Below, piece by piece: positions 1 through 64,000 of a stretch of DNA of 64,000 bases; the stretch's first letter is position 1; each line of letters opens with the position of its first letter. Under the pieces are notes generated by a model, which saw only the letters and a list, made by a program, of their open reading frames with translations, was not told the origin of the DNA and did not search any database. The stretch is from Candidatus Latescibacterota bacterium (lineage in GTDB: Bacteria > Latescibacterota > UBA2968 > GCA-2709665). The stretch is taken from the NCBI GenBank assembly GCA_965208835.1, contig OZ242358.1, forward strand, positions 3,104,001 through 3,168,000. Direction: 5' to 3'. The position numbers and the translations under genes are program-made.

Positions 1-2300
1 AGCCGCACAAACTCGTCGATCTTCATTTCAGAATAGACCTGGGGTCCGTCCAGTTCCGCCTGCAGGTCGTGCAGCTTGTTCGGGTCCGTCTCATCGGCCA
101 GAATCGTCGTCCGGTAGAAGTCAGAAAACGCATCTTGAATCGTATCGGTGTCGTTGAGAAAGTCGAAGACGAACACGTCGTGTTTCTTCGGGTGGGCCCG
201 GTTGAGCCGTGACAGCGTCTGCACGGCCTTGATGCCGGACAGCGTCTTGTCTACGTACATGGTGTGCAACAATGGCTCGTCGTAGCCGGTCTGAAATTTG
301 TCCGCGCACACCAGGAACCGGTACGGATCCTCCTGAAATCGCCTGGCGATCTGGGCCGAAGGCAGACCGTTCAGCGACGCCTCGCTTACCCTGCCGCCGC
401 CGAAGTCATGTTCGCCGGAGAACGCGACCAGCGCCTCAAATTGGCTCTTGCGCTCCTTGAGATAGTCGCGGATGGCATGGTAGTACTGAATCGCGCGCTC
501 GATGCCGTTCGTGACCACCATCGCCCGCGCCGCGCCGCCGATCTTACCCTGCTTCAGCACCTGGTCGTGGAAGTGGTCGACCATGATCTCCGCCTTAAGG
601 CGGATCGCGTGCTCGCTGCCCTCCACGAAGCGGCGCAGCTTCTTCTGCGCCTTGCGAGCGTCGAACTCGGGGTCGTCTTCGACCGTCTTTGCAAGCTTGT
701 AGTAGCTCGCCACAGGCGTATAGTGCGACAGTACGTCCAGGATGAATCCTTCCTGGATCGCCTGCTTCATGGTGTAGCTGTGGAACGCGCGATGCCTCAC
801 CGTACCGTCGGGCTGCGATTCCGGGGCGCCGAAGATCTCGAGCGTCTTGTTCTTCGGCGTGGCGGTAAACGCGAAGTAGCTGGCGTTGGGAAGCAGCTTG
901 CGCGACTCCATCAGACGGTTGATCCGGTCCTCGAAGGTATCCTGATCGTCCTCTTCGCCCGCCACCGACAGCGCCTGAGCCATCGCCGCGCTGGTGCGAC
1001 CCCCCTGGCTCGAGTGGGCTTCGTCGATGATGATGGCGAAGCGCTTCCCCCGCTGTTCATTGCCAGTCTCATCCAGAATGAACGGGAACTTCTGGACCGT
1101 GGAGATGATGATCTTCTTCCCGCTTTCGATGAATTCACGAAGATCGCCCGAGCGGTCGGCGTGTCCGACCGTCGCCGCCACCTGGGCGTACTGCTTGATC
1201 GTGTCGCGGATCTGGCGGTCCAGGATAACCCTGTCCGTGACGACAATGATCGAGTCGAAGACCGAAGCGTCGTCCTTCTCCAACCCGATCAACTGGTGCG
1301 CGAGCCATGCGATGGAGTTGCTCTTGCCGCTGCCGGCGGAATGCTGGATCAGGTAGCGCTGACCGGCGCCGCGGTCGCCCGCGTCGGCCAGCAGGCGGCG
1401 CACCACGTCGAGTTGATGGTAGCGCGGCCAGATTTGAGTCTTTCGACTCCTTCCGCTCTTTTCGTCCTTCGACGCCACCACCTGCGCGTAATTCTCGAAG
1501 ATGTTGGTAAGACTCTCCCGGGTGAGCACTTCGCGCCAGAGATAGGCGATTGAAAGACCGTCCGGATTGGGCGGGTTGCCCGCCCCGTCGTTCCAGCCGC
1601 GGTTGAAAGGCAGAAACCAGGACGCCTTACCCTTCAGATGCGTACAAAAACGCACCTCGCGTTCGTCCAACGCGAAGTGCGCGATGCACCGCCCGAACTC
1701 AAACAGCTTTTCACGCGGGTTGCGGTCCTTTTTGTACTGCCAGACCGCATCGTCCACCGTCTGTTTGGTGAGGCTGTTCTTCAACTCGAACGTGAATACC
1801 GGCAGCCCGTTGACGAACAGCCCGATGTCCAGCGCCCGCTGCGCCTCGTCCCTGCTATAGCGAAGCTGCCGCGTAACGGTATAACGATTCAGCTCGAACA
1901 ATTCCTGGGCCTGCGGATTGCCGGCCGACGGCGTGCCGTAGAACAGGTCCAGGCTCAACGCCCCGTGCTTTATGCCGTTACGCAGGACGTCGATGGTGCC
2001 GCGTTTGCTGATTTCACCCTGGAGCCGTGTCAGAAACGCGCGCCGCACGGGGCCGTCTTCGGAAAGCGGCAACGCCTCGGCGGCCTCCGGCTGGGTGGAC
2101 CGCAGGAATGCCGACAATTGCGCCAGATCGACGCAGAACTCACGGTTATAGTCGTGGTGATTGCCGCAGCTCCAGCCGACACCGCCGTATCCGGCGGGCG
2201 GTTCTCCCACGGTGCCTGAAACAGGTGGCTCGCAGCCCTGGCCCGTCAGGGCGGCGCAAATCAGGCGTTCAAGCCCGCTCTCGGTGGTGTCTGTGTTCAC
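1..2300 (-). CDS. hsdR: Type I restriction enzyme R subunit (3' end lies beyond the left window edge)
   Basis: Read manually on the minus strand; absent from the ORF track because it has no stop inside the window. GTG start at 2300 (MNTDTTESGLERLICAALTG) overlaps the upstream PIN stop (GTGA). Motifs: nuclease DIGLFVNGLPVFTFELKN, Walker A YLIQHSAGSGKSNSIAW, IIDEAHSSQ, SYFAFTATPK. Confidence 0.95.
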   Translation of the reverse strand, partial: MNTDTTESGLERLICAALTGQGCEPPVSGTVGEPPAGYGGVGWSCGNHHDYNREFCVDLAQLSAFLRSTQPEAAEALPLSEDGPVRRAFLTRLQGEISKRGTIDVLRNGIKHGALSLDLFYGTPSAGNPQAQELFELNRYTVTRQLRYSRDEAQRALDIGLFVNGLPVFTFELKNSLTKQTVDDAVWQYKKDRNPREKLFEFGRCIAHFALDEREVRFCTHLKGKASWFLPFNRGWNDGAGNPPNPDGLSIAYLWREVLTRESLTNIFENYAQVVASKDEKSGRSRKTQIWPRYHQLDVVRRLLADAGDRGAGQRYLIQHSAGSGKSNSIAWLAHQLIGLEKDDASVFDSIIVVTDRVILDRQIRDTIKQYAQVAATVGHADRSGDLREFIESGKKIIISTVQKFPFILDETGNEQRGKRFAIIIDEAHSSQGGRTSAAMAQALSVAGEEDDQDTFEDRINRLMESRKLLPNASYFAFTATPKNKTLEIFGAPESQPDGTVRHRAFHSYTMKQAIQEGFILDVLSHYTPVASYYKLAKTVEDDPEFDARKAQKKLRRFVEGSEHAIRLKAEIMVDHFHDQVLKQGKIGGAARAMVVTNGIERAIQYYHAIRDYLKERKSQFEALVAFSGEHDFGGGRVSEASLNGLPSAQIARRFQEDPYRFLVCADKFQTGYDEPLLHTMYVDKTLSGIKAVQTLSRLNRAHPKKHDVFVFDFLNDTDTIQDAFSDFYRTTILADETDPNKLHDLQAELDGPQVYSEMKIDEFVR

Positions 2301-2722
2301 TTCGGAGCCTGCTGGTGCGTGAACGGGTTGATGACCCGGAGGCCGTCGTAGTCCTGTTCTGTGCTCAAATCCTCGGAATACACGGCATCGCAGCCCAGGG
2401 CACGAGCTGCGGCGAGAATCGCGCCATCCCAGTAGGAAAGGCGAAAACGTCGGCTAATGGCAATGGCATCGAGAAATACGTCCGTCGACATGGTCTGAAT
2501 CCGGAAAAGCAGAATCGGCTCCAGGAATTGCAATGCTTTATTGCCAGAAAGACTGCCGATTCGAGTCGGCCGGGTGGCCTGGTGGTAGAACTCCTGCAGC
2601 ACCTGAACGGACGCAGCGAGGTCGGGTTCCGTCAGGACTTCCGCCGCCCGCGCCCGCTTGTCGGCCTCCCCTGGGATCTCGCTGACAGCATACAGCAGAA
2701 TGTTGGTATCTACGAATCGCAT
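2297..2722 (-). CDS. vapC: PIN-domain (VapC-like) toxin
   Basis: FVDTNILLYA...QVLQEF...SYWDGAILAAA...YSEDL..INPF gives the full PIN acidic motif set; overlaps the upstream antitoxin and downstream hsdR. Confidence 0.92.
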   Translation of the reverse strand: MRFVDTNILLYAVSEIPGEADKRARAAEVLTEPDLAASVQVLQEFYHQATRPTRIGSLSGNKALQFLEPILLFRIQTMSTDVFLDAIAISRRFRLSYWDGAILAAARALGCDAVYSEDLSTEQDYDGLRVINPFTHQQAPK

Positions 2723-3072
2723 GGTGAGGATCTGAGTGCTTCGGAGATACTGCGCTGCCGCTCCCGCTCGGCGACAGCTTCGGCCCTTGCCGCGTTGCGA
2801 TCGTACAACGCCTCCCTGGGAAGGTTGTCGGACATCCGCAACCCGATACCCTGTCTATCGAAGTCCGCGAGCACCTCCCGCAGCAGCCTGCACCGACGCT
2901 GATAGATGGTTTCGACAGACCCGGAACCGGATTCCCCATCCGTGTCCGGGTTCTCTGCCAGACTCTTCAGAAAGTCTCGCACGAGGGACGATACCGACGT
3001 GTCCAATTCTGCCGCACGGATACGCGCAAGCCGATGGGTCTCTTCGTCGACGGATACGGTGATATTTCTCAT
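2710..3072 (-). CDS. Ribbon-helix-helix antitoxin (VapB/DUF6364-like)
   Basis: MRNITVSVDEETHRLARIRAAELDTSVSSLVRDFL N-terminus and a REALYDR motif; directly upstream of and overlapping the PIN toxin. ATG at 3072 is preferred over the longer track ORF. Confidence 0.85.
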   Translation of the reverse strand: MRNITVSVDEETHRLARIRAAELDTSVSSLVRDFLKSLAENPDTDGESGSGSVETIYQRRCRLLREVLADFDRQGIGLRMSDNLPREALYDRNAARAEAVAERERQRSISEALRSSPCDS

Positions 3073-3141
3073 AGTCACAGCCTCACAGTTTCTGTGTGGC
3101 ACAATATAGGCATTTGCCGGTCGATAGGCAAATCCTGCGAG

Positions 3142-3187
3142 GGCGCAAATCAAGCGTTCTAACCGGTGTTCGAAGGTGTCAGTGTGC
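3142..3187 (-). pseudogene. Degenerate copy of the hsdR 5' end
   Basis: Translates TDTFEHRLERLICA versus HsdR TDTTESGLERLICA; 35/46 nt match 2253-2298 by manual alignment. Confidence 0.8.
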
Positions 3188-3640
3188 GGGTTGTCAAGTA
3201 CCCGTCAAGTAAAAATCGACCTTATAAGTCACTGAAAATACACGATTAATGATATCTACCTGATCCGAATCGGATACGTGAATGAAATCGCCAACAAGTA
3301 CCGGTATCGTCTCATTCCTTCGCCGACCACGGCATTGCAGCTCCCACCAACATTCCATAGTCACCAAGCAGGCGAACGAGCAGTACTTGACGTTCTGGGG
3401 GTACATCAGTATGCTTCCAAGCGTTCGGAGTTTGTGCCACCCATGGCCTTTTGACTTACTGGCCGGCACCTTTATACCACGAAGTCGCGCTTTTTAATAG
3501 CCGTGTTCGGCAGCCCACGCCCAGAACACCAGCAGCTGAACTACCTGATTCAAAATGCATCAACGCCATCTCACAGTCTCCCAAACCCGTGCGCCAGCGC
3601 AGTCGATTAGCGGGCCTTTATTCAATCCGAGAATTGCCAT

Positions 3641-4516
3641 ATGAATACATCTGCGCAAACATTCTCGATAAATTCAACTCAAGAAGCCTCGTTATTCGAG
3701 GCGTTCTTGCACCGATACGCGGCTTCCTCACACCCTTCACTAGGTGCCATCATTCCCAAGACGCTTTTGTCCCGTGTGTATTGCTACTGCGCGGAACAGG
3801 ACGACTTCAGACTGTTTTATGCGATATTAGATCTTGAGCTAGTCTGGCTATTTTCGCTCAAGGATAGCCATTCCCCGGCCGGACTATGGAATCAAGTATT
3901 GTGGGAACATCGGCATAGTCCGAAAACCATACTTGAAGACTTCTCCACGTTCTGCGCTCGTATGGATATCCTAGACAGCTTCAATTCAATTTCTCTGCGA
4001 CTCCGTGCGTGTTGGGACAAGTACTTGGGAATCCTGGTTCTATTGCATGAGCCAGACAAGTACGAAGTATATGCAAGAGCAACGAGCAGGAAAAGGAAGT
4101 TTACCAAAATCGCAAGAGAATGGGAGGGTAACATATCTCGCCACATTGTCCAAGCTATCACCACAGTATTTCGAAACAGGTTAGTTCATGCGCACAAGCT
4201 CTTTGGCGACAAGCTCACGAAAAAACAGATCGAAGAAACGAACCGATGCATCGAATTCTTCCTTCATCATGAATTGAAATACCCAGATCCTGCAGTTGAT
4301 CTAATGACCCAACACATTGACTCCATCGATCAGGTCAGGACCCCGGAAGCGCACGGCACAGGGGTATTGCGAAAGTGGTCTCTCGCCTCTCTCCCGCCGG
4401 ACGTTTCCAAAGACTTCTCACTGTACAATCACTCGAATGACTTTAGCGTTTATATGAATGGATTGCACCGTTCAGTAACAGATCTTGTCGGCAACGACGC
4501 AGGATCAAGTACATAA
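3641..4516 (+). CDS. Hypothetical protein with two RxxxxH (HEPN-like) motifs
   Basis: 291-aa ORF with lower GC than its surroundings and an ATG start; contains FRNRLVH and VRTPEAH. The family assignment is inference. Confidence 0.7.
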   Translation: MNTSAQTFSINSTQEASLFEAFLHRYAASSHPSLGAIIPKTLLSRVYCYCAEQDDFRLFYAILDLELVWLFSLKDSHSPAGLWNQVLWEHRHSPKTILEDFSTFCARMDILDSFNSISLRLRACWDKYLGILVLLHEPDKYEVYARATSRKRKFTKIAREWEGNISRHIVQAITTVFRNRLVHAHKLFGDKLTKKQIEETNRCIEFFLHHELKYPDPAVDLMTQHIDSIDQVRTPEAHGTGVLRKWSLASLPPDVSKDFSLYNHSNDFSVYMNGLHRSVTDLVGNDAGSST

Positions 4517-4586
4517 CTAAGGCTGTCTTCACGAAGGATCATTCGGATTCTGGCCACTGATTCTACTTGTGTCTTGAATATCCTAT

Positions 4587-6029
4587 TCATTTGGATTCGC
4601 AACGGCCGTCATGATCGATCGGATCATCTACATTGTCTTCTGCCAGTTTATCCAATTCCGGCAGTTTATCCGAAGCCCCGCGCACGTCAAGCTTACCAGT
4701 GACGACATCGGCGATCAATCGGGTGCGGTATTCGCGAAGAAGCTCGACCTCTCGATGGACGGCCGCTTGGGAACCCTCTATACCTGCCATTTCAGCTGTG
4801 ATATACTTGACGATCAGGTTTTGTTCAGTTTGCGACGGAATACCGATAGATCTTCCAGAGGTTGCCTGGAGATTGGTTCGTTGCCGGGTAGCCCCAGTCG
4901 AAAGCACGGCTGAAGCAACAGTCGAGGTAGCGGTTAGTTGGACTGCGGCAAACCTTGGTTGAATTCGAGCTTGATTTAGTCGAAACCTGAAACAATCAGC
5001 TTTCACCATTGCGGGGATGATTTTCTCCGGTGCGACACATGCTCGACCCGCTGGATGGTTGTTGTCGCCCAACCCGGCTATTAAGACGTCTCCCGAAATG
5101 ACGGAATGATCGCCCAGCGACGAATAATGTTCGGGCGAAATAAAGGCTGCGTCGGAGTCTTTGAATTCTCCATGTCCGATGTTCTGAAGCCGTACCACTC
5201 TTATTCCTTGCTCAGTATAGTGTGAAGACTTCAATCCGGAACCAAACGGCCCATCGCAACTGTCAAGGGTTACTCTCCGCAATGGAACGACATCCCAATC
5301 CTCTGGCACATTTCCCAACCACCCCACCCCGGAGTCTTTGTAAGCCAGATAGGGCTGGCCGGTTCGGACGTCGATCTGGCCCGTGACCGCCTGGTGGATG
5401 ATGGCCTGCTTTTGCTCCTCCAGCAGCGCAATCAGCTTCTGCTTCGCACGGATGTAGCGCCGGATGCGCCGGTCGGCGTGGTCAAGGAAGCGCACGATGG
5501 CGGCTTGTTCGGGTAGGGGTGGGAAAGGAACTCGTAGCTTTGATATGTCTTCTGGAGAGCATCGTTGATGGCTCTTTGTCGCCGAGTCGACTCTTGAACT
5601 CAATTCAAGCCTTACGTGCTCGGACTCATAAAGGTACCGTGCAAATTCGCCCACGCAGTATTTTGGTTCCATGGGCACAAACTCACTTGAAGCAAGTGTT
5701 GTGAGCCTGCGGTCAGGCGCTGCTAGAGCTATCGTCCCTTTTCTAGGATTCAGTTTCGACACTAGAAGCAGAATGCGGTCGACTAGAGTCTTCGATGAGT
5801 CTATAGAGAATCCCGATTCGATGACACCACCGCCAACCTCTTGGACGTTTGGAATTGAATAGTGCACAACTTGCTGTTCGGATATTTCATTTGGATCTAC
5901 AGATTGCTTAACTACGGACAGCCGACGATCAGCCCGCTGCACTTCCCATTGCTCAGGTACAAACCCTAACCATTTTTCACCGGAGTCCTTATAGCCAGGA
6001 TAGGGTTTGAGATTCGAGGTTGTCATCAT
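4587..6029 (-). CDS. hsdS: Type I R-M specificity subunit
   Basis: Repeated YKDSG..WLG.VP..W conserved regions, central PLPEQAAIVRFLD...AVTG, C-terminal IADVVTGKLDVR, and two variable TRDs. Confidence 0.95.
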   Translation of the reverse strand: MMTTSNLKPYPGYKDSGEKWLGFVPEQWEVQRADRRLSVVKQSVDPNEISEQQVVHYSIPNVQEVGGGVIESGFSIDSSKTLVDRILLLVSKLNPRKGTIALAAPDRRLTTLASSEFVPMEPKYCVGEFARYLYESEHVRLELSSRVDSATKSHQRCSPEDISKLRVPFPPLPEQAAIVRFLDHADRRIRRYIRAKQKLIALLEEQKQAIIHQAVTGQIDVRTGQPYLAYKDSGVGWLGNVPEDWDVVPLRRVTLDSCDGPFGSGLKSSHYTEQGIRVVRLQNIGHGEFKDSDAAFISPEHYSSLGDHSVISGDVLIAGLGDNNHPAGRACVAPEKIIPAMVKADCFRFRLNQARIQPRFAAVQLTATSTVASAVLSTGATRQRTNLQATSGRSIGIPSQTEQNLIVKYITAEMAGIEGSQAAVHREVELLREYRTRLIADVVTGKLDVRGASDKLPELDKLAEDNVDDPIDHDGRCESK

Positions 6030-6040
6030 CTTTCACCACT

Positions 6041-6066
6041 GTAGGGGCGACCGGCCGGTCGCCCCT
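6041..6066. repeat. REP palindrome GTAGGGGCGACCGGCCGGTCGCCCCT
   Basis: GTAG plus a GC palindrome, in the RAYT 3' end just upstream of the hsdS start. Confidence 0.9.
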
Positions 6067-6313
6067 GTGCCGATTGGATCCTGGCCATCCGAAATGGCAG
6101 GATTTTCCGGGTCCTCCGACCATCCGACCGGGTTATCCGCGATGTATTGCCGAATCCGATCCAGCGCGGATTCGTTCCGGATAATGTGTTCGTAGTAGTT
6201 GCGCTGCCAAACCGGTGTGCCGGGCGTGCCACGCATGGTGTTGATACGCTTGGTTGCTGCAGATTTAAATCCGGCCATCATGGCGCCGAGTGACCTGGGT
6301 CGCAGCCCGCCAC

Positions 6314-6337
6314 GGGCGACCGGCCGGTCGGCCCTAC
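6314..6337. repeat. REP palindrome inside the RAYT coding sequence
   Basis: GGGCGACCGGCCGGTCGGCCCTAC, read in frame as RRADRPVAR. Confidence 0.85.
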
Positions 6338-6619
6338 GGCGTTCGTCGGCAATAATAACGATACCATGAATATGGCTGGGCATGACAACCCAGGCGTCGA
6401 GATCGATCTCGATACGGACCTGCGCAGATTTTCGCCATTCCTCCTCAGCTATCCGGCCGAGCTCATTCAGCGCCACCTCACCATCTTTCACCACGCCGAA
6501 AAGTGATTTACGCCCTCTTGTGCAGACGGTGATGAAATATGCGCCCGCCCGTGAATAATCGTAGTCGCGCAATCGGGTCGACCGTCGGTGGGGTTTTTCC
6601 GGATCGCAGGAGCCGTTCA

Positions 6620-6733
6620 TTATGTCCTCAGACTCTCGTCCAACAACCCCTCCGTCTCTTTCTCAAGGGCTATAACCCGAATCTCCGCAAGCGTGCACAA
6701 CGACTCAGGAAGACATTTGAGATCCGAGGTCAT
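6620..6733 (-). pseudogene. Chimeric mini-ORF: hsdS-start remnant plus hsdM-tail remnant
   Basis: MTSDLKCLP (cf. HsdS MTTSNLKPYP) followed by TLAEIRVIALEKETEGLLDE (cf. HsdM TLEEIGADILALEKETEGLLGD); its TAA overlaps the RAYT ATG (TAATG). Confidence 0.8.
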
Positions 6734-6749
6734 CGATTCATATACCAAT

Positions 6750-6867
6750 GTAGGGCGACCGGCCGGTCGCCCCTACGGCTATGGGATCCTGGCCATCCCA
6801 ATCGGCAGGATTCTCCGGGTCTTCAGACCATCCGGCCGGGCTATAACGCGATGTATTGCCGAATCCG
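6750..6867 (-). pseudogene. Degenerate duplicate of the RAYT 3' end, including a full GTAG...CTAC REP palindrome (6750-6776)
   Basis: Direct repeat of 6041-6158, roughly 85-90% identical by eye with one frameshift. Confidence 0.88.
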
Positions 6868-6870
6868 CCC

Positions 6871-6900
6871 CCAATTCACGATGTGCCGAAAATTCCAGCT
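6871..6900 (-). pseudogene. PIN-domain fragment (SWNFRHIVNW)
   Basis: 27/30 nt match to 7540-7569 (SWNFRHMVNW of the HsdM-fused PIN). Confidence 0.8.
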
Positions 6901-6938
6901 TACGCCGAAAGCCTTCGTTGCCCTCCCGGTCTTAACCA

Positions 6939-7175
6939 TCAATCGCCCTCGGCGCCGGATCGACCGCCGTCGCTTGCCCCATCGTCCTGCCAGGGTCGCA
7001 CAACCCTGGACTTCGGGATGCGAGCGAAGTAGGGATCCTTGTGGGCAGCCGCGTTGAGCCGCCGGCGCCGCCCTTCAGGGGACACTCCCGCCAGCTTCGC
7101 GTTGATCCGGTCCCGGACCTCGCGCGTCCACTGTACGCAGTCGAACGCCTTTGCGTCGCTCTCACGCTTCTTCAT
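6939..7175 (-). CDS. Small FDCV-motif protein, putative antitoxin (copy 2)
   Basis: KAFDCVQWTREVRDRINAKLAGVS, a paralogue of 7242-7457; preceded by a PIN-tail remnant in the same register. Confidence 0.7.
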   Translation of the reverse strand: MKKRESDAKAFDCVQWTREVRDRINAKLAGVSPEGRRRRLNAAAHKDPYFARIPKSRVVRPWQDDGASDGGRSGAEGD

Positions 7176-7217
7176 TTGCAAGCTCCTTCGGACTGCAAAT
7201 GTCCACCGGGGGTACCC
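7170..7217 (-). pseudogene. Degenerate PIN C-terminal tail remnant
   Basis: GYP(P)VDICSPKELANE (one-base shift) versus the resident GYPAIDIRTPEEIVHD; the ATG of the following small ORF is embedded at the equivalent position. Confidence 0.7.
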
Positions 7218-7241
7218 GATGCGCTTCAGTTTCCCTTCGGT

Positions 7242-7457
7242 TCAGCTGTCGGAACTGTCTGTTGGCCCGTCCTGCGTGGATTTGCGTATTCGCGCGGCCA
7301 TTGCTTCCAACACGGGGTCGGAATACCGTTTGGAATTGAACCACTCTACCGTTTCCTCTGCAGTCATGCCGGCAGTTTCGGCGGTTATGCGGGCGCGGGC
7401 CTTGCGCATGAATTCGACACAGTCGAATTTCTTTTTTTTCTGGGTTTCATCAGTCAT
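7242..7457 (-). CDS. Small FDCV-motif protein, putative antitoxin (copy 1)
   Basis: KKKFDCVEFMRKARARITAETAGMTAEE; start overlaps the HsdM-PIN stop region, a typical arrangement for the downstream partner of this PIN subfamily. Confidence 0.75.
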   Translation of the reverse strand: MTDETQKKKKFDCVEFMRKARARITAETAGMTAEETVEWFNSKRYSDPVLEAMAARIRKSTQDGPTDSSDS

Positions 7458-9891
7458 GGACGATTTCCTCCGGCGTGCGAATGTCAATAGCGGGGTATCC
7501 GCTTTTGCGATTGACCTCGTTGTAGGCTCTGATACGCCGCCAATTCACCATGTGCCTGAAATTCCAGCTTGCCAGAACGTCTGCCTCGGCCAGAGTCGCG
7601 ATGGCAATATGCAGCGCATCGGTCCGGTTTGCCCCACCTATGGCGCCAGCCGCTATGTAGGCATCAGCAAGCTCTCTTGCTTCTCTTGAAACGGCGAGTG
7701 TTTCCGTGTGTCCCTGGGGAACGATGCTGGCCGCCCGCCTGACGGGGGGCGAAGCATCCGCGAGTTCATCCAGGGTGATGTTCGAGATGAGCATCGTGGC
7801 GTCACCCTGGCGAAAGACCTCGAACAACTGCGTCGATTGTTCCCGGAATTCATCGTCGAGACACCCGCCGATCACAGAGGTATCCACGTAGATGCGCGGC
7901 TTGCCGTACAAAGCCGGCGGTTCGCGTATCAACGGCAGATCGCCGAGCAGCCCCTCAGTTTCTTTCTCCAGCGCCAGAATATCCGCACCGATTTCCTCCA
8001 GGGTCCGCATGGGCTGGGGCTTGTAGAAGTATCGCGTGAAGCTGATCTCATAGCCAACTTTTACGCTGTCGGCTTGATACCAGGCGTCAGCGGCGTAGGG
8101 AAGGACTTCCCGCCCCAGGAACGCTTCGATGCCGCCTTCCTCCTGCAGCGGAATCTGCTCGGTGTCGCGCAGTTCGGTGTCCGGTTCGTACTCGACGACC
8201 GCAGGTCTGCCGTTAACGGTAGCCTCAAACCTGCCACGAAGCGGGTCGGCTTCCGTGCCCCTCTTGTGGATCTTCCTGATGACAGGCGGCGCGCTTTCGC
8301 TGCGTTCGCTACTATCCTTGAGTTTCTTGATCTCGGTGGCCTTGTAGGCGCGGTCGGGGTCGATCCCGTCGAGCCGAAGCGGCCGCTCGACCGTCACCTT
8401 CCAGTAGCCGAAGGCGGCGTTGTCGAAGATCTTGCTCTGTTCGGTTTCCTCGAAGGCCAGGAATGTGTCGCAGATGCGCCGGATGTCCTCCTCGCCAAGT
8501 TCGCAGTTCTTCTTGCCCAAATTCTTTCGCAGCGGCCGGTACCACTCGGTGGCATCGATCAACTGCACCTTGCCCCGGCGATGCTCCGGCTTCCGGTTGG
8601 TGATCACCCACACGTAGGTCGCGATGCCGGTGTTGTAGAACATATTGAGCGGTAGCGCGACGATCGCCTCTAGCCAGTCGTTTTCAATGATCCAGCGCCG
8701 GATATTGCTCTCGCCCTGCCCGGCATCGCCGGTGAACAACGAACTGCCGTTGTGCACCTCGGCGATGCGGCTGCCGCCCTCCTTCATCTTGGACAGCTTG
8801 TTGGCGAGGAAGAGCATCTGCCCGTCGCTGGACCGGGTAACGAGCGAATACTCGGGATCGTCCGCGTGCTCGATCACGAACCGCGGGTCCCGCATTTCCT
8901 TCTTGCCGCCCATGCGCTCCAGGTCGGTCTTCCAACTCTTCCCGTAGGGCGGATTGGAGAGCATGAAGTCGAACTCGCGGGACGGGAAGGCGTCGTTGGC
9001 CAGTGTGGAATGCTCCGGACCGCCGACGATGTTATCCGCCGCGTCCCCTTCACCCTTCAGTAGCAGGTCGGCCTTGCAGATGGCGTAGGTCTCGGCGTTG
9101 ATTTCCTGTCCGTACAGGTGCGTTGAGACCTGCTTGTCGCGCTCGGCGGCGAGTTGCTGAAGGACCTCTTCGGCCACGGTCAACATGCCGCCTGTGCCGC
9201 ACGCGCCGTCGTAGATCAGGTAGGTGCTGGATGTAATCTCGTCAGCGACGGGCAGGAAAACCAGCTTCGCCATCAGGGTTACCGCGTCGCGCGGCGTCCA
9301 GTGTTCTCCGGCCTCCTCGTTGTTCTCCTCGTTGAAACGCCGGATCAGCTCCTCGAAGATCGTGCCCATGCCGTGGTTGTCCAGGCCGGGGTGTCTGACC
9401 GAGCCATCGCCGTTGTGCACCGGGGCCGGGCTCAGGTTGACGTCGGGTGTGGTCAGCTTTTCGATCAACGTGCCCAGGGCATCGGCCCTGGAAAGACGGG
9501 GGACCTGGTTTCGGAATTCGAAGTTCTCGAGGATATCCTGGACGTTTGGCGAGAACCCGTCCAGCCAGGCCCTGAAGTCGGCCTCGAGCTGCTGGCGGTT
9601 CGCACGGGCGCGAAGGTCGCGCAGGGTGAACCTGGAGGTATTGTAGAAATCCTGCCCGGCCGCCTGCTTCAATGGCTCCTCCTGGTCGACCAGGCGGATC
9701 TTATCGAGGGAAGCCTGCATGTCCAGGACCGCCTGTTTGCTATCCTCCAGTACCGCGTCGAGACGGCGCAGCACGGTCATCGGCAGGATCACGTCGCGAT
9801 ACTTGCCGCGCACGTACAGGTCGCGGAGGACGTCGTCCGCGATGCCCCAAATGTAGTTCGCGATCCAGTTCAGGTTGGCGCTGGTTGCCAT
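7450..9891 (-). CDS. hsdM: Type I R-M N6-adenine methyltransferase subunit with a C-terminal PIN ribonuclease domain
   Basis: IWGIADDVLRD N-terminus, motif I YDGACGTGGML, catalytic NPPY, GYEISFTRYFY...ALEKETEGLL tail, then in-frame RIYVDTSVIGG...TLDEL...DALHIA...SWNFRH PIN domain. Confidence 0.95.
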   Translation of the reverse strand: MATSANLNWIANYIWGIADDVLRDLYVRGKYRDVILPMTVLRRLDAVLEDSKQAVLDMQASLDKIRLVDQEEPLKQAAGQDFYNTSRFTLRDLRARANRQQLEADFRAWLDGFSPNVQDILENFEFRNQVPRLSRADALGTLIEKLTTPDVNLSPAPVHNGDGSVRHPGLDNHGMGTIFEELIRRFNEENNEEAGEHWTPRDAVTLMAKLVFLPVADEITSSTYLIYDGACGTGGMLTVAEEVLQQLAAERDKQVSTHLYGQEINAETYAICKADLLLKGEGDAADNIVGGPEHSTLANDAFPSREFDFMLSNPPYGKSWKTDLERMGGKKEMRDPRFVIEHADDPEYSLVTRSSDGQMLFLANKLSKMKEGGSRIAEVHNGSSLFTGDAGQGESNIRRWIIENDWLEAIVALPLNMFYNTGIATYVWVITNRKPEHRRGKVQLIDATEWYRPLRKNLGKKNCELGEEDIRRICDTFLAFEETEQSKIFDNAAFGYWKVTVERPLRLDGIDPDRAYKATEIKKLKDSSERSESAPPVIRKIHKRGTEADPLRGRFEATVNGRPAVVEYEPDTELRDTEQIPLQEEGGIEAFLGREVLPYAADAWYQADSVKVGYEISFTRYFYKPQPMRTLEEIGADILALEKETEGLLGDLPLIREPPALYGKPRIYVDTSVIGGCLDDEFREQSTQLFEVFRQGDATMLISNITLDELADASPPVRRAASIVPQGHTETLAVSREARELADAYIAAGAIGGANRTDALHIAIATLAEADVLASWNFRHMVNWRRIRAYNEVNRKSGYPAIDIRTPEEIVHD

Positions 9892-9906
9892 CGGAATTCC
9901 TTGCAC

Positions 9907-9930
9907 GGGCGACCGGCCAGTCGCCCCTAC
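9907..9930 (-). repeat. REP palindrome ~15 nt upstream of the hsdM start
   Basis: GTAGGGGCGACTGGCCGGTCGCCC on the minus strand; same family as the RAYT REPs. Confidence 0.88.
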
Positions 9931-10025
9931 CGGTGATCAATACACCCGGTTGGCGTCTGTCCTAACTAAATAAAGGCGAATCACCGCTGGGGCGTCGCCT
10001 TCGTCGATGAAACTCTCCGCTCCTC

Positions 10026-11195
10026 TCACCCCCGGTTTCCTCCTCCCCATGCGGACGAGAACTGATCGCCCTCCAGGAATCTGCTGGGACGGAACGGATG
10101 CAGATCGAACGCGGGGGTCCGGCCGAGAATCGCGTCGGTCAGCGAATCGGCGATCGGCGGACCCAGCTTGAACCCGTGCCCGCTCCCGCCGAAGAAGGCA
10201 TAGTAGCCCTCCAGCCCCGGCTCGGCTCCGACCAGGGGATGCCAGTCGTCCGTAATGGTATAGACCGAAGCCCAGCCCTTCACGTATTCGCCCTGCCGGA
10301 ACGCCGGCACCCGTTCGAAGGTCCCCGACTCGATGCGCCGTCGCGTCGGCTCGTCCAGATCCGGATCGTACGCGTCCACGTCCATCGGCTCCACCTCTTT
10401 GGGAAAGCTCAATCCGGCGAGCAGCCCGTTTTCGCCGTCGGGACGAAAATAGACCCTGAGATTGGGATCGGAAACCACGGGAAACCGCCCGTATCCCTCC
10501 GGCAATCGCAGAACCAGATCGCTCTCCCGGCTCCATCGCAGCGAATAGTTCAAGCCCGCGGACAATCCCATTTGCCGGCCCCATGGACCTGCCGCGTTGA
10601 TTACCAGGTCCGTCCGGATTTCGCCCGCGTCCGTCTCCACCCCGGTCACACGGTCTCCGGACATGCGAATCCTTGTCGCCCCCACCCCCTCGTGACACGC
10701 CAGGCCCCAGTCAGCGGCGCGCGTCACCAGATTCCGGACCGTCCGGACGGGGTCCGCGTACCCCGACGCGGGTTCATAGATGCCCGAGACGATCCCATCC
10801 GGGTTCACGCCGGGGACGAGTTCCCCGATCTCATCCGCTTCCACCTCCACGGCCCGGGTGTGATTCCGCTGCTCCGCCTCCAGCACCGCCAGGCCGGCGG
10901 CGGCAGTATCGTCACCCAGAAGACAGATATAGCCCGTATTGCGAAAGTCGCAATCTCCCCCCAGCGCCTCCGGTCCGTTCGCGAACATCTCCAACGCCTT
11001 CATGGACAGCTGGATGGTCAGGTCGTTCGAATAAAAAGTGCGGATCACCGCGGCCGAATGTCCCGTGCTCACGGCGGCCAGCGAACGTTTTTCCAGGAGC
11101 ACGACAGCACCCAGACCCTTTTTTGCGAGAAAATGGGCCGCGCTGGCCCCCATGATACCGCCCCCGATCACAACCGCATCCGCAACCTTTACCAT
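10026..11195 (-). CDS. FAD-dependent oxidoreductase (DAO/sarcosine oxidase beta-like)
   Basis: VIGGGIMG Rossmann motif, STGHSAAVIR, NAAGPW, GGSGHGFKLGP. Confidence 0.9.
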   Translation of the reverse strand: MVKVADAVVIGGGIMGASAAHFLAKKGLGAVVLLEKRSLAAVSTGHSAAVIRTFYSNDLTIQLSMKALEMFANGPEALGGDCDFRNTGYICLLGDDTAAAGLAVLEAEQRNHTRAVEVEADEIGELVPGVNPDGIVSGIYEPASGYADPVRTVRNLVTRAADWGLACHEGVGATRIRMSGDRVTGVETDAGEIRTDLVINAAGPWGRQMGLSAGLNYSLRWSRESDLVLRLPEGYGRFPVVSDPNLRVYFRPDGENGLLAGLSFPKEVEPMDVDAYDPDLDEPTRRRIESGTFERVPAFRQGEYVKGWASVYTITDDWHPLVGAEPGLEGYYAFFGGSGHGFKLGPPIADSLTDAILGRTPAFDLHPFRPSRFLEGDQFSSAWGGGNRG

Positions 11196-11253
11196 CTGTA
11201 TGACTCCTGTAAGACCCGTTACACCGGCTCACGTTCCCGTCTCGCAACAAGGG

Positions 11254-11655
11254 TCAGACCTTCACGAAGACCATCGTAACTTGCGACCCGCCTAGCGAGG
11301 AAGTCAATGTCAACTCATTCCCGCTGATGGTGGCATTGGTTCCAATAAGACCCAGTGTCGCTGCTTCCTGAAATAATATACTCGATCCTTCTATTGCGTA
11401 CGTACCGTCGGAAAATCGATCTTCCATTCCAAGCGTCGGGACACTCAGACTCATCGAAAAATCACCCGTTGTCGACAGAACAAGCGTCCCAATCGCTTCA
11501 GGCGGACGAAGCGTCTGTGTCTGTGAACCACCCACCAGCTGAATCTCACGGAGCGTATAGGTGCCTGCAAGCGTATCGTAGTTCAGCGGATTGTCTTCTC
11601 CGCAGGACATGAAAAGCAATGCCACGACAAACATAAACGGTTTGAACCTTCTCAT
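11254..11655 (-). CDS. Lipoprotein, lipocalin-like beta-barrel
   Basis: Lipobox-like LFMSC, LAGTYTL motif, GTYAIEGS, C-terminal VTMVFVK. Confidence 0.7.
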   Translation of the reverse strand: MRRFKPFMFVVALLFMSCGEDNPLNYDTLAGTYTLREIQLVGGSQTQTLRPPEAIGTLVLSTTGDFSMSLSVPTLGMEDRFSDGTYAIEGSSILFQEAATLGLIGTNATISGNELTLTSSLGGSQVTMVFVKV

Positions 11656-11690
11656 CGCGCGCCTCCGGACCCGGCTGTTTTATTGGAAAT

Positions 11691-12554
11691 CTAACGAATG
11701 ATCTCTTCCAGATACGCCTTGGCCGCAAGCAGCCCCTCCTGATTCAAAGCGGTGCTGCCCATAAAGCGGTCGTCTTCCAGCTCGATTGCAAGCGGGCCGT
11801 CATAGCCGAACTCTTCCAGCCGTGCCACAATCCATATCCAATCGGCCTCTCCCCATCCGGGAATGCAGTACCGCCACCAGCCTTCCCCGTGTCCATACCT
11901 CTTTCCGAAGCTCTGTCCGAGGCTGCCGTACAGGTAAAGGCCGTCTGACAGCAGCTCCGTGTCTTTGGCATGCACGTGCCGGACGCGGTCTCCGAATTCC
12001 ATCAACAGGCGCTGATAGTCCACACCGATCCGGATGAAATGCGACGGGTCATAGCAGATCCCAAGATGAGGCGAAGGCACGACCTCGAATACGGCCCGAA
12101 GCGTCTCCGGCGTACATCCCAGATTGCCGTAGCCCGGCCCGCCTCCAGGATAGGGTTCGATGGCCAGATGCACATTCTGCTGTTCCGCATAGTCCACCAC
12201 CCCGGGATAAACGGCTTTGAAGATCTCGAAACTGTCGGACCGGGACTGCATGCCGTCGTCCGGCGCCAGGCAGAGAAACACAACGCCGGAACCGTGGACA
12301 CCCGTATCGTGAATGCGCCGCTTCATGGCTGCGACCGCCCTCTTGCGCACCTCGGCGTCCTGACTCAGCAGGCCTCCACCCACACCCCAGTCGACGGTAC
12401 CGATCGCCAGCTCCGCCCTGTCGAAGGTCCCGCGAACCCCGGCGTCGACTTCCGGCACATCCACAGACCCGAAACCGCATTCACTCGCCCACGCCACCAC
12501 ACCCTCGAGACCCAATTCCCTTCCCATTGGCGGTATCCGCATCCCAACGTGCAT
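11691..12554 (-). CDS. Sugar phosphate isomerase/epimerase (xylose isomerase-like TIM barrel)
   Basis: LAIEPYP, YDPSHF, HVHAKD, YDGPLAIELED metal ligands; GGAGG RBS before ATG 12554. Confidence 0.88.
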   Translation of the reverse strand: MHVGMRIPPMGRELGLEGVVAWASECGFGSVDVPEVDAGVRGTFDRAELAIGTVDWGVGGGLLSQDAEVRKRAVAAMKRRIHDTGVHGSGVVFLCLAPDDGMQSRSDSFEIFKAVYPGVVDYAEQQNVHLAIEPYPGGGPGYGNLGCTPETLRAVFEVVPSPHLGICYDPSHFIRIGVDYQRLLMEFGDRVRHVHAKDTELLSDGLYLYGSLGQSFGKRYGHGEGWWRYCIPGWGEADWIWIVARLEEFGYDGPLAIELEDDRFMGSTALNQEGLLAAKAYLEEIIR

Positions 12555-12577
12555 AACACCCTCCGTAAAATTCGTGA

Positions 12578-13483
12578 TTAAACCGACCAAAGGTCGCTGA
12601 TCTCGGCAAGAATCGCATCGAGTTCAGCGTGATCGTGCGCATCCAGCGGGCCGGTCGCGGCGGTCCTGACGTGGGCCGACCGGATCACCCCGCGGCGGCG
12701 GAGCACCTCTTTGTAACCCTGTACGCTGTGCAGCGATTCAAAATTCAACAGCGGCAACAGGCGGTTGAATGCCTCGCGTGCGCCGGACGCGTCGCCCGCC
12801 TGCCAGGCATTCCATACCGCAGTATGCATGTCGGGGACGTCGCAGGCCGGCATGGTTCCGGCCGCGCCCCGACTCATTTCGTCAATCAGGAATCGTCCGG
12901 CCGCACCCCCGAACACGCCCTCCACCGATTTCCCGCAGGCAGCGATATCCGCGGAAACGGAGTGCGTGACCGGCGGGACTTCCTCCTTGACGTAAAGCAC
13001 CCGTTCGATCTCGCGCGCAAGCTGACCCAACAACGCGGATGACAATGGCACGCCGATTGGCAGCGGATAGTTCTGTACGAATATCGGCAGTTCGGTCGTC
13101 CGGGAAATCGCTTCGTAATACGCCCTCACGCCATCGGCCGCAGGCTTGGACACATAGGGTGGCATGGCGATCACGGCGTCGGCGCCGGCGTCGGCCGCAT
13201 GTTGCGCCAGCCACACAGCCACCTGGGAACTCACTCCGGACGCGCCAGCGACGAAAGGCAGCCGGCCCCGCGCCGTCCTGCCCACGACCTCGATCACGCG
13301 AAGCCGTTCCGGGTCGGACAACGCGCTGAATTCGCTTGCGTTTGCCGGCGTGACCAGCCCATGCGCGCCCGCCGCGATCGAGAATTCCACCACGGACCTC
13401 AACCCGTCTTCGTCAAGCGATCCATCGTCCGAAAACGGCGTTGCCAGGATGACGAACACCCCCCGAAAGGGCCGCCCCGCCAT
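12578..13483 (-). CDS. Dihydrodipicolinate synthase family aldolase/dehydratase
   Basis: GVFVILATPF..DG.LD, MPPY, Schiff-base Lys in YVKEE; non-canonical PANASE in place of GTTGE. Confidence 0.88.
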   Translation of the reverse strand: MAGRPFRGVFVILATPFSDDGSLDEDGLRSVVEFSIAAGAHGLVTPANASEFSALSDPERLRVIEVVGRTARGRLPFVAGASGVSSQVAVWLAQHAADAGADAVIAMPPYVSKPAADGVRAYYEAISRTTELPIFVQNYPLPIGVPLSSALLGQLAREIERVLYVKEEVPPVTHSVSADIAACGKSVEGVFGGAAGRFLIDEMSRGAAGTMPACDVPDMHTAVWNAWQAGDASGAREAFNRLLPLLNFESLHSVQGYKEVLRRRGVIRSAHVRTAATGPLDAHDHAELDAILAEISDLWSV

Positions 13484-13537
13484 TCATCTGCCTTTCGCTC
13501 GATGTTGACGTTCAACCCGACCTGAAACCCCCATTCA

Positions 13538-13565
13538 ATGGTAAGGTTGAGACGGCGGATGTCAA
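13538..13565 (-). promoter_or_regulatory. Sigma70-like promoter of the DHDPS-family operon
   Basis: TTGACA-N16-TACCAT on the minus strand. Confidence 0.5.
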
Positions 13566-13590
13566 GCGGAAAATCCCCCCGATAATTCGA

Positions 13591-13619
13591 TTGACTTACA
13601 CCGGACCCCGTCCTACCAT
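13591..13619 (+). promoter_or_regulatory. Sigma70-like promoter upstream of MITE-A and the nucleotidyltransferase
   Basis: TTGACT-N17-TACCAT. Confidence 0.55.
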
Positions 13620-13629
13620 ATCCAAATTA

Positions 13630-13791
13630 GAAGCTGTCTCAAAATTCCCAGCGGTCTTCGCACGGCTGCAAAAGCGCCGGTCGGCGTTGGTCAAACCCAC
13701 CCGTATAGAAAAATATGGGAGGATTTTCCCGCCTTGACCGCCACTTTTTCGCTCGCGCTCGGGAACCCACCGGTAATTTTAAGACAGCTTC
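13630..13791. mobile_element. MITE family A, copy 1 (162 bp)
   Basis: 17-bp TIR GAAGCTGTCTCAAAATT / AATTTTAAGACAGCTTC, flanked by TTA and TAA; three further copies in the window. Confidence 0.88.
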
Positions 13792-13825
13792 TAACGGGCA
13801 CAAACTACCATTCGCCGGGTTGCCG

Positions 13826-14563
13826 ATGCGGGTCGATCCACGGAAACTGCAGGAACTGCAATGCTTCATGGAAGCGCTCGAACCCGGCGGTCCGCCGAGG
13901 GCGGCCTTTTTACGGAGAGCGGCGAAGGGTCTCGACCGGTCCGGTGGCAACCTGGTTGTGATGGATGCTTCCTTCAACCCGATGACCGTTGCACACGAAG
14001 CCATGCTGAAACGGGCGGCAGAAACCTGCGGGGCCGCCGAAGCTCTGCTGTTGCTGTCTCACGCAAACGTGGACAAGGCCATCTACGGGGTGCCGCTGGC
14101 GCAGCGCCTGGCCATGCTCGAACACTACGCCGGACCGTATCCAAACGTTTCCGTCGCCGGTTGCAGCCACGCCAGATTCGTGGATAAAGCCAGTGCCCTT
14201 CGCCCGCTCTATCCGAAATCGACCGGACTGTTCTTCGTCGTCGGCTACGATACGCTTTTGAGGCTGTTCGACCGCAGGTACTATACGAACATGCCGAATG
14301 AGCTGTCCGCACTCTTTGACGTCGCCCACATCGTGGCCGCCAACCGCGACAATATCGACCCGAATGCCATACGGAGACTGAAGACCGGATCGGAATATGC
14401 CGCCTTTGCAGACCGAATCCATTTTATCGCGCTTGAACGCGTTTATTCGCGCATTTCCTCCACGGCAGTCAGGACACTTAAGGAAAAAGGCAACTACATC
14501 GGCCACCTCGTACCGTCCCGGATCGCGGACGCCATCGCCGCGTTGGACCTGTATCGCGCGTGA
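13826..14563 (+). CDS. Nicotinamide/nicotinate-nucleotide adenylyltransferase-like (Pof1-like) nucleotidyltransferase
   Basis: DASFNPMTVAH, NVDK, FVDK, GYDT, ISSTAVR motifs; the track ORF start at 13715 lies inside the MITE. Confidence 0.8.
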   Translation: MRVDPRKLQELQCFMEALEPGGPPRAAFLRRAAKGLDRSGGNLVVMDASFNPMTVAHEAMLKRAAETCGAAEALLLLSHANVDKAIYGVPLAQRLAMLEHYAGPYPNVSVAGCSHARFVDKASALRPLYPKSTGLFFVVGYDTLLRLFDRRYYTNMPNELSALFDVAHIVAANRDNIDPNAIRRLKTGSEYAAFADRIHFIALERVYSRISSTAVRTLKEKGNYIGHLVPSRIADAIAALDLYRA

Positions 14564-14669
14564 CGGCGCAAAGGGCTTTCCTCGGCGGAGACGGACGCCC
14601 TTCCCGGACCGGTTATGCCTGTAAACTGTTGACTGATAGAAACCCTCGAAAGTTCCATTGGAGGCGTGC

Positions 14670-16301
14670 ATGAACGGTGCGGACCTGCTGGTGGCGGAAC
14701 TTCAGAAGAAAGGCGTCGGCTTCGTCGCAACCCTCTGCGGGCATGGCCTGGACGACCTGGACGACGCCTGTGACCGGGCGGGAATGCGGCTTGTGGACGT
14801 GCGCAACGAACAGACCGCGGGATATATCGCCGAAGCCGTCGGACGTCTCAGCCGCACCGTGGGCGTATGCGCTGTAAGCAGCGGCGTGGCGCACGTGAAC
14901 GCACTCACCGGGGTCTGCAACGCGTATTTCGACGGCGCCCCGATGCTCCTAATCACCGGAAGCGGACCATCGGGCACGGCGGGACTCGGTCATTTTCAGG
15001 ACCTGGACCAGGTCGCCATCGCGGCGCCCCTTTGCAAATACGCGGAGACCATCCACCGTCCGGAGCGAATCCCGCAGATGCTGCACGATGCCTTCGAAGC
15101 CGCGACGTCGGGCAGGCCCGGACCCGTACACCTGACGGTCCCCCAGGACGTCCTCTGCGCCGAGATTCATACCGACGCCATCATCCGCGTTCACGCCGCC
15201 GGCCATCCCGCGCCCACCATCGCCGCGGGGCATCCTGGAGAAATCGACCGCATCGCCGACCTGATTTCACAGGCGGCCCGCCCGCTTCTGGTGGCCGGCG
15301 GCGGTACACACTACGCGGACGGCGGCGCGGCGGTGACCGAGTTCACCCGAACCCTTGGCGTTCCCGTGGTGGTGCCGATCTGGGACCGGGGCGCTATCAT
15401 TCAACCCATCGAGACCTTTATGGGCGTGGTCGGCGCGGCAAGCGGCGGTCCCCGCCTCCTGCCGGATGCAGACCTGGTTCTGCTGGCCGGCGCGGTCTGC
15501 GATTACCGGGTCGGCTACCTTCAGCCGCCCGCCGTGCACCCCGATGCAACCATCGTGCGCATCCACGCGGATGCCTTTCATCTCAACCAGGGCGCGGGCG
15601 CCCACGTTCGCGTGGCGGCCGATCCGGGTTCCGCGCTCACCCAGTTGACCGAGGCCGCAAAATCACGAGAAATCCTGCCCGGGACGGCCTGGCTGGAGGA
15701 AGCCGCCGGGCGCCGGGACGCGTTTCGCCGGCGGTGTCTGGCCGCACGCAAGGGAAACGGCCTGCACGCGCTGGATATCATCCACGCCGTACAGGCCGTC
15801 CTGACCGACGACACGATTGTCATCATCGACGGAGGCAATATCGGTCAGTGGGCCCACCAGGCCCTCTGCGACAGGTATCCGGGCCACTGGCTCACCTGCG
15901 GCGCCAGCGGCGTTGTCGGCTACGGTATTCCGGCTGCGATGGCCGCGCGCCTCCTGTATCCGGACCGGCACGTCATCCTCATTTCCGGCGACGGCGCGCT
16001 GACGTTCACGGTTGCCGAACTCGAAGCCGCCGCCAGGCAGGGCCTGCCCTTTGTGGTTCTGCTCGCCGACGACGAAGCGTGGGGCATCACACTCACGGGG
16101 CACGAGGCGCGTTACGGCCGCGGGATTACCTCGGAACTGGGTCCGATCGACTACCCGGGGATGGCGGAAGCCTTTGGCGCCAGTGGCGTTCGCATTGAAC
16201 GCGCCGGCCAGATCCTGCCCGCGTTGAGGGACGGCCTGGACGCGGAACAACCCACGCTCATTCACGTGCCGGTGGCCCGGAGCAGCCCCGCCGACGAATA
16301 G
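14670..16301 (+). CDS. Thiamine pyrophosphate-dependent enzyme (acetolactate synthase-like)
   Basis: VRNEQTAGYIA, GRPGPVHL, SGDGA TPP motif; GGAGG RBS. Confidence 0.9.
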   Translation: MNGADLLVAELQKKGVGFVATLCGHGLDDLDDACDRAGMRLVDVRNEQTAGYIAEAVGRLSRTVGVCAVSSGVAHVNALTGVCNAYFDGAPMLLITGSGPSGTAGLGHFQDLDQVAIAAPLCKYAETIHRPERIPQMLHDAFEAATSGRPGPVHLTVPQDVLCAEIHTDAIIRVHAAGHPAPTIAAGHPGEIDRIADLISQAARPLLVAGGGTHYADGGAAVTEFTRTLGVPVVVPIWDRGAIIQPIETFMGVVGAASGGPRLLPDADLVLLAGAVCDYRVGYLQPPAVHPDATIVRIHADAFHLNQGAGAHVRVAADPGSALTQLTEAAKSREILPGTAWLEEAAGRRDAFRRRCLAARKGNGLHALDIIHAVQAVLTDDTIVIIDGGNIGQWAHQALCDRYPGHWLTCGASGVVGYGIPAAMAARLLYPDRHVILISGDGALTFTVAELEAAARQGLPFVVLLADDEAWGITLTGHEARYGRGITSELGPIDYPGMAEAFGASGVRIERAGQILPALRDGLDAEQPTLIHVPVARSSPADE

Positions 16302-16363
16302 CCGCCGCCGTCGGTTGGAAGGCAAGCCGCTGCATCTGCAGTCGGATTTCGAGGGCTTCGGTC

Positions 16364-18472
16364 CTACATGACGCCGTACCAGCCGTACTGTTCTTCGGGA
16401 ACGAGCACGAAATTGGACCGCGCCGCGGGATACCAGGTAGCCGGATTCCGCTCCCGATGTTCGTCCACGGCCCGCACTTCCACAAAGTACATCCGGTTGG
16501 CCTCCGGCACCTTCCAGACTATCGACGTGTCCCCCGTCGTTTCCGCCATGACTTCCTCACGACACGCCCGATCCGAAAAAACCCGCACGTCGTACTCGAT
16601 CCTGCCGCCGCCCATCTTTATCGACCGAGCCCAGTTCAAACGGACCTCCCGCCGGCCAACCCGCTGCGCCGGCAGAGGAAGTGGAAACGTGGGGGGATGC
16701 GCCTTTTCAGCCCCCAGATAGTACGAGTAATACGGCTCCGACCCCCAGATGCCGAATACGTATCCCAGAATCCAGAACCCGTCTTCGCTCTCGAGCAATT
16801 CGGGATCGTACGCGAAACACTCCTGGGCGAAGCCATCGGCGAAATAGACATCCGCCTTCAGTTCGGCCACGGACAACACGCGTCCTCCCTTGTGCGGCTG
16901 ATTGACGCCGAAAAACAGCGCGTCGACGATATGATCGCTACCGTCGTACGTGGCCTCCGCAACAACGTGGTGGGAGAGACCCACTGTGCGGACGGGAATG
17001 CCCACCGCTTTAAGAATCGCCACCGTGACCCCAACGCCCTGCCCGCATCGCGCATCGTGTCCCTCCAGTATGGCCACCGGGTCCTGTGTCTCCGGAATCT
17101 GGACGGGATTGTAGTAAAGCGCCCGATTCACGTACCCCGCAACCGCTTTGACCGCCTCCGCGTCCGAAGTCACCCCGCTTGTAATGGTCTCCGCAAGGTG
17201 CCCGAGGTACTCCGACCGATCGGTCCTGGCGGCACGGCGGATCAGTTCGGCCTCCATGCCGGGCGGATATTCCGTTGCGGGACCCTCCATATTCACGATG
17301 GGGGGCGTCCATGGCATATGCGGCAGAAAAAGCGACCTCTCCGCACTGTACGTGCGGCGGTACCGGTTCAGGTGCGCTCCTTTGTCGAATGTCGTGTCAG
17401 GGGTGTTGAAACCCGGTTCCTGCTCTGCCGGTTCGCTCTGCAGAACAATCCAGGACCCGTGAATCTCACCCAGTTCCCCGGGTTGAGCATAAGGTATGGT
17501 CGTGCCCGTAATGGCGAACCGCTCGCCGTCCGTCCAGTGATAGCACAGCAGCGGGACACCGTCCGGCTGCTCCGGCGAGATCAGGTAGTCGAAGGTCCCC
17601 GCATCCGGGTCGAATACCAGAAAGCGGTCCAGGAACCGAGGCGGATTTCCATCTATCGTCAGCGGGCCGTCCGGGATGACAATCCGGCCTGTCTCCGGGT
17701 CCAGCCGGCTCGGATGCATATACGTGCTCAGGCAGATGTACGCGCGCCCCCGATAACCGAACCCTGCCCCCATGAATCCGTAGATCTCTCCGTGATCCGG
17801 GGTCGCAATCGGCTCTTCCCAGCGGCCGCGATCCGGTTCCAGAGGCAGGACCCGGCCCTCTGCCGTATCCCACAGATAGAGCATGCCGCGATGCATTAGG
17901 TGCCCCGCCAGGGCGGCCTCCGGGTAGGGGCCTGGACGCTCGTCCAGGAATTCTTCGGTGCGGGGATCAAACCGGATGATCCGGGAAGGGTCGCACACCG
18001 GCGAGTAGACGATCCCGTCAACGGACCAGCCGCCTGCAAGCTGGCCGTCGAACGGACAGTCCACCGCACGCGGTTCGGCCAGCGGATGGTCCAGAACCAG
18101 AACACGGGATTGCGAACGTTCGAATAGCAGCACCTTTCCGCACGGCGTCTTGAGGCCGTACCAGACGATGGGCCGGGCCCCCGGGATTGTTCGTCTTTCA
18201 CAGGTGCGCCGCACGGGGTCGAAAACCAGGTAGTACGGCGCGTCTCCCAGGGTGAGTACCAGCTTTTCTTCCCAGGAGATGGCCTGTATGATCGTTCGAC
18301 CCGCCATGTCGGGCACCGGAATCTGAACCGTCTCCGCCGTACGTAAATTATGACCTGTCAATCGGTTGCGTCCACAACCTTCCCACAGCCAATCCGATCC
18401 GTCAACGTCAATTCCGAACGGCCTTCCTGTTTGAATCTCGTCGTGCCTGTACATCCACACCTGATTTTCCAT
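16364..18472 (-). CDS. Hypothetical protein: beta-propeller-like N-terminus, transglutaminase-like core, FN3-like C-terminus
   Basis: ARCGQG...HHVVAEATYDG..HIVDA Cys-His-Asp pattern; VRLNW...YDVRV...YFVEVRAVD FN3-like tail. Confidence 0.65.
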   Translation of the reverse strand: MENQVWMYRHDEIQTGRPFGIDVDGSDWLWEGCGRNRLTGHNLRTAETVQIPVPDMAGRTIIQAISWEEKLVLTLGDAPYYLVFDPVRRTCERRTIPGARPIVWYGLKTPCGKVLLFERSQSRVLVLDHPLAEPRAVDCPFDGQLAGGWSVDGIVYSPVCDPSRIIRFDPRTEEFLDERPGPYPEAALAGHLMHRGMLYLWDTAEGRVLPLEPDRGRWEEPIATPDHGEIYGFMGAGFGYRGRAYICLSTYMHPSRLDPETGRIVIPDGPLTIDGNPPRFLDRFLVFDPDAGTFDYLISPEQPDGVPLLCYHWTDGERFAITGTTIPYAQPGELGEIHGSWIVLQSEPAEQEPGFNTPDTTFDKGAHLNRYRRTYSAERSLFLPHMPWTPPIVNMEGPATEYPPGMEAELIRRAARTDRSEYLGHLAETITSGVTSDAEAVKAVAGYVNRALYYNPVQIPETQDPVAILEGHDARCGQGVGVTVAILKAVGIPVRTVGLSHHVVAEATYDGSDHIVDALFFGVNQPHKGGRVLSVAELKADVYFADGFAQECFAYDPELLESEDGFWILGYVFGIWGSEPYYSYYLGAEKAHPPTFPLPLPAQRVGRREVRLNWARSIKMGGGRIEYDVRVFSDRACREEVMAETTGDTSIVWKVPEANRMYFVEVRAVDEHRERNPATWYPAARSNFVLVPEEQYGWYGVM

Positions 18473-18549
18473 CTTATTTTCCTCGTTGGCGTCGGGTACC
18501 CTTTTGAAAAGCGGAATGTGCGCCTTCCCGCGGGACCCACCGGACTTGA

Positions 18550-18696
18550 CAGCCCGCTGAAAAAGCCCATCCGGGCTGCGGCCGGCCCTTGCGGTCGAAA
18601 TTCTGCGTTGCGCGCCCTCGCCGAATCGCAGGATGGGACTCGGTCGCGCGCCTTGTCTTCGTCTACAATGGTTCGAGCGACTCTATCAGCGGACTG
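18550..18696. mobile_element. MITE family B copy (147 bp)
   Basis: TIR CAGCCCGCTGAAAAAG / CTCTATCAGCGGACTG; near-identical to 55205-55364. Confidence 0.82.
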
Positions 18697-18767
18697 ATAA
18701 ACCGATTGACAAATCAAAAGTACTCACTAACTTATGCCGATGTTGCGAATTGCGTCAACTTCCGCTC

Positions 18768-18930
18768 GTGTTCTGTCCCGGAAATAAGTTGCCTGAATTC
18801 GACCGCCGAGTCGCTCGGCTCGCAAGGCGCCTGAGCGCAGGCGACCTGCGTAAGGTCGGCGAGCGAGGGGAACGTAGCGAGACGGGATGAATCAGCGGTC
18901 GAATGGTGAGGAATTTTCGGGACAGGACAC
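18768..18930. mobile_element. MITE family C (163 bp, IS630-like ends)
   Basis: TIR GTGTTCTGTCCCGGAAAT / ATTTTCGGGACAGGACAC followed by TAG; left end repeated at 63734-63775. Confidence 0.7.
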
Positions 18931-18964
18931 TAGACGCTGACATCTCACATCAGCGAGGCTCCCT

Positions 18965-19657
18965 ATGGGTGTGATTACCGTCTCAAGAGAATATGGCAGC
19001 GACGGTCGATCGGTCGCTCAGAACGCAGCTGATCTGTTGGGTTATCTCTGCATGAACAAAGACCTGCTGGTGGAAGTGGCCAACGAAGCCCAGGTCCCGG
19101 TCTCAGAAGCCGAACGCTTCGACGAGCGGCCCGAACATCCCGCCATGCGTGTGCTACGAAAGTTCCTCACACCGGGGCATCCGGAAGCCATCACCGGCCT
19201 TTCGGAGTACGAATGGTGGGCGACCGCCACGGTGCCCGAGCTGACGGGACGAAGCGATACCGGTCTGCCCTTTCCGGACGAGGAGGCCTTCGTCAATATT
19301 ACGCGTGAAGTCATAACCCGTCTTGCCGATCGGGACAACGTGATCCTGGTGGGCCGGGGCGGGCAGATGCTGCTGAGAGATCGGCCGGACACGCTGCACC
19401 TGCGGGTGGTCGCCCCGTTCGATTATCGGATTCAGGTGGTTATGGAACGGGATGACCTGGAATCCGACGCTGCTGCGAAACGCATCCGCAAGATGGACGA
19501 ATACCGGAAACGCTATCTCAAGCGACACTACGGAATCGCGTGGAATGCCTCCGAGAACTACCACCTGACGCTGAATACCAGACAGACCGGTATCGATGGC
19601 GCCGCCAGTATCGTCGCCGAAGCCATGCGGTATACGATGAAGGCGAGACGAAACTGA
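18965..19657 (+). CDS. Cytidylate kinase-like family protein
   Basis: VITVSREYGSDG, VILVGRGG, D..RKRY...Y, YHLTLNT. Confidence 0.88.
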   Translation: MGVITVSREYGSDGRSVAQNAADLLGYLCMNKDLLVEVANEAQVPVSEAERFDERPEHPAMRVLRKFLTPGHPEAITGLSEYEWWATATVPELTGRSDTGLPFPDEEAFVNITREVITRLADRDNVILVGRGGQMLLRDRPDTLHLRVVAPFDYRIQVVMERDDLESDAAAKRIRKMDEYRKRYLKRHYGIAWNASENYHLTLNTRQTGIDGAASIVAEAMRYTMKARRN

Positions 19658-19690
19658 CGGCACGCGGTCGGGACGCACCGCAGTACGCAC

Positions 19691-19723
19691 AAAGATGCCC
19701 CGGGGATCCCTCCGGGGCGTTTT
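19691..19723. terminator. Probable bidirectional rho-independent terminator
   Basis: GCCCCGG...CCGGGGC hairpin flanked by AAAG and GTTTT, between convergent genes. Confidence 0.6.
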
Positions 19724-19746
19724 GCTGTCTGTTCTACTCCGGTCGT

Positions 19747-20187
19747 CTATTCTGCTTCTTTGAGCATATCCACCAGCATGTCCAGCGCCGCGATATATCC
19801 CCTCCACTTGAATCCGGCAACCTGCCCCACCACGATCGCCGAAAAGCAGGATTGACTCCGGAAGGCTTCTCTCGCGTGGATATTGGACAGATGCACCTCC
19901 ACCGTCGGCAGCCGGCTGTCTTCGACGGCGTCCCGCAGCGAGTAGCCGAACCCCGTGAGCCCGCCCGGATTGACGATGATACCCTTGACGCGGTCCCGTG
20001 CCTCGTGGACCTTGTCGACGAGAGCGCCTTCGTGATTGGACTGCAGAAATTCCAGCTCGCAGCCCAACGCGCGCGCGCGTTCCTCGAGCCTGGCGTGGAT
20101 CTCGTCCATCGTAACAAGCCCGTAGTGGTCCGCCTTCCGCTTCCCGAGCATATTCAGGTTGGGTCCCTGGAGCACGAGTATTTTCAT
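19747..20187 (-). CDS. aroQ: Type II 3-dehydroquinate dehydratase
   Basis: LQGPNLNMLG, QSNHEG, EVHLSNIHAREAFR. Confidence 0.96.
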   Translation of the reverse strand: MKILVLQGPNLNMLGKRKADHYGLVTMDEIHARLEERARALGCELEFLQSNHEGALVDKVHEARDRVKGIIVNPGGLTGFGYSLRDAVEDSRLPTVEVHLSNIHAREAFRSQSCFSAIVVGQVAGFKWRGYIAALDMLVDMLKEAE

Positions 20188-20308
20188 GTCGTCTTCTCCG
20201 TTTCCAGACCGAAACGCCGCTTCTTCGTGTACGTTCGCCGTTCACGGAACAGAGACCGCCAGACCGTCCCCGCCGCAAAGGACGCCGTCAATTCAGAATC
20301 CGTTTCGA

Positions 20309-21388
20309 CTAGAGATATCCCGCGCGGTCATCCCGCAATGCCGCGACCACGTCTCTCACGCGCTGCGCCCGGTCGCGCCGACAGATCAGCAGCGCGTCGG
20401 GCGTATCGACGACGACCAGACCCTCCACGTCCGCAAGGGCGATCAGCTTACCCTCGACGCCGTAGACCGTGTTGTCCCGCGAATTCAGATTCAACACCTC
20501 GCCGGAGACCAGATTGCCATGCGAGTCCACGGGAAGGATGTCCGTCAGGGCGCCCCAACTGCCGATATCGCTCCATTCGATATCCGCTTCCAGGGTGGCC
20601 ACTTCAGGCGCTCGTTCAATAATGGCATTGTCAATGGCCACCTCGGCCATCCGGGGATATTCCCGCTCTATGACCACCCGTTCCGACCCGGTGCCCACCG
20701 CTGCCTGTATGCGCATCAGAATACGGTGGAGTTCCGGCTCGAACTGCTCGAATAACGCCAAGACCGTACGCGCCTTCCAGACGAACATGTTGCTGTTCCA
20801 GAGATAGTCGCCGCTCTCCACGTACCGCTTCGCGGTTTGCTCATCGGGTTTTTCCCTGAACCGCGCGACGCTGTACACCGGCTCTCCGTTTATCCGCCTG
20901 GCAACGCTGCCCTTCTGGATGTAGCCGTACCCCGTTTCCACGCGGGTGGGTTTCACTCCAAGTGTAAAAAGGGCTTCGGGATCCTCCTCCGCGGCTTCTC
21001 CGGCCACACGGAGCAGCCGGCAGAATTCATCCGGTTTGCCGATATGGTGGTCGGAACCCAGGCTCGCTACCGTGCATCCGGGGTACCGGCTTTCGAGCAG
21101 CACGCATTCGAGCCCCACGGCCGGTCCGGTATTGCGCAGCGCCGGCTCGACGATCAGTCCGGTCCCGGGCAGTTCCGGGAGCTGTTCCCGAACCAGCGCG
21201 ACCAGTTCGCTACCCGTAGAAACGTGGAGGTCGCGAACGCCTGCCAGCGGCTGGATCCGGTCCACGGCCTCCTGCAGCATGGTGCGTTCACCCACCATCC
21301 TGTGGAACTGCTTTGGCCGCGTCGTACGGCTGTAAGGCCAAAGGCGGGTACCGAAACCGCCGGCCCGAATGACAACTTTCATTTTCAT
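20309..21388 (-). CDS. manC: Mannose-1-phosphate guanylyltransferase
   Basis: AGGFGTRLWPYSR..PKQF, EPALRNTGPA, TGYGYI, FREKP, WSDIGSW; ATGA overlap with the NUDIX gene. Confidence 0.92.
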   Translation of the reverse strand: MKMKVVIRAGGFGTRLWPYSRTTRPKQFHRMVGERTMLQEAVDRIQPLAGVRDLHVSTGSELVALVREQLPELPGTGLIVEPALRNTGPAVGLECVLLESRYPGCTVASLGSDHHIGKPDEFCRLLRVAGEAAEEDPEALFTLGVKPTRVETGYGYIQKGSVARRINGEPVYSVARFREKPDEQTAKRYVESGDYLWNSNMFVWKARTVLALFEQFEPELHRILMRIQAAVGTGSERVVIEREYPRMAEVAIDNAIIERAPEVATLEADIEWSDIGSWGALTDILPVDSHGNLVSGEVLNLNSRDNTVYGVEGKLIALADVEGLVVVDTPDALLICRRDRAQRVRDVVAALRDDRAGYL

Positions 21389-21912
21389 TCCCGCGTTCCC
21401 GGCGAAAACTCCGGAACAGGGCGATTCACCCTCACTGCACGGATGGTGCCGCCGCACGCCGCGTCTTCCACCGCGAGATACAGGCCCGAGAATGCGGATT
21501 CCTCCGCATTCAGGGCCAGATCCAGCGAATATCGGGCGTTTTCAACAAGGTCCAGGTCATCCACGCGATCCAGCTCGACCCACTTCAGCCGGCCTTCGTT
21601 ACACTCAGGCATCGACTCACGGTGGGTATGCCCCGAGAAGAACACCACGGTTGTGACGTCGCCGTCTTCAATCCGGGTCAATACGACGCGGATCTCGAGA
21701 TTCCGGACATCCTCCGCCGGGATGCCGGCTTCCTCGCTCAACTCGCGGAGTGCCGCCGTTTCCAGATCCGACATCTCGCCAGGTTCCACCCGGCCCCCGA
21801 CCCCTGTCCAGCGGCCGGGCGCAAACCTCTTGCGGGACGAACGCTCGAGTAACAAAACACGGTTTTTCCGGAACAGAAAAACCGTCACGTAGACATTCAG
21901 ACCCGCACCCAC
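21385..21912 (-). CDS. NUDIX hydrolase
   Basis: GGRVEPGE...AALRELSEEAG Nudix box. Confidence 0.88.
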   Translation of the reverse strand: MGAGLNVYVTVFLFRKNRVLLLERSSRKRFAPGRWTGVGGRVEPGEMSDLETAALRELSEEAGIPAEDVRNLEIRVVLTRIEDGDVTTVVFFSGHTHRESMPECNEGRLKWVELDRVDDLDLVENARYSLDLALNAEESAFSGLYLAVEDAACGGTIRAVRVNRPVPEFSPGTRE

Positions 21913-21968
21913 TTCAGCCTCTCACGAGTTCGCCGGCCGGAGATAGGAACGTCAGGCCTCACATGATG

Positions 21969-22844
21969 TCAAACCCGCACCTTCGCACCGGATTGCGAGT
22001 TCAACAAAAGTGAATACAGGCTGGCCAGCGTTTTCCGCATTTCGTTGCGCGGCACGATCATGTCGACAAATCCGTGCTCAAGGACCTTTTCGGCGCGTTG
22101 GGCGCGACGGAGCGCCTCCAGCTCCTCCTCGCCCACGGAACTGCCGGTAATCCGCTCGCCCGTAAAGCCGATCAGCGCGTTGGGCTCCGCGATATTGATA
22201 TCGCCGATCAGGGCATAACTGGCGGACACACCGGCCGTTGTGGGATCCGTAAGGATGGAGACGAACAGCAGCCCCTCGTCGGCAAACCGCGCGAGCCTGG
22301 CGTTGATCTTGGCGAGTTGCATCAGCGAGAGCGCGCTTTCCTGCATCCGGGCGCCCCCCGATCGGCAAATCAGGAGAAGCGGAAGACGCTCCGAGACACA
22401 CCGATCGATCAGCCGGCAAAACCGCTCGCCCTCCGCCGAAGACAGCGTACCCATGATGAACGCGGGTTCGTGAATCCCCACACCGATGCGCCGACCATCG
22501 ATCCTTCCGATGCCCACGCTGACCGCCGCGTCCAGGCCCGTGGCCTTGCGACCCTCCCGGATCCGGTCGGCATACCGCTTGCGATCTTCGAAATTCAGCG
22601 GATCGGCGGACTTCACCTCCGTGGCAATCTCCTGGAAGGAGCCTTCATCCAGGATATGGTCCAGATACTCCCTGTATCCAATCCTGAAGTGCGCGCCGCA
22701 GTGGGGACAGATCCCGAACGCCTGCCGTAACTGCTTACTGTAAAGCGTCTGATGGCAACGTTCGCACTTGATCCACAGATTGTCGGGCATCGTCCGCCGC
22801 ACAAGCGTCTGAATACCGGACTTCAAACGATCAAACCAATTCAC
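21969..22844 (-). CDS. accD: Acetyl-CoA carboxylase carboxyltransferase beta subunit
   Basis: LWIKCERC...CPHC zinc ribbon, SGGARMQES, DPTTAGVSASYA, EHGFVDMIV; GTG start inferred. Confidence 0.93.
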   Translation of the reverse strand: MNWFDRLKSGIQTLVRRTMPDNLWIKCERCHQTLYSKQLRQAFGICPHCGAHFRIGYREYLDHILDEGSFQEIATEVKSADPLNFEDRKRYADRIREGRKATGLDAAVSVGIGRIDGRRIGVGIHEPAFIMGTLSSAEGERFCRLIDRCVSERLPLLLICRSGGARMQESALSLMQLAKINARLARFADEGLLFVSILTDPTTAGVSASYALIGDINIAEPNALIGFTGERITGSSVGEEELEALRRAQRAEKVLEHGFVDMIVPRNEMRKTLASLYSLLLNSQSGAKVRV

Positions 22845-23214
22845 GATAACGTTCCCTTTAATATCCGTTGCGACTCCCTCACTTCGTACCGCCCGAACCG
22901 GCTGAGGCGGAACGCGAAATATACCCCCGTCGACGGAATGACACAAGAAAATTAATACATAGCAAGCATTTAGACAGATCCCTCGCCCCGATCTGCGTTT
23001 TCTTACAGGCGCGGATGATGTCCGATTTTACCCTTCTTCACTCCCAGCGTTCACAGCTCGGTCATATAGATTTTCTGTTGACTTGCTTTCGCGAATCTTA
23101 TAGTTTTCCCATCGTCACTCACCGATTGACGTCGCTGAGTCACCGTCCGTTCGGGCGCCCGAAATCTCCTTCACTTCAGGGATATCACATCCACGCCGGA
23201 TTGGAAGCCATCCC

Positions 23215-24099
23215 GTGCTGACAGAAAGCCTGAAGGTCTTTTGTGACCTCATAGAAACCCAGAGCTTCTCCAAGACCGCCCTGCTCAACGACGTCAGCCA
23301 ATCGGCTGTGAGCCAGCAGCTCAAGAGCATCGAGAGGCGACAGGGCCGTCAATTGGTACAGCGGGAGAAGAGACGGCTTTCCCTTACTGCGGAAGGCGAA
23401 ATCTTCTACGGCTATGCACGGGAGATCGTCCGGCGCTTCGATGAAATGCAGCACCGCTTGCAGGCATTGAGCGGCGAGGTTTCCGGCACCGTACGACTTT
23501 CCGCCATTTACAGCGTGGGCATGATGGAACTGGCCCCGTTTCTGAAAACGTACATCAAGACCCATCCCAGAGTCAATCTGCGATTGTCGTATGCTCAGGC
23601 AAGGAGTATCTACGACAATGTGGCAAGCGGCCAGATCGACCTGGGGGTCGTCGCATTTCCCCGCTCTCAGCGTAACGTCGACGCGGTCCCGTTTGCGGAA
23701 GACCGGATGGTGGTGATCTGCTCCGTGTCCAATCCGCTCGGCATGAAGACGCAGGTCAGCCCGGGTGAACTGGCCGAACAACCGCTGATCCTCTTCTCAC
23801 CGGAATTCCCTACGAGGACGGCCGTCGACCGATACTTCAGGAAACACGGCGTGACCCTCCGATCCGTCATGGAACTGGACCACATCGCGACCCTGATCCA
23901 CGCCGTGGAGGTCGATATCGGGATCTCCCTGGTGCCTTCATCCGCATTGCGACAGGGTCGATTCAAGGACACCCTCAGAGCGCTTCCGCTTCGCGGCAAG
24001 CCATTGATACGCACGCTGGGTGTCCTTCAGCGCAAGGGCCGCAGTCACTCCATGGCCACCCGGAAGCTGTATGAAACGCTTACACGCGCCAAACTGTAA
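23215..24099 (+). CDS. LysR family transcriptional regulator
   Basis: SFSKTA....SQSAVSQQLKSIE HTH, LTAEGE, substrate-binding domain. Confidence 0.93.
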   Translation: MLTESLKVFCDLIETQSFSKTALLNDVSQSAVSQQLKSIERRQGRQLVQREKRRLSLTAEGEIFYGYAREIVRRFDEMQHRLQALSGEVSGTVRLSAIYSVGMMELAPFLKTYIKTHPRVNLRLSYAQARSIYDNVASGQIDLGVVAFPRSQRNVDAVPFAEDRMVVICSVSNPLGMKTQVSPGELAEQPLILFSPEFPTRTAVDRYFRKHGVTLRSVMELDHIATLIHAVEVDIGISLVPSSALRQGRFKDTLRALPLRGKPLIRTLGVLQRKGRSHSMATRKLYETLTRAKL

Positions 24100-24261
24100 G
24101 AAGCTGTTTCAAAATTCCCGGCGGTCTTCGCGCGGCTGCAAAAGCGCCGGTCGGCGTTGGTCAAACCCACCCGTATAGACAAATATGGGAGGATTTTCCC
24201 GCCTTGACCGCCGCTTTTTCGCTCGCGCTCGGGAACTCACCGGTAATTTTAAAACAGCTTC
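24100..24261. mobile_element. MITE family A, copy 2
   Basis: TIRs flanked by a TAA/TAA duplication; the left TAA is the lysR stop codon. Confidence 0.88.
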
Positions 24262-24339
24262 TAAACCGCCGCCAAGACCGTCCGTCAAATCAAACAAAAA
24301 CCCCGGGCAACGGCCATATGTCGTAGATGAGGAGCCCTG

Positions 24340-24900
24340 ATGTCACTACCGAGCAGGGATGAAGCCTTCCAGCTGTTATGCGAACACACAAAGAACCCGA
24401 ACCTTGTCAAGCATATGCTGGCAGTCGAAGCGGCAATGCGGGCCTATGCCCGCAAATTCGGGCAGGACGAGGATCTGTGGGGCATAACCGGGCTGCTGCA
24501 CGACTTCGATTACGAAAAACACCCCGGTCCCGATGAACACCCGATGGTTGGCGTCCGCATCCTGACGGAAAAAGGATATCCGCCGGACATCATCCATGCC
24601 ATCAAATCTCACGCCGCCTACCTGGGCGTCCCACGGGAGAGCCTGCTCGACCGGGCCCTTTTCGCCGTGGATGAACTCACAGGATTCATCGTGGCCGTTA
24701 CGCTGATGCAGCCTTCAAGGAAACTGACGGACCTGAAGATTTCGTCCGTACGCAGGAAGATGAAACAGAAAGGTTTCGCGCGGGCGGTCAGCCGGGAGGA
24801 CATTCAAGCGGGGGCAGCGGAACTCGGGGTGGACCTGGACGAACACATCGCTTTCGTGCGGGATGCAATGGCCGGCATCGCCCGCGAACTGGACCTCTAG
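24340..24900 (+). CDS. HD-domain (HDIG-like) metal-dependent phosphohydrolase
   Basis: KHMLAVE, GLLHDFDYE, AVDELTG, KGFARAVSR. Confidence 0.9.
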   Translation: MSLPSRDEAFQLLCEHTKNPNLVKHMLAVEAAMRAYARKFGQDEDLWGITGLLHDFDYEKHPGPDEHPMVGVRILTEKGYPPDIIHAIKSHAAYLGVPRESLLDRALFAVDELTGFIVAVTLMQPSRKLTDLKISSVRRKMKQKGFARAVSREDIQAGAAELGVDLDEHIAFVRDAMAGIARELDL

Positions 24901-24967
24901 ACGGTTTCCGGTATCGCATTTCTTGCCGGACTGCGTTCACGTCGATCCTCACACCGGCGGCGTCTCC

Positions 24968-27900
24968 CTACCGCTTCAACACGTACAGCACCCCATCGCC
25001 GGATGCCGCCGCAATCTCCGGAATGCCGTCGCCGTCCACGTCCGCGGCGACCATCGTCGACAACGCCCCGCCGGTCTTGAAACGGGCCAGCGTCCGTCCG
25101 TCGCCGTTGGCGAGCAGATGCACGACGCCGTCCTCGGTCCCCGCGGCAACCTCGGGTCTGCCGTCGCCGTTGAAATCGCCCACCGAAATACAACGCACGA
25201 CATCTCCGAGATCCGCTCGCCAGACAACGGTCCGACCGTCGCCCTTTATCACGTATACGTTGAAACTCATCGAAGACGCCACCACCTCGTCCTGCCCGTC
25301 GCCATCCATATCGGTGGTGACGACCTGCGTCACCTCATCCCCCGTATTGAACTGCCAAAGGAGCCTTCCGTCCGCGCCCAGGGTGTGAATATGGGTATCC
25401 GCCCCGGCGAAGACCACTTCCTTCATGCCGTCACCATCCAGGTCGCCCGCCGCGGTGGAATTGGTTCTCGGACCGGTCCTGGGATGGTAGGACCACCGGA
25501 TCGCGCCACTGCCGTCAATACAGTGCCAGCGGTGGTATTCCGTTCCGGCAATCACCTCGTCCCTGCCGTCGCCGTCGATGTCCGCCGCGCAGCCGTGGGT
25601 GGATGAGTGTACGGTCATCTGATACCACATCAGCTTTCCATTGTGGGTGAACGCATAGTAACGCCATGACTCGGCTCCAGCGATCACCTCCAGCTTGCCG
25701 TCCCCGTTGATATCTCCGGCAAATACGGTTTTCAGCATTGGCTTTCGGTAGTAAAGAGGGATTTCATAGTCCCACTTCACCTTTCCGACTGCGCTGAGTA
25801 CGTAGACCTTCGTATCCGCGGACCCGGCGATCACCCGGGGCCTTCCATCTCCCGCCAGATCCGCGGCCCACACGGATCTCACCTCGCCCCCTGTGCGGAA
25901 CCGCCAGAGCGCCGCACCGTCGCGCAGCGCGCAGACCGACCCGCCCCGGCCGCCCGCGACCAGCACATCCGATCCGTCCAGCATCAGGTCTGCCGCGTAC
26001 AGCGAGAGAAAAGGACCCTCCTCGGCAAAAGTCCAAAGCGTCTTCAACCGACCGGCACGGCCCCGACCCGGGCGGATCAATGCAGGCTGCGCCACATTCG
26101 AACGCACCGTGGCAGCGGCCGCCCTGCGCAGAGACATCACCGCGTCCGGCACGACGCGGAATCGATGTTCGCCCCTGGGCATCGTAAAGGAAACCATGCC
26201 GTCGGTGACGGATGCCTCCACGGGTTTGCCGTCGACCGCGACGCCCGGTCGACCGTCCGACCACAGGCACAACCTCGTGCCCCGCCCCGCTGTGGCACGC
26301 CCCTCACCACGGACCAGATCGTACTCCACTGACACCGGCAGGTCCGAACGCAACTCAATGCCGCCCCAGGCGACCCGCGTGCCGTCCACGACCGCGAACC
26401 GGGATGGAGAGACCATAAACTGCGCCGCGGCCACGGTGGGACCGCCGGGAATCTCGACGGGAACTTCGGTTTCCCCCACCCCGGCATAGACGACCTCCTC
26501 GCCTCCGTCGACCCGGACAGCCCCTTCCGACAGCCGCGTCAACGTCAGATTCCGTGTCGCCGGTTCACCGCCGCAATAGAGAAGGTTGAAGAACCGGTAT
26601 GTTTCGCGAGTCTTCAGACGTACGTCCACAATCTGCTGAAGGATCCGTACCACCGGCTCCGCGTACGGATAGTCCGTCCAGTTCCTGCCCGTTTCCTCGT
26701 CGTCCTCAAGTTTCAGGGACGGTCCCTTCAATCCCTGAAAAAAGAACCGCTCCCCGTCCTGCTCCACCTGCAGGCCGCCGCCGCGCAAAGCAACGTTGCC
26801 CAGCGTCTGCCAGATCGCTCTGAAACCGAAATCGTCTTCCGACAGTGCTTCCATCTCATCGATGACAAGAAAGAACCGGCCCCGGTTCCACAGGATGTTC
26901 CGGTGCCAGTCCACGCCGCTGTAGTTGCGCAGCGTGGTCTCTGAAAAGCCCGACCTGTCAAAGTTCGCGGCGCGCTCAAGCTCCGCGAACGGCGGGATTT
27001 CGGCGGACTGTCCGTTCCTGAAAACCAGCACGCCGTTGTGAAACTTGGGCAGCGACTTGATATAGTCGCAGTCGGCCAGCCAGATCCGCCGCCGCTGCGT
27101 AATGCGGGATATCGAATTCCCGTCGTAGTGTTTGTGACCTCCGTTCGAGAGCCCGTCCAGAAACAGATACTGCGCCATGGGATCGTACCCGTCCCGGAAC
27201 ACCACCTTGTCGAAGGTCCTTTTCAGTGGCAGATGGTCTTTCCCCTGATTCGACGCGTAATACAGCGGATCCACCGGGAACACCTGCGTACCGTCCAGAT
27301 CCGCCGGCTCGACCGGGCTTACCCGTCTGTGGTATTCGTAAGCCGCGAACTGAGGCTCCACGGCCGTCTTCTTATCGAGCATCCACTGATAGCGCCCGTC
27401 GCCCAGCACAAAAACGGCAGCCCGCAGATAGGGCAGTTCGCTCCACCAACCGAAAGGCGAGGCATTGTCTCCGTAGGGTAGCGCATATCCCAGATTGTCG
27501 GTTGTCAGGACGGCGTAGTCCGCCGCTTTCCGGGCGCACCCGTTCTCGAAGAAATCCATTTCTCCGCTGGAGAGCGAATACCTGGTCAGATGGTAATGAG
27601 TCAGCCACTGGTACCCGCTGCAATCTTCGTGTGGCTTGAACGCCTTCGCCTGAAACCGGAAACACGCTTCGGACAGCGCCAGCCAGGCGTCCGCTTCCGG
27701 CAATCCGTAATACTTGCTGAAATACGTGCCCGCGTAGTGCAGCCCCAATGCGGCAAACGTGGTGTGGTTGTGCCTCACGTGGGGAATCTTCATATCGCCC
27801 ACGTGGGACACGCAGTCGCTGATGAACTCGAACAGGATCCGGGTGATCCGCAGCCGGTCGTCGTCGGAGATCACCGGGCTCTCCTCTACGAGGTCCCAGC

Positions 27901-28666
27901 CCGGCATCACCTTATGCAGCGCAAAATCCGCGTCGAATCCCCAGATGCCTCCGTAGTTGTCAGGATCGGACATCGCGTGCGCGTACATCCGGTACACGAG
28001 ACGCTTGTAGAGCTCGGCGTAGGCGTCTTTTCCCGTGAGCCCGTACAACAACCCCCGTTCGCCTATCCTGCCCCACAGGCCCGTGTGTTCGCCTCGGCGC
28101 AACGCCTCCTCCGCGGCCTCCATCTCCGAATCCACATCCGGATCGCCTTCGAGCTTTGGGATCTGCAATGCGTCAGGCCCGAACCGGACCTCGAAGAGAG
28201 GACCGGTCGAAAGCGTTTCATCCTCCGCAAATTTCCGCAGGAACACGCCGACCGCCGCACGGACGCCCTCCACATCGCTTCCGAACAGACCCACCGCGTT
28301 CTTTCCGTTCCCCCAAGGGTCGTGAATCGTCTGAACGAGATATCCACCGCGCCCCGGATACAGGTCATCCGCCGGGGTATAGTTGTATCCGTAGAGACGG
28401 AAGACCACGCGGTTCGTATTCACGTTCCCGAGCAGAACGAGGTGCCGGTCCGGCTGCGTTTTCGCGTCCACGTCCGACACCAGGGGAATATCCGCGCCCG
28501 AAAGCTCACGGATCGCTGCCGCCAGTTCCGAAGCCAGTTCCCGGTAGCGCGGGTCGTCGGGGCATACGATGGCCGACGCGGGTCTGCCGCGGTCCACCAG
28601 CACCGTGTCCGGGTAGCGTCTCTTCGGCTTTTTCAACTTCCGGAGGGACCCTTTCGTATCCGGCAT
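24968..28666 (-). CDS. Large heparinase II/III-like (polysaccharide lyase) protein with C-terminal FG-GAP beta-propeller repeats
   Basis: HNHTTF and GHKHYDGNSI...HNGV lyase-like motifs; multiple D(I/L)DGDG..E FG-GAP repeats. Confidence 0.7.
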   Translation of the reverse strand: MPDTKGSLRKLKKPKRRYPDTVLVDRGRPASAIVCPDDPRYRELASELAAAIRELSGADIPLVSDVDAKTQPDRHLVLLGNVNTNRVVFRLYGYNYTPADDLYPGRGGYLVQTIHDPWGNGKNAVGLFGSDVEGVRAAVGVFLRKFAEDETLSTGPLFEVRFGPDALQIPKLEGDPDVDSEMEAAEEALRRGEHTGLWGRIGERGLLYGLTGKDAYAELYKRLVYRMYAHAMSDPDNYGGIWGFDADFALHKVMPGWDLVEESPVISDDDRLRITRILFEFISDCVSHVGDMKIPHVRHNHTTFAALGLHYAGTYFSKYYGLPEADAWLALSEACFRFQAKAFKPHEDCSGYQWLTHYHLTRYSLSSGEMDFFENGCARKAADYAVLTTDNLGYALPYGDNASPFGWWSELPYLRAAVFVLGDGRYQWMLDKKTAVEPQFAAYEYHRRVSPVEPADLDGTQVFPVDPLYYASNQGKDHLPLKRTFDKVVFRDGYDPMAQYLFLDGLSNGGHKHYDGNSISRITQRRRIWLADCDYIKSLPKFHNGVLVFRNGQSAEIPPFAELERAANFDRSGFSETTLRNYSGVDWHRNILWNRGRFFLVIDEMEALSEDDFGFRAIWQTLGNVALRGGGLQVEQDGERFFFQGLKGPSLKLEDDEETGRNWTDYPYAEPVVRILQQIVDVRLKTRETYRFFNLLYCGGEPATRNLTLTRLSEGAVRVDGGEEVVYAGVGETEVPVEIPGGPTVAAAQFMVSPSRFAVVDGTRVAWGGIELRSDLPVSVEYDLVRGEGRATAGRGTRLCLWSDGRPGVAVDGKPVEASVTDGMVSFTMPRGEHRFRVVPDAVMSLRRAAAATVRSNVAQPALIRPGRGRAGRLKTLWTFAEEGPFLSLYAADLMLDGSDVLVAGGRGGSVCALRDGAALWRFRTGGEVRSVWAADLAGDGRPRVIAGSADTKVYVLSAVGKVKWDYEIPLYYRKPMLKTVFAGDINGDGKLEVIAGAESWRYYAFTHNGKLMWYQMTVHSSTHGCAADIDGDGRDEVIAGTEYHRWHCIDGSGAIRWSYHPRTGPRTNSTAAGDLDGDGMKEVVFAGADTHIHTLGADGRLLWQFNTGDEVTQVVTTDMDGDGQDEVVASSMSFNVYVIKGDGRTVVWRADLGDVVRCISVGDFNGDGRPEVAAGTEDGVVHLLANGDGRTLARFKTGGALSTMVAADVDGDGIPEIAAASGDGVLYVLKR

Positions 28667-28795
28667 GGGTTCGTCCTTTCAAATCCGTCGTTTATCGCTA
28701 CATGCGCCGGATCCTGTTCATCCGCCGCGAATTCGGCCGGGTGGCCTGTTCCGGAAACAGATTGACGAATGGTGACATATATCCCGATACGGACA

Positions 28796-29491
28796 CTATA
28801 TTTCCACGAACTTTTCAAACAGGAACAGCCCGATCAGCAGAAAGGCCAGGCCGGAGAGAACCGAATAGACCATCAGTGCCGGTCCGGTCGCAAGATTCCC
28901 CTGCAGACCGTACACGAAATAACCCGCCAATGTCAGATAGATGATTACGCACAAGACAAACGAAGCGGCCGTCGCGAGACCTCTCAGGCGCGCGGCCGTG
29001 TACCGGGCGCCCTCGACGGCCGCTACGACACCAAGGGACAGGACCGCGTAGGATACCAGGAATCCCGCGGTGTATCCGGAAACCGACGCCGGCGTGACCC
29101 CGAAAAAAACCAGAATCTGAGATACCTCATCCCCCGGGTCGCGCGCCACGACGGCATAGACGCCTGCACCGGCAATCGCGAACAGCAGGAGGCCGATGCT
29201 CAGAATCGCGGCAAATTTGCTCAGACACACAACTGCTGCACGGATGGGGAGCGCGAACAGCAGATGGGTTGTATTGCTTCGCCATTCCCCATTGATCGAA
29301 GAAGCCAGCAGGAATGGCAGGACAAACATGATCGCCCAGAGGGGCAACGCCGAAAGAAACAGGGCGATCACGTGTGTTTCAACGGACAGGAGGACCCATG
29401 CCTGCAGCACCAGGGTACCGATGGCAAGGATGCAGGAAAGATTCCTCACGTCCTTTAACTCCTTTAAATACAGAGTAATAACCATCTTCAT
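28796..29491 (-). CDS. ABC-2 type transporter permease
   Basis: LYLKELK N-terminus, EWRSNT.HLLFALP...SK motif, about 6 TM segments. Confidence 0.8.
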   Translation of the reverse strand: MKMVITLYLKELKDVRNLSCILAIGTLVLQAWVLLSVETHVIALFLSALPLWAIMFVLPFLLASSINGEWRSNTTHLLFALPIRAAVVCLSKFAAILSIGLLLFAIAGAGVYAVVARDPGDEVSQILVFFGVTPASVSGYTAGFLVSYAVLSLGVVAAVEGARYTAARLRGLATAASFVLCVIIYLTLAGYFVYGLQGNLATGPALMVYSVLSGLAFLLIGLFLFEKFVEI

Positions 29492-29509
29492 GCGCCGTTT
29501 CCCCTCGCG

Positions 29510-30199
29510 TCAGGCAACCGCCGTTTCGAAGATCTCAGATAGAGACTTCCCGTGTTCCTGTTGCAACTCGTCCGACCGACCCGAGATATACACTTCACCG
29601 TCCCGAAGAAACAGCACATCTTCGATAAATGGATCCACTTCGGATACAAGGTGGGTTGAAATCAACACCGTCTGTTCCGGATGCCGAAACTCGTTGAAGA
29701 GAACGTCCAGTATGCGCCTGCGTGACGGCGGATCGATACCCCCGAGGGGTTCGTCCATCATCACCACTGCCGGGGACCAGGAGAATGCGGAGACCACCTT
29801 CAGCCTTGCTCGCTGTCCTCTCGAGAGGGCGCCCACCTTCCGGTCTTCCGGCAGATTCATGAATTCCAGCAGCCGCCGCGACCGTACCTGATCCCACGTG
29901 GCGTGGAAGGCAGAGAGGAAGGCCAGCTGTTCTCCCACCTTCATCCGGGAATAGAACGGATCGATCTCAGGCAGATAGGACACCACCGCCCTTGTGGCGA
30001 ACCCCGTCGGTACCTCGCCGATCCGCGCCCGGCCTCGTGTGGGCCGCGTGACGCCGGCGAGAATCCGGAACAACGTACTCTTTCCGCTTCCATTTTCTCC
30101 CAGCACACCCATCACCCTGCCGCGTGCCACATTCAGCGACACGCCCCTGAGCGCCCACGCACCCGGGTATTTCTTCCACAAGTCTTCGACGTAAACCAT
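29510..30199 (-). CDS. ABC transporter ATP-binding protein
   Basis: GENGSGKST, LSRGQ, MMDEP, ISTH. Confidence 0.93.
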   Translation of the reverse strand: MVYVEDLWKKYPGAWALRGVSLNVARGRVMGVLGENGSGKSTLFRILAGVTRPTRGRARIGEVPTGFATRAVVSYLPEIDPFYSRMKVGEQLAFLSAFHATWDQVRSRRLLEFMNLPEDRKVGALSRGQRARLKVVSAFSWSPAVVMMDEPLGGIDPPSRRRILDVLFNEFRHPEQTVLISTHLVSEVDPFIEDVLFLRDGEVYISGRSDELQQEHGKSLSEIFETAVA

Positions 30200-30219
30200 C
30201 CGTGAACAATCCCGAATAG

Positions 30220-30257
30220 AAAAACGGCCGCCCCGGTACCCAATCCAGAAGCGGCCG
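30220..30257 (-). terminator. Probable terminator downstream of ferritin
   Basis: CGGCCGC...GCGGCCG stem followed on the minus strand by TTTTT. Confidence 0.45.
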
Positions 30258-30304
30258 AATTCAGATCGCCACCCGAGAAGCTGTTCCTGAACTCCCAGGC
30301 GGAT

Positions 30305-30784
30305 TCAGCGCATATCGCGATCGATCAGGAACAGCCCGTATCGATCGTCACCCACCAGTTCCAGCTTCTTCACGATAGCGCGAAGCCGGGCTTCCTCCTC
30401 CACCTGTTCGTTCACGAACCACTGCAGGAACGTATTGGTCGCATGGGCACGATTTTTCATGGCCAGATCGACCAGATCGTTGATCCGCCCGCTGGATTCC
30501 TGTTCCCGCCGGTATGCCTCCGAAATCGCGTCCAGCGGCGAACGCCAGTCCGCAGGTGGTTTGGAAATCGACTTGAACCCGACCGGCGCCTCCCGTTCGT
30601 GCAGAAATTCGTAGATCTTCATTGCATGCGCCATCTCGCGCGTGGCCTGCTTTTCCATCCACCTGGCAAATCCGCTCAGATTGACCGACTTGAAATAGGA
30701 GGACATGGCCAGGTAGGTATACCAGGCGAGGAATTCACTGTTGATCTGTTCGTTCAGAGCGGACTGAATCTCTTTGCTAAACAT
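30305..30784 (-). CDS. ftnA: Non-heme ferritin
   Basis: LNEQINSEF...YLAMS, E..HAMK, FLQWFVNEQVEEE; ATG at 30784. Confidence 0.92.
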   Translation of the reverse strand: MFSKEIQSALNEQINSEFLAWYTYLAMSSYFKSVNLSGFARWMEKQATREMAHAMKIYEFLHEREAPVGFKSISKPPADWRSPLDAISEAYRREQESSGRINDLVDLAMKNRAHATNTFLQWFVNEQVEEEARLRAIVKKLELVGDDRYGLFLIDRDMR

Positions 30785-30915
30785 CAGCTCCCCCACTGTC
30801 TTTTCCGGAGACGTACCCGTGCTCCCGTTTCTCAATGAGTACACGGCTGCCAACGGCGGACCCGAGTACGTACCGGAATGTAGATTCGACACGTAAATCG
30901 CTGCGCCCCAAGTGC

Positions 30916-31269
30916 CTATTGGGGCTGAGGAACCTTGCAGCAATCCGGCAGATTGGCGTAGACCGCGCTGTCGGCAGCCGCCTGATTCGCCTGATAACCC
31001 GCCCCGGTGATTGCCTGTTCCAAAGCCGCCACATCGGTACGCGACGCATCGTAGGTCACGCTGACAACCTTGACGTCCATGTCGACGGCGACCTCCGATA
31101 CGCCGTCCACTTTCTTCAATGCCTTTTCTATATTATTCGCGCACATCATGCACTGCGCCGTGGGGACGTTGATTCTGGTCGTACGGGTCTCGGCCGTGGA
31201 ACAGCCGGAGACGGCGAAGAGGGAGAACACGAACACGCTGGACAGCAGTAAAGAAACGGATTTGCGCAT
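30916..31269 (-). CDS. Heavy-metal-associated (HMA, CopZ/MerP-like) lipoprotein
   Basis: Lipobox VSGC, CMMC metal motif, YANLPDCCK tail. Confidence 0.88.
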   Translation of the reverse strand: MRKSVSLLLSSVFVFSLFAVSGCSTAETRTTRINVPTAQCMMCANNIEKALKKVDGVSEVAVDMDVKVVSVTYDASRTDVAALEQAITGAGYQANQAAADSAVYANLPDCCKVPQPQ

Positions 31270-31360
31270 GGATCTATCTCCTCTGGAGAAAGGGAAGGAT
31301 TACAGCCTTCCCGGACCGTGATGCATGCAACAACGAATATATGACAACACCTGTATATAA

Positions 31361-34300
31361 TCAACTCTCATGTTTCAGCGATCGGCCTTTCCACAATGCA
31401 TAGACGGCGGGAATCACAATCAGCGTCAGCACCGCGGACGAAGCGACGCCGCCCACCATCGGCGCCGCGATGCGCTTCATCGTCTGCGACCCGATGCCGT
31501 GACCCCACATGATGGGAAGCAACGCCAGCAGCGTGGTGAGCACAGTCATCATTTTAGGCCTGACGCGCTCCACGGCGCCGGCCATGACCGCCATTCTCAG
31601 GTCTGAAGTACTCATCTCGCCTCCCCGCGCCTTGCGGATGCGATCGTACGCGTGATCAAGGTAGACCAGCATGACCACACCTGTCTCGGCCGCGAGACCG
31701 CCCAGCGCGATGAATCCGACGCCAACCGCAACGCTCATGTTGTAGTCAAGCAGGTACATCAACCAGATCCCGCCCACCATCGCGAACGGCAGAGACAGCA
31801 TAACAAGAAGGCTCTCTGTAATACTCCTGAAGTTGAGATACAACAACAGGAATATGATTCCAAGGGTGAGAGGCACGACCAGTTTCAGGCGCTCTTCCGC
31901 CCTCTGCATATACTCGTATTGGCCACTCCAGGTTACCGAATAGCCAGGCGGCATCGACACTTTCTCCAGCACAGCCTGTTGCGCGCGCTTCACGTAGGTG
32001 CCCACGTCGATGCCCTGGATATCCACGTACACCCATGCGTTCAGGCGCGCATTCTCGCTCTTGATCCCCGGCGGCCCTTTTCTGATCCGAATGTCCGCGA
32101 GCTGCTGAATGGGAATCTGGGCGCCGGTGGGCGTGGGCACCAGCACCCGGCGCAGCGCCGGCAGGTTGTCACGCAATTCCCTGTCGTAGCGCAGATTAAC
32201 AGGATAGCGTTCGAGACCTTCGACGGTTGTCGTTACATTCATGCCCCCGACGGCAAACATAATCACGTCCTGTACATCCCCCACCGTCAACCCATATCGC
32301 GCAGCCTCCTCACGGTCGATCTCGAAGTCCAGGTAGTTTCCGCCCACAACGCGTTCGGCAAACACGCTCAGAGTACCCGGCAGATCGCGGATCACCCCTT
32401 CGATCTGTTCGCCCAGGCGCTGCAAAACCTCCAGATCCTCGCCCGCGACTTTCACCCCGACCGGGGTCTTGATCCCGGTCGAAAGCATATCGATTCTTGT
32501 CTTGATGGGCATCGTCCACGAGTTGGTCAGGCCGGGGAACTGGATCGCCCGATTCAATCGTTCGATCAGCTTTTCGGGTGTCATCCCCGGACGCCATTCG
32601 CTCTCCGGCTTCAACGTGATCGTGGTCTCGATCATCGCAAGCGGCGCCGGATCGGTTGCGGTCTCGGCGCGCCCGATTTTTCCGAAGACGTCCTGAACTT
32701 CCGGAAACGCCTTGATGATCTTGTCCGTCTGTTGCAGCAATTCACGCGCCCGGGTCACCGAGATTCCCGGCAGCGTGGTGGGCATATAGAGAAGGTCTCC
32801 TTCGTAAAGGGGCGGCATGAATTCTGAACCGATCTTCTCCAGCGGAAACAGGCGATCCAGCCTCAGAAGCGCGCGATACGCAACACTGCGCGGCGCATCC
32901 GAAAACCGGTCGAGCACCGTGCTCCGGAATGGAAAGAGCGTTACGAACATGACAGCCACCGCCAGGACAACCGTGGCGACCCGGTGTTTTAAGACCCAGT
33001 CGATTACCGGTCGGTAGGTCCAGATGAAGAACCGGCTGCTCGGGTTTCGCGTCTCCGGCCGGATTCGGCCGCGGACAAAAAAGCTCACCAGCACCGGTAC
33101 GAGCGTGACGGCCAGCAACGCCGCGCCGGCCATGGCGTACGTCTTCGTATAGGCCAGCGGCCTGAACAGGCGGCCCTCCTGCGCCTGAAGCGTGAACACC
33201 GGAAGGAAAGAGACCGTTATCATCAGAAGCGAATAGAACAGTGCCGGTCCCACCTCCTTCGACGCGCTGGCCACGATCTCGAGATGGCCCCGCCCTCCGT
33301 TGTCCTGCTCCAGGTGTTTGTGGGCGTTCTCGATCATCACGATCGACGCGTCGACCATAGCCCCGATGGCCACCGCGATCCCGCCCAGCGACATGATGTT
33401 GGAGCTCACTTCCTGTGTATACATCAGGCCGAAGGAAATCAGAACACCGGTAGACAGCGCGAATATCGCCACGAACGCGCTGCGAAAGTGCAACAGAAAC
33501 AAAATGCAGACGAGCGCGACCACCGCCATTTCCTCAACCAGCTTGTTTCGAAGATTGTCGATGGCGCTGCGTATGAGCGTGGACCGGTCATAGGCCGTCT
33601 TGATTTCAACGCCGTCGGGCAGGCCGGGCTTGAGCGACTCGATCTTCTCTTTGACCCGATCGATCACAGCCAGCGCGTTTTCACCGTAACGCATCACGAC
33701 GATTCCACCCACGACCTCGCCCTCGCCGTTCCATTCCGCCAGGCCCCGTCGAAGCTCGGGACCCACCTGCACGGTGGCGATATCACCAACCCTGACCGGC
33801 GTACCCCTTGAGTCGACCCCCACTGCCACATTGCGAATGTCATCCGTGGAACGCAGATACCCCAGCCCGCGGACCATAAACTCGGTTTCCCCGAATTCCA
33901 CGATGCGCCCGCCCACGTCGTTGTTGCTCCGCCGGATTGCCGTCCGGACCTTCTGCAACGGAATGTTGTAAGCCAGCAGGCGGTTGGGATCCACGGTTAC
34001 CTGGTACTGCTTCACGTACCCGCCCACTGCCGCCACCTCGGCGACTCCCTGCACGCTGCTGAGTTCGTAACGCAGATACCAGTCCTGGATGGACCGCAAC
34101 TCCGAAAGATCGTGGCCCCCCGTGCTGTCCACCAGCACGTATTCGTACACCCATCCGACCCCCGTGGCATCCGGTCCGAGCCGCGGCGAGACACCCGGGG
34201 GCAGCCGGTTCGAAACGGTGTCCAGCGCCTCCAGGACCCGGCTTCGGGCCCAGTAGATATCCGTACCATCCTCGAAGATCACGTAGACGAACGACAACCC

Positions 34301-34564
34301 GAAGAAAGAATATCCCCGCACAACGCCTGCCCGCGGAACGGCCAGCATCGCGGAAGTGAGCGGGTAGGTGACCTGGTCTTCTACCACGCGCGGCGCCTGT
34401 CCCTGAAAATCAGTCATGACGATCACCTGCACGTCCGACAGGTCCGGAATCGCGTCCAGGGGCGTATTCAACATCGCGTAGACGCCCCAGCCGATTGCAA
34501 AGATCGTGGCCATTATGACCAGGATACGGTTTCTGAGACTGAGTTCGATTATCTGACCAATCAT
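31361..34564 (-). CDS. cusA: CusA/CzcA heavy-metal RND efflux permease
   Basis: LDAIPDLSDVQV, GPDATGVGWVYEY, MPIKTRIDMLSTG, RVRPKMMT. Confidence 0.96.
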   Translation of the reverse strand: MIGQIIELSLRNRILVIMATIFAIGWGVYAMLNTPLDAIPDLSDVQVIVMTDFQGQAPRVVEDQVTYPLTSAMLAVPRAGVVRGYSFFGLSFVYVIFEDGTDIYWARSRVLEALDTVSNRLPPGVSPRLGPDATGVGWVYEYVLVDSTGGHDLSELRSIQDWYLRYELSSVQGVAEVAAVGGYVKQYQVTVDPNRLLAYNIPLQKVRTAIRRSNNDVGGRIVEFGETEFMVRGLGYLRSTDDIRNVAVGVDSRGTPVRVGDIATVQVGPELRRGLAEWNGEGEVVGGIVVMRYGENALAVIDRVKEKIESLKPGLPDGVEIKTAYDRSTLIRSAIDNLRNKLVEEMAVVALVCILFLLHFRSAFVAIFALSTGVLISFGLMYTQEVSSNIMSLGGIAVAIGAMVDASIVMIENAHKHLEQDNGGRGHLEIVASASKEVGPALFYSLLMITVSFLPVFTLQAQEGRLFRPLAYTKTYAMAGAALLAVTLVPVLVSFFVRGRIRPETRNPSSRFFIWTYRPVIDWVLKHRVATVVLAVAVMFVTLFPFRSTVLDRFSDAPRSVAYRALLRLDRLFPLEKIGSEFMPPLYEGDLLYMPTTLPGISVTRARELLQQTDKIIKAFPEVQDVFGKIGRAETATDPAPLAMIETTITLKPESEWRPGMTPEKLIERLNRAIQFPGLTNSWTMPIKTRIDMLSTGIKTPVGVKVAGEDLEVLQRLGEQIEGVIRDLPGTLSVFAERVVGGNYLDFEIDREEAARYGLTVGDVQDVIMFAVGGMNVTTTVEGLERYPVNLRYDRELRDNLPALRRVLVPTPTGAQIPIQQLADIRIRKGPPGIKSENARLNAWVYVDIQGIDVGTYVKRAQQAVLEKVSMPPGYSVTWSGQYEYMQRAEERLKLVVPLTLGIIFLLLYLNFRSITESLLVMLSLPFAMVGGIWLMYLLDYNMSVAVGVGFIALGGLAAETGVVMLVYLDHAYDRIRKARGGEMSTSDLRMAVMAGAVERVRPKMMTVLTTLLALLPIMWGHGIGSQTMKRIAAPMVGGVASSAVLTLIVIPAVYALWKGRSLKHES

Positions 34565-34827
34565 ACGAAGAACTCCTGCTGTTGTTCCTTTCGTGAGTCA
34601 GCTTGCCTGAATTCGGCCGACCGGAAGCAGTAAAGACAGCGATCAGCTCTCAGCAGTCAGCTTGAATCAAAATCTCGTTCGATTGACGTCAGCGCTGTGA
34701 GGAGTCGGGACCGGAACGGGCGCAATGCCGGAACTTTAACGAGCTCACCGCAAGAAGCACAGACAGCGCAGGCAACACAGCGGTACGGAACGACTCGCCG
34801 TGAAAATGGTGACGATCGTCAGGGACT

Positions 34828-36111
34828 CTAGTGTTGATGACCCTTGGTCCCCGCTGCCTCGTGATGCCCGCCCATGGTCCGCAACGCGGCCTTCAGGTTG
34901 CTCTCAGAGTCGATCAGAAACTGTGCCGACAGGACGATTCGCTCGCCCCCACTGAGCCCATGCGTCACCTCGTAGACGTCGTCCGACTCCAGCCCGAGTT
35001 TGACTTCGCGCGGCGCAAAACGGCCTTCCCCGAGATCCAGAATCACCACGTTTCGCTCTCCGGACCGTATTACGGCCTGCACCGGGACAACCGCGGACTC
35101 CTTCGCCATCTCGGACTTGACTTTCACCGTGGCGAACATCTCGGGCTTCAACTCCAGCTCCGGGTTGTCGAATATCATCCGTACTTTCGCGGTGCGGGTC
35201 TTTGACTCCAGGAAGGGATAGACGTAGCTCACCACCCCTTCGAATACCCGCCCGGGCGCGTAGGAGAGTACGACCTCCGCCGACTGTCCCTTCCTGATCC
35301 ATGGCAACTCGTACTCGTAGATGTCCGCATAGACCCATACTCTGGAGAGATCGGCGATGCGATAGAGGTGCTCTCCGGCCTTTATATGTGCGCCGTCGTA
35401 TACCGCCCGGTGTACAACGACGCCCTCCTGGGGTGAGTGGATCGTCATCGTACGCTTTGCCTTCCGCGTCTGTTCCAGATTGTCGATCTGCGCTTCCGCG
35501 ATATCCCAGTACATCAGACGCTGCCGCGCCGCGACCAGGAGCGCCTTCGCGCCCTCCAGTGCCTCTGAGGACGCGCCGTCCTCGAGGCGCCGGACATAAT
35601 CCAGCGCGGTGAGGTATTCCTCCTGCGCGGCCACCAGTTCAGGACTGTAGATTTCCAGAAGCGGCTGCCCTTTCTTTACCTCCTGTCCGGTGAAATCCAC
35701 AAAGAGCCCCTCCACCCAACCGGTTACCTTGGTATTCACGTCGGTCATCCGGGTCTCGTCATAATCCACGCGCCCCATCGTGCGTACGGTTCGGCTCACC
35801 GGCATCCGTTTTACCACCCCGGTTCTGACGCCCATGTTCTGAACGGTTGACGGATCGATACGGACCTCGCCAGCCTCCTCCCCGTGACCGCCGTCGTGTC
35901 CCGAGGCGCCCGCCTGGTCCATCACGAGGTCCATTCCGCAGATCGGACAGCTTGCCTGCCTGTCCGAAACCACCGTCGGATGCATCGGACACCGGTACAC
36001 GGACGGTGACGTCTCCTTGTGCGCCGGACCCTCCTCGCCGCCCAGCCCTATCCCCAATGCAATTCCGACACCCAGAGTGAGAATCGTCACAACGATATTT
36101 CTCGGATTCAT
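34828..36111 (-). CDS. cusB: CusB-like RND periplasmic adaptor with N-terminal heavy-metal-binding domain
   Basis: YRCPMHP...CPICGMDL, YSPELVAAQEEY, AQFLIDSES. Confidence 0.92.
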   Translation of the reverse strand: MNPRNIVVTILTLGVGIALGIGLGGEEGPAHKETSPSVYRCPMHPTVVSDRQASCPICGMDLVMDQAGASGHDGGHGEEAGEVRIDPSTVQNMGVRTGVVKRMPVSRTVRTMGRVDYDETRMTDVNTKVTGWVEGLFVDFTGQEVKKGQPLLEIYSPELVAAQEEYLTALDYVRRLEDGASSEALEGAKALLVAARQRLMYWDIAEAQIDNLEQTRKAKRTMTIHSPQEGVVVHRAVYDGAHIKAGEHLYRIADLSRVWVYADIYEYELPWIRKGQSAEVVLSYAPGRVFEGVVSYVYPFLESKTRTAKVRMIFDNPELELKPEMFATVKVKSEMAKESAVVPVQAVIRSGERNVVILDLGEGRFAPREVKLGLESDDVYEVTHGLSGGERIVLSAQFLIDSESNLKAALRTMGGHHEAAGTKGHQH

Positions 36112-36207
36112 AGCTCGGCCCTTCCCTTTCGATCTGCAAGGCCTTTGATCCCGGCGCGAAACCAGGCCGCCGGTCCAACAGCCAGTTGAGAAAGCCTTTC
36201 CAGACTG

Positions 36208-37470
36208 TTAGAATACGCGTCTTCCAACCACAGCCTCCAGTTCCGCCAGTTTCCTCTCACGCTGGATTACATGATGATAGTGGTCGATCTCAAACTTAAA
36301 CAGGGTAACCTGGTTGTTCAATAGCGTGAGGAAGTCGACCTTGTCAACCTGATATCCAGCCATCGCGGATTCCAATGACTGGCGTGCCTGAGGCAGAATT
36401 GCCGTGCGGTACAGCTCCGCCTGCTTCCAGTGCCGGTCGACTTCAAGGCAGATTTCCTGCACCCGATACAGGATCTCGCGGCTGGCGTCCTCCCTTTGCG
36501 CCTCAGCCATTCTGATATTGGCCTGCGCCTCGGCGATTTGACTGTCCCGTTTCCGTCCGTTGAAAACCGGGAGGTTCATGCTCACGCCGAACGACAGAAA
36601 GTCGCTGCCACTCACGGGATCCGGTTGCACGTGGGCGCGCTGCATATAGCCCAGGCGAAACGTCAGGTCGGGCCGGCCGGACCGCCGTGCCGCCTGTTCG
36701 GTGGCCGCCCACCTGGAAATGGTATGGTCTATTTCCTTCAGTAGCGGGCGGTGCGCCAGGGCCAGCCGCTGGACGTCCTCCACCGATAGTTCGAGCGACG
36801 TCGGCGTCACGTCGCCGGGCGCACTCACGGCGGTATCCATCGGCCGATTCAAGACCCGGTTGAGCCGCGCCTCCGCAAGCCTGCGGTCCGTATTCAGCCC
36901 GATCAGTCGATCCCGGAGCGCGGAAAGCGAAACCTGGGCCTTCAGGACGTCCTGTTGAAGTCCGCGACCGACCACATATTTTTTTTCTGCGATTCGAACC
37001 AGGTCCCGGAGGAGCGCCCGGTTCCTTTCTGTTACTTCAATTGCCCGGTCCAGAAACGCCAGCGCATAGTATCCCTGCTTCACAAGATTGACGATCGTTC
37101 CGGCACGGTCGTCAAGGGTTTGTCTGGCAGCGCCGGCGGCAGATTCCGCCGCCCGCTCCTTCGCGCGCAACAGGCCTGGAAGAGGAAACCTCTGGCTGAC
37201 TGTCAACTGCTTGCCGGACATATGCGTACTGTTGAAATCGAAGTTGCTTGTCGGTACGTTCCGCAGATCCAGAGCCAGCATCGGATCTTGCAACACACCG
37301 GCCTGCGGCACCCGGGCTTCAAATGCGGCTAACCGGTGCTCAAGAACTTTCAGACCGGGATTCTTAGCGAGCGCCGAGTCGATCAGACCCTCCAGGTCAG
37401 CCGCCGCGGCGCCGGCGACCCGTGGTATGAGGAAAAAACACATCCCGATGAGTTTCACCAATCCCTTCAC
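36208..37470 (-). CDS. TolC/CusC family outer-membrane efflux protein
   Basis: Signal peptide, QRFPLPG, TAILPQARQS...YQVDKVDFLTLL. Confidence 0.9.
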   Translation of the reverse strand: MKGLVKLIGMCFFLIPRVAGAAAADLEGLIDSALAKNPGLKVLEHRLAAFEARVPQAGVLQDPMLALDLRNVPTSNFDFNSTHMSGKQLTVSQRFPLPGLLRAKERAAESAAGAARQTLDDRAGTIVNLVKQGYYALAFLDRAIEVTERNRALLRDLVRIAEKKYVVGRGLQQDVLKAQVSLSALRDRLIGLNTDRRLAEARLNRVLNRPMDTAVSAPGDVTPTSLELSVEDVQRLALAHRPLLKEIDHTISRWAATEQAARRSGRPDLTFRLGYMQRAHVQPDPVSGSDFLSFGVSMNLPVFNGRKRDSQIAEAQANIRMAEAQREDASREILYRVQEICLEVDRHWKQAELYRTAILPQARQSLESAMAGYQVDKVDFLTLLNNQVTLFKFEIDHYHHVIQRERKLAELEAVVGRRVF

Positions 37471-37615
37471 GACTGATCACCTCCGTGGCTGGGAAATACG
37501 GCTTCACGCGCACGAAAGAGCGCACGTCAAGCCGGAGGACACTCGTCCAGCGATTGAATTTCGGGTGATATTTACGAGGAGAAAAGAGTTATTGCACCGC
37601 GGAAGACGCGGTCAG

Positions 37616-37673
37616 CAGTCCGTTGACAAAGTCGCTCTGCAGGCGAGGCCGGATGGGCTTCTTCAACGGGCTG
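37616..37673. mobile_element. MITE family B, internally deleted 58-bp copy (inverted)
   Basis: Reverse complement CAGCCCGTTGAAGAAGCCCATCCGGCCTCGCCTGCAGAGCGACTTTGTCAACGGACTG equals both ends of 55205-55364 joined. Confidence 0.8.
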
Positions 37674-37686
37674 ACAGGGCGGGAAA

Positions 37687-38049
37687 TCAGATCAGAAACG
37701 AGGCATTCATCAGGTACAGCGAGGATAACGAATGGGGCGGGGCCGAATGAAACCCGACCGTGCGGGTGAGGCCTGAGCCTAAAGCCCCGGCGGAACGGAA
37801 CGATTGAGGTCCGGGGTGGGAATCCGGACCGGGACAACGGGGCGTTGAGGACTGAATCGCCGAAGGCAGTTCCTGCGGGGCATCTTTAACGCTGCCACCG
37901 TTTCCGGCGCAGCAGCAGTCCGCCTCAACCGGCTGGACGTGGCACGCTTCAGCCTGAACCGACATCCCGCACAGGCACTGGATGGCGGCAAGAGCGAAGC
38001 CAATGGCCAGGCATGTAGTGAATAGGGCGCGAATCATCCTCTGCCTCAC
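37687..38049 (-). CDS. Cys/His-rich small protein heading the metal efflux operon (HYC_CC_PP/DUF2946-like leader)
   Basis: N-terminal TM, CLC, ACH..DCCC, C-terminal PP...LYLMNASFLI. Confidence 0.7.
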   Translation of the reverse strand: MRQRMIRALFTTCLAIGFALAAIQCLCGMSVQAEACHVQPVEADCCCAGNGGSVKDAPQELPSAIQSSTPRCPGPDSHPGPQSFRSAGALGSGLTRTVGFHSAPPHSLSSLYLMNASFLI

Positions 38050-38184
38050 AAACGGATCCGGTCTGTCAGAATTAACGCCATCTTATATACGTTTGTCAAG
38101 GCCGGTTGTTCAGAAAAAGTGGAGCGACGCCCAATCGTCGTGACCACGGCGTGACCGCGAAGGCCGCAATAACGGGGCGACACC

Positions 38185-39357
38185 CTATCGGGCCCGCTGG
38201 AAGGACTGCCAGGCCTCGCCCGCCTCGGCGGCCTGGCGCTCCAGCTCGCCGCGCCAGCCAACAACTTCCCCGGCCTTTATCCGACGGATGTCGAAAGCGG
38301 GGTACCGGTCTTCGAGCGTATCGCCGAGCTTCTGCGTCTCCGCCCATCGGTCCCACGCCGTCTTCATCCATTCATATGGCAGGGCATCCCGCACCTCGGG
38401 ATCGAGCTGCCACGCGCTTCGCACGTCGGCCACGGACGGCTCACCCGTGAACGGCCCGGACCACCTGGACCATCCGATCGACAACGTGTTTCGTTCTCTT
38501 TCGGGTACGGTGTGGCCCGTGTGAATGTTCGCGCCGATCCGTATGAGGGCTTCGCCTGCCTTCAGTCGGACCGCGACCTGGTTCGGCAACGGGTCGACGC
38601 CGTTCCAGCTGGGTGTGTGCGGAACCCCCTTCTCCTTCATGGCCTTGGGAAGGAGGACGTCGTGCTCGTAGGGCGTGCGCCATCGATTGTGGCTGCCGGG
38701 TATGAGTTCGTGGCACTCTTCGTCGACCAGCGCAAGGAACATGCTCACCCCGTTCCGCTCGGTAATCGACCTGGCGTTGTTCGCGCGAATCTCCGCCCAG
38801 CGCTCCCGCTCCACCTCTTCCGTGTATGCTTCGGGTCCCTCGCCCCGGATCTCGCGCTGCGCGAAATAGGGCTTTCCGGTCCCCCACCACGTCGCGTCCC
38901 GGTGCCAGCTGAGGGAATGTTCCGACTCTCGCGGATTACACCACAACAGCAAACCACTAAATGTGAAATCCTCGGGGCCGAGACCGTTGCACCAGGAGTG
39001 CACGAAGTTCAGAAAATCATCCGAGCCGTGGAACTCCGCGAAACACGGTTCATTGAATGCGGGATGGACCAGACCGCGTATCGCCCACGGCTCGTCCTTC
39101 CCCGTCCGGTGGACGTAACCCCTGGAGCAGTCGATTTTGCCGTACCCGTTGACAGGTGCGCACGCCTCCGTAACCCGGCGGCCCGCTTCCCGCAGTACCG
39201 GAATCCATGGATTGTCGACAAAGTCGTTGATAATAACGAATCCGTGTTCCTCCAGGTGCGCCAGCCGCTCAGGCGTGGCGCCCGGCGCCGCCAACTCGGG
39301 CAGCGCGTCGGCGAACGCGGGCGACCTGTAGGTGGAGGATGTTGCATCTGTTTTCAT
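38185..39357 (-). CDS. Phytanoyl-CoA dioxygenase (PhyH) family protein
   Basis: EHGFVII, WHRD, IPGSH, LKAGEAL...HTG. Confidence 0.85.
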   Translation of the reverse strand: MKTDATSSTYRSPAFADALPELAAPGATPERLAHLEEHGFVIINDFVDNPWIPVLREAGRRVTEACAPVNGYGKIDCSRGYVHRTGKDEPWAIRGLVHPAFNEPCFAEFHGSDDFLNFVHSWCNGLGPEDFTFSGLLLWCNPRESEHSLSWHRDATWWGTGKPYFAQREIRGEGPEAYTEEVERERWAEIRANNARSITERNGVSMFLALVDEECHELIPGSHNRWRTPYEHDVLLPKAMKEKGVPHTPSWNGVDPLPNQVAVRLKAGEALIRIGANIHTGHTVPERERNTLSIGWSRWSGPFTGEPSVADVRSAWQLDPEVRDALPYEWMKTAWDRWAETQKLGDTLEDRYPAFDIRRIKAGEVVGWRGELERQAAEAGEAWQSFQRAR

Positions 39358-39741
39358 TTCTTCTCCCCTTGATCAGGATTTAAACCAGGATTTCCAGAAT
39401 AAAAGGATGGGCAGGACCACAGCCCGGTATTCCCTGTCATCCTGCGTATCCTTCCACGCACGTAGTCCTGGTATACGGTATGGTCGCGCCGTCGCGTTGT
39501 CAATAGCAATTTCCACGGTATCTTTGCATAGAAAGGGGAAAGCCGAAAGCGAAATCAGAGCCTTCGGATACAAAACGCTCGCCTATCGCATTTATTGTCC
39601 CTATATTTGAGTTTTACCGTCGCGGTATCGTACGTTCACGAAGCCTCTCATCCTCAACTCGCGACGGCAGCCGGCTGACGCCGCCGCCAGACAGGTTGGA
39701 AAACACGGTGCTCGGTGCGTCTTTTCCGTGAGGAACCACGT

Positions 39742-41655
39742 GTGAATCGAATCGTTCCGGCTTTCTCGTTTGTCGTCGTTACTCTTCTCGCGGTCGTACA
39801 ACCTACCGATGCGCAGATCGGCCGCGGAGAAATCGAAACCCGATTTCAGAGAGCCCTTAACGACTACACCGACGGCAACTATCGGACGGCGGAAAGAGCC
39901 TTCCAGTCCCTGGCCGAAGCCAATCCCGCGCACCGGCGTTCGTCGGTCTCCCGGCTGATGCTGGCCAAAACGCTTTACAAACTCACGAAGTACGACCTGG
40001 CGCTCGCAACGGCAGCGGGAATCTACGACGCCTTCCCGCGCAGCCGGTATCTCCCTGAAGCCGACCTGGTCATCGGCGACTGCAAATTCCGACAGGGTCT
40101 GGTATACAGAGCCGCATCCCGATACGCCCACGTATTGTCGGGAACGGGAGGCCTCCGTCTGAAGGCCAGAGCGGCGGACCGGCTGGGGCAACTTGCAGGA
40201 GCGGGGAGAATCACGGAAGGCGACGTCGCACGGCTGCAAAATGAATTCGGAAACGACACGATCGCGGAGGCCGTGGCCTACGGCCGGGCGAGGTGGCCGT
40301 CGAGACTCGCCGGGGCCGAACCCTCCAATCAGGAAATGGCCGGATTCCTGGATCGGTATCCCGACGGCATTTTCGCGGCGCTGGTACGGGAAAAAACCCC
40401 CGAAGCCGAACGCCTTCAGCCCGCCGCGGCAGGTATCCAACACAGACCTCCTGAAAAAGATATCGAAGAACCGACCGACGCGCGCTTCACCATCGGCGTG
40501 ATCGCGCCCCTGGCGAGCCCGCCGGGAAAGGACATGGTAGACGGTGTCCTGCTTGCCCGGGAACTGCATCAGCTGAATTCCGGTGAGCCGGTCGCGCTGG
40601 TCTTCAAAGACTCGGAAGGAAGCCCGGTGGGCGCGATCAAGGCGGCTCAGAGTCTTATCGAAGACCACGAAGTTCTTGCCATTATCGGCGCCCTGACCAG
40701 CGCTGAAACCCTTCCCATTGCGGCGCTGGCGGGGCCTCACGAAGTCCCGCTGATCGCGCCCACGGCCTCGGAAGACGGACTGGCGACCCTGAGTCCCTAC
40801 GTTTTTCAGATAAACGCCACGCCCGGCGCACAGGGTCGCAGGATTGCCGACTACGCGGTCCGTGAATCGGGGCTGCGTACGCTGGCGACGTTCGCGTCGC
40901 GGGACCCCTACGGGGAAAGAATCGCCAGAGAGTTCACGGCCCGTGCGGAGGAATCGGGTTCGGAAGTCATTGTACAGACGTGGTACGAACCCGGCACGAC
41001 CGACTACAAGGGCCAGTTGGAACGCATCAGGGACGCCGGACTGGCGCTCAACCCGCCTGAAATCCTGACGGACGAAATCGAATCGCTGATTCTGGGGAAC
41101 ATTCGGCTGGCGCCGCCGCCCCCTGTTGAAGTGGATCCCGATACCGTGCAGCCTCCGCCGGTGCATACGCTGGAAGGCCTGCTCATAGCCGGGGGCAAGG
41201 ACGACGTCCTGCTGATCGCGCCACAGATCGCCTTCCACCGCATTCACTCGCAATTGCTGGGCAGCGACGGCTGGAACCACCACGAAGTCGCGAGAGACTC
41301 CTATACAGACAGCGCGGTCTTTGTCGCCAAATACTCCACACGCAGCGATCTGGTCTCCGTACATGAGTTCCTGGGCGCATTCAGGCAGCGATTCAATCGC
41401 GACCAGGGCATTGCGGCTGCGCTGGGATATGACGCCATGACGGCCGTCTTCACCGCCATTGAAAGGGGCGGCACGTCTCGGAAGCGACTTCAGCACGCGC
41501 TCGAGAATCTCGGTGAAATCCCGGGCGCCACCGGTAAGATATCCTTCAGCCGGGGCAATCGGGAAAACGCCTGGATGTACCTGCTGACCAACCGCAAGGG
41601 AAAGATCAAGCTCCTCTCGCTCGGCCGCGCGGATAAAGCCGCGTCCGAACCCTAA
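39742..41655 (+). CDS. TPR-containing LpoA-like / periplasmic binding protein type 1
   Basis: Signal peptide, TPR-like N-terminus, IGVIAPL, IIGALTS, LGYDA motifs. Confidence 0.75.
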   Translation: MNRIVPAFSFVVVTLLAVVQPTDAQIGRGEIETRFQRALNDYTDGNYRTAERAFQSLAEANPAHRRSSVSRLMLAKTLYKLTKYDLALATAAGIYDAFPRSRYLPEADLVIGDCKFRQGLVYRAASRYAHVLSGTGGLRLKARAADRLGQLAGAGRITEGDVARLQNEFGNDTIAEAVAYGRARWPSRLAGAEPSNQEMAGFLDRYPDGIFAALVREKTPEAERLQPAAAGIQHRPPEKDIEEPTDARFTIGVIAPLASPPGKDMVDGVLLARELHQLNSGEPVALVFKDSEGSPVGAIKAAQSLIEDHEVLAIIGALTSAETLPIAALAGPHEVPLIAPTASEDGLATLSPYVFQINATPGAQGRRIADYAVRESGLRTLATFASRDPYGERIAREFTARAEESGSEVIVQTWYEPGTTDYKGQLERIRDAGLALNPPEILTDEIESLILGNIRLAPPPPVEVDPDTVQPPPVHTLEGLLIAGGKDDVLLIAPQIAFHRIHSQLLGSDGWNHHEVARDSYTDSAVFVAKYSTRSDLVSVHEFLGAFRQRFNRDQGIAAALGYDAMTAVFTAIERGGTSRKRLQHALENLGEIPGATGKISFSRGNRENAWMYLLTNRKGKIKLLSLGRADKAASEP

Positions 41656-42013
41656 CCTTGATTCGAAGGTTTTCGGGGACGTTAATTCGAAATTGTGCTT
41701 GTAAATAAAGGCGATTAGACGGCGGATTACCAGGATACACCAGGTCACTGGACGTGAAGGGAAAAAACGCCCTTCTATATGTCGATAACGCCCAGATTCG
41801 GAGGGTTTTATCGCGTCGCCGCGTTGCTGTCTTTTCGGATTGAGGCTAATCCCCGAAGTCGCATTTCTCCTCCGCCCCACACGAAGCGCATCCCGCTGGC
41901 ATATTGATTGCACTGGTATCGACAAGCGACGGCCGTACGCGACGGCAACGGCAGATAAATCGCTTGTTTCCGATTCTTTGTGTGCAATTACAATGTCAGG
42001 GGGACAGCCCGTG

Positions 42014-43825
42014 ATGTGCGCATGCTTTCAATCCGCCAGACGCAAAACGAAACTGACGTTCATCGCTCTGATTCCACACCTGCTGTCCGGTTTCGCGCTC
42101 CGTGCGCAGGAATCCCTGAATCCGGAAACCACGGAAACGTACCTGGCCGTTTTGAGGGACCTGGACGGACGGGTGATCAACATCAACAGGGCCAGCCTCG
42201 AGGACCTGCGGGCGCTGCCCTGGTTTTCGCCGGAACTGGCCCGCGATGTCATCACCTATCGCAGACGGTCCGGACCGTTCACACGCCTCGGCGACCTCCT
42301 GAGGGTTCCCGGCGTCACGTCCGAGATCCTCGCCGCCGTCCGGCCCTACCTGACCGTATCTTCACGGCGGGGTCCCAGCGTCCGGACGTCGCTGAGGATC
42401 ACCCGTCCGACGAACCATCCCGACTCCTGGGCCAACCTGCGGCTCTACCAGCGAACCGTGATCGCTGCACGGCGCGTGGAGGGCGTCTTCCTCACGGAAC
42501 GCGACCCCCTGGAATTACGGATCGCGGACTTCCTTACCGGATACGTTAGCGTTACCGCCGTGCCCGGCCTGCGGCGCCTGGTCGCGGGGGACTTCCGGCC
42601 GGGTTACGGACAGGGTCTCCTTTTCAGCAGACACAACCGATCCGCAACAGGCCTCGAGTGGGCCAGGCCGGCCAGCGTCCGGACCGTGGGTAATCGTTCC
42701 GCAATTGAATACGGCGCGCTCCGCGGCGTCTTTGCCGAAGGCCGGGCCGGCCGCGTCACGTGGACGGCCATGGGCGCGCGCAACCGGTGGGATGCCGCGA
42801 TCGACAGTTCCGGCGTTGCCGCAATACGTACCGCCGACCTGCACGTCACACAGACCCAGCGGGAACGCAGAGGCAGATTGCAGGAAAATCTGGTGGCCGT
42901 TCGATCCAGGGTCGAACTGCCGGTCGGCGGGATCGGCGCCACATTCGTCCGGACCACGTTCGCGCCTGCGCTGCAACACCTTCAACGCCAGCATTCAGCC
43001 GGAATGGACTGGGACCTGCGCGGAAGCCGGATGAATGTCTTCGGTGAAATCGCCGCATCGGAGAGAGAGACCGTCGCCTGGCTGACGGGCGCGCGCACGG
43101 AAGTCGATCGTCTCAAACTGGTGATGCTGGCACGCAGGTACCCGTCCGGGTTTTCAAGCCTGCGCGGCGGCCCGTTCTCCGCCTACAGCGGCAGGAACGA
43201 GTGGGGGCTGTTTAGCGGCGCGGTGTGGCGGCCGGGCCGGAAGACCCGGTTTCAGGCCACGCTCGACCGGTACGGCCGTGTCGCGCCCGAAGGCAAGTAC
43301 ACGCTGCCGGCGCGCGGCGAGCGATTTGCTTTCGATATGAGGCGTCGCCTCAACAGCGTCAGAGTGAGGCTGACGATCGGAACGCGTCGTCAGACGGTCT
43401 CGACTTCGGGTATTACAGGAACGCGACACCAGAGGCGCGCCCGTCTTCGCGTGACCGTGCCCCGCTCGTTCGCTCGCCTCAACCTGTGGCTGGAAGGCAC
43501 GGGCGCACGGTCACCGGTCCGTAAGAGCGGCGGCCGCGCCGGGGGTCTGGGCCTCCGCGTCCAGCGTGGGACAGGCCTGCGGGCCGACGCATGGCTGGCC
43601 ATGTTCGACGTGACCCACTTCGATTCACGGATCTATACGTTCGAGCCCGACGTATGGGGAGGCAGCCGCATGCAACTCCTGTCCGGGAACGGCCGTACGG
43701 CGGGAATCCGCATTACCTGCACCGGGTCACGGTTGCGCGTTGCTGTACGATACGCCATAAAGAACACCGGGAACGGTACATCGAACACCTGGGCGTCGCA
43801 GATCGAATTCGGCACGAGGAAGTAA
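42014..43825 (+). CDS. ComEA-type helix-hairpin-helix domain protein with a beta-rich (outer-membrane-like) C-terminus
   Basis: ININRASLEDLRALP...GPF..LGDLLRVPGV, GDFRPGYGQGL, DSRIYTFE; start codon uncertain. Confidence 0.78.
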   Translation: MCACFQSARRKTKLTFIALIPHLLSGFALRAQESLNPETTETYLAVLRDLDGRVININRASLEDLRALPWFSPELARDVITYRRRSGPFTRLGDLLRVPGVTSEILAAVRPYLTVSSRRGPSVRTSLRITRPTNHPDSWANLRLYQRTVIAARRVEGVFLTERDPLELRIADFLTGYVSVTAVPGLRRLVAGDFRPGYGQGLLFSRHNRSATGLEWARPASVRTVGNRSAIEYGALRGVFAEGRAGRVTWTAMGARNRWDAAIDSSGVAAIRTADLHVTQTQRERRGRLQENLVAVRSRVELPVGGIGATFVRTTFAPALQHLQRQHSAGMDWDLRGSRMNVFGEIAASERETVAWLTGARTEVDRLKLVMLARRYPSGFSSLRGGPFSAYSGRNEWGLFSGAVWRPGRKTRFQATLDRYGRVAPEGKYTLPARGERFAFDMRRRLNSVRVRLTIGTRRQTVSTSGITGTRHQRRARLRVTVPRSFARLNLWLEGTGARSPVRKSGGRAGGLGLRVQRGTGLRADAWLAMFDVTHFDSRIYTFEPDVWGGSRMQLLSGNGRTAGIRITCTGSRLRVAVRYAIKNTGNGTSNTWASQIEFGTRK

Positions 43826-43943
43826 CGCTCGCGGCAGGCATGCACATCCCATCAGGCGGACGGGTGGCATTTTTCGCTTTCTGAGGTCCGGATTTTTCCG
43901 TATTTTGCTCGCCGAGCGATCAACGCGGGCATCCACAACCTTA

Positions 43944-44105
43944 GAAGCCGTCTTAAAATTCCCAGCGGTCTTCGCACGGCTGCAAAAGCGCCGGTCGGCG
44001 TTGGTCAAACCCACCCGTATAGACAAATATGGGCGGGTTTTCCCGCCTTGACCGCCACTTTTTCGCTCGTGCTCGGGAACTCACCGGTAATTTTAAAACG
44101 GCTTC
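43944..44105. mobile_element. MITE family A, copy 3
   Basis: TIR GAAGCCGT.../...ACGGCTTC, a compensatory change relative to the other copies. Confidence 0.88.
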
Positions 44106-44178
44106 TGAATACAATTGCCGGCAGGGACAATGTGCGCCCGCCGGCAATTTCAATTCTCCGGAAACGGTCGATCAGGAC

Positions 44179-45219
44179 ATGATGAAGAGAATCAATTTAC
44201 GATCCTGGATTTCGCTGGTCCCGCTGTGCGGGGCGTTGCTGGCCGGCTGCGGCCCCCGGCTGCCCGAATCGGTAGGGCCCGCGCAGGAGATACTGGTCCT
44301 GATCGATCAGGCCGACCGCGAATTCCTGGAGCCGCATTTGAAAGAGGTATTCGAAAAAGTCCTGTATACACCCCAGGAAGAGAAAATCTTCAGGCTGCAG
44401 TTCGAAGATGTGGCCAATTTGGACAGGTTCAAGAACAAGAGGCGCAAGAACATCCTGGTTATCGCCGAGCTGGATGCTCCCCATGCCACCGCGGGCTTCC
44501 TGAGAAGCATACTGGGCCCCAACGTGCAAAACGCCGTGAGGGGGAAACGGACCGCCGTATTCTGGAAAGAGGACGTATGGGCAAAGGAACAGCTTCTCAT
44601 GGCGGTGTCCGGGGCAGATAGCGCCGCGCTCGTGGACAACCTCCGTATGGAGGCGGACCGGCTTTACGAACGTGTCGAAGACGTCCGCAACGAGCGGATT
44701 CGACGGTTGATTTATCGGTATGGCGAACGGAAGGACGTCACAGAGCGGCTTGGCAGGGAATTCGGCTGGCAGGTGCGGGTGGCCTTCGGATACCGCGTCC
44801 TGGAGGCCTATCCCGACAGCGGTTTCGTGGTCCTGACCAAGGAGGAACCCAACCGGTGGCTGTTCGTCTACTGGGAGGACGGCATTTCACCCGACGAACT
44901 CACGGAGGAATGGTGCATCCGGAAACGAAACGATATAACAAAGAGGTTTTTTGAACAGGACCGGATTGTACCTGACCACCTGGAAATCGGCCAGGCCGAG
45001 TTCGCCGGCAAACTGGCGTTTGTCATGCAGGGCCTTTGGGAAAACAGGAAAAAATGGGCCGGGGGCCCATTCAAGGGTTACGCGTTCGTGGACGTGGAGA
45101 CAGACCGGTTCTACTACATCGACTGCGGTGTGTATTCACCGAACAAACGCAAAGAGCCCTATCTTCGCCAGATCGACCTCATGGCAAGGTCCTTCACCCA
45201 GGTGGAATCGACACCCTGA
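44179..45219 (+). CDS. DUF4837-like lipoprotein
   Basis: Lipobox LLAGC, TPQEE, DVWAKEQ, GLWEN...GGPF, YSPNKRK. Confidence 0.78.
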   Translation: MMKRINLRSWISLVPLCGALLAGCGPRLPESVGPAQEILVLIDQADREFLEPHLKEVFEKVLYTPQEEKIFRLQFEDVANLDRFKNKRRKNILVIAELDAPHATAGFLRSILGPNVQNAVRGKRTAVFWKEDVWAKEQLLMAVSGADSAALVDNLRMEADRLYERVEDVRNERIRRLIYRYGERKDVTERLGREFGWQVRVAFGYRVLEAYPDSGFVVLTKEEPNRWLFVYWEDGISPDELTEEWCIRKRNDITKRFFEQDRIVPDHLEIGQAEFAGKLAFVMQGLWENRKKWAGGPFKGYAFVDVETDRFYYIDCGVYSPNKRKEPYLRQIDLMARSFTQVESTP

Positions 45220-45222
45220 ATC

Positions 45223-45251
45223 TTGCTTTTCACTCGGGAAGACGGTATAAT
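45223..45251 (+). promoter_or_regulatory. Sigma70-like promoter
   Basis: TTGCTT-N17-TATAAT upstream of the DUF502 gene. Confidence 0.6.
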
Positions 45252-45304
45252 TCGAAGCGGAATTCATCCAGGAAACGGAACGGCGCCCGCGGAGCAGAAG
45301 ATCG

Positions 45305-46003
45305 ATGGGAGAGCACAAACGTATTTCAAGTCTGGGTAAACGCGCGCGGATGAGCTTTCGCGGTACGCTTATTGCCGGGATCGCGCTTCTGGTGCCGGTC
45401 GTGGTTACGTTTATCGTTCTCCAGATCATCTTTCAGTGGATCGACGGTCTGGCTCAGCCGCTGGTGAAGCGCATTTTTCAGACCACAGACGATGTCTTCG
45501 GGCTGGGGCTCGTCCTGACGCTCATCCTGATCTGGCTTGCCGGCTTGCTGGCCGGCAATGTATTCGGCAAACGCCTCATTGGCATGGGAGACGACCTTAT
45601 AAAGCGGCTTCCGGTAATCGGCAGCATCTACGGTCCGGTAAAACAGTTCATGGAATCGGTCGTCTCACCGGACGAAGACAGGGGTTTCAACCGGGTCGTA
45701 CTCGCCGAATATCCATCCGACGGGCTCTGGATTCTGGGTTTTGCAACGGGAGATATTCCGATGGACGACGAGGGCCGGATCGGTCGTTGCGTGTTTATTC
45801 CGACCTCGCCAAATCCGGCCACCGGCTGGTCGGTTGTGTTTCCACCCGAAAAGGTGCGAAACGTCTCGCTCACGGTGGAAGAGGCGATGCAGATGATCGT
45901 CTCGGCGGGGGTCGTGATTCCGGATGCGCTGAAAACCGCGCCTGCGGACGAGCCGGACGCCGCCCTTACGAACCTGCCCTCCGCTGCAGGACGGTCCGAT
46001 TAG
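45305..46003 (+). CDS. DUF502 membrane protein
   Basis: LPVIGSIY, EYP, FIPTSPNPATG, IVSAG. Confidence 0.88.
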   Translation: MGEHKRISSLGKRARMSFRGTLIAGIALLVPVVVTFIVLQIIFQWIDGLAQPLVKRIFQTTDDVFGLGLVLTLILIWLAGLLAGNVFGKRLIGMGDDLIKRLPVIGSIYGPVKQFMESVVSPDEDRGFNRVVLAEYPSDGLWILGFATGDIPMDDEGRIGRCVFIPTSPNPATGWSVVFPPEKVRNVSLTVEEAMQMIVSAGVVIPDALKTAPADEPDAALTNLPSAAGRSD

Positions 46004-46033
46004 GAACCTGGCGCCCGGACCCGGACGGGTCTG

Positions 46034-46438
46034 TCAGGTCTCGAAATCGTCAACGTCGTTAAACGCTTCCAGGGTGTCGACGTCTTCCCGGACCAGTGCC
46101 AGTATCGAGTTGTGTGGAATAATCAGGTATTTCTCGCCCTCGAACTTGATCTCCATCGCCATCTTTTTCATGAACAGGGCATAATCGCCAACCTGAGCCT
46201 GCATCGGAAGGTACTTGGGTTCGTCCGGTACGCTCCGCCAGGGCTCGTCGTCGACGTCGTGCGGCTGCGGCAGCGGCATGCCCGGACCCGTCAGCATAAT
46301 CCTCCCGCCCTGGACCTCCTCCTTTTCGACGACCGTCTGCGGCAGGTACAGGCCAACCTCGGTGCGTTCCTGGAGCTCCTCCTGCTTGACCAGGACCCGA
46401 TCCCCCACAATAATCAGTTCCTTATTTCCCATTTTCAT
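46034..46438 (-). CDS. GroES family co-chaperonin paralogue (no adjacent groEL)
   Basis: GDRVLVK, T..GLYLP, GPG, VGD.ALF, EKYLII. Confidence 0.88.
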   Translation of the reverse strand: MKMGNKELIIVGDRVLVKQEELQERTEVGLYLPQTVVEKEEVQGGRIMLTGPGMPLPQPHDVDDEPWRSVPDEPKYLPMQAQVGDYALFMKKMAMEIKFEGEKYLIIPHNSILALVREDVDTLEAFNDVDDFET

Positions 46439-46471
46439 AGGACATCCCTCCTGGTTTCGGTATTATCTGAG

Positions 46472-46557
46472 TGCCGGAGGCCGGACTCGAACCGGCACGG
46501 GCTTATCGGCCCGGGGGATTTTAAGTCCCCTATGTCTACCAATTCCATCACTCCGGC
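46472..46557 (-). tRNA. tRNA-Leu(TAA)
   Basis: GCCGGAGTGATGGAATTGGTAGACATAGGGGACTTAAAATCCCC...GGTTCGAGTCCGGCCTCCGGCA; long variable arm; CCA not encoded. Confidence 0.95.
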
Positions 46558-46567
46558 ACCGGAATCG

Positions 46568-46596
46568 AAAATAGCCAACCGCCGGTTCATTGTCAA
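46568..46596 (-). promoter_or_regulatory. Promoter of tRNA-Leu
   Basis: TTGACA-N17-TATTTT. Confidence 0.6.
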
Positions 46597-46647
46597 GCGT
46601 GATTATACGTTTCTCCTACTTCCAAAAAAAACAACGACTAATCTTAA

Positions 46648-46807
46648 GAAGCTGTCTTAAAACCCCCATCGGTCTTCGCGCGGCTGCAAGAGCGTCGGTC
46701 TGCGTTGGTCAAATCCACCCGTATACCAAATATGGGCGAATTTGCCCGCCTTGACCGACACATTTTCGCGCGCGCTCGGGACTCACCAGGAATTTTAAAA
46801 CAGCTTC
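46648..46807. mobile_element. MITE family A, copy 4 (most diverged), between the tRNA genes
   Basis: GAAGCTGTCTTAAAA...TTTTAAAACAGCTTC flanked by TAA/TAA. Confidence 0.85.
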
Positions 46808-46838
46808 TAATAAGACAGTCGCTGGCCCATCCGTAAAA

Positions 46839-46913
46839 TGGAGGCGGCGGGCGGATTCGAACCGCCGAATAGGGGCTTTGCAGGCCCTTGCCTTACCACT
46901 TGGCCACGCCGCC
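46839..46913 (-). tRNA. tRNA-Cys(GCA)
   Basis: GGCGGCGTGGCCAAGTGGTAAGGCAAGGGCCTGCAAAGCCCCTATTCGGCGGTTCGAATCCGCCCGCCGCCTCCA. Confidence 0.96.
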
Positions 46914-46928
46914 TCGCTCTATGATTTG

Positions 46929-46957
46929 AAAATACAACACCCGTGCGCCGTTGTCAA
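46929..46957 (-). promoter_or_regulatory. Promoter of tRNA-Cys
   Basis: TTGACA-N17-TATTTT. Confidence 0.6.
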
Positions 46958-46992
46958 GCCTGTCGCACGGTTTTGGGGGAGTTTCGGGCCGG

Positions 46993-47637
46993 TTACCGGC
47001 TTGCCCAGAGCATCCCCCGTCTCTGAATCTCGCGCGCTTCGGGCACGTCGAAATCCCGCGCCACGTGCCCCAGCGACGAGTAGAACACCCGTCCCTCGCC
47101 CCACATCCGCTTCCAGACCACCGGCATTACGCAACCGTTTACCCACGGCGCCACCGTCGTCTGGAAAGTCGTGGTCGCCAACACGCGGTTCGATGGGTCC
47201 ACGTGCATGTAATACTGCTCCGAATGCATTTTGAAGTCCTGAATCCCACGCGTAATCGGGTCCTCGCGGTCCACGACGTTCACCTCGTAGTCGATGACGC
47301 CGCCGGGATGCGACACCCACTGGCCGCCAACCATGAACTGGTATTCGGTGTGGTTTCGGAATGCGTCCGCCATTCCGCCATGCCAGCCGGCTATCCCTGC
47401 GCCGTTCCTGACCGCCGTGAGCAACCCCTCCTCCTGCGACCGTTCGATGGTTCCCATCGTCCAGATCGGAACCACAAGACTCAGTTCCGCCATGAGGTCG
47501 GCATCCAGATACACGTCCATCGTATCCGAAAGCGTCACGTCAAATCCCTCCCCTGCGAGGATCGGCGCGAAAATGTCCACACACTGTCTGGGCTCGTGCC
47601 CCTCCCAGCCGCCGTACACCATCAATGCTTTCTTCAT
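46993..47637 (-). CDS. ThuA-like domain protein
   Basis: [44 protein letters not shown]. Confidence 0.9.
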
Positions 47638-47739
47638 ATCTTCCCCAATGTACGCTTTGAAATCAATCCGGCGCAATGGTTTGAGACGAGTGCTTCAACG
47701 GGCAGGGCCGCCAGAGCGTCGAACGTCTTTGATTTCCGC

Positions 47740-48972
47740 TCAGGACCAGCCGCGTACCATATACGTTTGCAGCGTGCCGCTTTCGTCTGAATTGAAAAAC
47801 CCCGAACTTCCATCCGGCGCCAGGAAAGGATGAATATGGGTGTCCTTTCGCCAGGAGGACCCGGGGTTCGCAACCCTTCTTGCGTTCGACAACGCGCCAT
47901 CATCGGCCCCGGGTAGATCGAACAGCCAGACCGCGCCGCCCCCGTCCCTGGGGCCGGCATCCGTTATCAGGCGGCGTCCGGAGACGTCCGTGGCGAAGTG
48001 GTAGAAGTCCGGAACGTCGAAAGATCGGGACAGATCGTTTCGCCATCCCCCGGGCGTCCCGTTTCCGTGGTGCCCCGTGTGCGCCGCCGCTCGGCCTGAA
48101 ATGAGCTGCCTTTCGTCCGGCTCACGCGTGGACGTGCTGGTGATCGAGATGTCGGACCGCCCCTGCCAGCACTGGTGCCCCTGGCAGAATTCGTTCCCGT
48201 CGCGCCCCCAGGGGAAATCCCGGAGCGAGTTCCCATCGTCCCGGATCAGGTGGATATCGGCGCCCGTTCCGCCCGTGAGCTTCTCGATCCTGCCATCGGG
48301 GGACGCGACGTTGCCGTGGTTCTCCTGAATCATGATGTCGTGCGAGGCGTCCGGATCGGTCTGCCGCGTGTATTGGGGGTGGACATTGCACCAGGAGGTT
48401 CCACGAAAGACCAGCCGCGCGGACGGCTCATTGATTTCGAAGACGAGCAGTCCCCAGGTGGCGCCTTCGGTTCGGCCGTCCCCCAGAAATCCGGAGATCG
48501 CGATTCGCCTTCCGTCGGACGAAATGGTCGAGAGCGGATACGGACGGCTGAGCCGGAAATCCGTGCCCGGAACGGGATGGTCCAGGACGTAGATCACCTC
48601 GCGGCCCGACCCGTCCAGTCTCACCCGTTTGAGCGTGAGCGGTCCCGGATTCGCGGGGTCGGTTTCGTCGACAAAGTAATACAGCCAGTCGCCGTCGGGC
48701 GAGATGGAAGGGGCAGTCGTTCCCAATTCCGTCGTGAGGGGCGCCATGCGGCAGTGGTCCTCCAGGTCGCACACCAGGTACCGGTGCTCCGGGTCTTTCG
48801 GATTGGAACCGTGCGGATGCGCGGAGCGGTGGAGTACCAGCCGCCGCGAATCCGGCGTGAAAATCTGCGCTTCCATGTAAATGTGCGAGGACGGAATCGA
48901 CTCATCCGTCAGCTGAACGACCTCCAGATTGTCCTCCTCGGCCGCGGGAACGAGGTCCGGTCTGATTTTCAA
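47740..48972 (-). CDS. Oligogalacturonate lyase-like / TolB-like beta-propeller protein
   Basis: HIYME..IFTPD, HPQY, GHQCW, HIHPFLAPDG...FNSD. Confidence 0.65.
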   Translation of the reverse strand: MKIRPDLVPAAEEDNLEVVQLTDESIPSSHIYMEAQIFTPDSRRLVLHRSAHPHGSNPKDPEHRYLVCDLEDHCRMAPLTTELGTTAPSISPDGDWLYYFVDETDPANPGPLTLKRVRLDGSGREVIYVLDHPVPGTDFRLSRPYPLSTISSDGRRIAISGFLGDGRTEGATWGLLVFEINEPSARLVFRGTSWCNVHPQYTRQTDPDASHDIMIQENHGNVASPDGRIEKLTGGTGADIHLIRDDGNSLRDFPWGRDGNEFCQGHQCWQGRSDISITSTSTREPDERQLISGRAAAHTGHHGNGTPGGWRNDLSRSFDVPDFYHFATDVSGRRLITDAGPRDGGGAVWLFDLPGADDGALSNARRVANPGSSWRKDTHIHPFLAPDGSSGFFNSDESGTLQTYMVRGWS

Positions 48973-49156
48973 TTTACGATACCTCCGCTATATGGATATC
49001 TACGGCGCGAAACCGCAAAATACCGGGATCGGGATTCACAGGATGAATTCGTGCGCACCACGCCGCGCAAAGACAGTTGTGTTATGGGCAGACAGTCAAC
49101 GTATATTACCTCAACCTCAGTCGATGAACCGTACGTTTTCCCGAAAGGACATTCCC

Positions 49157-49534
49157 ATGAAGAAACGACCGTTCACCAGTTCGAAGGGGAACATCCCCAA
49201 GTTCCCCTACTCGCAGGCCATTATATACGGCGACCTGATATTCATATCCGCCCAGCCTCCCGTGGACCCGGAAACGGGAGAAGTGGATTCCGGCGACGTG
49301 AACGCCCAGACCCGCCGACTCCTCACCAACGTATCCGGCATCCTCGAGGACGCGGGCACCTCGCTGGACAACGTGCTCAAGGTCACCGTGTTCCTCAAAG
49401 ACCGGTCGTTGTTTTCGGATTTCAACGACGCCTACGCCGGTTTCTTCCCGGAAAACCCGCCGGCGCGGTCACCGGTCTTCACCGACACCGGCGACTATCT
49501 TGTCACGATGGACTTTATCGCCGGCATGGATTGA
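49157..49534 (+). CDS. RidA family protein
   Basis: PYSQAI, NVLKVTVFL, FNDAYAGFF..PPARS. Confidence 0.9.
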   Translation: MKKRPFTSSKGNIPKFPYSQAIIYGDLIFISAQPPVDPETGEVDSGDVNAQTRRLLTNVSGILEDAGTSLDNVLKVTVFLKDRSLFSDFNDAYAGFFPENPPARSPVFTDTGDYLVTMDFIAGMD

Positions 49535-49561
49535 GTACCGGGACGGACGCTGGCTGCCGGA

Positions 49562-50581
49562 CTATTCACCGCGATTGGCTTTCGCGCGTTTCGTTCCGGC
49601 CAGGCGCGCGCCCAGGCGCAGGGTGCTGAGCATATTGGCCTCGTTCGCGACGCCCTTGCCCGCTATATCGAACGCGGTGCCGTGGTCGACGGAGACCCGG
49701 ACGACGGGCAGGCCCAGCGTCACGTTCACCGCATCGTGGAACGCCACCAGCTTGACCGGCGCGTGACCCTGGTCGTGGTACATCGCCACCACCCCGTCGA
49801 AGCCGCCGTTGTACGCCTTCAGAAAAACCGTATCCGCGGGAAGCGGCCCGGTTACCCGCATCCCCCCGGCGTTCGCCCGTTGAACGGCCGGCAGGATCAC
49901 GTCCGCGTCTTCTCTTCCAAGGATTCCCGCTTCACCAGCGTGAGGATTCAAGCCGCACACGGCAATGCGGGGATGCGGCCGGCCCATATCCGCAAGCGCA
50001 TCGTTCAGCAGTCTGATGGTGCCGAGAACGCGTGCTTCGTTCAACCGCTCCGGCACCTGTTCCAGCGCCACGTGTCCCGTAACGTGGGCTACGTTAAGGC
50101 GTTCCGAGGCCAGCATCAGGCGTACGTCCGGCACGCCCAGACGCTCCGCCAGCAGTTCCGTATGACCGGCATACGGGAACCCCGCCCGGTTCATCGCCTC
50201 CTTGTTCAGAGGCGCCGTCGCGATCCCGTCGATTCGCCCTGCCGCAGCCAGGTCCGCCGCCCGGAACACCCATTCCACGGCCGCCCGGCCCGCTTCGGGA
50301 CACACGCAACCGGTCTCTATCCGTGCAAGTTCCAGGTCGACCGGCGCCCGGAGATCGATCTGTCCGAAGCAGTACTCGCCCGATTCGGGGTTGTCGACGC
50401 ACCGGACCTCGAGCCGCCGGCTTGCGTGCGCCAGGTTCGCGGCGAGTACTTCCGCGTCGCCGATCACCAGCGGACGACAGAACGCGTATACACTCGAATG
50501 GCTCAGCGCCTTGACGATCACCTCGGGGCCGATGCCGCAGACATCCCCCATCGTGATCCCCAGCAACGGACGCGATGTCAT
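49562..50581 (-). CDS. pdxA: 4-hydroxythreonine-4-phosphate dehydrogenase (PdxA family)
   Basis: GITMGD..GIGPE, GHTE, GLNPHAGE, MYHDQG, SVDHGTAFDIAGKG. Confidence 0.93.
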   Translation of the reverse strand: MTSRPLLGITMGDVCGIGPEVIVKALSHSSVYAFCRPLVIGDAEVLAANLAHASRRLEVRCVDNPESGEYCFGQIDLRAPVDLELARIETGCVCPEAGRAAVEWVFRAADLAAAGRIDGIATAPLNKEAMNRAGFPYAGHTELLAERLGVPDVRLMLASERLNVAHVTGHVALEQVPERLNEARVLGTIRLLNDALADMGRPHPRIAVCGLNPHAGEAGILGREDADVILPAVQRANAGGMRVTGPLPADTVFLKAYNGGFDGVVAMYHDQGHAPVKLVAFHDAVNVTLGLPVVRVSVDHGTAFDIAGKGVANEANMLSTLRLGARLAGTKRAKANRGE

Positions 50582-50591
50582 TTCGAAACAC

Positions 50592-51455
50592 CTAACCCTT
50601 TTCAGGTCCCGAGGTTGCGTACACCTGCCGAGGAAATCCCCCGTAAGGATCTTTGCCAAGGAACATTCGCGTAAATCCCCTCTGTACGGAAAACCCGAAT
50701 TCCTCGGCCAACCCCGTCCCGTGCGGATTCTCCAGCGGCACGTCGAAGAAAACCGGTTCCCCGGCCAGCCTGTCCAACGCCCAGCAGAACAGCGACCTGC
50801 CCGCCCGCTCGTGGACCGCCGCCAGCGGACCGATCTGGTAGGCGTTGCTGCCGGGCCTGACCATCACGAATCCCTCGACCGTGCTGCCCTCCCCTGGGTA
50901 GACCCCGCACAAACCTCCTGAATCCCGGTACAGATACCTCAGCAGACCCTCCCGGCAAACGCCGAAACAGGGCGTATCGAAGGCAAACACGTCCGCAAGA
51001 TCCGTGTCCCGCATTTCTCGGACCGACGTCCACCTGCACGCCTTTCCGACTCCTTCCCGGCGCTCCAGCGCGTATTCGTCGCGGAACCCCAGCGGCACGT
51101 ACACCTGCCGTCCCATGGGTGTCGCGTCCAGCTTGATCGTGTCCACGCCGCTGGACTGCAGGTGGGCAATCCCGTGCCGCAGCATCGCGGTACCAATACC
51201 CTGCCGCCGACGCTCGGGCGGCACCAGCACCATCGCGACCCACCCGCAGACCCCGTCGAACGTCACCGTCACCACCGTGCCTGCCGGCTCGCTCCCGATC
51301 TCGGCGACAAAACAGCCGCCGGGCGAAAGCGCCAGAAAACGCTGCCAGTCCGCTTCGACCTGATTCCAGCCGGCCAGCGTCTTGAACCGCATGCCCGTCG
51401 CGACATCTTCAGACGTCATCTGCCGGATACGAAGGCTATTTCCGATATCGGACAC
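50592..51455 (-). CDS. GNAT family N-acetyltransferase (two-domain)
   Basis: GWNQ, VPPERRRQGIG, LDATPMG..VY..LGF; GGAGGG RBS before GTG. Confidence 0.88.
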   Translation of the reverse strand: MSDIGNSLRIRQMTSEDVATGMRFKTLAGWNQVEADWQRFLALSPGGCFVAEIGSEPAGTVVTVTFDGVCGWVAMVLVPPERRRQGIGTAMLRHGIAHLQSSGVDTIKLDATPMGRQVYVPLGFRDEYALERREGVGKACRWTSVREMRDTDLADVFAFDTPCFGVCREGLLRYLYRDSGGLCGVYPGEGSTVEGFVMVRPGSNAYQIGPLAAVHERAGRSLFCWALDRLAGEPVFFDVPLENPHGTGLAEEFGFSVQRGFTRMFLGKDPYGGFPRQVYATSGPEKG

Positions 51456-51669
51456 ACACCCTCCGGCGGAACCCATCTGCCCACGCTGTCCGCATCCGAC
51501 CGCGCGAGCCTGGGAAAGTCCTGCCATTCACCCGTTGACACGTGGGCCCATACGCCTCATATTATCGCCACTTTCAGCCCCGTACGCAACAGCCGGACGT
51601 CGATTCCGCGTTCGAATCACACCGTCGCCACATCCTTAAAACCTCGCGCAGGAGCCTGGGTCCCACTCC

Positions 51670-53589
51670 ATGGCGAATATTGTCAGCCGCCGCTCCATCC
51701 TCATCGGCCTTGCGCTTACGGTTATCATCTGCCTCTTCGCGACAGACACGACCTACCGCCTTCGGGCCTCCCGGGTCTCCCTGGGCCACCTGCCCATGTC
51801 CCTCTGGCTGCCGTTCCTTCTCCTCTTCCTCGTCAATCGGGTCCTGCAGCACTTCCGTCCGCTCCGGGCTCTGAACGCCAGGGAACTGGGCCTGATCCTC
51901 TGCATGGGATTCATCGGCGGCGCGTTTCCAACGAAAAACATCGCCGGCCGCCTTGTCGCCGTCCTCGCCACGCCGTACTACAAGGCCACGCCCGAAAACC
52001 GGTGGGGTGACTACGTTACGGAACACCTGCGGTCCTGGTCCGTCCCCGGAGACCGGAACGGCGCCATCACGCACCTGTGGGAGGGTCTGCCCAGGGGTCA
52101 GCCCGTTCCCTGGGAGGTCTGGCTGGTACCCCTGTTCTGGTGGTTCACCCTGCTGTTCGCGCTCTTTTTCGCCTGCCTCTGCATCGCCGTCATCCTCCGC
52201 AAACAGTGGGTGGAACACGAAAGGATCGTCTTTCCGCTGGCCCGGCTGCCGCTGATGATGATATCCGATCCCGGCACGGGCGCCATCCCGCTCTTCAACA
52301 ACCGGCGCTTCTGGGCAGGATTCGCGATCGGCATTTTCGTTCTCGCGTGGAATGTCCTCCCCCGCTTTTCTCACCGCGTGCCCTTCATTCCACTCGGTCC
52401 CACGTATTCGAGCACCCTGTCCTTCGGCCACGACTTCCCGCCGCTGCAGATCAAATTCAACTTCGTGGTCGCGGCGTTCGGCTACCTCACGAATCTGGAG
52501 GTGCTGCTGTCCGTCTGGCTCTTTCACGTGCTGTCACTGTTCGAGATCGGCCTGACCAACCGCCTCGGAATCACCGTCAGCAGCGAATACCACGGCGGCG
52601 TTCTGCTGCAACAGGCGGGCGGATTCGTCGCGCTCGTACTTCTGGGCCTCTTCATCGCCCGAAAGCACATCGCAGGCGTATTTCGCAGTGCCTGGAAGAA
52701 ACAGCCGGGTATGGACGACAGAGACGAACTGCTGTCCTATCGCGCCGCCGTTGTCGGCCTGTTGGTATCACTGGCCTATTCGGTGGCCTGGCTGCACGCA
52801 CTGGGAATTTCCTTCCTAGCGGTCACCGTGCAGCTCGGGCTGCTTCTCGTCTTTTTCCTCGGCCTGTCCAAGATTGTGGCGGAAACGGGCCTGGTCTACA
52901 TCGAAACGCCGCAGCGCACCCAGGCGCTGACCGCGGCAATTCTGGGCGCACAGGTACAAACCGCCGACCACGTGGGCCTGGCGCTCTCGGCTAATGTGGT
53001 TGAGAGCCACCGGCAATACATCCTGCCATCACTCGTACACGTGGCCCGAATCCAGCACGGCTTTCGCTGGGACCGGTTCCGCGTGACCGCGGCCCTCTGC
53101 GCGGCGTTCGTGGTGGGATTCGCGGCGTCGATCGCCTACACACTCAACCTCTGCTACAGCGCCACCGGTGCGGCGAATATCCGGCACGTTTACGTATTCG
53201 GCGGCTACGGCCTCCGGATGTTCAACCGCGTGGTCACGTGGGCGGGCGCTCCGCCCACCTTCACGGGAACGGAGCTTGCATTCATTGCAGCCGGCGTTCT
53301 GGGCACCCTGCTCCTGGGCATGCTCCGGCTGCGCTTTCCCTGGTGGCCGCTGCACCCCGTCGGATTCACGGTGGGCTACGCGTTCCCCGTGAGGGTCACG
53401 GCCTTTACCGTCTTTCTCGTGTGGGCTTTCAAGTCCCTTGTGCTCAGGTTCGGCGGCATCGCGCTCTACCGGAGCTTTCAGCCGTTTTTCGTGGGATTGC
53501 TGATCGGCTACACTCTGGGCGTGGGACTCTCGACTCTCACCGATGCGGTCTGGTTCCCTGGCGACGGAAAGATGGTCCACACCTGGTGA
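51670..53589 (+). CDS. Polytopic membrane protein (DUF6785/DUF6784-like, putative transporter)
   Basis: LRKQWVEHER..FPL, VAETG, WWPLHPVG, PFFVGLLIG motifs; many TM segments. Confidence 0.75.
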   Translation: MANIVSRRSILIGLALTVIICLFATDTTYRLRASRVSLGHLPMSLWLPFLLLFLVNRVLQHFRPLRALNARELGLILCMGFIGGAFPTKNIAGRLVAVLATPYYKATPENRWGDYVTEHLRSWSVPGDRNGAITHLWEGLPRGQPVPWEVWLVPLFWWFTLLFALFFACLCIAVILRKQWVEHERIVFPLARLPLMMISDPGTGAIPLFNNRRFWAGFAIGIFVLAWNVLPRFSHRVPFIPLGPTYSSTLSFGHDFPPLQIKFNFVVAAFGYLTNLEVLLSVWLFHVLSLFEIGLTNRLGITVSSEYHGGVLLQQAGGFVALVLLGLFIARKHIAGVFRSAWKKQPGMDDRDELLSYRAAVVGLLVSLAYSVAWLHALGISFLAVTVQLGLLLVFFLGLSKIVAETGLVYIETPQRTQALTAAILGAQVQTADHVGLALSANVVESHRQYILPSLVHVARIQHGFRWDRFRVTAALCAAFVVGFAASIAYTLNLCYSATGAANIRHVYVFGGYGLRMFNRVVTWAGAPPTFTGTELAFIAAGVLGTLLLGMLRLRFPWWPLHPVGFTVGYAFPVRVTAFTVFLVWAFKSLVLRFGGIALYRSFQPFFVGLLIGYTLGVGLSTLTDAVWFPGDGKMVHTW

Positions 53590-53611
53590 TACGCACCGCC
53601 CGCCGTGGTCT

Positions 53612-54634
53612 TCATGATGTGCGCTGTCCGGGCCGCAACGCCTCATCGCCGAACATGAAGGAAAGCAGGGCGAACCGCCGGCCGGACGTCACCTCCGTAA
53701 CCGCATGCAGGTGCGAACAGGAAAACACGACCGCTCCGCCGGCCCCCGGTCTGTAGAGGTGGGGGCCGAATTCCGGAAATTGCAGGCACCCGCCCGCATA
53801 CTGCGCGTTCAGGTTCAACGTCAGTGCAAACCGGCGGTGCGCGGTCGACGGGCTCAAATTGTCCCGGTGAGCGTGAAAGAACCCTCCCGACGCGGCGGCG
53901 TAGCACGCTATCTTGAACCCTTCAAACCGGGTGGCGCGGTAAGCGAACGCCCGATGCAGCTCCGGAATCACCCTGCGGCCGATGGAAGTCGAAAGCAGCC
54001 TGACCAGCTTGTCGTCGTCTACGACGTGGTCTCGCCGGCTCTTTTGATCGGCGTCGATCCGCTCCCCTCGCGCCGCTCCCTGCGATTGCTCCACGCCGGT
54101 TTCCACGCTGCCCCTGTTTTCCCACACCTGCATCAGAAAATTGCAGATTTCGGGATCGAGCACGTTCGGAATCAGCAGCACCGGGGCCTGCGTTTCAACC
54201 ACCCCGGGTTCGATCTCCACCCGGTTCGCATCCAGCACGTTTCGCACCTTGCGCGCCGCGTTACGGGGTTCATCCAGCAATATCGACGCAAGCACGCGCA
54301 GATTCGCATCCAGAACGAACACGACGGACGATGCTGAATCCGGGATCCGATACGCGGAACGAACCACGCCCTTCGCATCCACGAAGACCGGGTGGGGCCA
54401 CCCCGGACCCGGCGCGTTTTCGGAAGCCATGACCGCCAGGACATCCACATCCCGTCCCTCCAGCTCAGCCGAGAAACCAGGAAGGCGTTCATCGTCGCCC
54501 CGGGAAAAAACCAGCAACGTGGACATTCCGCCCGCCTTCGAATAAAACCGGGTCGGCTTGCCGTCCGGCGACAGCGGAAGCACGAAGTCCGTGGCTCGCT
54601 CGCCTCTTTCCAGGCCATGGGATTCTGAATTCAT
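53612..54634 (-). CDS. Redoxin-like domain fused to a 2OG-Fe(II) oxygenase
   Basis: GERATDFVL...FVLDANLR N-domain; HAHRD...HAV...RFALLSF facial triad. Confidence 0.85.
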   Translation of the reverse strand: MNSESHGLERGERATDFVLPLSPDGKPTRFYSKAGGMSTLLVFSRGDDERLPGFSAELEGRDVDVLAVMASENAPGPGWPHPVFVDAKGVVRSAYRIPDSASSVVFVLDANLRVLASILLDEPRNAARKVRNVLDANRVEIEPGVVETQAPVLLIPNVLDPEICNFLMQVWENRGSVETGVEQSQGAARGERIDADQKSRRDHVVDDDKLVRLLSTSIGRRVIPELHRAFAYRATRFEGFKIACYAAASGGFFHAHRDNLSPSTAHRRFALTLNLNAQYAGGCLQFPEFGPHLYRPGAGGAVVFSCSHLHAVTEVTSGRRFALLSFMFGDEALRPGQRTS

Positions 54635-54655
54635 CTCACACCTATCGAAAGAAAA

Positions 54656-54798
54656 TTTACTACGAAAAAGGCGAAACTACGAATAGACGAGAATACGAAT
54701 AAACGAAAGGCACGAAAAGGCGAAACTACGAGAATACCAAATACGAGAAAATGGCTGAAAGGCAAAGCCACAACTACGAATGGCGCGAATTTACACAA
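54656..54798. repeat. Purine-rich degenerate ACGAA tandem repeat tract
   Basis: Many ACGAA/GCGAA units; ACGAAAAAGGCGAAACTACGA and ACGAAAAGGCGAAACTACGA form a near-exact repeat. Confidence 0.65.
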
Positions 54799-54856
54799 AT
54801 AAATACCCCAAGTCGACCACCAAAAAAACGGGGACGGAGACTGTCATCCAGAGGAC

Positions 54857-54990
54857 TTGCCCTTAGCCTGTCGAAGGGGCCTGGGTGCAACGTCCGCTAA
54901 ACGTATCGGCCACACCTTCGCCGAGATTGTCAACCGGAGGCCTTGCCATGAACCTGCTTGCATTGAGCTTGTCGAAATGGCGAAGGGTGG
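54857..54990. repeat. TGAGCTTGTCGAA-type palindromic repeats
   Basis: CCCTTAGCCTGTCGAAGGG and the 25-mer TGCTTGCATTGAGCTTGTCGAAATG, identical to 60385-60409. Confidence 0.7.
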
Positions 54991-55204
54991 ACTCAGAGTC
55001 TTCGGTATCGCATGGGGTCAAAAGATAATTCCAGTGGCGTGCGCGTCAAGACACAAAACTCCCAACCGGTGCAGTCCACGCCGCCAGGGCCTCGATGGTC
55101 CCGGATCCAGTCACCGGCGGACGGGCTCGGCGCGCCTCCTTCGAAATCTCTTGCAGGAAGCCGCATAAGGCGCATATAATACGGCAGTTATTGTGAATGT
55201 TTAG

Positions 55205-55364
55205 CAGCCCGTTGAAAAAGCCCATCCGGGCTGCGGCCGGCCCTTGCGGTCGAAATACTTCGTTGCGCTCCCTCGCCGAATCGCAGGATGGGACTCGGTC
55301 GCGCGCCTTGTCTTCGGCCACAATGCCTCGGCCTCGCCTGCAGAGCGACTTTATCAACGGACTG
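55205..55364. mobile_element. MITE family B, full copy (160 bp)
   Basis: TIR CAGCCCGTTGAAAAAG / CTTTATCAACGGACTG; flanks TTAG/TTAA. Confidence 0.82.
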
Positions 55365-55411
55365 TTAAGCGCTGATTCTGCCGGCCGCACACCGCGGACC
55401 ACGGACCACCC

Positions 55412-56500
55412 ATGAACTCCAACCCGCGAATCCTCTTTATTGCCCGGCGTTATCCACCCTCTGTCGGCGGCATTCAGACCTACGCGAAAGAACTCTATAC
55501 CAGGCTTTGCCAACACTGTCCCGTGACCCTCGTCGCGCTGTGCAAAGACCCGCTTTTTCACCTGGCCTGGTTCATGCCCTACGCCTTCTGCGCCGCCGTC
55601 TATCACATTCTCCGTCGCCGTCCCGATGCGGTATTCTTCATGGACGGCGTTACGGCTGCCCTGGCCCCGTTTCTGCGACCATTCACGCCGGCCCGGTTCA
55701 CCGTCACCATCCACGGCGCCGAGCTGACGTTCCGGCGCGCATTCTTCAGCCACCTGATGCGGGCCGGCGCCCGCGCCTGCGACCGGACCGTGATGGTCAG
55801 CCGCGCCACGTCGGCGCTCGCGGTCCGCAACGGTTTGCCCGCCGGAAAAGCGCGCGTCATTTACCAGGGGATCCACGCGGTCATCCCCCCCGACGATGAG
55901 CATCGACGCCTGAGGGACCGATTCGAGCAGGCGCACGGCATCGACCTCGGCGCAAACCCCGTTCTGCTGAACTACGGGCGGCAGGTTCCACGGAAGGGCG
56001 TGGCCGAGTTCATCAAGGCCGGTGTCCCGCTGATGAGAGATGATATTCGTCTGCTCATCAGCGGCGGCGGACCCGTGCGGGACGGCATCCGGAACGCCGT
56101 CGAATCCCTGAACCTGGGAGACCGCGTCTTCACACCTGGCTGGCTCGACGACTCCACACTGGCCATGCTCCGCCGGGAGGCGCAACTCTTCCTGATGCCC
56201 AACATCCACCTCCGCCACGACGCGGAAGGATTCGGCATTGCCCCGCTCGAGTGTCTGTACGCCGGCCTGCCCGTGGTCTATTTCGACGTGGATGCCCTTG
56301 GCGAGAGCCTGCGCGACGGCGGCTTCGGCGTCCCGCCCGGTGACTATCCCGCCTTTGTCGAACGGATCCACCGGTACCTGGACCTGCCCGATGAAGACAA
56401 GAAACGCGAGAAGACCCGCGTCCAGGAGTTTGTGCGGGCCGAGTACTCCTGGGAGAAAACCACCGCTCAGTACATGGATGTGTTTTCGGGAAGGGATTGA
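55412..56500 (+). CDS. Glycosyltransferase family 4
   Basis: YPPSVGGIQ, GRQVPRKG, EGFGIAPLE, YSWE. Confidence 0.92.
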   Translation: MNSNPRILFIARRYPPSVGGIQTYAKELYTRLCQHCPVTLVALCKDPLFHLAWFMPYAFCAAVYHILRRRPDAVFFMDGVTAALAPFLRPFTPARFTVTIHGAELTFRRAFFSHLMRAGARACDRTVMVSRATSALAVRNGLPAGKARVIYQGIHAVIPPDDEHRRLRDRFEQAHGIDLGANPVLLNYGRQVPRKGVAEFIKAGVPLMRDDIRLLISGGGPVRDGIRNAVESLNLGDRVFTPGWLDDSTLAMLRREAQLFLMPNIHLRHDAEGFGIAPLECLYAGLPVVYFDVDALGESLRDGGFGVPPGDYPAFVERIHRYLDLPDEDKKREKTRVQEFVRAEYSWEKTTAQYMDVFSGRD

Positions 56501-56544
56501 TCTCTAGATAGAATCGGGAACGACGTTTACGGCCCAAGAAACCA

Positions 56545-56644
56545 GGGCACCCACAAGGGGCGCCCCTACACGGTACGGGGTATACAATTTTCAACCAGAT
56601 CGGATGAACGAATGAAATTGTAGGGGCGCCCCTTGTGGGTGCCC
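56545..56644. repeat. REPIN-like inverted REP doublet
   Basis: GGGCACCCACAAGGGGCGCCCCTACA ... TGTAGGGGCGCCCCTTGTGGGTGCCC, a perfect 26-bp inverted repeat with a 48-nt spacer. Confidence 0.85.
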
Positions 56645-56685
56645 GGCATTTCGGCTGTCCTGTTTATCCATGTAAGGCTGACTCT

Positions 56686-57393
56686 ATGAACAAAAGCCTG
56701 CTGACAAATCTCATATCGCTCGCGGTTGTCGGTGCGGGCGCGGTCAGCCCGGTATATCGGGACCAGATCCTGGCCGTCGGATTGTTCGCGACATCGGGCG
56801 CCTTCACGAACTGGCTGGCCGTACACATGCTCTTCGAAAGAATACCCGGCCTTTACGGGTCCGGGGTCGTCCCCGCGCGCTTCGAGGAGTTCAAGGCCGG
56901 CATTCGCAAGCTCATCATGGAGCAGTTCTTCACCCGGGAGAAGGTGGAGGAATTCCTCTCCGCGGACTCCCCGGACGCACCCCTCGATCCCGAACCCGTA
57001 CTCTCCGCCGTTGACTACGACCGCATCTACGCGGGTTTCGTCGACGTCGTACTCGCCTCGCCATTCGGCGGCATGCTCGGAATCGTGGGCGGCGCCAGAG
57101 CGCTCGAACCGCTTCGGGACCCCTTCAAGACCAAGATGAAGGAGGAACTCCGCGATATGCTGCTCTCGCGCTCGTTCAACGACGCCATGGCAGCCGGGCT
57201 GCAAAGCGCTCACGCAGGGGAAGCCCTGGTGGCCCGGGCGGAGACCATAGTCACGCGCCGGCTGGAGGAACTCAAGCCTCAGATGGTCAAACAGATCGTA
57301 CAGGAGATGATCCGCGAACACCTCGGCTGGCTCGTGGTATGGGGCGGCGTATTCGGCGGTTTCCTCGGACTCATCGCCAGTTTCGTCCGGTAA
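56686..57393 (+). CDS. DUF445 family membrane protein
   Basis: TNWLAVHMLFE, GSGVVP, HLGWLVVWGGVFGG. Confidence 0.88.
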   Translation: MNKSLLTNLISLAVVGAGAVSPVYRDQILAVGLFATSGAFTNWLAVHMLFERIPGLYGSGVVPARFEEFKAGIRKLIMEQFFTREKVEEFLSADSPDAPLDPEPVLSAVDYDRIYAGFVDVVLASPFGGMLGIVGGARALEPLRDPFKTKMKEELRDMLLSRSFNDAMAAGLQSAHAGEALVARAETIVTRRLEELKPQMVKQIVQEMIREHLGWLVVWGGVFGGFLGLIASFVR

Positions 57394-57397
57394 TCCG

Positions 57398-59197
57398 ATG
57401 CTTGTGTACGACGGCAACTGCGGCTTCTGTGCGCGTTGGGTGGACCGTATTCGCGCCGCCTCCGGCAATACGGTCGAGTTTGCGCCCTCGCAGGAAGTCG
57501 GCCACCGCTTTCCGCAGATAACCCCGGAGCAATTCGAAAACGCGGTCCAGTGGATCGGTCCGGACGGCGAAGTCTACAGCGGCGCCAGGGCGGCGTTGTG
57601 CGTGCTCGCGTTCACCGGGCCGACAGGAAGGCTGCTTTGGTGGTCCTACCGCCGCATGCCCTGGTTCGCGGGCACCGCTGAAGCCGCATACCGGTTGGTG
57701 GCCCGCAACCGGAAAACGGTGTCGACGGTCAGCCGATGGCTCTGGGGACAGGACCTGCGCCGGCCCGATTACCGGACCTCCGCCGTCCTGTTCCTGCGCA
57801 CCCTGGCCGCGATCTATCTGATCGGCTTCCTGTCGTTCTGGGTTCAGGCGCACGGCCTCATCGGCGCACAGGGCATCCTGCCGATCGAGGAATCCCTTCG
57901 ACAAGCCGCGGAAGAGGGCCACCCGCTCCGGTTTCCCACCCTGTTCTGGTTCGATCGGAGCGACACGTTCATCCACGTCCTCTGCGGGGCCGGAACGCTG
58001 CTCGCTGTCGCCGCCGCGCTCGTTCCTGCCTGCGGCCTGTTCTTCCTGTTGATGTGGATCGGTTACCTCTCGATTGTGACGGCCGGCGGCCCCTTTCTGT
58101 CGTTCCAATGGGACGTCCTGCTCCTCGAAGCCGGTCTGCTCGCCGTGTTTCTCGCGCCATGGAAACTTCCCGCCGGGGGCGGCGCATTTACGCCCTCACG
58201 CCTCGTCGCGTGGCTCTATCGCTGGCTTCTGTTCCGCTTCATGTTCGCCTCAGGCGTTGTCAAGCTCACCAGCGGAGACGCGACCTGGCGTGACCTGAGC
58301 GCGCTTACCTACCACTACCAGACGCAGCCCCTTCCCAATCCGCTGGCGTGGTACGTCCATCATCTACCGGAAATCATCCACCTCGTCTCCGTGGTCATCA
58401 TGTTCGCCATCGAACTGGCGGCGCCCTTCTTCATCTTCGGACCCCGGCGCGTCCGGATCGCCGCCTGCGCGCTGCTCGTCGGCCTGCAATTCGGTATCGC
58501 GCTTACCGGCAACTATACGTTTTTCAATCTGCTTGCGGCGGCGCTCTGCCTGTGGCTTATCGACGACGCGTCGTGGCCGAAACGGCTCAGAGTTCCGTCT
58601 TCCGGTCGCAAGAATGGATACTCACCCGCCCTGCAAAGGCTGGCGGCCGCGCCCCTTGCCGCTGTCGTCGTGATCCTGAGTCTCGTGTATCTCTGCAGCT
58701 TCAGCCTGCGCCTGAGAGTGTCCTGGCCCCATCCCGTGGTCGCTCTCAGCCATGCAGTGGCCCCTTACAATGTCGTGAACACCTACGGGCTCTTCCAGGT
58801 GATGACCACGCGGCGCCCGGAAATCGTCCTCGAAGGCAGCAGGGACGGCAAAACCTGGCACGCCTATGAGTTTCGATATAAGCCGGGCGATCCGGAAAGA
58901 CGGCCCCCGGTTGTGGCGCCGCACCAGCCCCGTCTGGACTGGCAGATGTGGTTCGCCGCCCTTGGCCCCTACCGTCAGAGTCCATGGTTCGTCGACCTCT
59001 GTCGACGGCTCCTCGAAGGATCGCCGCCGGTTACCGGCCTGCTTGCGCGGAACCCCTTTCCCGAGAGCCCTCCGCGATACCTGCGGGCGCATCTGTACGA
59101 CTATCGCTTCACGACCCGGGACGAAAAACGCCGGACCGGCGACTGGTGGAAACGTACCTTTCAGAAAACCTACCTGGGAAAGATTCAGCTGGAGTAG
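57398..59197 (+). CDS. DCC1-like thiol-disulfide oxidoreductase domain fused to lipase maturation factor (LMF1)
   Basis: YDGNCGFC N-domain; FQWD.LLLEAG, SGVVKL, HYQTQPLP, TGNY.FFN, PHQPRLDWQMWFAA. Confidence 0.88.
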   Translation: MLVYDGNCGFCARWVDRIRAASGNTVEFAPSQEVGHRFPQITPEQFENAVQWIGPDGEVYSGARAALCVLAFTGPTGRLLWWSYRRMPWFAGTAEAAYRLVARNRKTVSTVSRWLWGQDLRRPDYRTSAVLFLRTLAAIYLIGFLSFWVQAHGLIGAQGILPIEESLRQAAEEGHPLRFPTLFWFDRSDTFIHVLCGAGTLLAVAAALVPACGLFFLLMWIGYLSIVTAGGPFLSFQWDVLLLEAGLLAVFLAPWKLPAGGGAFTPSRLVAWLYRWLLFRFMFASGVVKLTSGDATWRDLSALTYHYQTQPLPNPLAWYVHHLPEIIHLVSVVIMFAIELAAPFFIFGPRRVRIAACALLVGLQFGIALTGNYTFFNLLAAALCLWLIDDASWPKRLRVPSSGRKNGYSPALQRLAAAPLAAVVVILSLVYLCSFSLRLRVSWPHPVVALSHAVAPYNVVNTYGLFQVMTTRRPEIVLEGSRDGKTWHAYEFRYKPGDPERRPPVVAPHQPRLDWQMWFAALGPYRQSPWFVDLCRRLLEGSPPVTGLLARNPFPESPPRYLRAHLYDYRFTTRDEKRRTGDWWKRTFQKTYLGKIQLE

Positions 59198-59308
59198 CCA
59201 GACGGCATCACAGAAGGGATCATCGGGCGCGGCGCCCGAATGCAATTGGCTCACGAAGGCGCCGGAAATCCGCCGGTTCCCGCGCCCGTGCGTGCCTGAC
59301 ATCCGGTC

Positions 59309-60265
59309 TCATGCTTGTAATGCGTCCCTGACGACGGCCGCAATCTCGGGATAGCGACGCGGTGTTTCGAGGTTGCACAATACGACGTGGTCTTTGACGT
59401 ATCTGCGAGCGATGTCGAACTCCGCCCGCACACGGTCGGGAGAACGAACGAGATACGGATCCGCATAGAGCCCGATGAACGGCACGAACGTGTTCCGCTT
59501 CGGGTCCTCGAGCCGCTTCATCTCGGCGGTCTCGAATTCCACGCGCTCAAGGCTCCATTGCGGAGGATAGAACCAGGAAATCGTCTGCGTACAAAAATCC
59601 AGCCGGAGCCCGTTTCCGTAGTATTCGTTGGGATAGAACGGCGGCCAGACGTGGTTGGTGACAACCGCATCCGGTTTGATCCCCTTCGCGTGTTCGTACA
59701 GGATCTCGGATACCGTGACCAGACTCGCTTCGGACATCCGCGCAAGCAGTTCAGGCTCGAACGCATCGGGCGGTTCGGCTGCCATCGTCTTCCGAATGTC
59801 CATGCATCGAGTGCAGAAACACCCATAGTGGTTCCTGAAGCCGAACCCGTCGAACGATACGCCGTCGGCCACCTCCAGCGCCCTGCTTACCCGCTCTTTC
59901 AGAAACGACCTCGAGGCCTCGTGCTCGAAGCACAGCGTGGCGCCGTCCTGCACGATGGAAAACCAACGGTGCGACAGCAGTTGGAAGTTGGAAGGCGTAT
60001 TTTCGTGTCCTGCGCGGGCGATCTCCTCCTCGGCGGGCAGCAGCCGCTGCAGACATTCCGGATGTGCCGCGGCGAAGGCGTCTGACGGCCGTGCGTACAC
60101 GATTGCGACGATACTGACGCCCAGCTCCGCGCCCCGCCGCGCCATCGCCTCGGACGGGTCCCGCACGATCAGGGTGTCGAAACCCAGATCACGCGCGAAT
60201 TCCACGATTTCCCGCTGCTGCGTTTCCGTCTCCACCGGCAGATGCCAGTCCCACGCCGCCTTCAC
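59309..60265 (-). CDS. Hypothetical TIM-barrel (glycoside hydrolase-like) protein
   Basis: ARDLGFD, DGVSFDGFG...CFC..C motif; family uncertain. Confidence 0.6.
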   Translation of the reverse strand: MKAAWDWHLPVETETQQREIVEFARDLGFDTLIVRDPSEAMARRGAELGVSIVAIVYARPSDAFAAAHPECLQRLLPAEEEIARAGHENTPSNFQLLSHRWFSIVQDGATLCFEHEASRSFLKERVSRALEVADGVSFDGFGFRNHYGCFCTRCMDIRKTMAAEPPDAFEPELLARMSEASLVTVSEILYEHAKGIKPDAVVTNHVWPPFYPNEYYGNGLRLDFCTQTISWFYPPQWSLERVEFETAEMKRLEDPKRNTFVPFIGLYADPYLVRSPDRVRAEFDIARRYVKDHVVLCNLETPRRYPEIAAVVRDALQA

Positions 60266-60375
60266 ACTTTCACCTCGTAAAATCCCGCGCCGTTGTACCT
60301 TCCAGGAAGTACCTTATCGTTAATGTGCCGATTCATGCCGTCTCGCTGAGTTCCCTTCGCCTGAGAAAACGTGGT

Positions 60376-60517
60376 CATTGAGCATGCTTGCATTGAGCTT
60401 GTCGAAATGTCGAAATACCCACGTTTCGTTACTCGTCCGGTGTCCTTACCGCCCTTCGCCGACCCTTCGACAACCCTTCGGCAGGCTCAGGACAACGGCT
60501 CAGGGAGCGGCTCAGGG
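60376..60517. repeat. Self-nested CCCTTCGAC..GCTCAGGG-type palindromic repeat cluster
   Basis: Three CCCTTCG followed by three GCTCAGG; two CATTGAGC followed by two GTCGAAAT. Confidence 0.75.
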
Positions 60518-60518
60518 C

Positions 60519-61706
60519 TCAAGCACGGGTTTCTGAGCCCTGAGCCGCTTTCCTGATCGCTTCCGCCATCTTTCGAACGCGGGCCTGCGTATTGTCCGGA
60601 TGCATCGGGATCAGCACGGCGCGGCTCATTATATCGAGGGAGTCGCTGCACATATCCATGGTGTAGGTCACGTTCAGCTTCCGGTTCGACGGGAAATTGT
60701 AGGGATTCATGTCAGGATGATGCGCCCCCTGTTTTCTCATGATCGGATCCCAACGGGTATAGACGTGCCGCCCCGTATCGATGGGCAGGAACCCCCCCGC
60801 GCCATTGCCGCTCAGACCGTCTGCGAAGGCCCTCGCCGACGCCTCGTTCGGAAAGATGAAGCCCAGGTTGCTGGCGCACTCATACGACAGGCTGTTGTTG
60901 ACGATGGAGGTCAAACCCGCGGCCCTGCCGGCCTCGAGCAACTGCCGTTTGTGGGCGCCCATTTTCTCGAGCATCCCGTCGAGTCGCCGCAGCTGGGCGT
61001 TGAGAATGGCGCCCGAGACTTCCGGGGCCCTGAAATTCTGTCCCGCGAACTGCTCGTCCTCGTTCTTCTGCTCCGGGTTCCAGTAGAACGAACAGCAATC
61101 CGACGCCACGGAGGCGCGTCCGAAAACCGCCTTGTTGCTGGTGACGAATGCACCGCCCTCGCCACTGGAGATATTCTTGTAGAAGTTGAAACTGAAGGCG
61201 CCCGCGTGTCCGATCGAACCCAGCATCCTTCCCTCGTACGCGCCGCCCACCGCCTGGCAAGCGTCCTCGAGCACGAGCAGTTTGTGCCTGCGCGCGACGC
61301 GCATCAGCGCCTTCATGTTGCACGGCAGACCCCACATATGCACGGGAATGATCGCCTTGGTGTGGGGCGAAAGCCTGCGCTCCACGTCTTCCGCGCAGAG
61401 CGTAATCGACTCGTCCACGTCGGCCACGACGGGTATGGCGCCTGCCGCCAGTACCGCCAGCGCGGTGGCCATATAGGTACAGGCGGGGACGATGACTTCG
61501 TCGCCGGGACCCACCTTCAATCCGACCAACGCGCAGTATAACGCGGACGTCCCGCTGGTGGTCATCCTGGCGTACTTCACGCCCAGATGCTTCGCCCAGC
61601 CGGCCTCGAACCGTTCGCATTCGCCCGTGCGTCCGTACCGAAAGAGCCCGCCGTCTCTGAACAACCGCTCAACACGCCTCAGTTCCAGGTCGCCGATGCG
61701 ATACAT
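60519..61706 (-). CDS. DegT/DnrJ/EryC1/StrS family PLP aminotransferase
   Basis: SGTSAL, GDEVIVP, EDACQA, SFNFYKNISSGEGG. Confidence 0.93.
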   Translation of the reverse strand: MYRIGDLELRRVERLFRDGGLFRYGRTGECERFEAGWAKHLGVKYARMTTSGTSALYCALVGLKVGPGDEVIVPACTYMATALAVLAAGAIPVVADVDESITLCAEDVERRLSPHTKAIIPVHMWGLPCNMKALMRVARRHKLLVLEDACQAVGGAYEGRMLGSIGHAGAFSFNFYKNISSGEGGAFVTSNKAVFGRASVASDCCSFYWNPEQKNEDEQFAGQNFRAPEVSGAILNAQLRRLDGMLEKMGAHKRQLLEAGRAAGLTSIVNNSLSYECASNLGFIFPNEASARAFADGLSGNGAGGFLPIDTGRHVYTRWDPIMRKQGAHHPDMNPYNFPSNRKLNVTYTMDMCSDSLDIMSRAVLIPMHPDNTQARVRKMAEAIRKAAQGSETRA

Positions 61707-61724
61707 GGCACCTCCCTTTTCCGG

Positions 61725-62387
61725 TTACACGCCGGACTCCTTCATCTGATCGACACGCGATCCCGCCGCTTGAAGTTGCCTGAAGATGTATGCGCGAGAT
61801 ATCAGCGTCACCGGCACAGACACGAACAGGCCCACCAGAAGACAGAGTGCGCCGCCGATATTGATCAGTGCCGTCAACAAAAAGAAAAGAAACAGACGCC
61901 ATCTGTCGCCTCTTGTTATCGCGGCGCTCCGGCGAAGCGCCGACACGGCGCCCGCGCCTTCGTCTACAATCGGATAGGCGTAAAACTGAAACAACACCAG
62001 CAGAAAAATCCCCGGGACGACGAGCAGAGCCAGGCCGACAACCACCATCAGTGTCGCAATCAGCGTCGCGATAAAGTAGGCCGGCGCCAGTGGATAGTGG
62101 ATGAAGAGGTCCGCGACGCGCGCCCTTCGTCCATCGGCGAAACGCAGGGAAATAACTGCCAACCCCACGTCCATGATCATACTGCCAACCAATGCGACGA
62201 TGCCTGCGAGGAATGCCCAGCCCTCCGAGTGTGCATTCAGCTTGTAGACTGCACCATTCAGACCCAGAGCGACGATCAGGTACAGAATCCCGATGCCGAG
62301 GAAACACCCCAGATTGTCCCGTGTTGTCCGCCAGCCGAACCGCAGCGCCTCGGCGATGGAGAACCTGTGTGGGTTCATCATGGGCAA
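61725..62387 (-). CDS. Integral membrane protein (DUF975-like)
   Basis: GLALLVVPGI, ALRRSAAITRG, LLVGLFVSVP. Confidence 0.75.
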   Translation of the reverse strand: MPMMNPHRFSIAEALRFGWRTTRDNLGCFLGIGILYLIVALGLNGAVYKLNAHSEGWAFLAGIVALVGSMIMDVGLAVISLRFADGRRARVADLFIHYPLAPAYFIATLIATLMVVVGLALLVVPGIFLLVLFQFYAYPIVDEGAGAVSALRRSAAITRGDRWRLFLFFLLTALINIGGALCLLVGLFVSVPVTLISRAYIFRQLQAAGSRVDQMKESGV

Positions 62388-62459
62388 ACGTCTCGCAGAA
62401 AGGATCTTCGTGAGTTGACTCCAGCACGACAGCGATTGCCGTTGCCGTTGCTGTTTACA

Positions 62460-63665
62460 TTATCCGGGCGCGTCCACTCGCTGACCGGGTTGATTATACA
62501 ATGTGCGGCCGTTCGGCGAACCCGGTCGGATTATACGTGAATCCGTCAGGAAGCGCGCCTTGGTCCTGCATTCCTCGTACTCGGTTCCGGAGTTGGAATC
62601 GTGGGTCACGCCGCTGCCCACGCCGAACTCCGCAAGCGCCTTCTCCCGGTCGACCGTAACCGTACGGATGGCGACATTGAACTGCGCCTCGGGGCCGGGC
62701 GATATGTATCCGATGCTGCCGGTATATACACCGCGCGGGGAATCCTCCAGCTCCGAGATGATCTCCATGGTCCGCACCTTCGGCGCGCCGGTAACCGAGC
62801 CGCATGGAAATGCCGCTCTGAGTATGTCGGATACCCCGACTCCGCTGCGGAGGCGGGACCGGACGGTGGAGGTCATCTGAAGCACGGTCTCATACCGCTC
62901 CACGTCCCACAATACCGGCGTGCGCACACTGCCGGTCTCCGACACCCGCCCCAGGTCATTCCGGAGCATGTCCACGATCATGACGTTCTCCGCACGGTCT
63001 TTCGGCGAGTTCCTCAAAGCGCGGGCTTGCAGCCGGTCTTCCTCGGGCCATCGCCCTCTACGCCTCGTCCCTTTCATCGGCCGGGCGTTCAATTCACCCG
63101 ATTTCAATCGGAAAAACAGTTCGGGAGAAACGGACAGAACCTGAAAGCGTCCTGTATCCACGAAGGCTGAATACGCCGTCCGCTGCGACCGGCGAAGGTC
63201 GCTGTAGAGGGCCCCGGCGTCGCCCTCGAAGTTCGCCCGCAGCCGATAGGAGTAATTGACCTGATACGTATCGCCGGCGGCGATGTATTCGCGAATCCCG
63301 GCCACCGCATCTGCGTACTCGGTGCTTGCGACGGACGGTCGCCACGCCGAAAGCGAGTAAGTCCGACCTGCGCTGAAACGGCCCGCAGCCGGCTCAGTCC
63401 GGCGTTCGAACAATCCGAACCAGACGAGCGGCACGGCGCCGGGCGAACGGGTCTTCAACGCGGGATCCAGTCCGGCCGCCGCTTCGTACGCAATGAATCC
63501 CGCGGCGTGCAGGCCGCGGGATACGGCGCGTTCCACTTCCTCGAGCGCGGCGTTCACATCGCCGGGACAAGCGGCAGCGACCTGACCGACGCATCCGGAA
63601 AAAGAAAACGAGACCCCGTCCTGATCGGACCGGCGGGACTCCAGCAGTACCTCGGGCGCATCCAT
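62460..63665 (-). CDS. pabB: Aminodeoxychorismate synthase component I
   Basis: GDTYQVN, SPELFF, PMKGT, AENVMIVDMLRNDLG, FPCGSVTGAPK, NVAIRT. Confidence 0.92.
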   Translation of the reverse strand: MDAPEVLLESRRSDQDGVSFSFSGCVGQVAAACPGDVNAALEEVERAVSRGLHAAGFIAYEAAAGLDPALKTRSPGAVPLVWFGLFERRTEPAAGRFSAGRTYSLSAWRPSVASTEYADAVAGIREYIAAGDTYQVNYSYRLRANFEGDAGALYSDLRRSQRTAYSAFVDTGRFQVLSVSPELFFRLKSGELNARPMKGTRRRGRWPEEDRLQARALRNSPKDRAENVMIVDMLRNDLGRVSETGSVRTPVLWDVERYETVLQMTSTVRSRLRSGVGVSDILRAAFPCGSVTGAPKVRTMEIISELEDSPRGVYTGSIGYISPGPEAQFNVAIRTVTVDREKALAEFGVGSGVTHDSNSGTEYEECRTKARFLTDSRIIRPGSPNGRTLYNQPGQRVDAPG

Positions 63666-63733
63666 ACGACCCTTCCGGACGGAATCGGGTAATACAGCGT
63701 GGGAAAAAGCATCAGGCGGCGACCCGAAAACCG

Positions 63734-63775
63734 TCGCCGGTCGAATTCAGGCAACTTATTTTCGGTACAGAACAC
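63734..63775 (-). mobile_element. Single end of MITE family C
   Basis: Reverse complement GTGTTCTGTACCGAAAATAAGTTGCCTGAATTCGACCGGCGA matches 18768-18809; begins at the TAG stop of the upstream gene. Confidence 0.65.
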
Positions 63776-64000
63776 TAGCCGCTGCTTGCGGCGCGGTATT
63801 GCGCCCAGTTGCCGTAGACGTCCACCTCCACGCCCTCCAGTTTGGGCCGGATGCCCTTCACCATAAAGCCGGGCCGCCCCATGCCCTGCCCGCCTTCCTG
63901 CCTGTTGCGGGGATCTCTGAAACCGAGCCGTACCAGGCGACGCCAGTTTCCGCTATGATTCACCGCCGATCCGTGGATGGTCCAGAGGTAGAACAGGACG
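63775..64000 (-). CDS. 3' end of a probable PhyH-family dioxygenase (5' part outside the window)
   Basis: Open frame VLFYLWTIHGSAVNHSGNWRRLV..FRDP with the HGS..N.S...RR distal motif. Confidence 0.7.
   Translation of the reverse strand, partial: VLFYLWTIHGSAVNHSGNWRRLVRLGFRDPRNRQEGGQGMGRPGFMVKGIRPKLEGVEVDVYGNWAQYRAASSG

Follow-up and report, generated by a model that had tools for sequence, protein, structure and literature searches.

The PIN-fold nucleases of VapBC-type (type II) toxin-antitoxin modules share an Asp/Glu/Asp pocket with the protein examined here, but the VapB-type antitoxin is encoded upstream of the toxin and carries a DNA-binding domain (AbrB, RHH, Phd or HTH). A link between RNase-type effectors and restriction is known mainly from one worked example, the PrrC anticodon nuclease of the EcoprrI type Ic restriction locus, which is physically and genetically tied to a type I hsdMSR system. 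PrrC – a separate ABC-ATPase-HEPN protein that is held latent by the restriction complex itself and has no antitoxin – is read as a second line of defence, an 'RM guardian', released when restriction is inhibited (PMC3710099, PMC3506569, PMC12707154). More generally, toxin-like domains fused to or embedded in restriction-modification (R-M) systems (DUF4145 fused to HsdR; HEPN, Sir2 and ParB domains; PIN genes coupled to type I subunits) illustrate the principle of coupling immunity with suicide or dormancy modules (PMC3506569). Those reports concern HsdR fusions, other folds or separate PIN genes, and PMC3506569 stresses that immunity systems lack typical antitoxins. Section 17 of the PIN classification paper (PMC5499597) states that direct interaction between toxin-antitoxin and R-M systems 'has not been shown yet' and mentions no HsdM fusion. 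A further comparison is with polymorphic toxin systems (CdiA-CT/CdiI, Rhs-CT/RhsI), in which a conserved body carries a variable C-terminal toxin domain, a cognate protective gene lies directly downstream and co-varies with it, and orphan toxin fragments accumulate in arrays together with intact protective genes.

Here we examine a type I restriction locus from a Candidatus Latescibacterota bacterium (the window: 64,000 nucleotides, positions 3,104,001 to 3,168,000 of contig OZ242358.1, assembly GCA_965208835.1) in which the methylase subunit is fused to a predicted VapC-like PIN domain. In contrast to VapBC the gene order is reversed, the nuclease coming first; in contrast to PrrC the effector is covalently attached to HsdM and has its own dedicated predicted inhibitor gene.

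Results

The fusion is real. A single open frame runs from 9906 to 7450 on the minus strand and encodes 818 aa from a GTG; homologues, however, start at the position of the ATG at 9891 (813 aa), the start given in the original prediction. Pfam recognises HsdM_N (PF12161, residues 15-151, E 8.6e-20) and N6_Mtase (PF02384, residues 177-489, E 1e-52), and with hsdS and hsdR on the same strand the gene qualifies as a type I methylase subunit. The landmarks from the HsdM C-terminus into the PIN domain are all present – YFYKPQ at residue 626, LEKETEGLLGD at 646, LPLIRE at 657, YVDTS at 673, TLDEL at 711, DALHIA at 763 and SWNFRH at 780 – with no stop between them. The locus is organised as follows.

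7450..9891 (-): hsdM::PIN fusion gene, likely start the ATG at 9891 (813 aa), longest frame from the GTG at 9906, stop at 7450-7452.
7938..9891 (-): HsdM part, with HsdM_N, N6_Mtase (NPPYG and DGACGTGG motifs) and a C-terminal helical region ending in ...ALEKETEGLLGD; unfused relatives stop 4-17 residues after EGLL.
7903..7937 (-): linker LPLIREPPALYG (residues 657-668, about 12 residues), with in-frame TTG codons at 7932 and 7911.
7453..7902 (-): predicted PIN-fold (VapC-like) domain, residues 669-818; conserved residues D19, D28, E58, D107, H110 and S-W-N126-F, numbered on the 162-aa piece 7453-7938.
7242..7457 (-): cognate small partner FDCV1, 71 aa, alpha type, a predicted three-helix protein whose ATG overlaps the PIN stop (ATGACTGA).
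6939..7181 (-): orphan partner FDCV2, beta type; its cognate PIN is the live one in a sister species (locus L166).
6850..6903 (-): relic of a PIN 3' end (VSWNFRHIVNWGRIR; repeat D4, profile positions 113-130), joined to a relic of a RAYT 3' end.
6753..6844 (-): relic copy of the RAYT gene's 3' end plus a REP-like palindrome GGGCGACCGGCCGGTCGCCC (repeats D1, D2 and I1-I3).
6620..6748 (-): relic of an unfused-type hsdM 3' end (...LAEIRVIALEKETEGLLDESLRT, then two stops), by eye roughly three-quarters identical to the live end over about 60 nt.
6033..6620 (-): REP-associated tyrosine transposase (RAYT)-like gene, 195 aa, between the cassette array and hsdS; NF047646 69.3 bits, below the cutoff of 80, and a weak Y1_Tnp match.
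4587..6029 (-): hsdS, 480 aa (Methylase_S), in the same position in related loci.
3..2300 (-): hsdR (HSDR_N, SWI2_SNF2, ResIII and T1R_D3-like), running off the window end.

In order to discount the possibility of a sequencing or assembly artefact – a condition under which the fusion was to be rejected – we compared the junction with assembled contigs. A 2039-nt Logan contig present in two runs (X1 and X3) covers 7200-8182 with 0 differences, although that sample may be the source of the window and is thus not independent. Contigs (again not raw reads) from a second study bridge 7862-8172 with substitutions only and no indel (run X5, record 21; run X7, records 28 and 29). Nor is the fusion a one-off, as the original prediction had feared it might be: 178 proteins of 449-1432 aa match the PIN part at E<=1e-3, and 119 of the 120 listed carry N6_Mtase. 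Among the best 80 genome loci, intact fusions occur in 6, in records named Latescibacterota, Gammaproteobacteria, Ca. Multivorans, Bryobacterales, Acidobacteria and Thermoanaerobaculia, while a seventh has a frameshifted hsdM; within the window's genus, fused frames of 827-835 aa occur in 9 of 15 genomes. The frame is kept across linkers of 19-47 residues in several sequence classes (among the 88 of 120 relatives that could be parsed).

One correction to the original prediction, which saw no convincing internal ATG with a ribosome-binding site, concerns the in-frame TTG codons at 7932 and 7911. Position 7932 is ATG/Met in many relatives, being Met in the LPMVREP linker class and reading ATG in contigs of the second study, and free-standing relatives start 2-13 residues before the first strand. 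Internal initiation therefore cannot be excluded, and a free PIN might be the functional product with the long fusion a minor or inactive by-product. We regard this as improbable. Other linker classes have no Met or conserved start at this position (for example GGLLGGEP...RKLRVYADTS and AGLPLLREPRASDGKLRIYADTS), the purine-rich GAGGGG ends 15 nt before the TTG, and a consensus scan of 7900-8300 found no sigma-70-like site (weak evidence either way); moreover, with no stop codon present, the full-length protein must be made whatever else is.

Identification of the C-terminal domain as a PIN rests on fold more than on sequence. The window's copy scores below both Pfam cutoffs (PIN_3, PF13470, 17.8 bits against 27; PIN, PF01850, 16.6 against 23.6), albeit over the full profile length; a sequence search of the PDB returned only chance-level rows, and NCBIfam and PADLOC have nothing for the PIN or the partners. 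Relatives fare better: locus L005 scores 27.5 bits, 40 of 69 family members hit PF01850 at E<=0.01, and a homologue on a Leptospira plasmid is annotated in RefSeq as a VapC family toxin. An AlphaFold2 model has pLDDT 94.6 (57 for the first 10 residues, in the linker) and gives 29 Foldseek matches in the PDB at E<=1e-3, the top ones being VapC toxins (6ifc, 3zvk, 5ecd, 3tnd; E 4e-5, TMt 0.64-0.68). The ABC-ATPase plus HEPN architecture of PrrC is absent: Pfam finds no such domains on the fusion. Among the 119 fused sequences D19 is kept in 119, D28 in 116, E58 in 118, D107 in 116 and N126 in 119, and D19, E58 and D107 are present in 94-98 of 99 free-standing members. The usual fourth acidic residue is Asn (N126), whereas four acidic residues are stated to be needed for activity (PMC5499597); D28 is a candidate for the fourth, on conservation alone.

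The PIN belongs to a large family of free-standing ~150-aa VapC-like proteins, overwhelmingly unrelated to restriction genes. In 74 of 80 loci it is followed at once, on the same strand, by a small partner of 50-80 aa. This partner is not a VapB-type antitoxin: it lies downstream, has no Pfam or NCBIfam family and no DNA-binding domain, and its predicted three-helix fold finds no PDB match at E<=1e-3. A protein atlas returned only 'hypothetical protein' clusters for the partner and PIN-bearing clusters for the domain; a phage collection gave no match. A predicted complex – a model only – places the partner over the D19/E58/D107 pocket, with an interface including PIN residues 19-21, 58, 102-107 and 125-126 (ipSAE 0.87/0.88/0.88, best control 0.01, partner pLDDT 79, runs sharing at least 98% of contacts; the mark was reached by 58 of 80 solved complexes and 2 of 110 mismatched pairs). 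Such a placement would fit an antitoxin-like inhibitor.

A further possibility is that the domain is not a toxin, but a non-catalytic or DNA-directed PIN-like module serving the methylase or restriction complex, for example in dimerisation or DNA-end processing, with the small protein as a cofactor. The Asn at the fourth position, the existence of DNA nucleases among PIN-like folds (PMC5499597) and the absence of any antitoxin family for the partner are compatible with this view. It is nonetheless very unlikely given the free-standing nature of most copies, the near invariance of D19, E58 and D107, a partner modelled on – not beside – that pocket, and arrays (below) in which the PIN is truncated while the partner stays intact.

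Comparison of 9 loci from the genus shows that the 3' end of hsdM varies as a cassette. HsdM is 90-97% identical in all pairs, but PIN and first partner form four co-varying types, 80-97% / 73-100% identical within a type and 52-64% / 33-54% between types; the types are represented by alpha from the window, beta from L166, gamma from L170 and delta from L169. Behind the live pairs these loci hold 16 orphan partners, 11 truncated PIN 3' relics and one complete spare cassette (in locus L169) that carries an hsdM 3' stub, 146 of 170 nt identical to the live end; a relic PIN matches the type of the orphan partner behind it. Arrays also occur in loci L016, L026 and L046. The window's second small gene is one such orphan, of another cassette type than the live pair, a point that – like the exchange site itself – escaped the original prediction.

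The module is dispensable for restriction as such. Of the 120 closest HsdM clusters, at 87-98% identity, 35 are fused and 85 unfused. Of 80 metagenome loci (the best 80 of 587, found with an unfused query and hence biased towards unfused forms), 77 were unfused with no PIN or partner within 3 kb, one had a PIN about 2 kb downstream, one was truncated and one lacked the hsdM end. A Fitch count on the HsdM tree gave 12 fused/unfused switches, against a shuffled mean of 30.4 and minimum of 25; as one protein was misclassified by our motif and branch supports are low, this is no more than a hint of several switches. Many independent fusion events are not supported: the fused PINs form essentially one clade, the most recent common ancestor of the 119 fused sequences holding 148 of 253 leaves, only 8 of them free-standing, while 91 of 99 free-standing ones lie outside it (the trees rest on short, similar sequences with weak support). 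Wide occurrence thus partly reflects the spread of one mobile lineage and not repeated independent selection.

Discussion

The observation that an HsdM and a PIN domain share one reading frame is confirmed. The interpretation placed upon it – an RNase toxin tethered to the M2S1/R2M2S1 complex, with the downstream FDCV protein as likely antitoxin – is partly supported. Our data establish a conserved fusion, a conserved and co-varying neighbour and a cassette-like 3' end; RNase activity and its metal dependence, the RNA target, toxicity, binding and neutralisation by the partner, tethering to the complex, latency imposed by that complex and any cross-talk with restriction are inferred from sequence and models alone. 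A literature search found no description of an HsdM-PIN fusion, although Supplementary Figure S7 of PMC5499597, which shows PIN/R-M operons, might include a fused case.

We consider it most likely (a probability of about 0.6) that the gene encodes a working-looking type I methylase subunit with a VapC-like PIN nuclease domain at its C-terminus, and that the PIN and the small gene overlapping its stop codon are a captured copy of a widespread two-gene module: nuclease first, small three-helix inhibitor second. In this view the inhibitor is predicted to sit on the catalytic pocket and keep the nuclease silent, and, since the module is attached at the conserved last helix of HsdM, each methylase or restriction complex would carry two PIN domains. 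Recombination in the conserved hsdM 3' region would bring in a new linker-PIN-partner unit, the old unit being pushed downstream, where it loses the catalytic part of its PIN but keeps its inhibitor gene: an outcome that selection against an un-neutralised toxin would leave. The most likely function, by inference, is a toxin-antitoxin-type effector tied to the restriction system, which would either stabilise the locus by addiction or act as a second-line, abortive-infection-type response when the complex is disturbed, working like PrrC with EcoprrI; no trigger is known.

A less likely alternative is that the pair is a selfish passenger: an addiction module riding at the 3' end of a very mobile hsdM lineage, fused once by loss of a stop and start, and tolerated because the domains fold independently, without signalling between restriction complex and nuclease. 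The single clade of fused PINs is in accord with this, as are a linker class (GEIVGTQPHTRAKKLRVYADTS) that reads like an unfused HsdM end run on into a PIN gene, the solitary state of the module in most loci, its position beside a plasmid replication gene in Leptospira, and orphan arrays, which addiction alone would leave. But the frame is kept across many linker classes and lengths, in 119 of the 120 listed clusters, and the spare cassette in L169 carries its hsdM stub in frame with the PIN, so that exchange preserves the fusion and does not produce a separate gene. Furthermore, no unfused hsdM directly followed by a separate PIN gene was seen among the 80 metagenome loci.

The layout resembles polymorphic toxin-immunity loci in its conserved body, variable C-terminal domain, co-varying downstream gene and orphan arrays, at least one orphan keeping a stub of the body as a recombination handle. 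Here, however, the body is a cytoplasmic DNA methylase, not a secreted or surface protein; no delivery to other cells is expected and we do not claim membership of that class. The force that drives diversification must thus differ (phage counter-measures or addiction). A more speculative reading, which we think rather unlikely, is that HsdM serves as the scaffold of an intracellular polymorphic toxin-immunity system, with interchangeable PIN-inhibitor cassettes swapped onto the methylase through its conserved 3' end and spare or displaced ones archived downstream. The tethered nuclease would guard the restriction complex: when a phage anti-restriction factor or loss of the locus disturbs the complex or the labile inhibitor, the PIN would cleave RNA and stop the cell, and cassette turnover would be driven by phage-encoded inhibitor mimics.

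Restriction-linked toxins are already known; what differs here is a predicted PIN effector fused to HsdM that keeps its own putative inhibitor. These proteins are widespread in public data but annotated simply as DNA methylases, and as neither the window's PIN nor the partner has a Pfam-passing or PADLOC model, censuses of defence systems miss them. Whether toxin-antitoxin modules talk directly to restriction enzymes becomes directly testable with a covalent HsdM-PIN protein: the partners are fixed in one polypeptide, the putative inhibitor is identifiable, and nature supplies four matched PIN-inhibitor types on nearly the same methylase. The fusion points to a possible second layer of defence or addiction built onto a restriction enzyme, while the orphan arrays give a genomic read-out of addiction and extend the cassette-displacement logic of secreted polymorphic toxins to a cytoplasmic defence enzyme.

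The hsdM::PIN open reading frame

The observation at the heart of the original prediction – an HsdM that continues in frame into a PIN ribonuclease domain – holds. A single open frame runs through the HsdM end and the C-terminal domain without an intervening stop, and the sequence strings on which the prediction rested (the HsdM C-terminus, the linker, and the motifs YVDTS, TLDEL, DALHIA and SWNFRH) are all present where it had placed them. Pfam detects HsdM_N (residues 15-151) and N6_Mtase (residues 177-489), and the AdoMet and NPPYG motifs can be read in the translation. The genes of the operon, together with two features that lie among them, are as follows.

9906-7450, minus strand: hsdM::PIN, 818 aa from a GTG; homologues begin at the position of the ATG at 9891 (MATSANLNW...), which gives 813 aa and matches the 812-813 aa of the closest relatives. 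The next gene starts inside the stop region (ATGACTGA).
4587-6029, minus strand: hsdS.
3641-4516, plus strand: an ORF of 291 aa on the opposite strand inside the operon, in a low-GC patch (0.469, against 0.604 for the whole window), with no Pfam or PADLOC match.
2297-3153, minus strand: a canonical-looking pair of VapB-like (2710-3153) and VapC PIN (2297-2722, MRFVDTNILLYAVS...) genes between hsdS and hsdR.
3-2300, minus strand: hsdR, cut by the window end.

The operon therefore carries two different PIN systems; pairs similar to that at 2297-3153 appear at the same place in two other loci, L001 and L002.

A predicted PIN fold

Evidence that the C-terminal part is a PIN domain came firstly from profile searches. 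On its own, the 162-residue piece (window:7453-7938) matches PIN_3 and PIN over their full length, but at 17.8 and 16.6 bits, below the curated cutoffs, and searches of NCBIfam, PADLOC and the sequences of the PDB gave nothing. A search of 1.84 billion representative proteins, however, found 3437 relatives at E<=1e-3 and 1106 at E<=1e-10, and most of the 150 listed are free-standing proteins of about 150 aa that begin MK.R[IV]Y[VIA]DTSV. An alignment of 69 members shows an invariant E58, nearly invariant D19, D28, D107 and H110, and an S-W-N-F motif; of these 69, 40 hit PF01850 and 29 hit PF13470 at E<=0.01, and one relative passes the PIN cutoff (27.5 bits). Finally, an AlphaFold2 model built with this alignment has a pLDDT of 94.6, and Foldseek against the PDB returns VapC toxins first (6ifc, 3zvk, 5ecd, 3tnd; E from 4e-5, TMt 0.64-0.68). 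The predicted fold and the family are therefore PIN/VapC-like, although the usual fourth acidic residue is an Asn.

Conservation of the fusion

In order to ask whether the fusion is more than a one-off, we searched the PIN part against proteins of 449-1432 aa. This gave 178 hits at E<=1e-3, and 119 of the 120 listed carry N6_Mtase. Among the best 80 genome loci for the PIN family six hold an intact hsdM::PIN frame – in records named Latescibacterota, Gammaproteobacteria, Ca. Multivorans, Bryobacterales, Acidobacteria and Thermoanaerobaculia – and one further locus has the same arrangement with a frameshifted hsdM. In the window's own genus, 9 of 15 genomes have a fused frame of 827-835 aa, whereas none of the 4 genomes of other genera in the family has one and none of 12 genomes of a neighbouring family does; the high-scoring full-length matches there are free-standing, at 153-160 aa. 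The reading frame is kept through linkers of 19-47 residues that fall into several sequence classes (88 of 120 could be parsed), and the candidate catalytic residues are kept in the fused proteins: D19 in 119 of 119, D28 in 116, E58 in 118, D107 in 116 and N126 in 119. The junction itself was examined in Logan contigs: those from the probable source sample reproduce 7200-8182 exactly, while contigs from a second study bridge the junction with substitutions but no indel.

Further members of the PIN family were met in other settings. One locus, L032, holds a 649-codon stop-to-stop frame (1049-2995) that ends in a PIN of this family, but its N-terminal ~500 residues have no Pfam hit and no HsdM similarity, such that it may be another fusion partner or just an open frame. 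The window's genome has a second, divergent free-standing PIN of this family (L082; G000:C1:2405896-2406351, minus strand; motif TWNCEH), followed by a 65-codon frame that the profile of the downstream partner does not recognise.

The small downstream gene

A profile built from the two small genes downstream of the window's PIN (FDCV1 and FDCV2) and their first hits finds a relative directly downstream on the same strand in 74 of the 80 loci; one of the six misses is cut off by the end of its contig. The start usually overlaps or abuts the PIN stop. An alignment of this partner family shows the shared pattern K..FD.V..(M)R..R. It has no Pfam, NCBIfam or PADLOC family, is predicted as three helices (pLDDT 84.4), and has no PDB fold match at E<=1e-3. 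In a Leptospira interrogans plasmid (L164) a free-standing PIN-partner module (40.8% identity in the PIN) lies directly after the replication-initiation gene – a position typical of plasmid-stabilising modules – and there the PIN is named a VapC family toxin and the 63-aa partner 'hypothetical protein'.

The hypothesis that the partner binds the PIN was examined by modelling the complex. The model supports binding, although it remains a model and not a measurement: ipSAE was 0.87, 0.88 and 0.88, the best of three controls was 0.01, partner pLDDT was 79, and the runs share at least 98% of contacts. The mark was reached by 58 of 80 solved complexes and 2 of 110 mismatched pairs, counts that hold only roughly here because our own alignments were used. 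The modelled interface includes PIN residues 19-21, 58, 102-107 and 125-126, which is the catalytic face.

Cassette behaviour

The organisation described in this section formed no part of the original prediction. Across 104 full-length fused relatives the HsdM part is 75-98% identical to the window's in all but two, while the PIN part is 52-92% identical, with clear discordance: four fused proteins (P0048, P0050, P0051 and P0053), for example, are 93% identical in HsdM and 53-55% in PIN. Two others (P0080 and P0097) carry a PIN 53-54% identical to the window's on an HsdM that is only 46% identical; the PIN therefore also occurs on a distant HsdM lineage. The 120 clusters closest in the HsdM part (87-98% identity) comprise 35 fused and 85 unfused proteins, clusters at 90% identity mix both forms, and the unfused ones end ...ETEGLLGEIVGIQP.

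We fetched the eight other fused loci of the genus (L165-L172) and annotated them with three profiles. Every one of the nine loci has hsdM::PIN plus its partner, followed by further modules: in total 16 orphan partner copies, 11 PIN fragments that keep only about the last 20-40 residues, and one complete spare cassette. In the latter (L169:3156-3984) 58 hsdM 3′ codons (146 of 170 nt identical to the live end), a linker, a full PIN and a partner lie in order, the first three in one open frame of 249 aa whose PIN is delta-unrelated (see the types below); if expressed, it would be a PIN carrying the HsdM tail helix. Relics of unfused-type hsdM 3′ ends lie further downstream in five of these loci and in the window.

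Pairwise comparison shows HsdM at 90-97% identity in all pairs, whereas PIN and first partner form four co-varying types, with identities of 80-97% (PIN) and 73-100% (partner) within a type and of 52-64% and 33-54% between types.

Types of PIN and first partner in the nine fused loci of the genus
alpha: the window, L165, L167 and L168
beta: L166
gamma: L170, L171 and L172
delta: L169

A relic PIN matches the type of the orphan partner behind it. The L166 relic is 97% identical to the live alpha PIN of L165 and precedes an alpha partner, while the L170 relic is 95% identical to the live beta PIN of L166 and precedes a beta partner. In the window FDCV1 is the cognate alpha partner, and the following features lie beyond it.

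6939-7181: FDCV2, an orphan beta partner.
6850-6903: a PIN 3′ relic joined to a RAYT relic.
6033-6844, minus strand: a RAYT-like gene with REP-like palindromes (GGGCGACCGGCCGGTCGCCC) and duplicated RAYT 3′ fragments, among the cassettes.
6620-6748: an unfused-type hsdM 3′ relic.

RAYT-like sequence of this kind lies among the cassettes in L165-L171 as well as in the window. The junction of a PIN 3′ relic to a RAYT 3′ relic recurs in the window, L165, L167 and L168, and may be inherited or may arise by microhomology (RIR.Y). Outside the genus, loci L016, L026 and L046 also carry extra partners. L016 and L026 each have a second near-full PIN, and in these orphan modules (L016:4952-5833; L026:4640-5455) a near-full PIN and a partner-like sequence lie in one open frame with no stop between them, giving a possible single-chain PIN::partner.

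On a tree of PIN domains the fused ones form essentially one clade. Its MRCA spans 148 of 253 leaves – 119 fused, 21 fragments or other forms and 8 free-standing – and of the 99 free-standing proteins 91 lie outside it. The simplest history is therefore one old fusion, followed by exchange of cassettes among hsdM alleles.

Relation to described systems

Full-text literature searches, which did not reach supplementary material such as Figure S7 of PMC5499597, found no description of an HsdM-PIN fusion or of its cassette arrays. The PIN classification paper states that direct TA-RM interaction 'has not been shown yet' (PMC5499597, section 17). A paper on the coupling of immunity and suicide lists toxin-like domains within R-M systems, including DUF4145 fused to HsdR, and notes that immunity systems lack typical antitoxins (PMC3506569). 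A survey of HEPN domains describes HEPN-RM links and PrrC (PMC3710099), while a preprint on embedded defence and a 2025 review describe PrrC as an embedded or 'guardian' system. The fusion is akin to restriction-linked toxin modules and to VapC-like toxin-antitoxin pairs; it has an unexpected polymorphic-cassette organisation and is fully open to simple experiments.

How the fusion most likely works

The original interpretation – an RNase toxin tethered to the M2S1/R2M2S1 complex, with the downstream protein as the likely antitoxin – is only partly supported. What our computations show is a conserved fusion, a domain with a predicted PIN fold and a preserved acidic pocket, a dedicated and co-varying small neighbour that is modelled onto that pocket, and the displacement of cassettes, which has left truncated nuclease fragments but intact partner genes. 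That the PIN is a toxin-type RNase kept silent by the partner is, by contrast, inference. It is likewise inferred that each M2S1 or R2M2S1 complex would carry two copies, because the PIN hangs from the last helix of HsdM and the subunit stoichiometry is as given in the literature (PMC12707154). The restriction complex may control the nuclease as EcoprrI controls PrrC (PMC3710099, PMC3506569, PMC12707154), or the module may be only an addiction passenger. The arrays, in this inferred view, are what post-segregational killing predicts: a recombinant that loses an old toxin gene would survive only if it keeps the old inhibitor gene, together with the PIN 3′ end that overlaps that gene's start.
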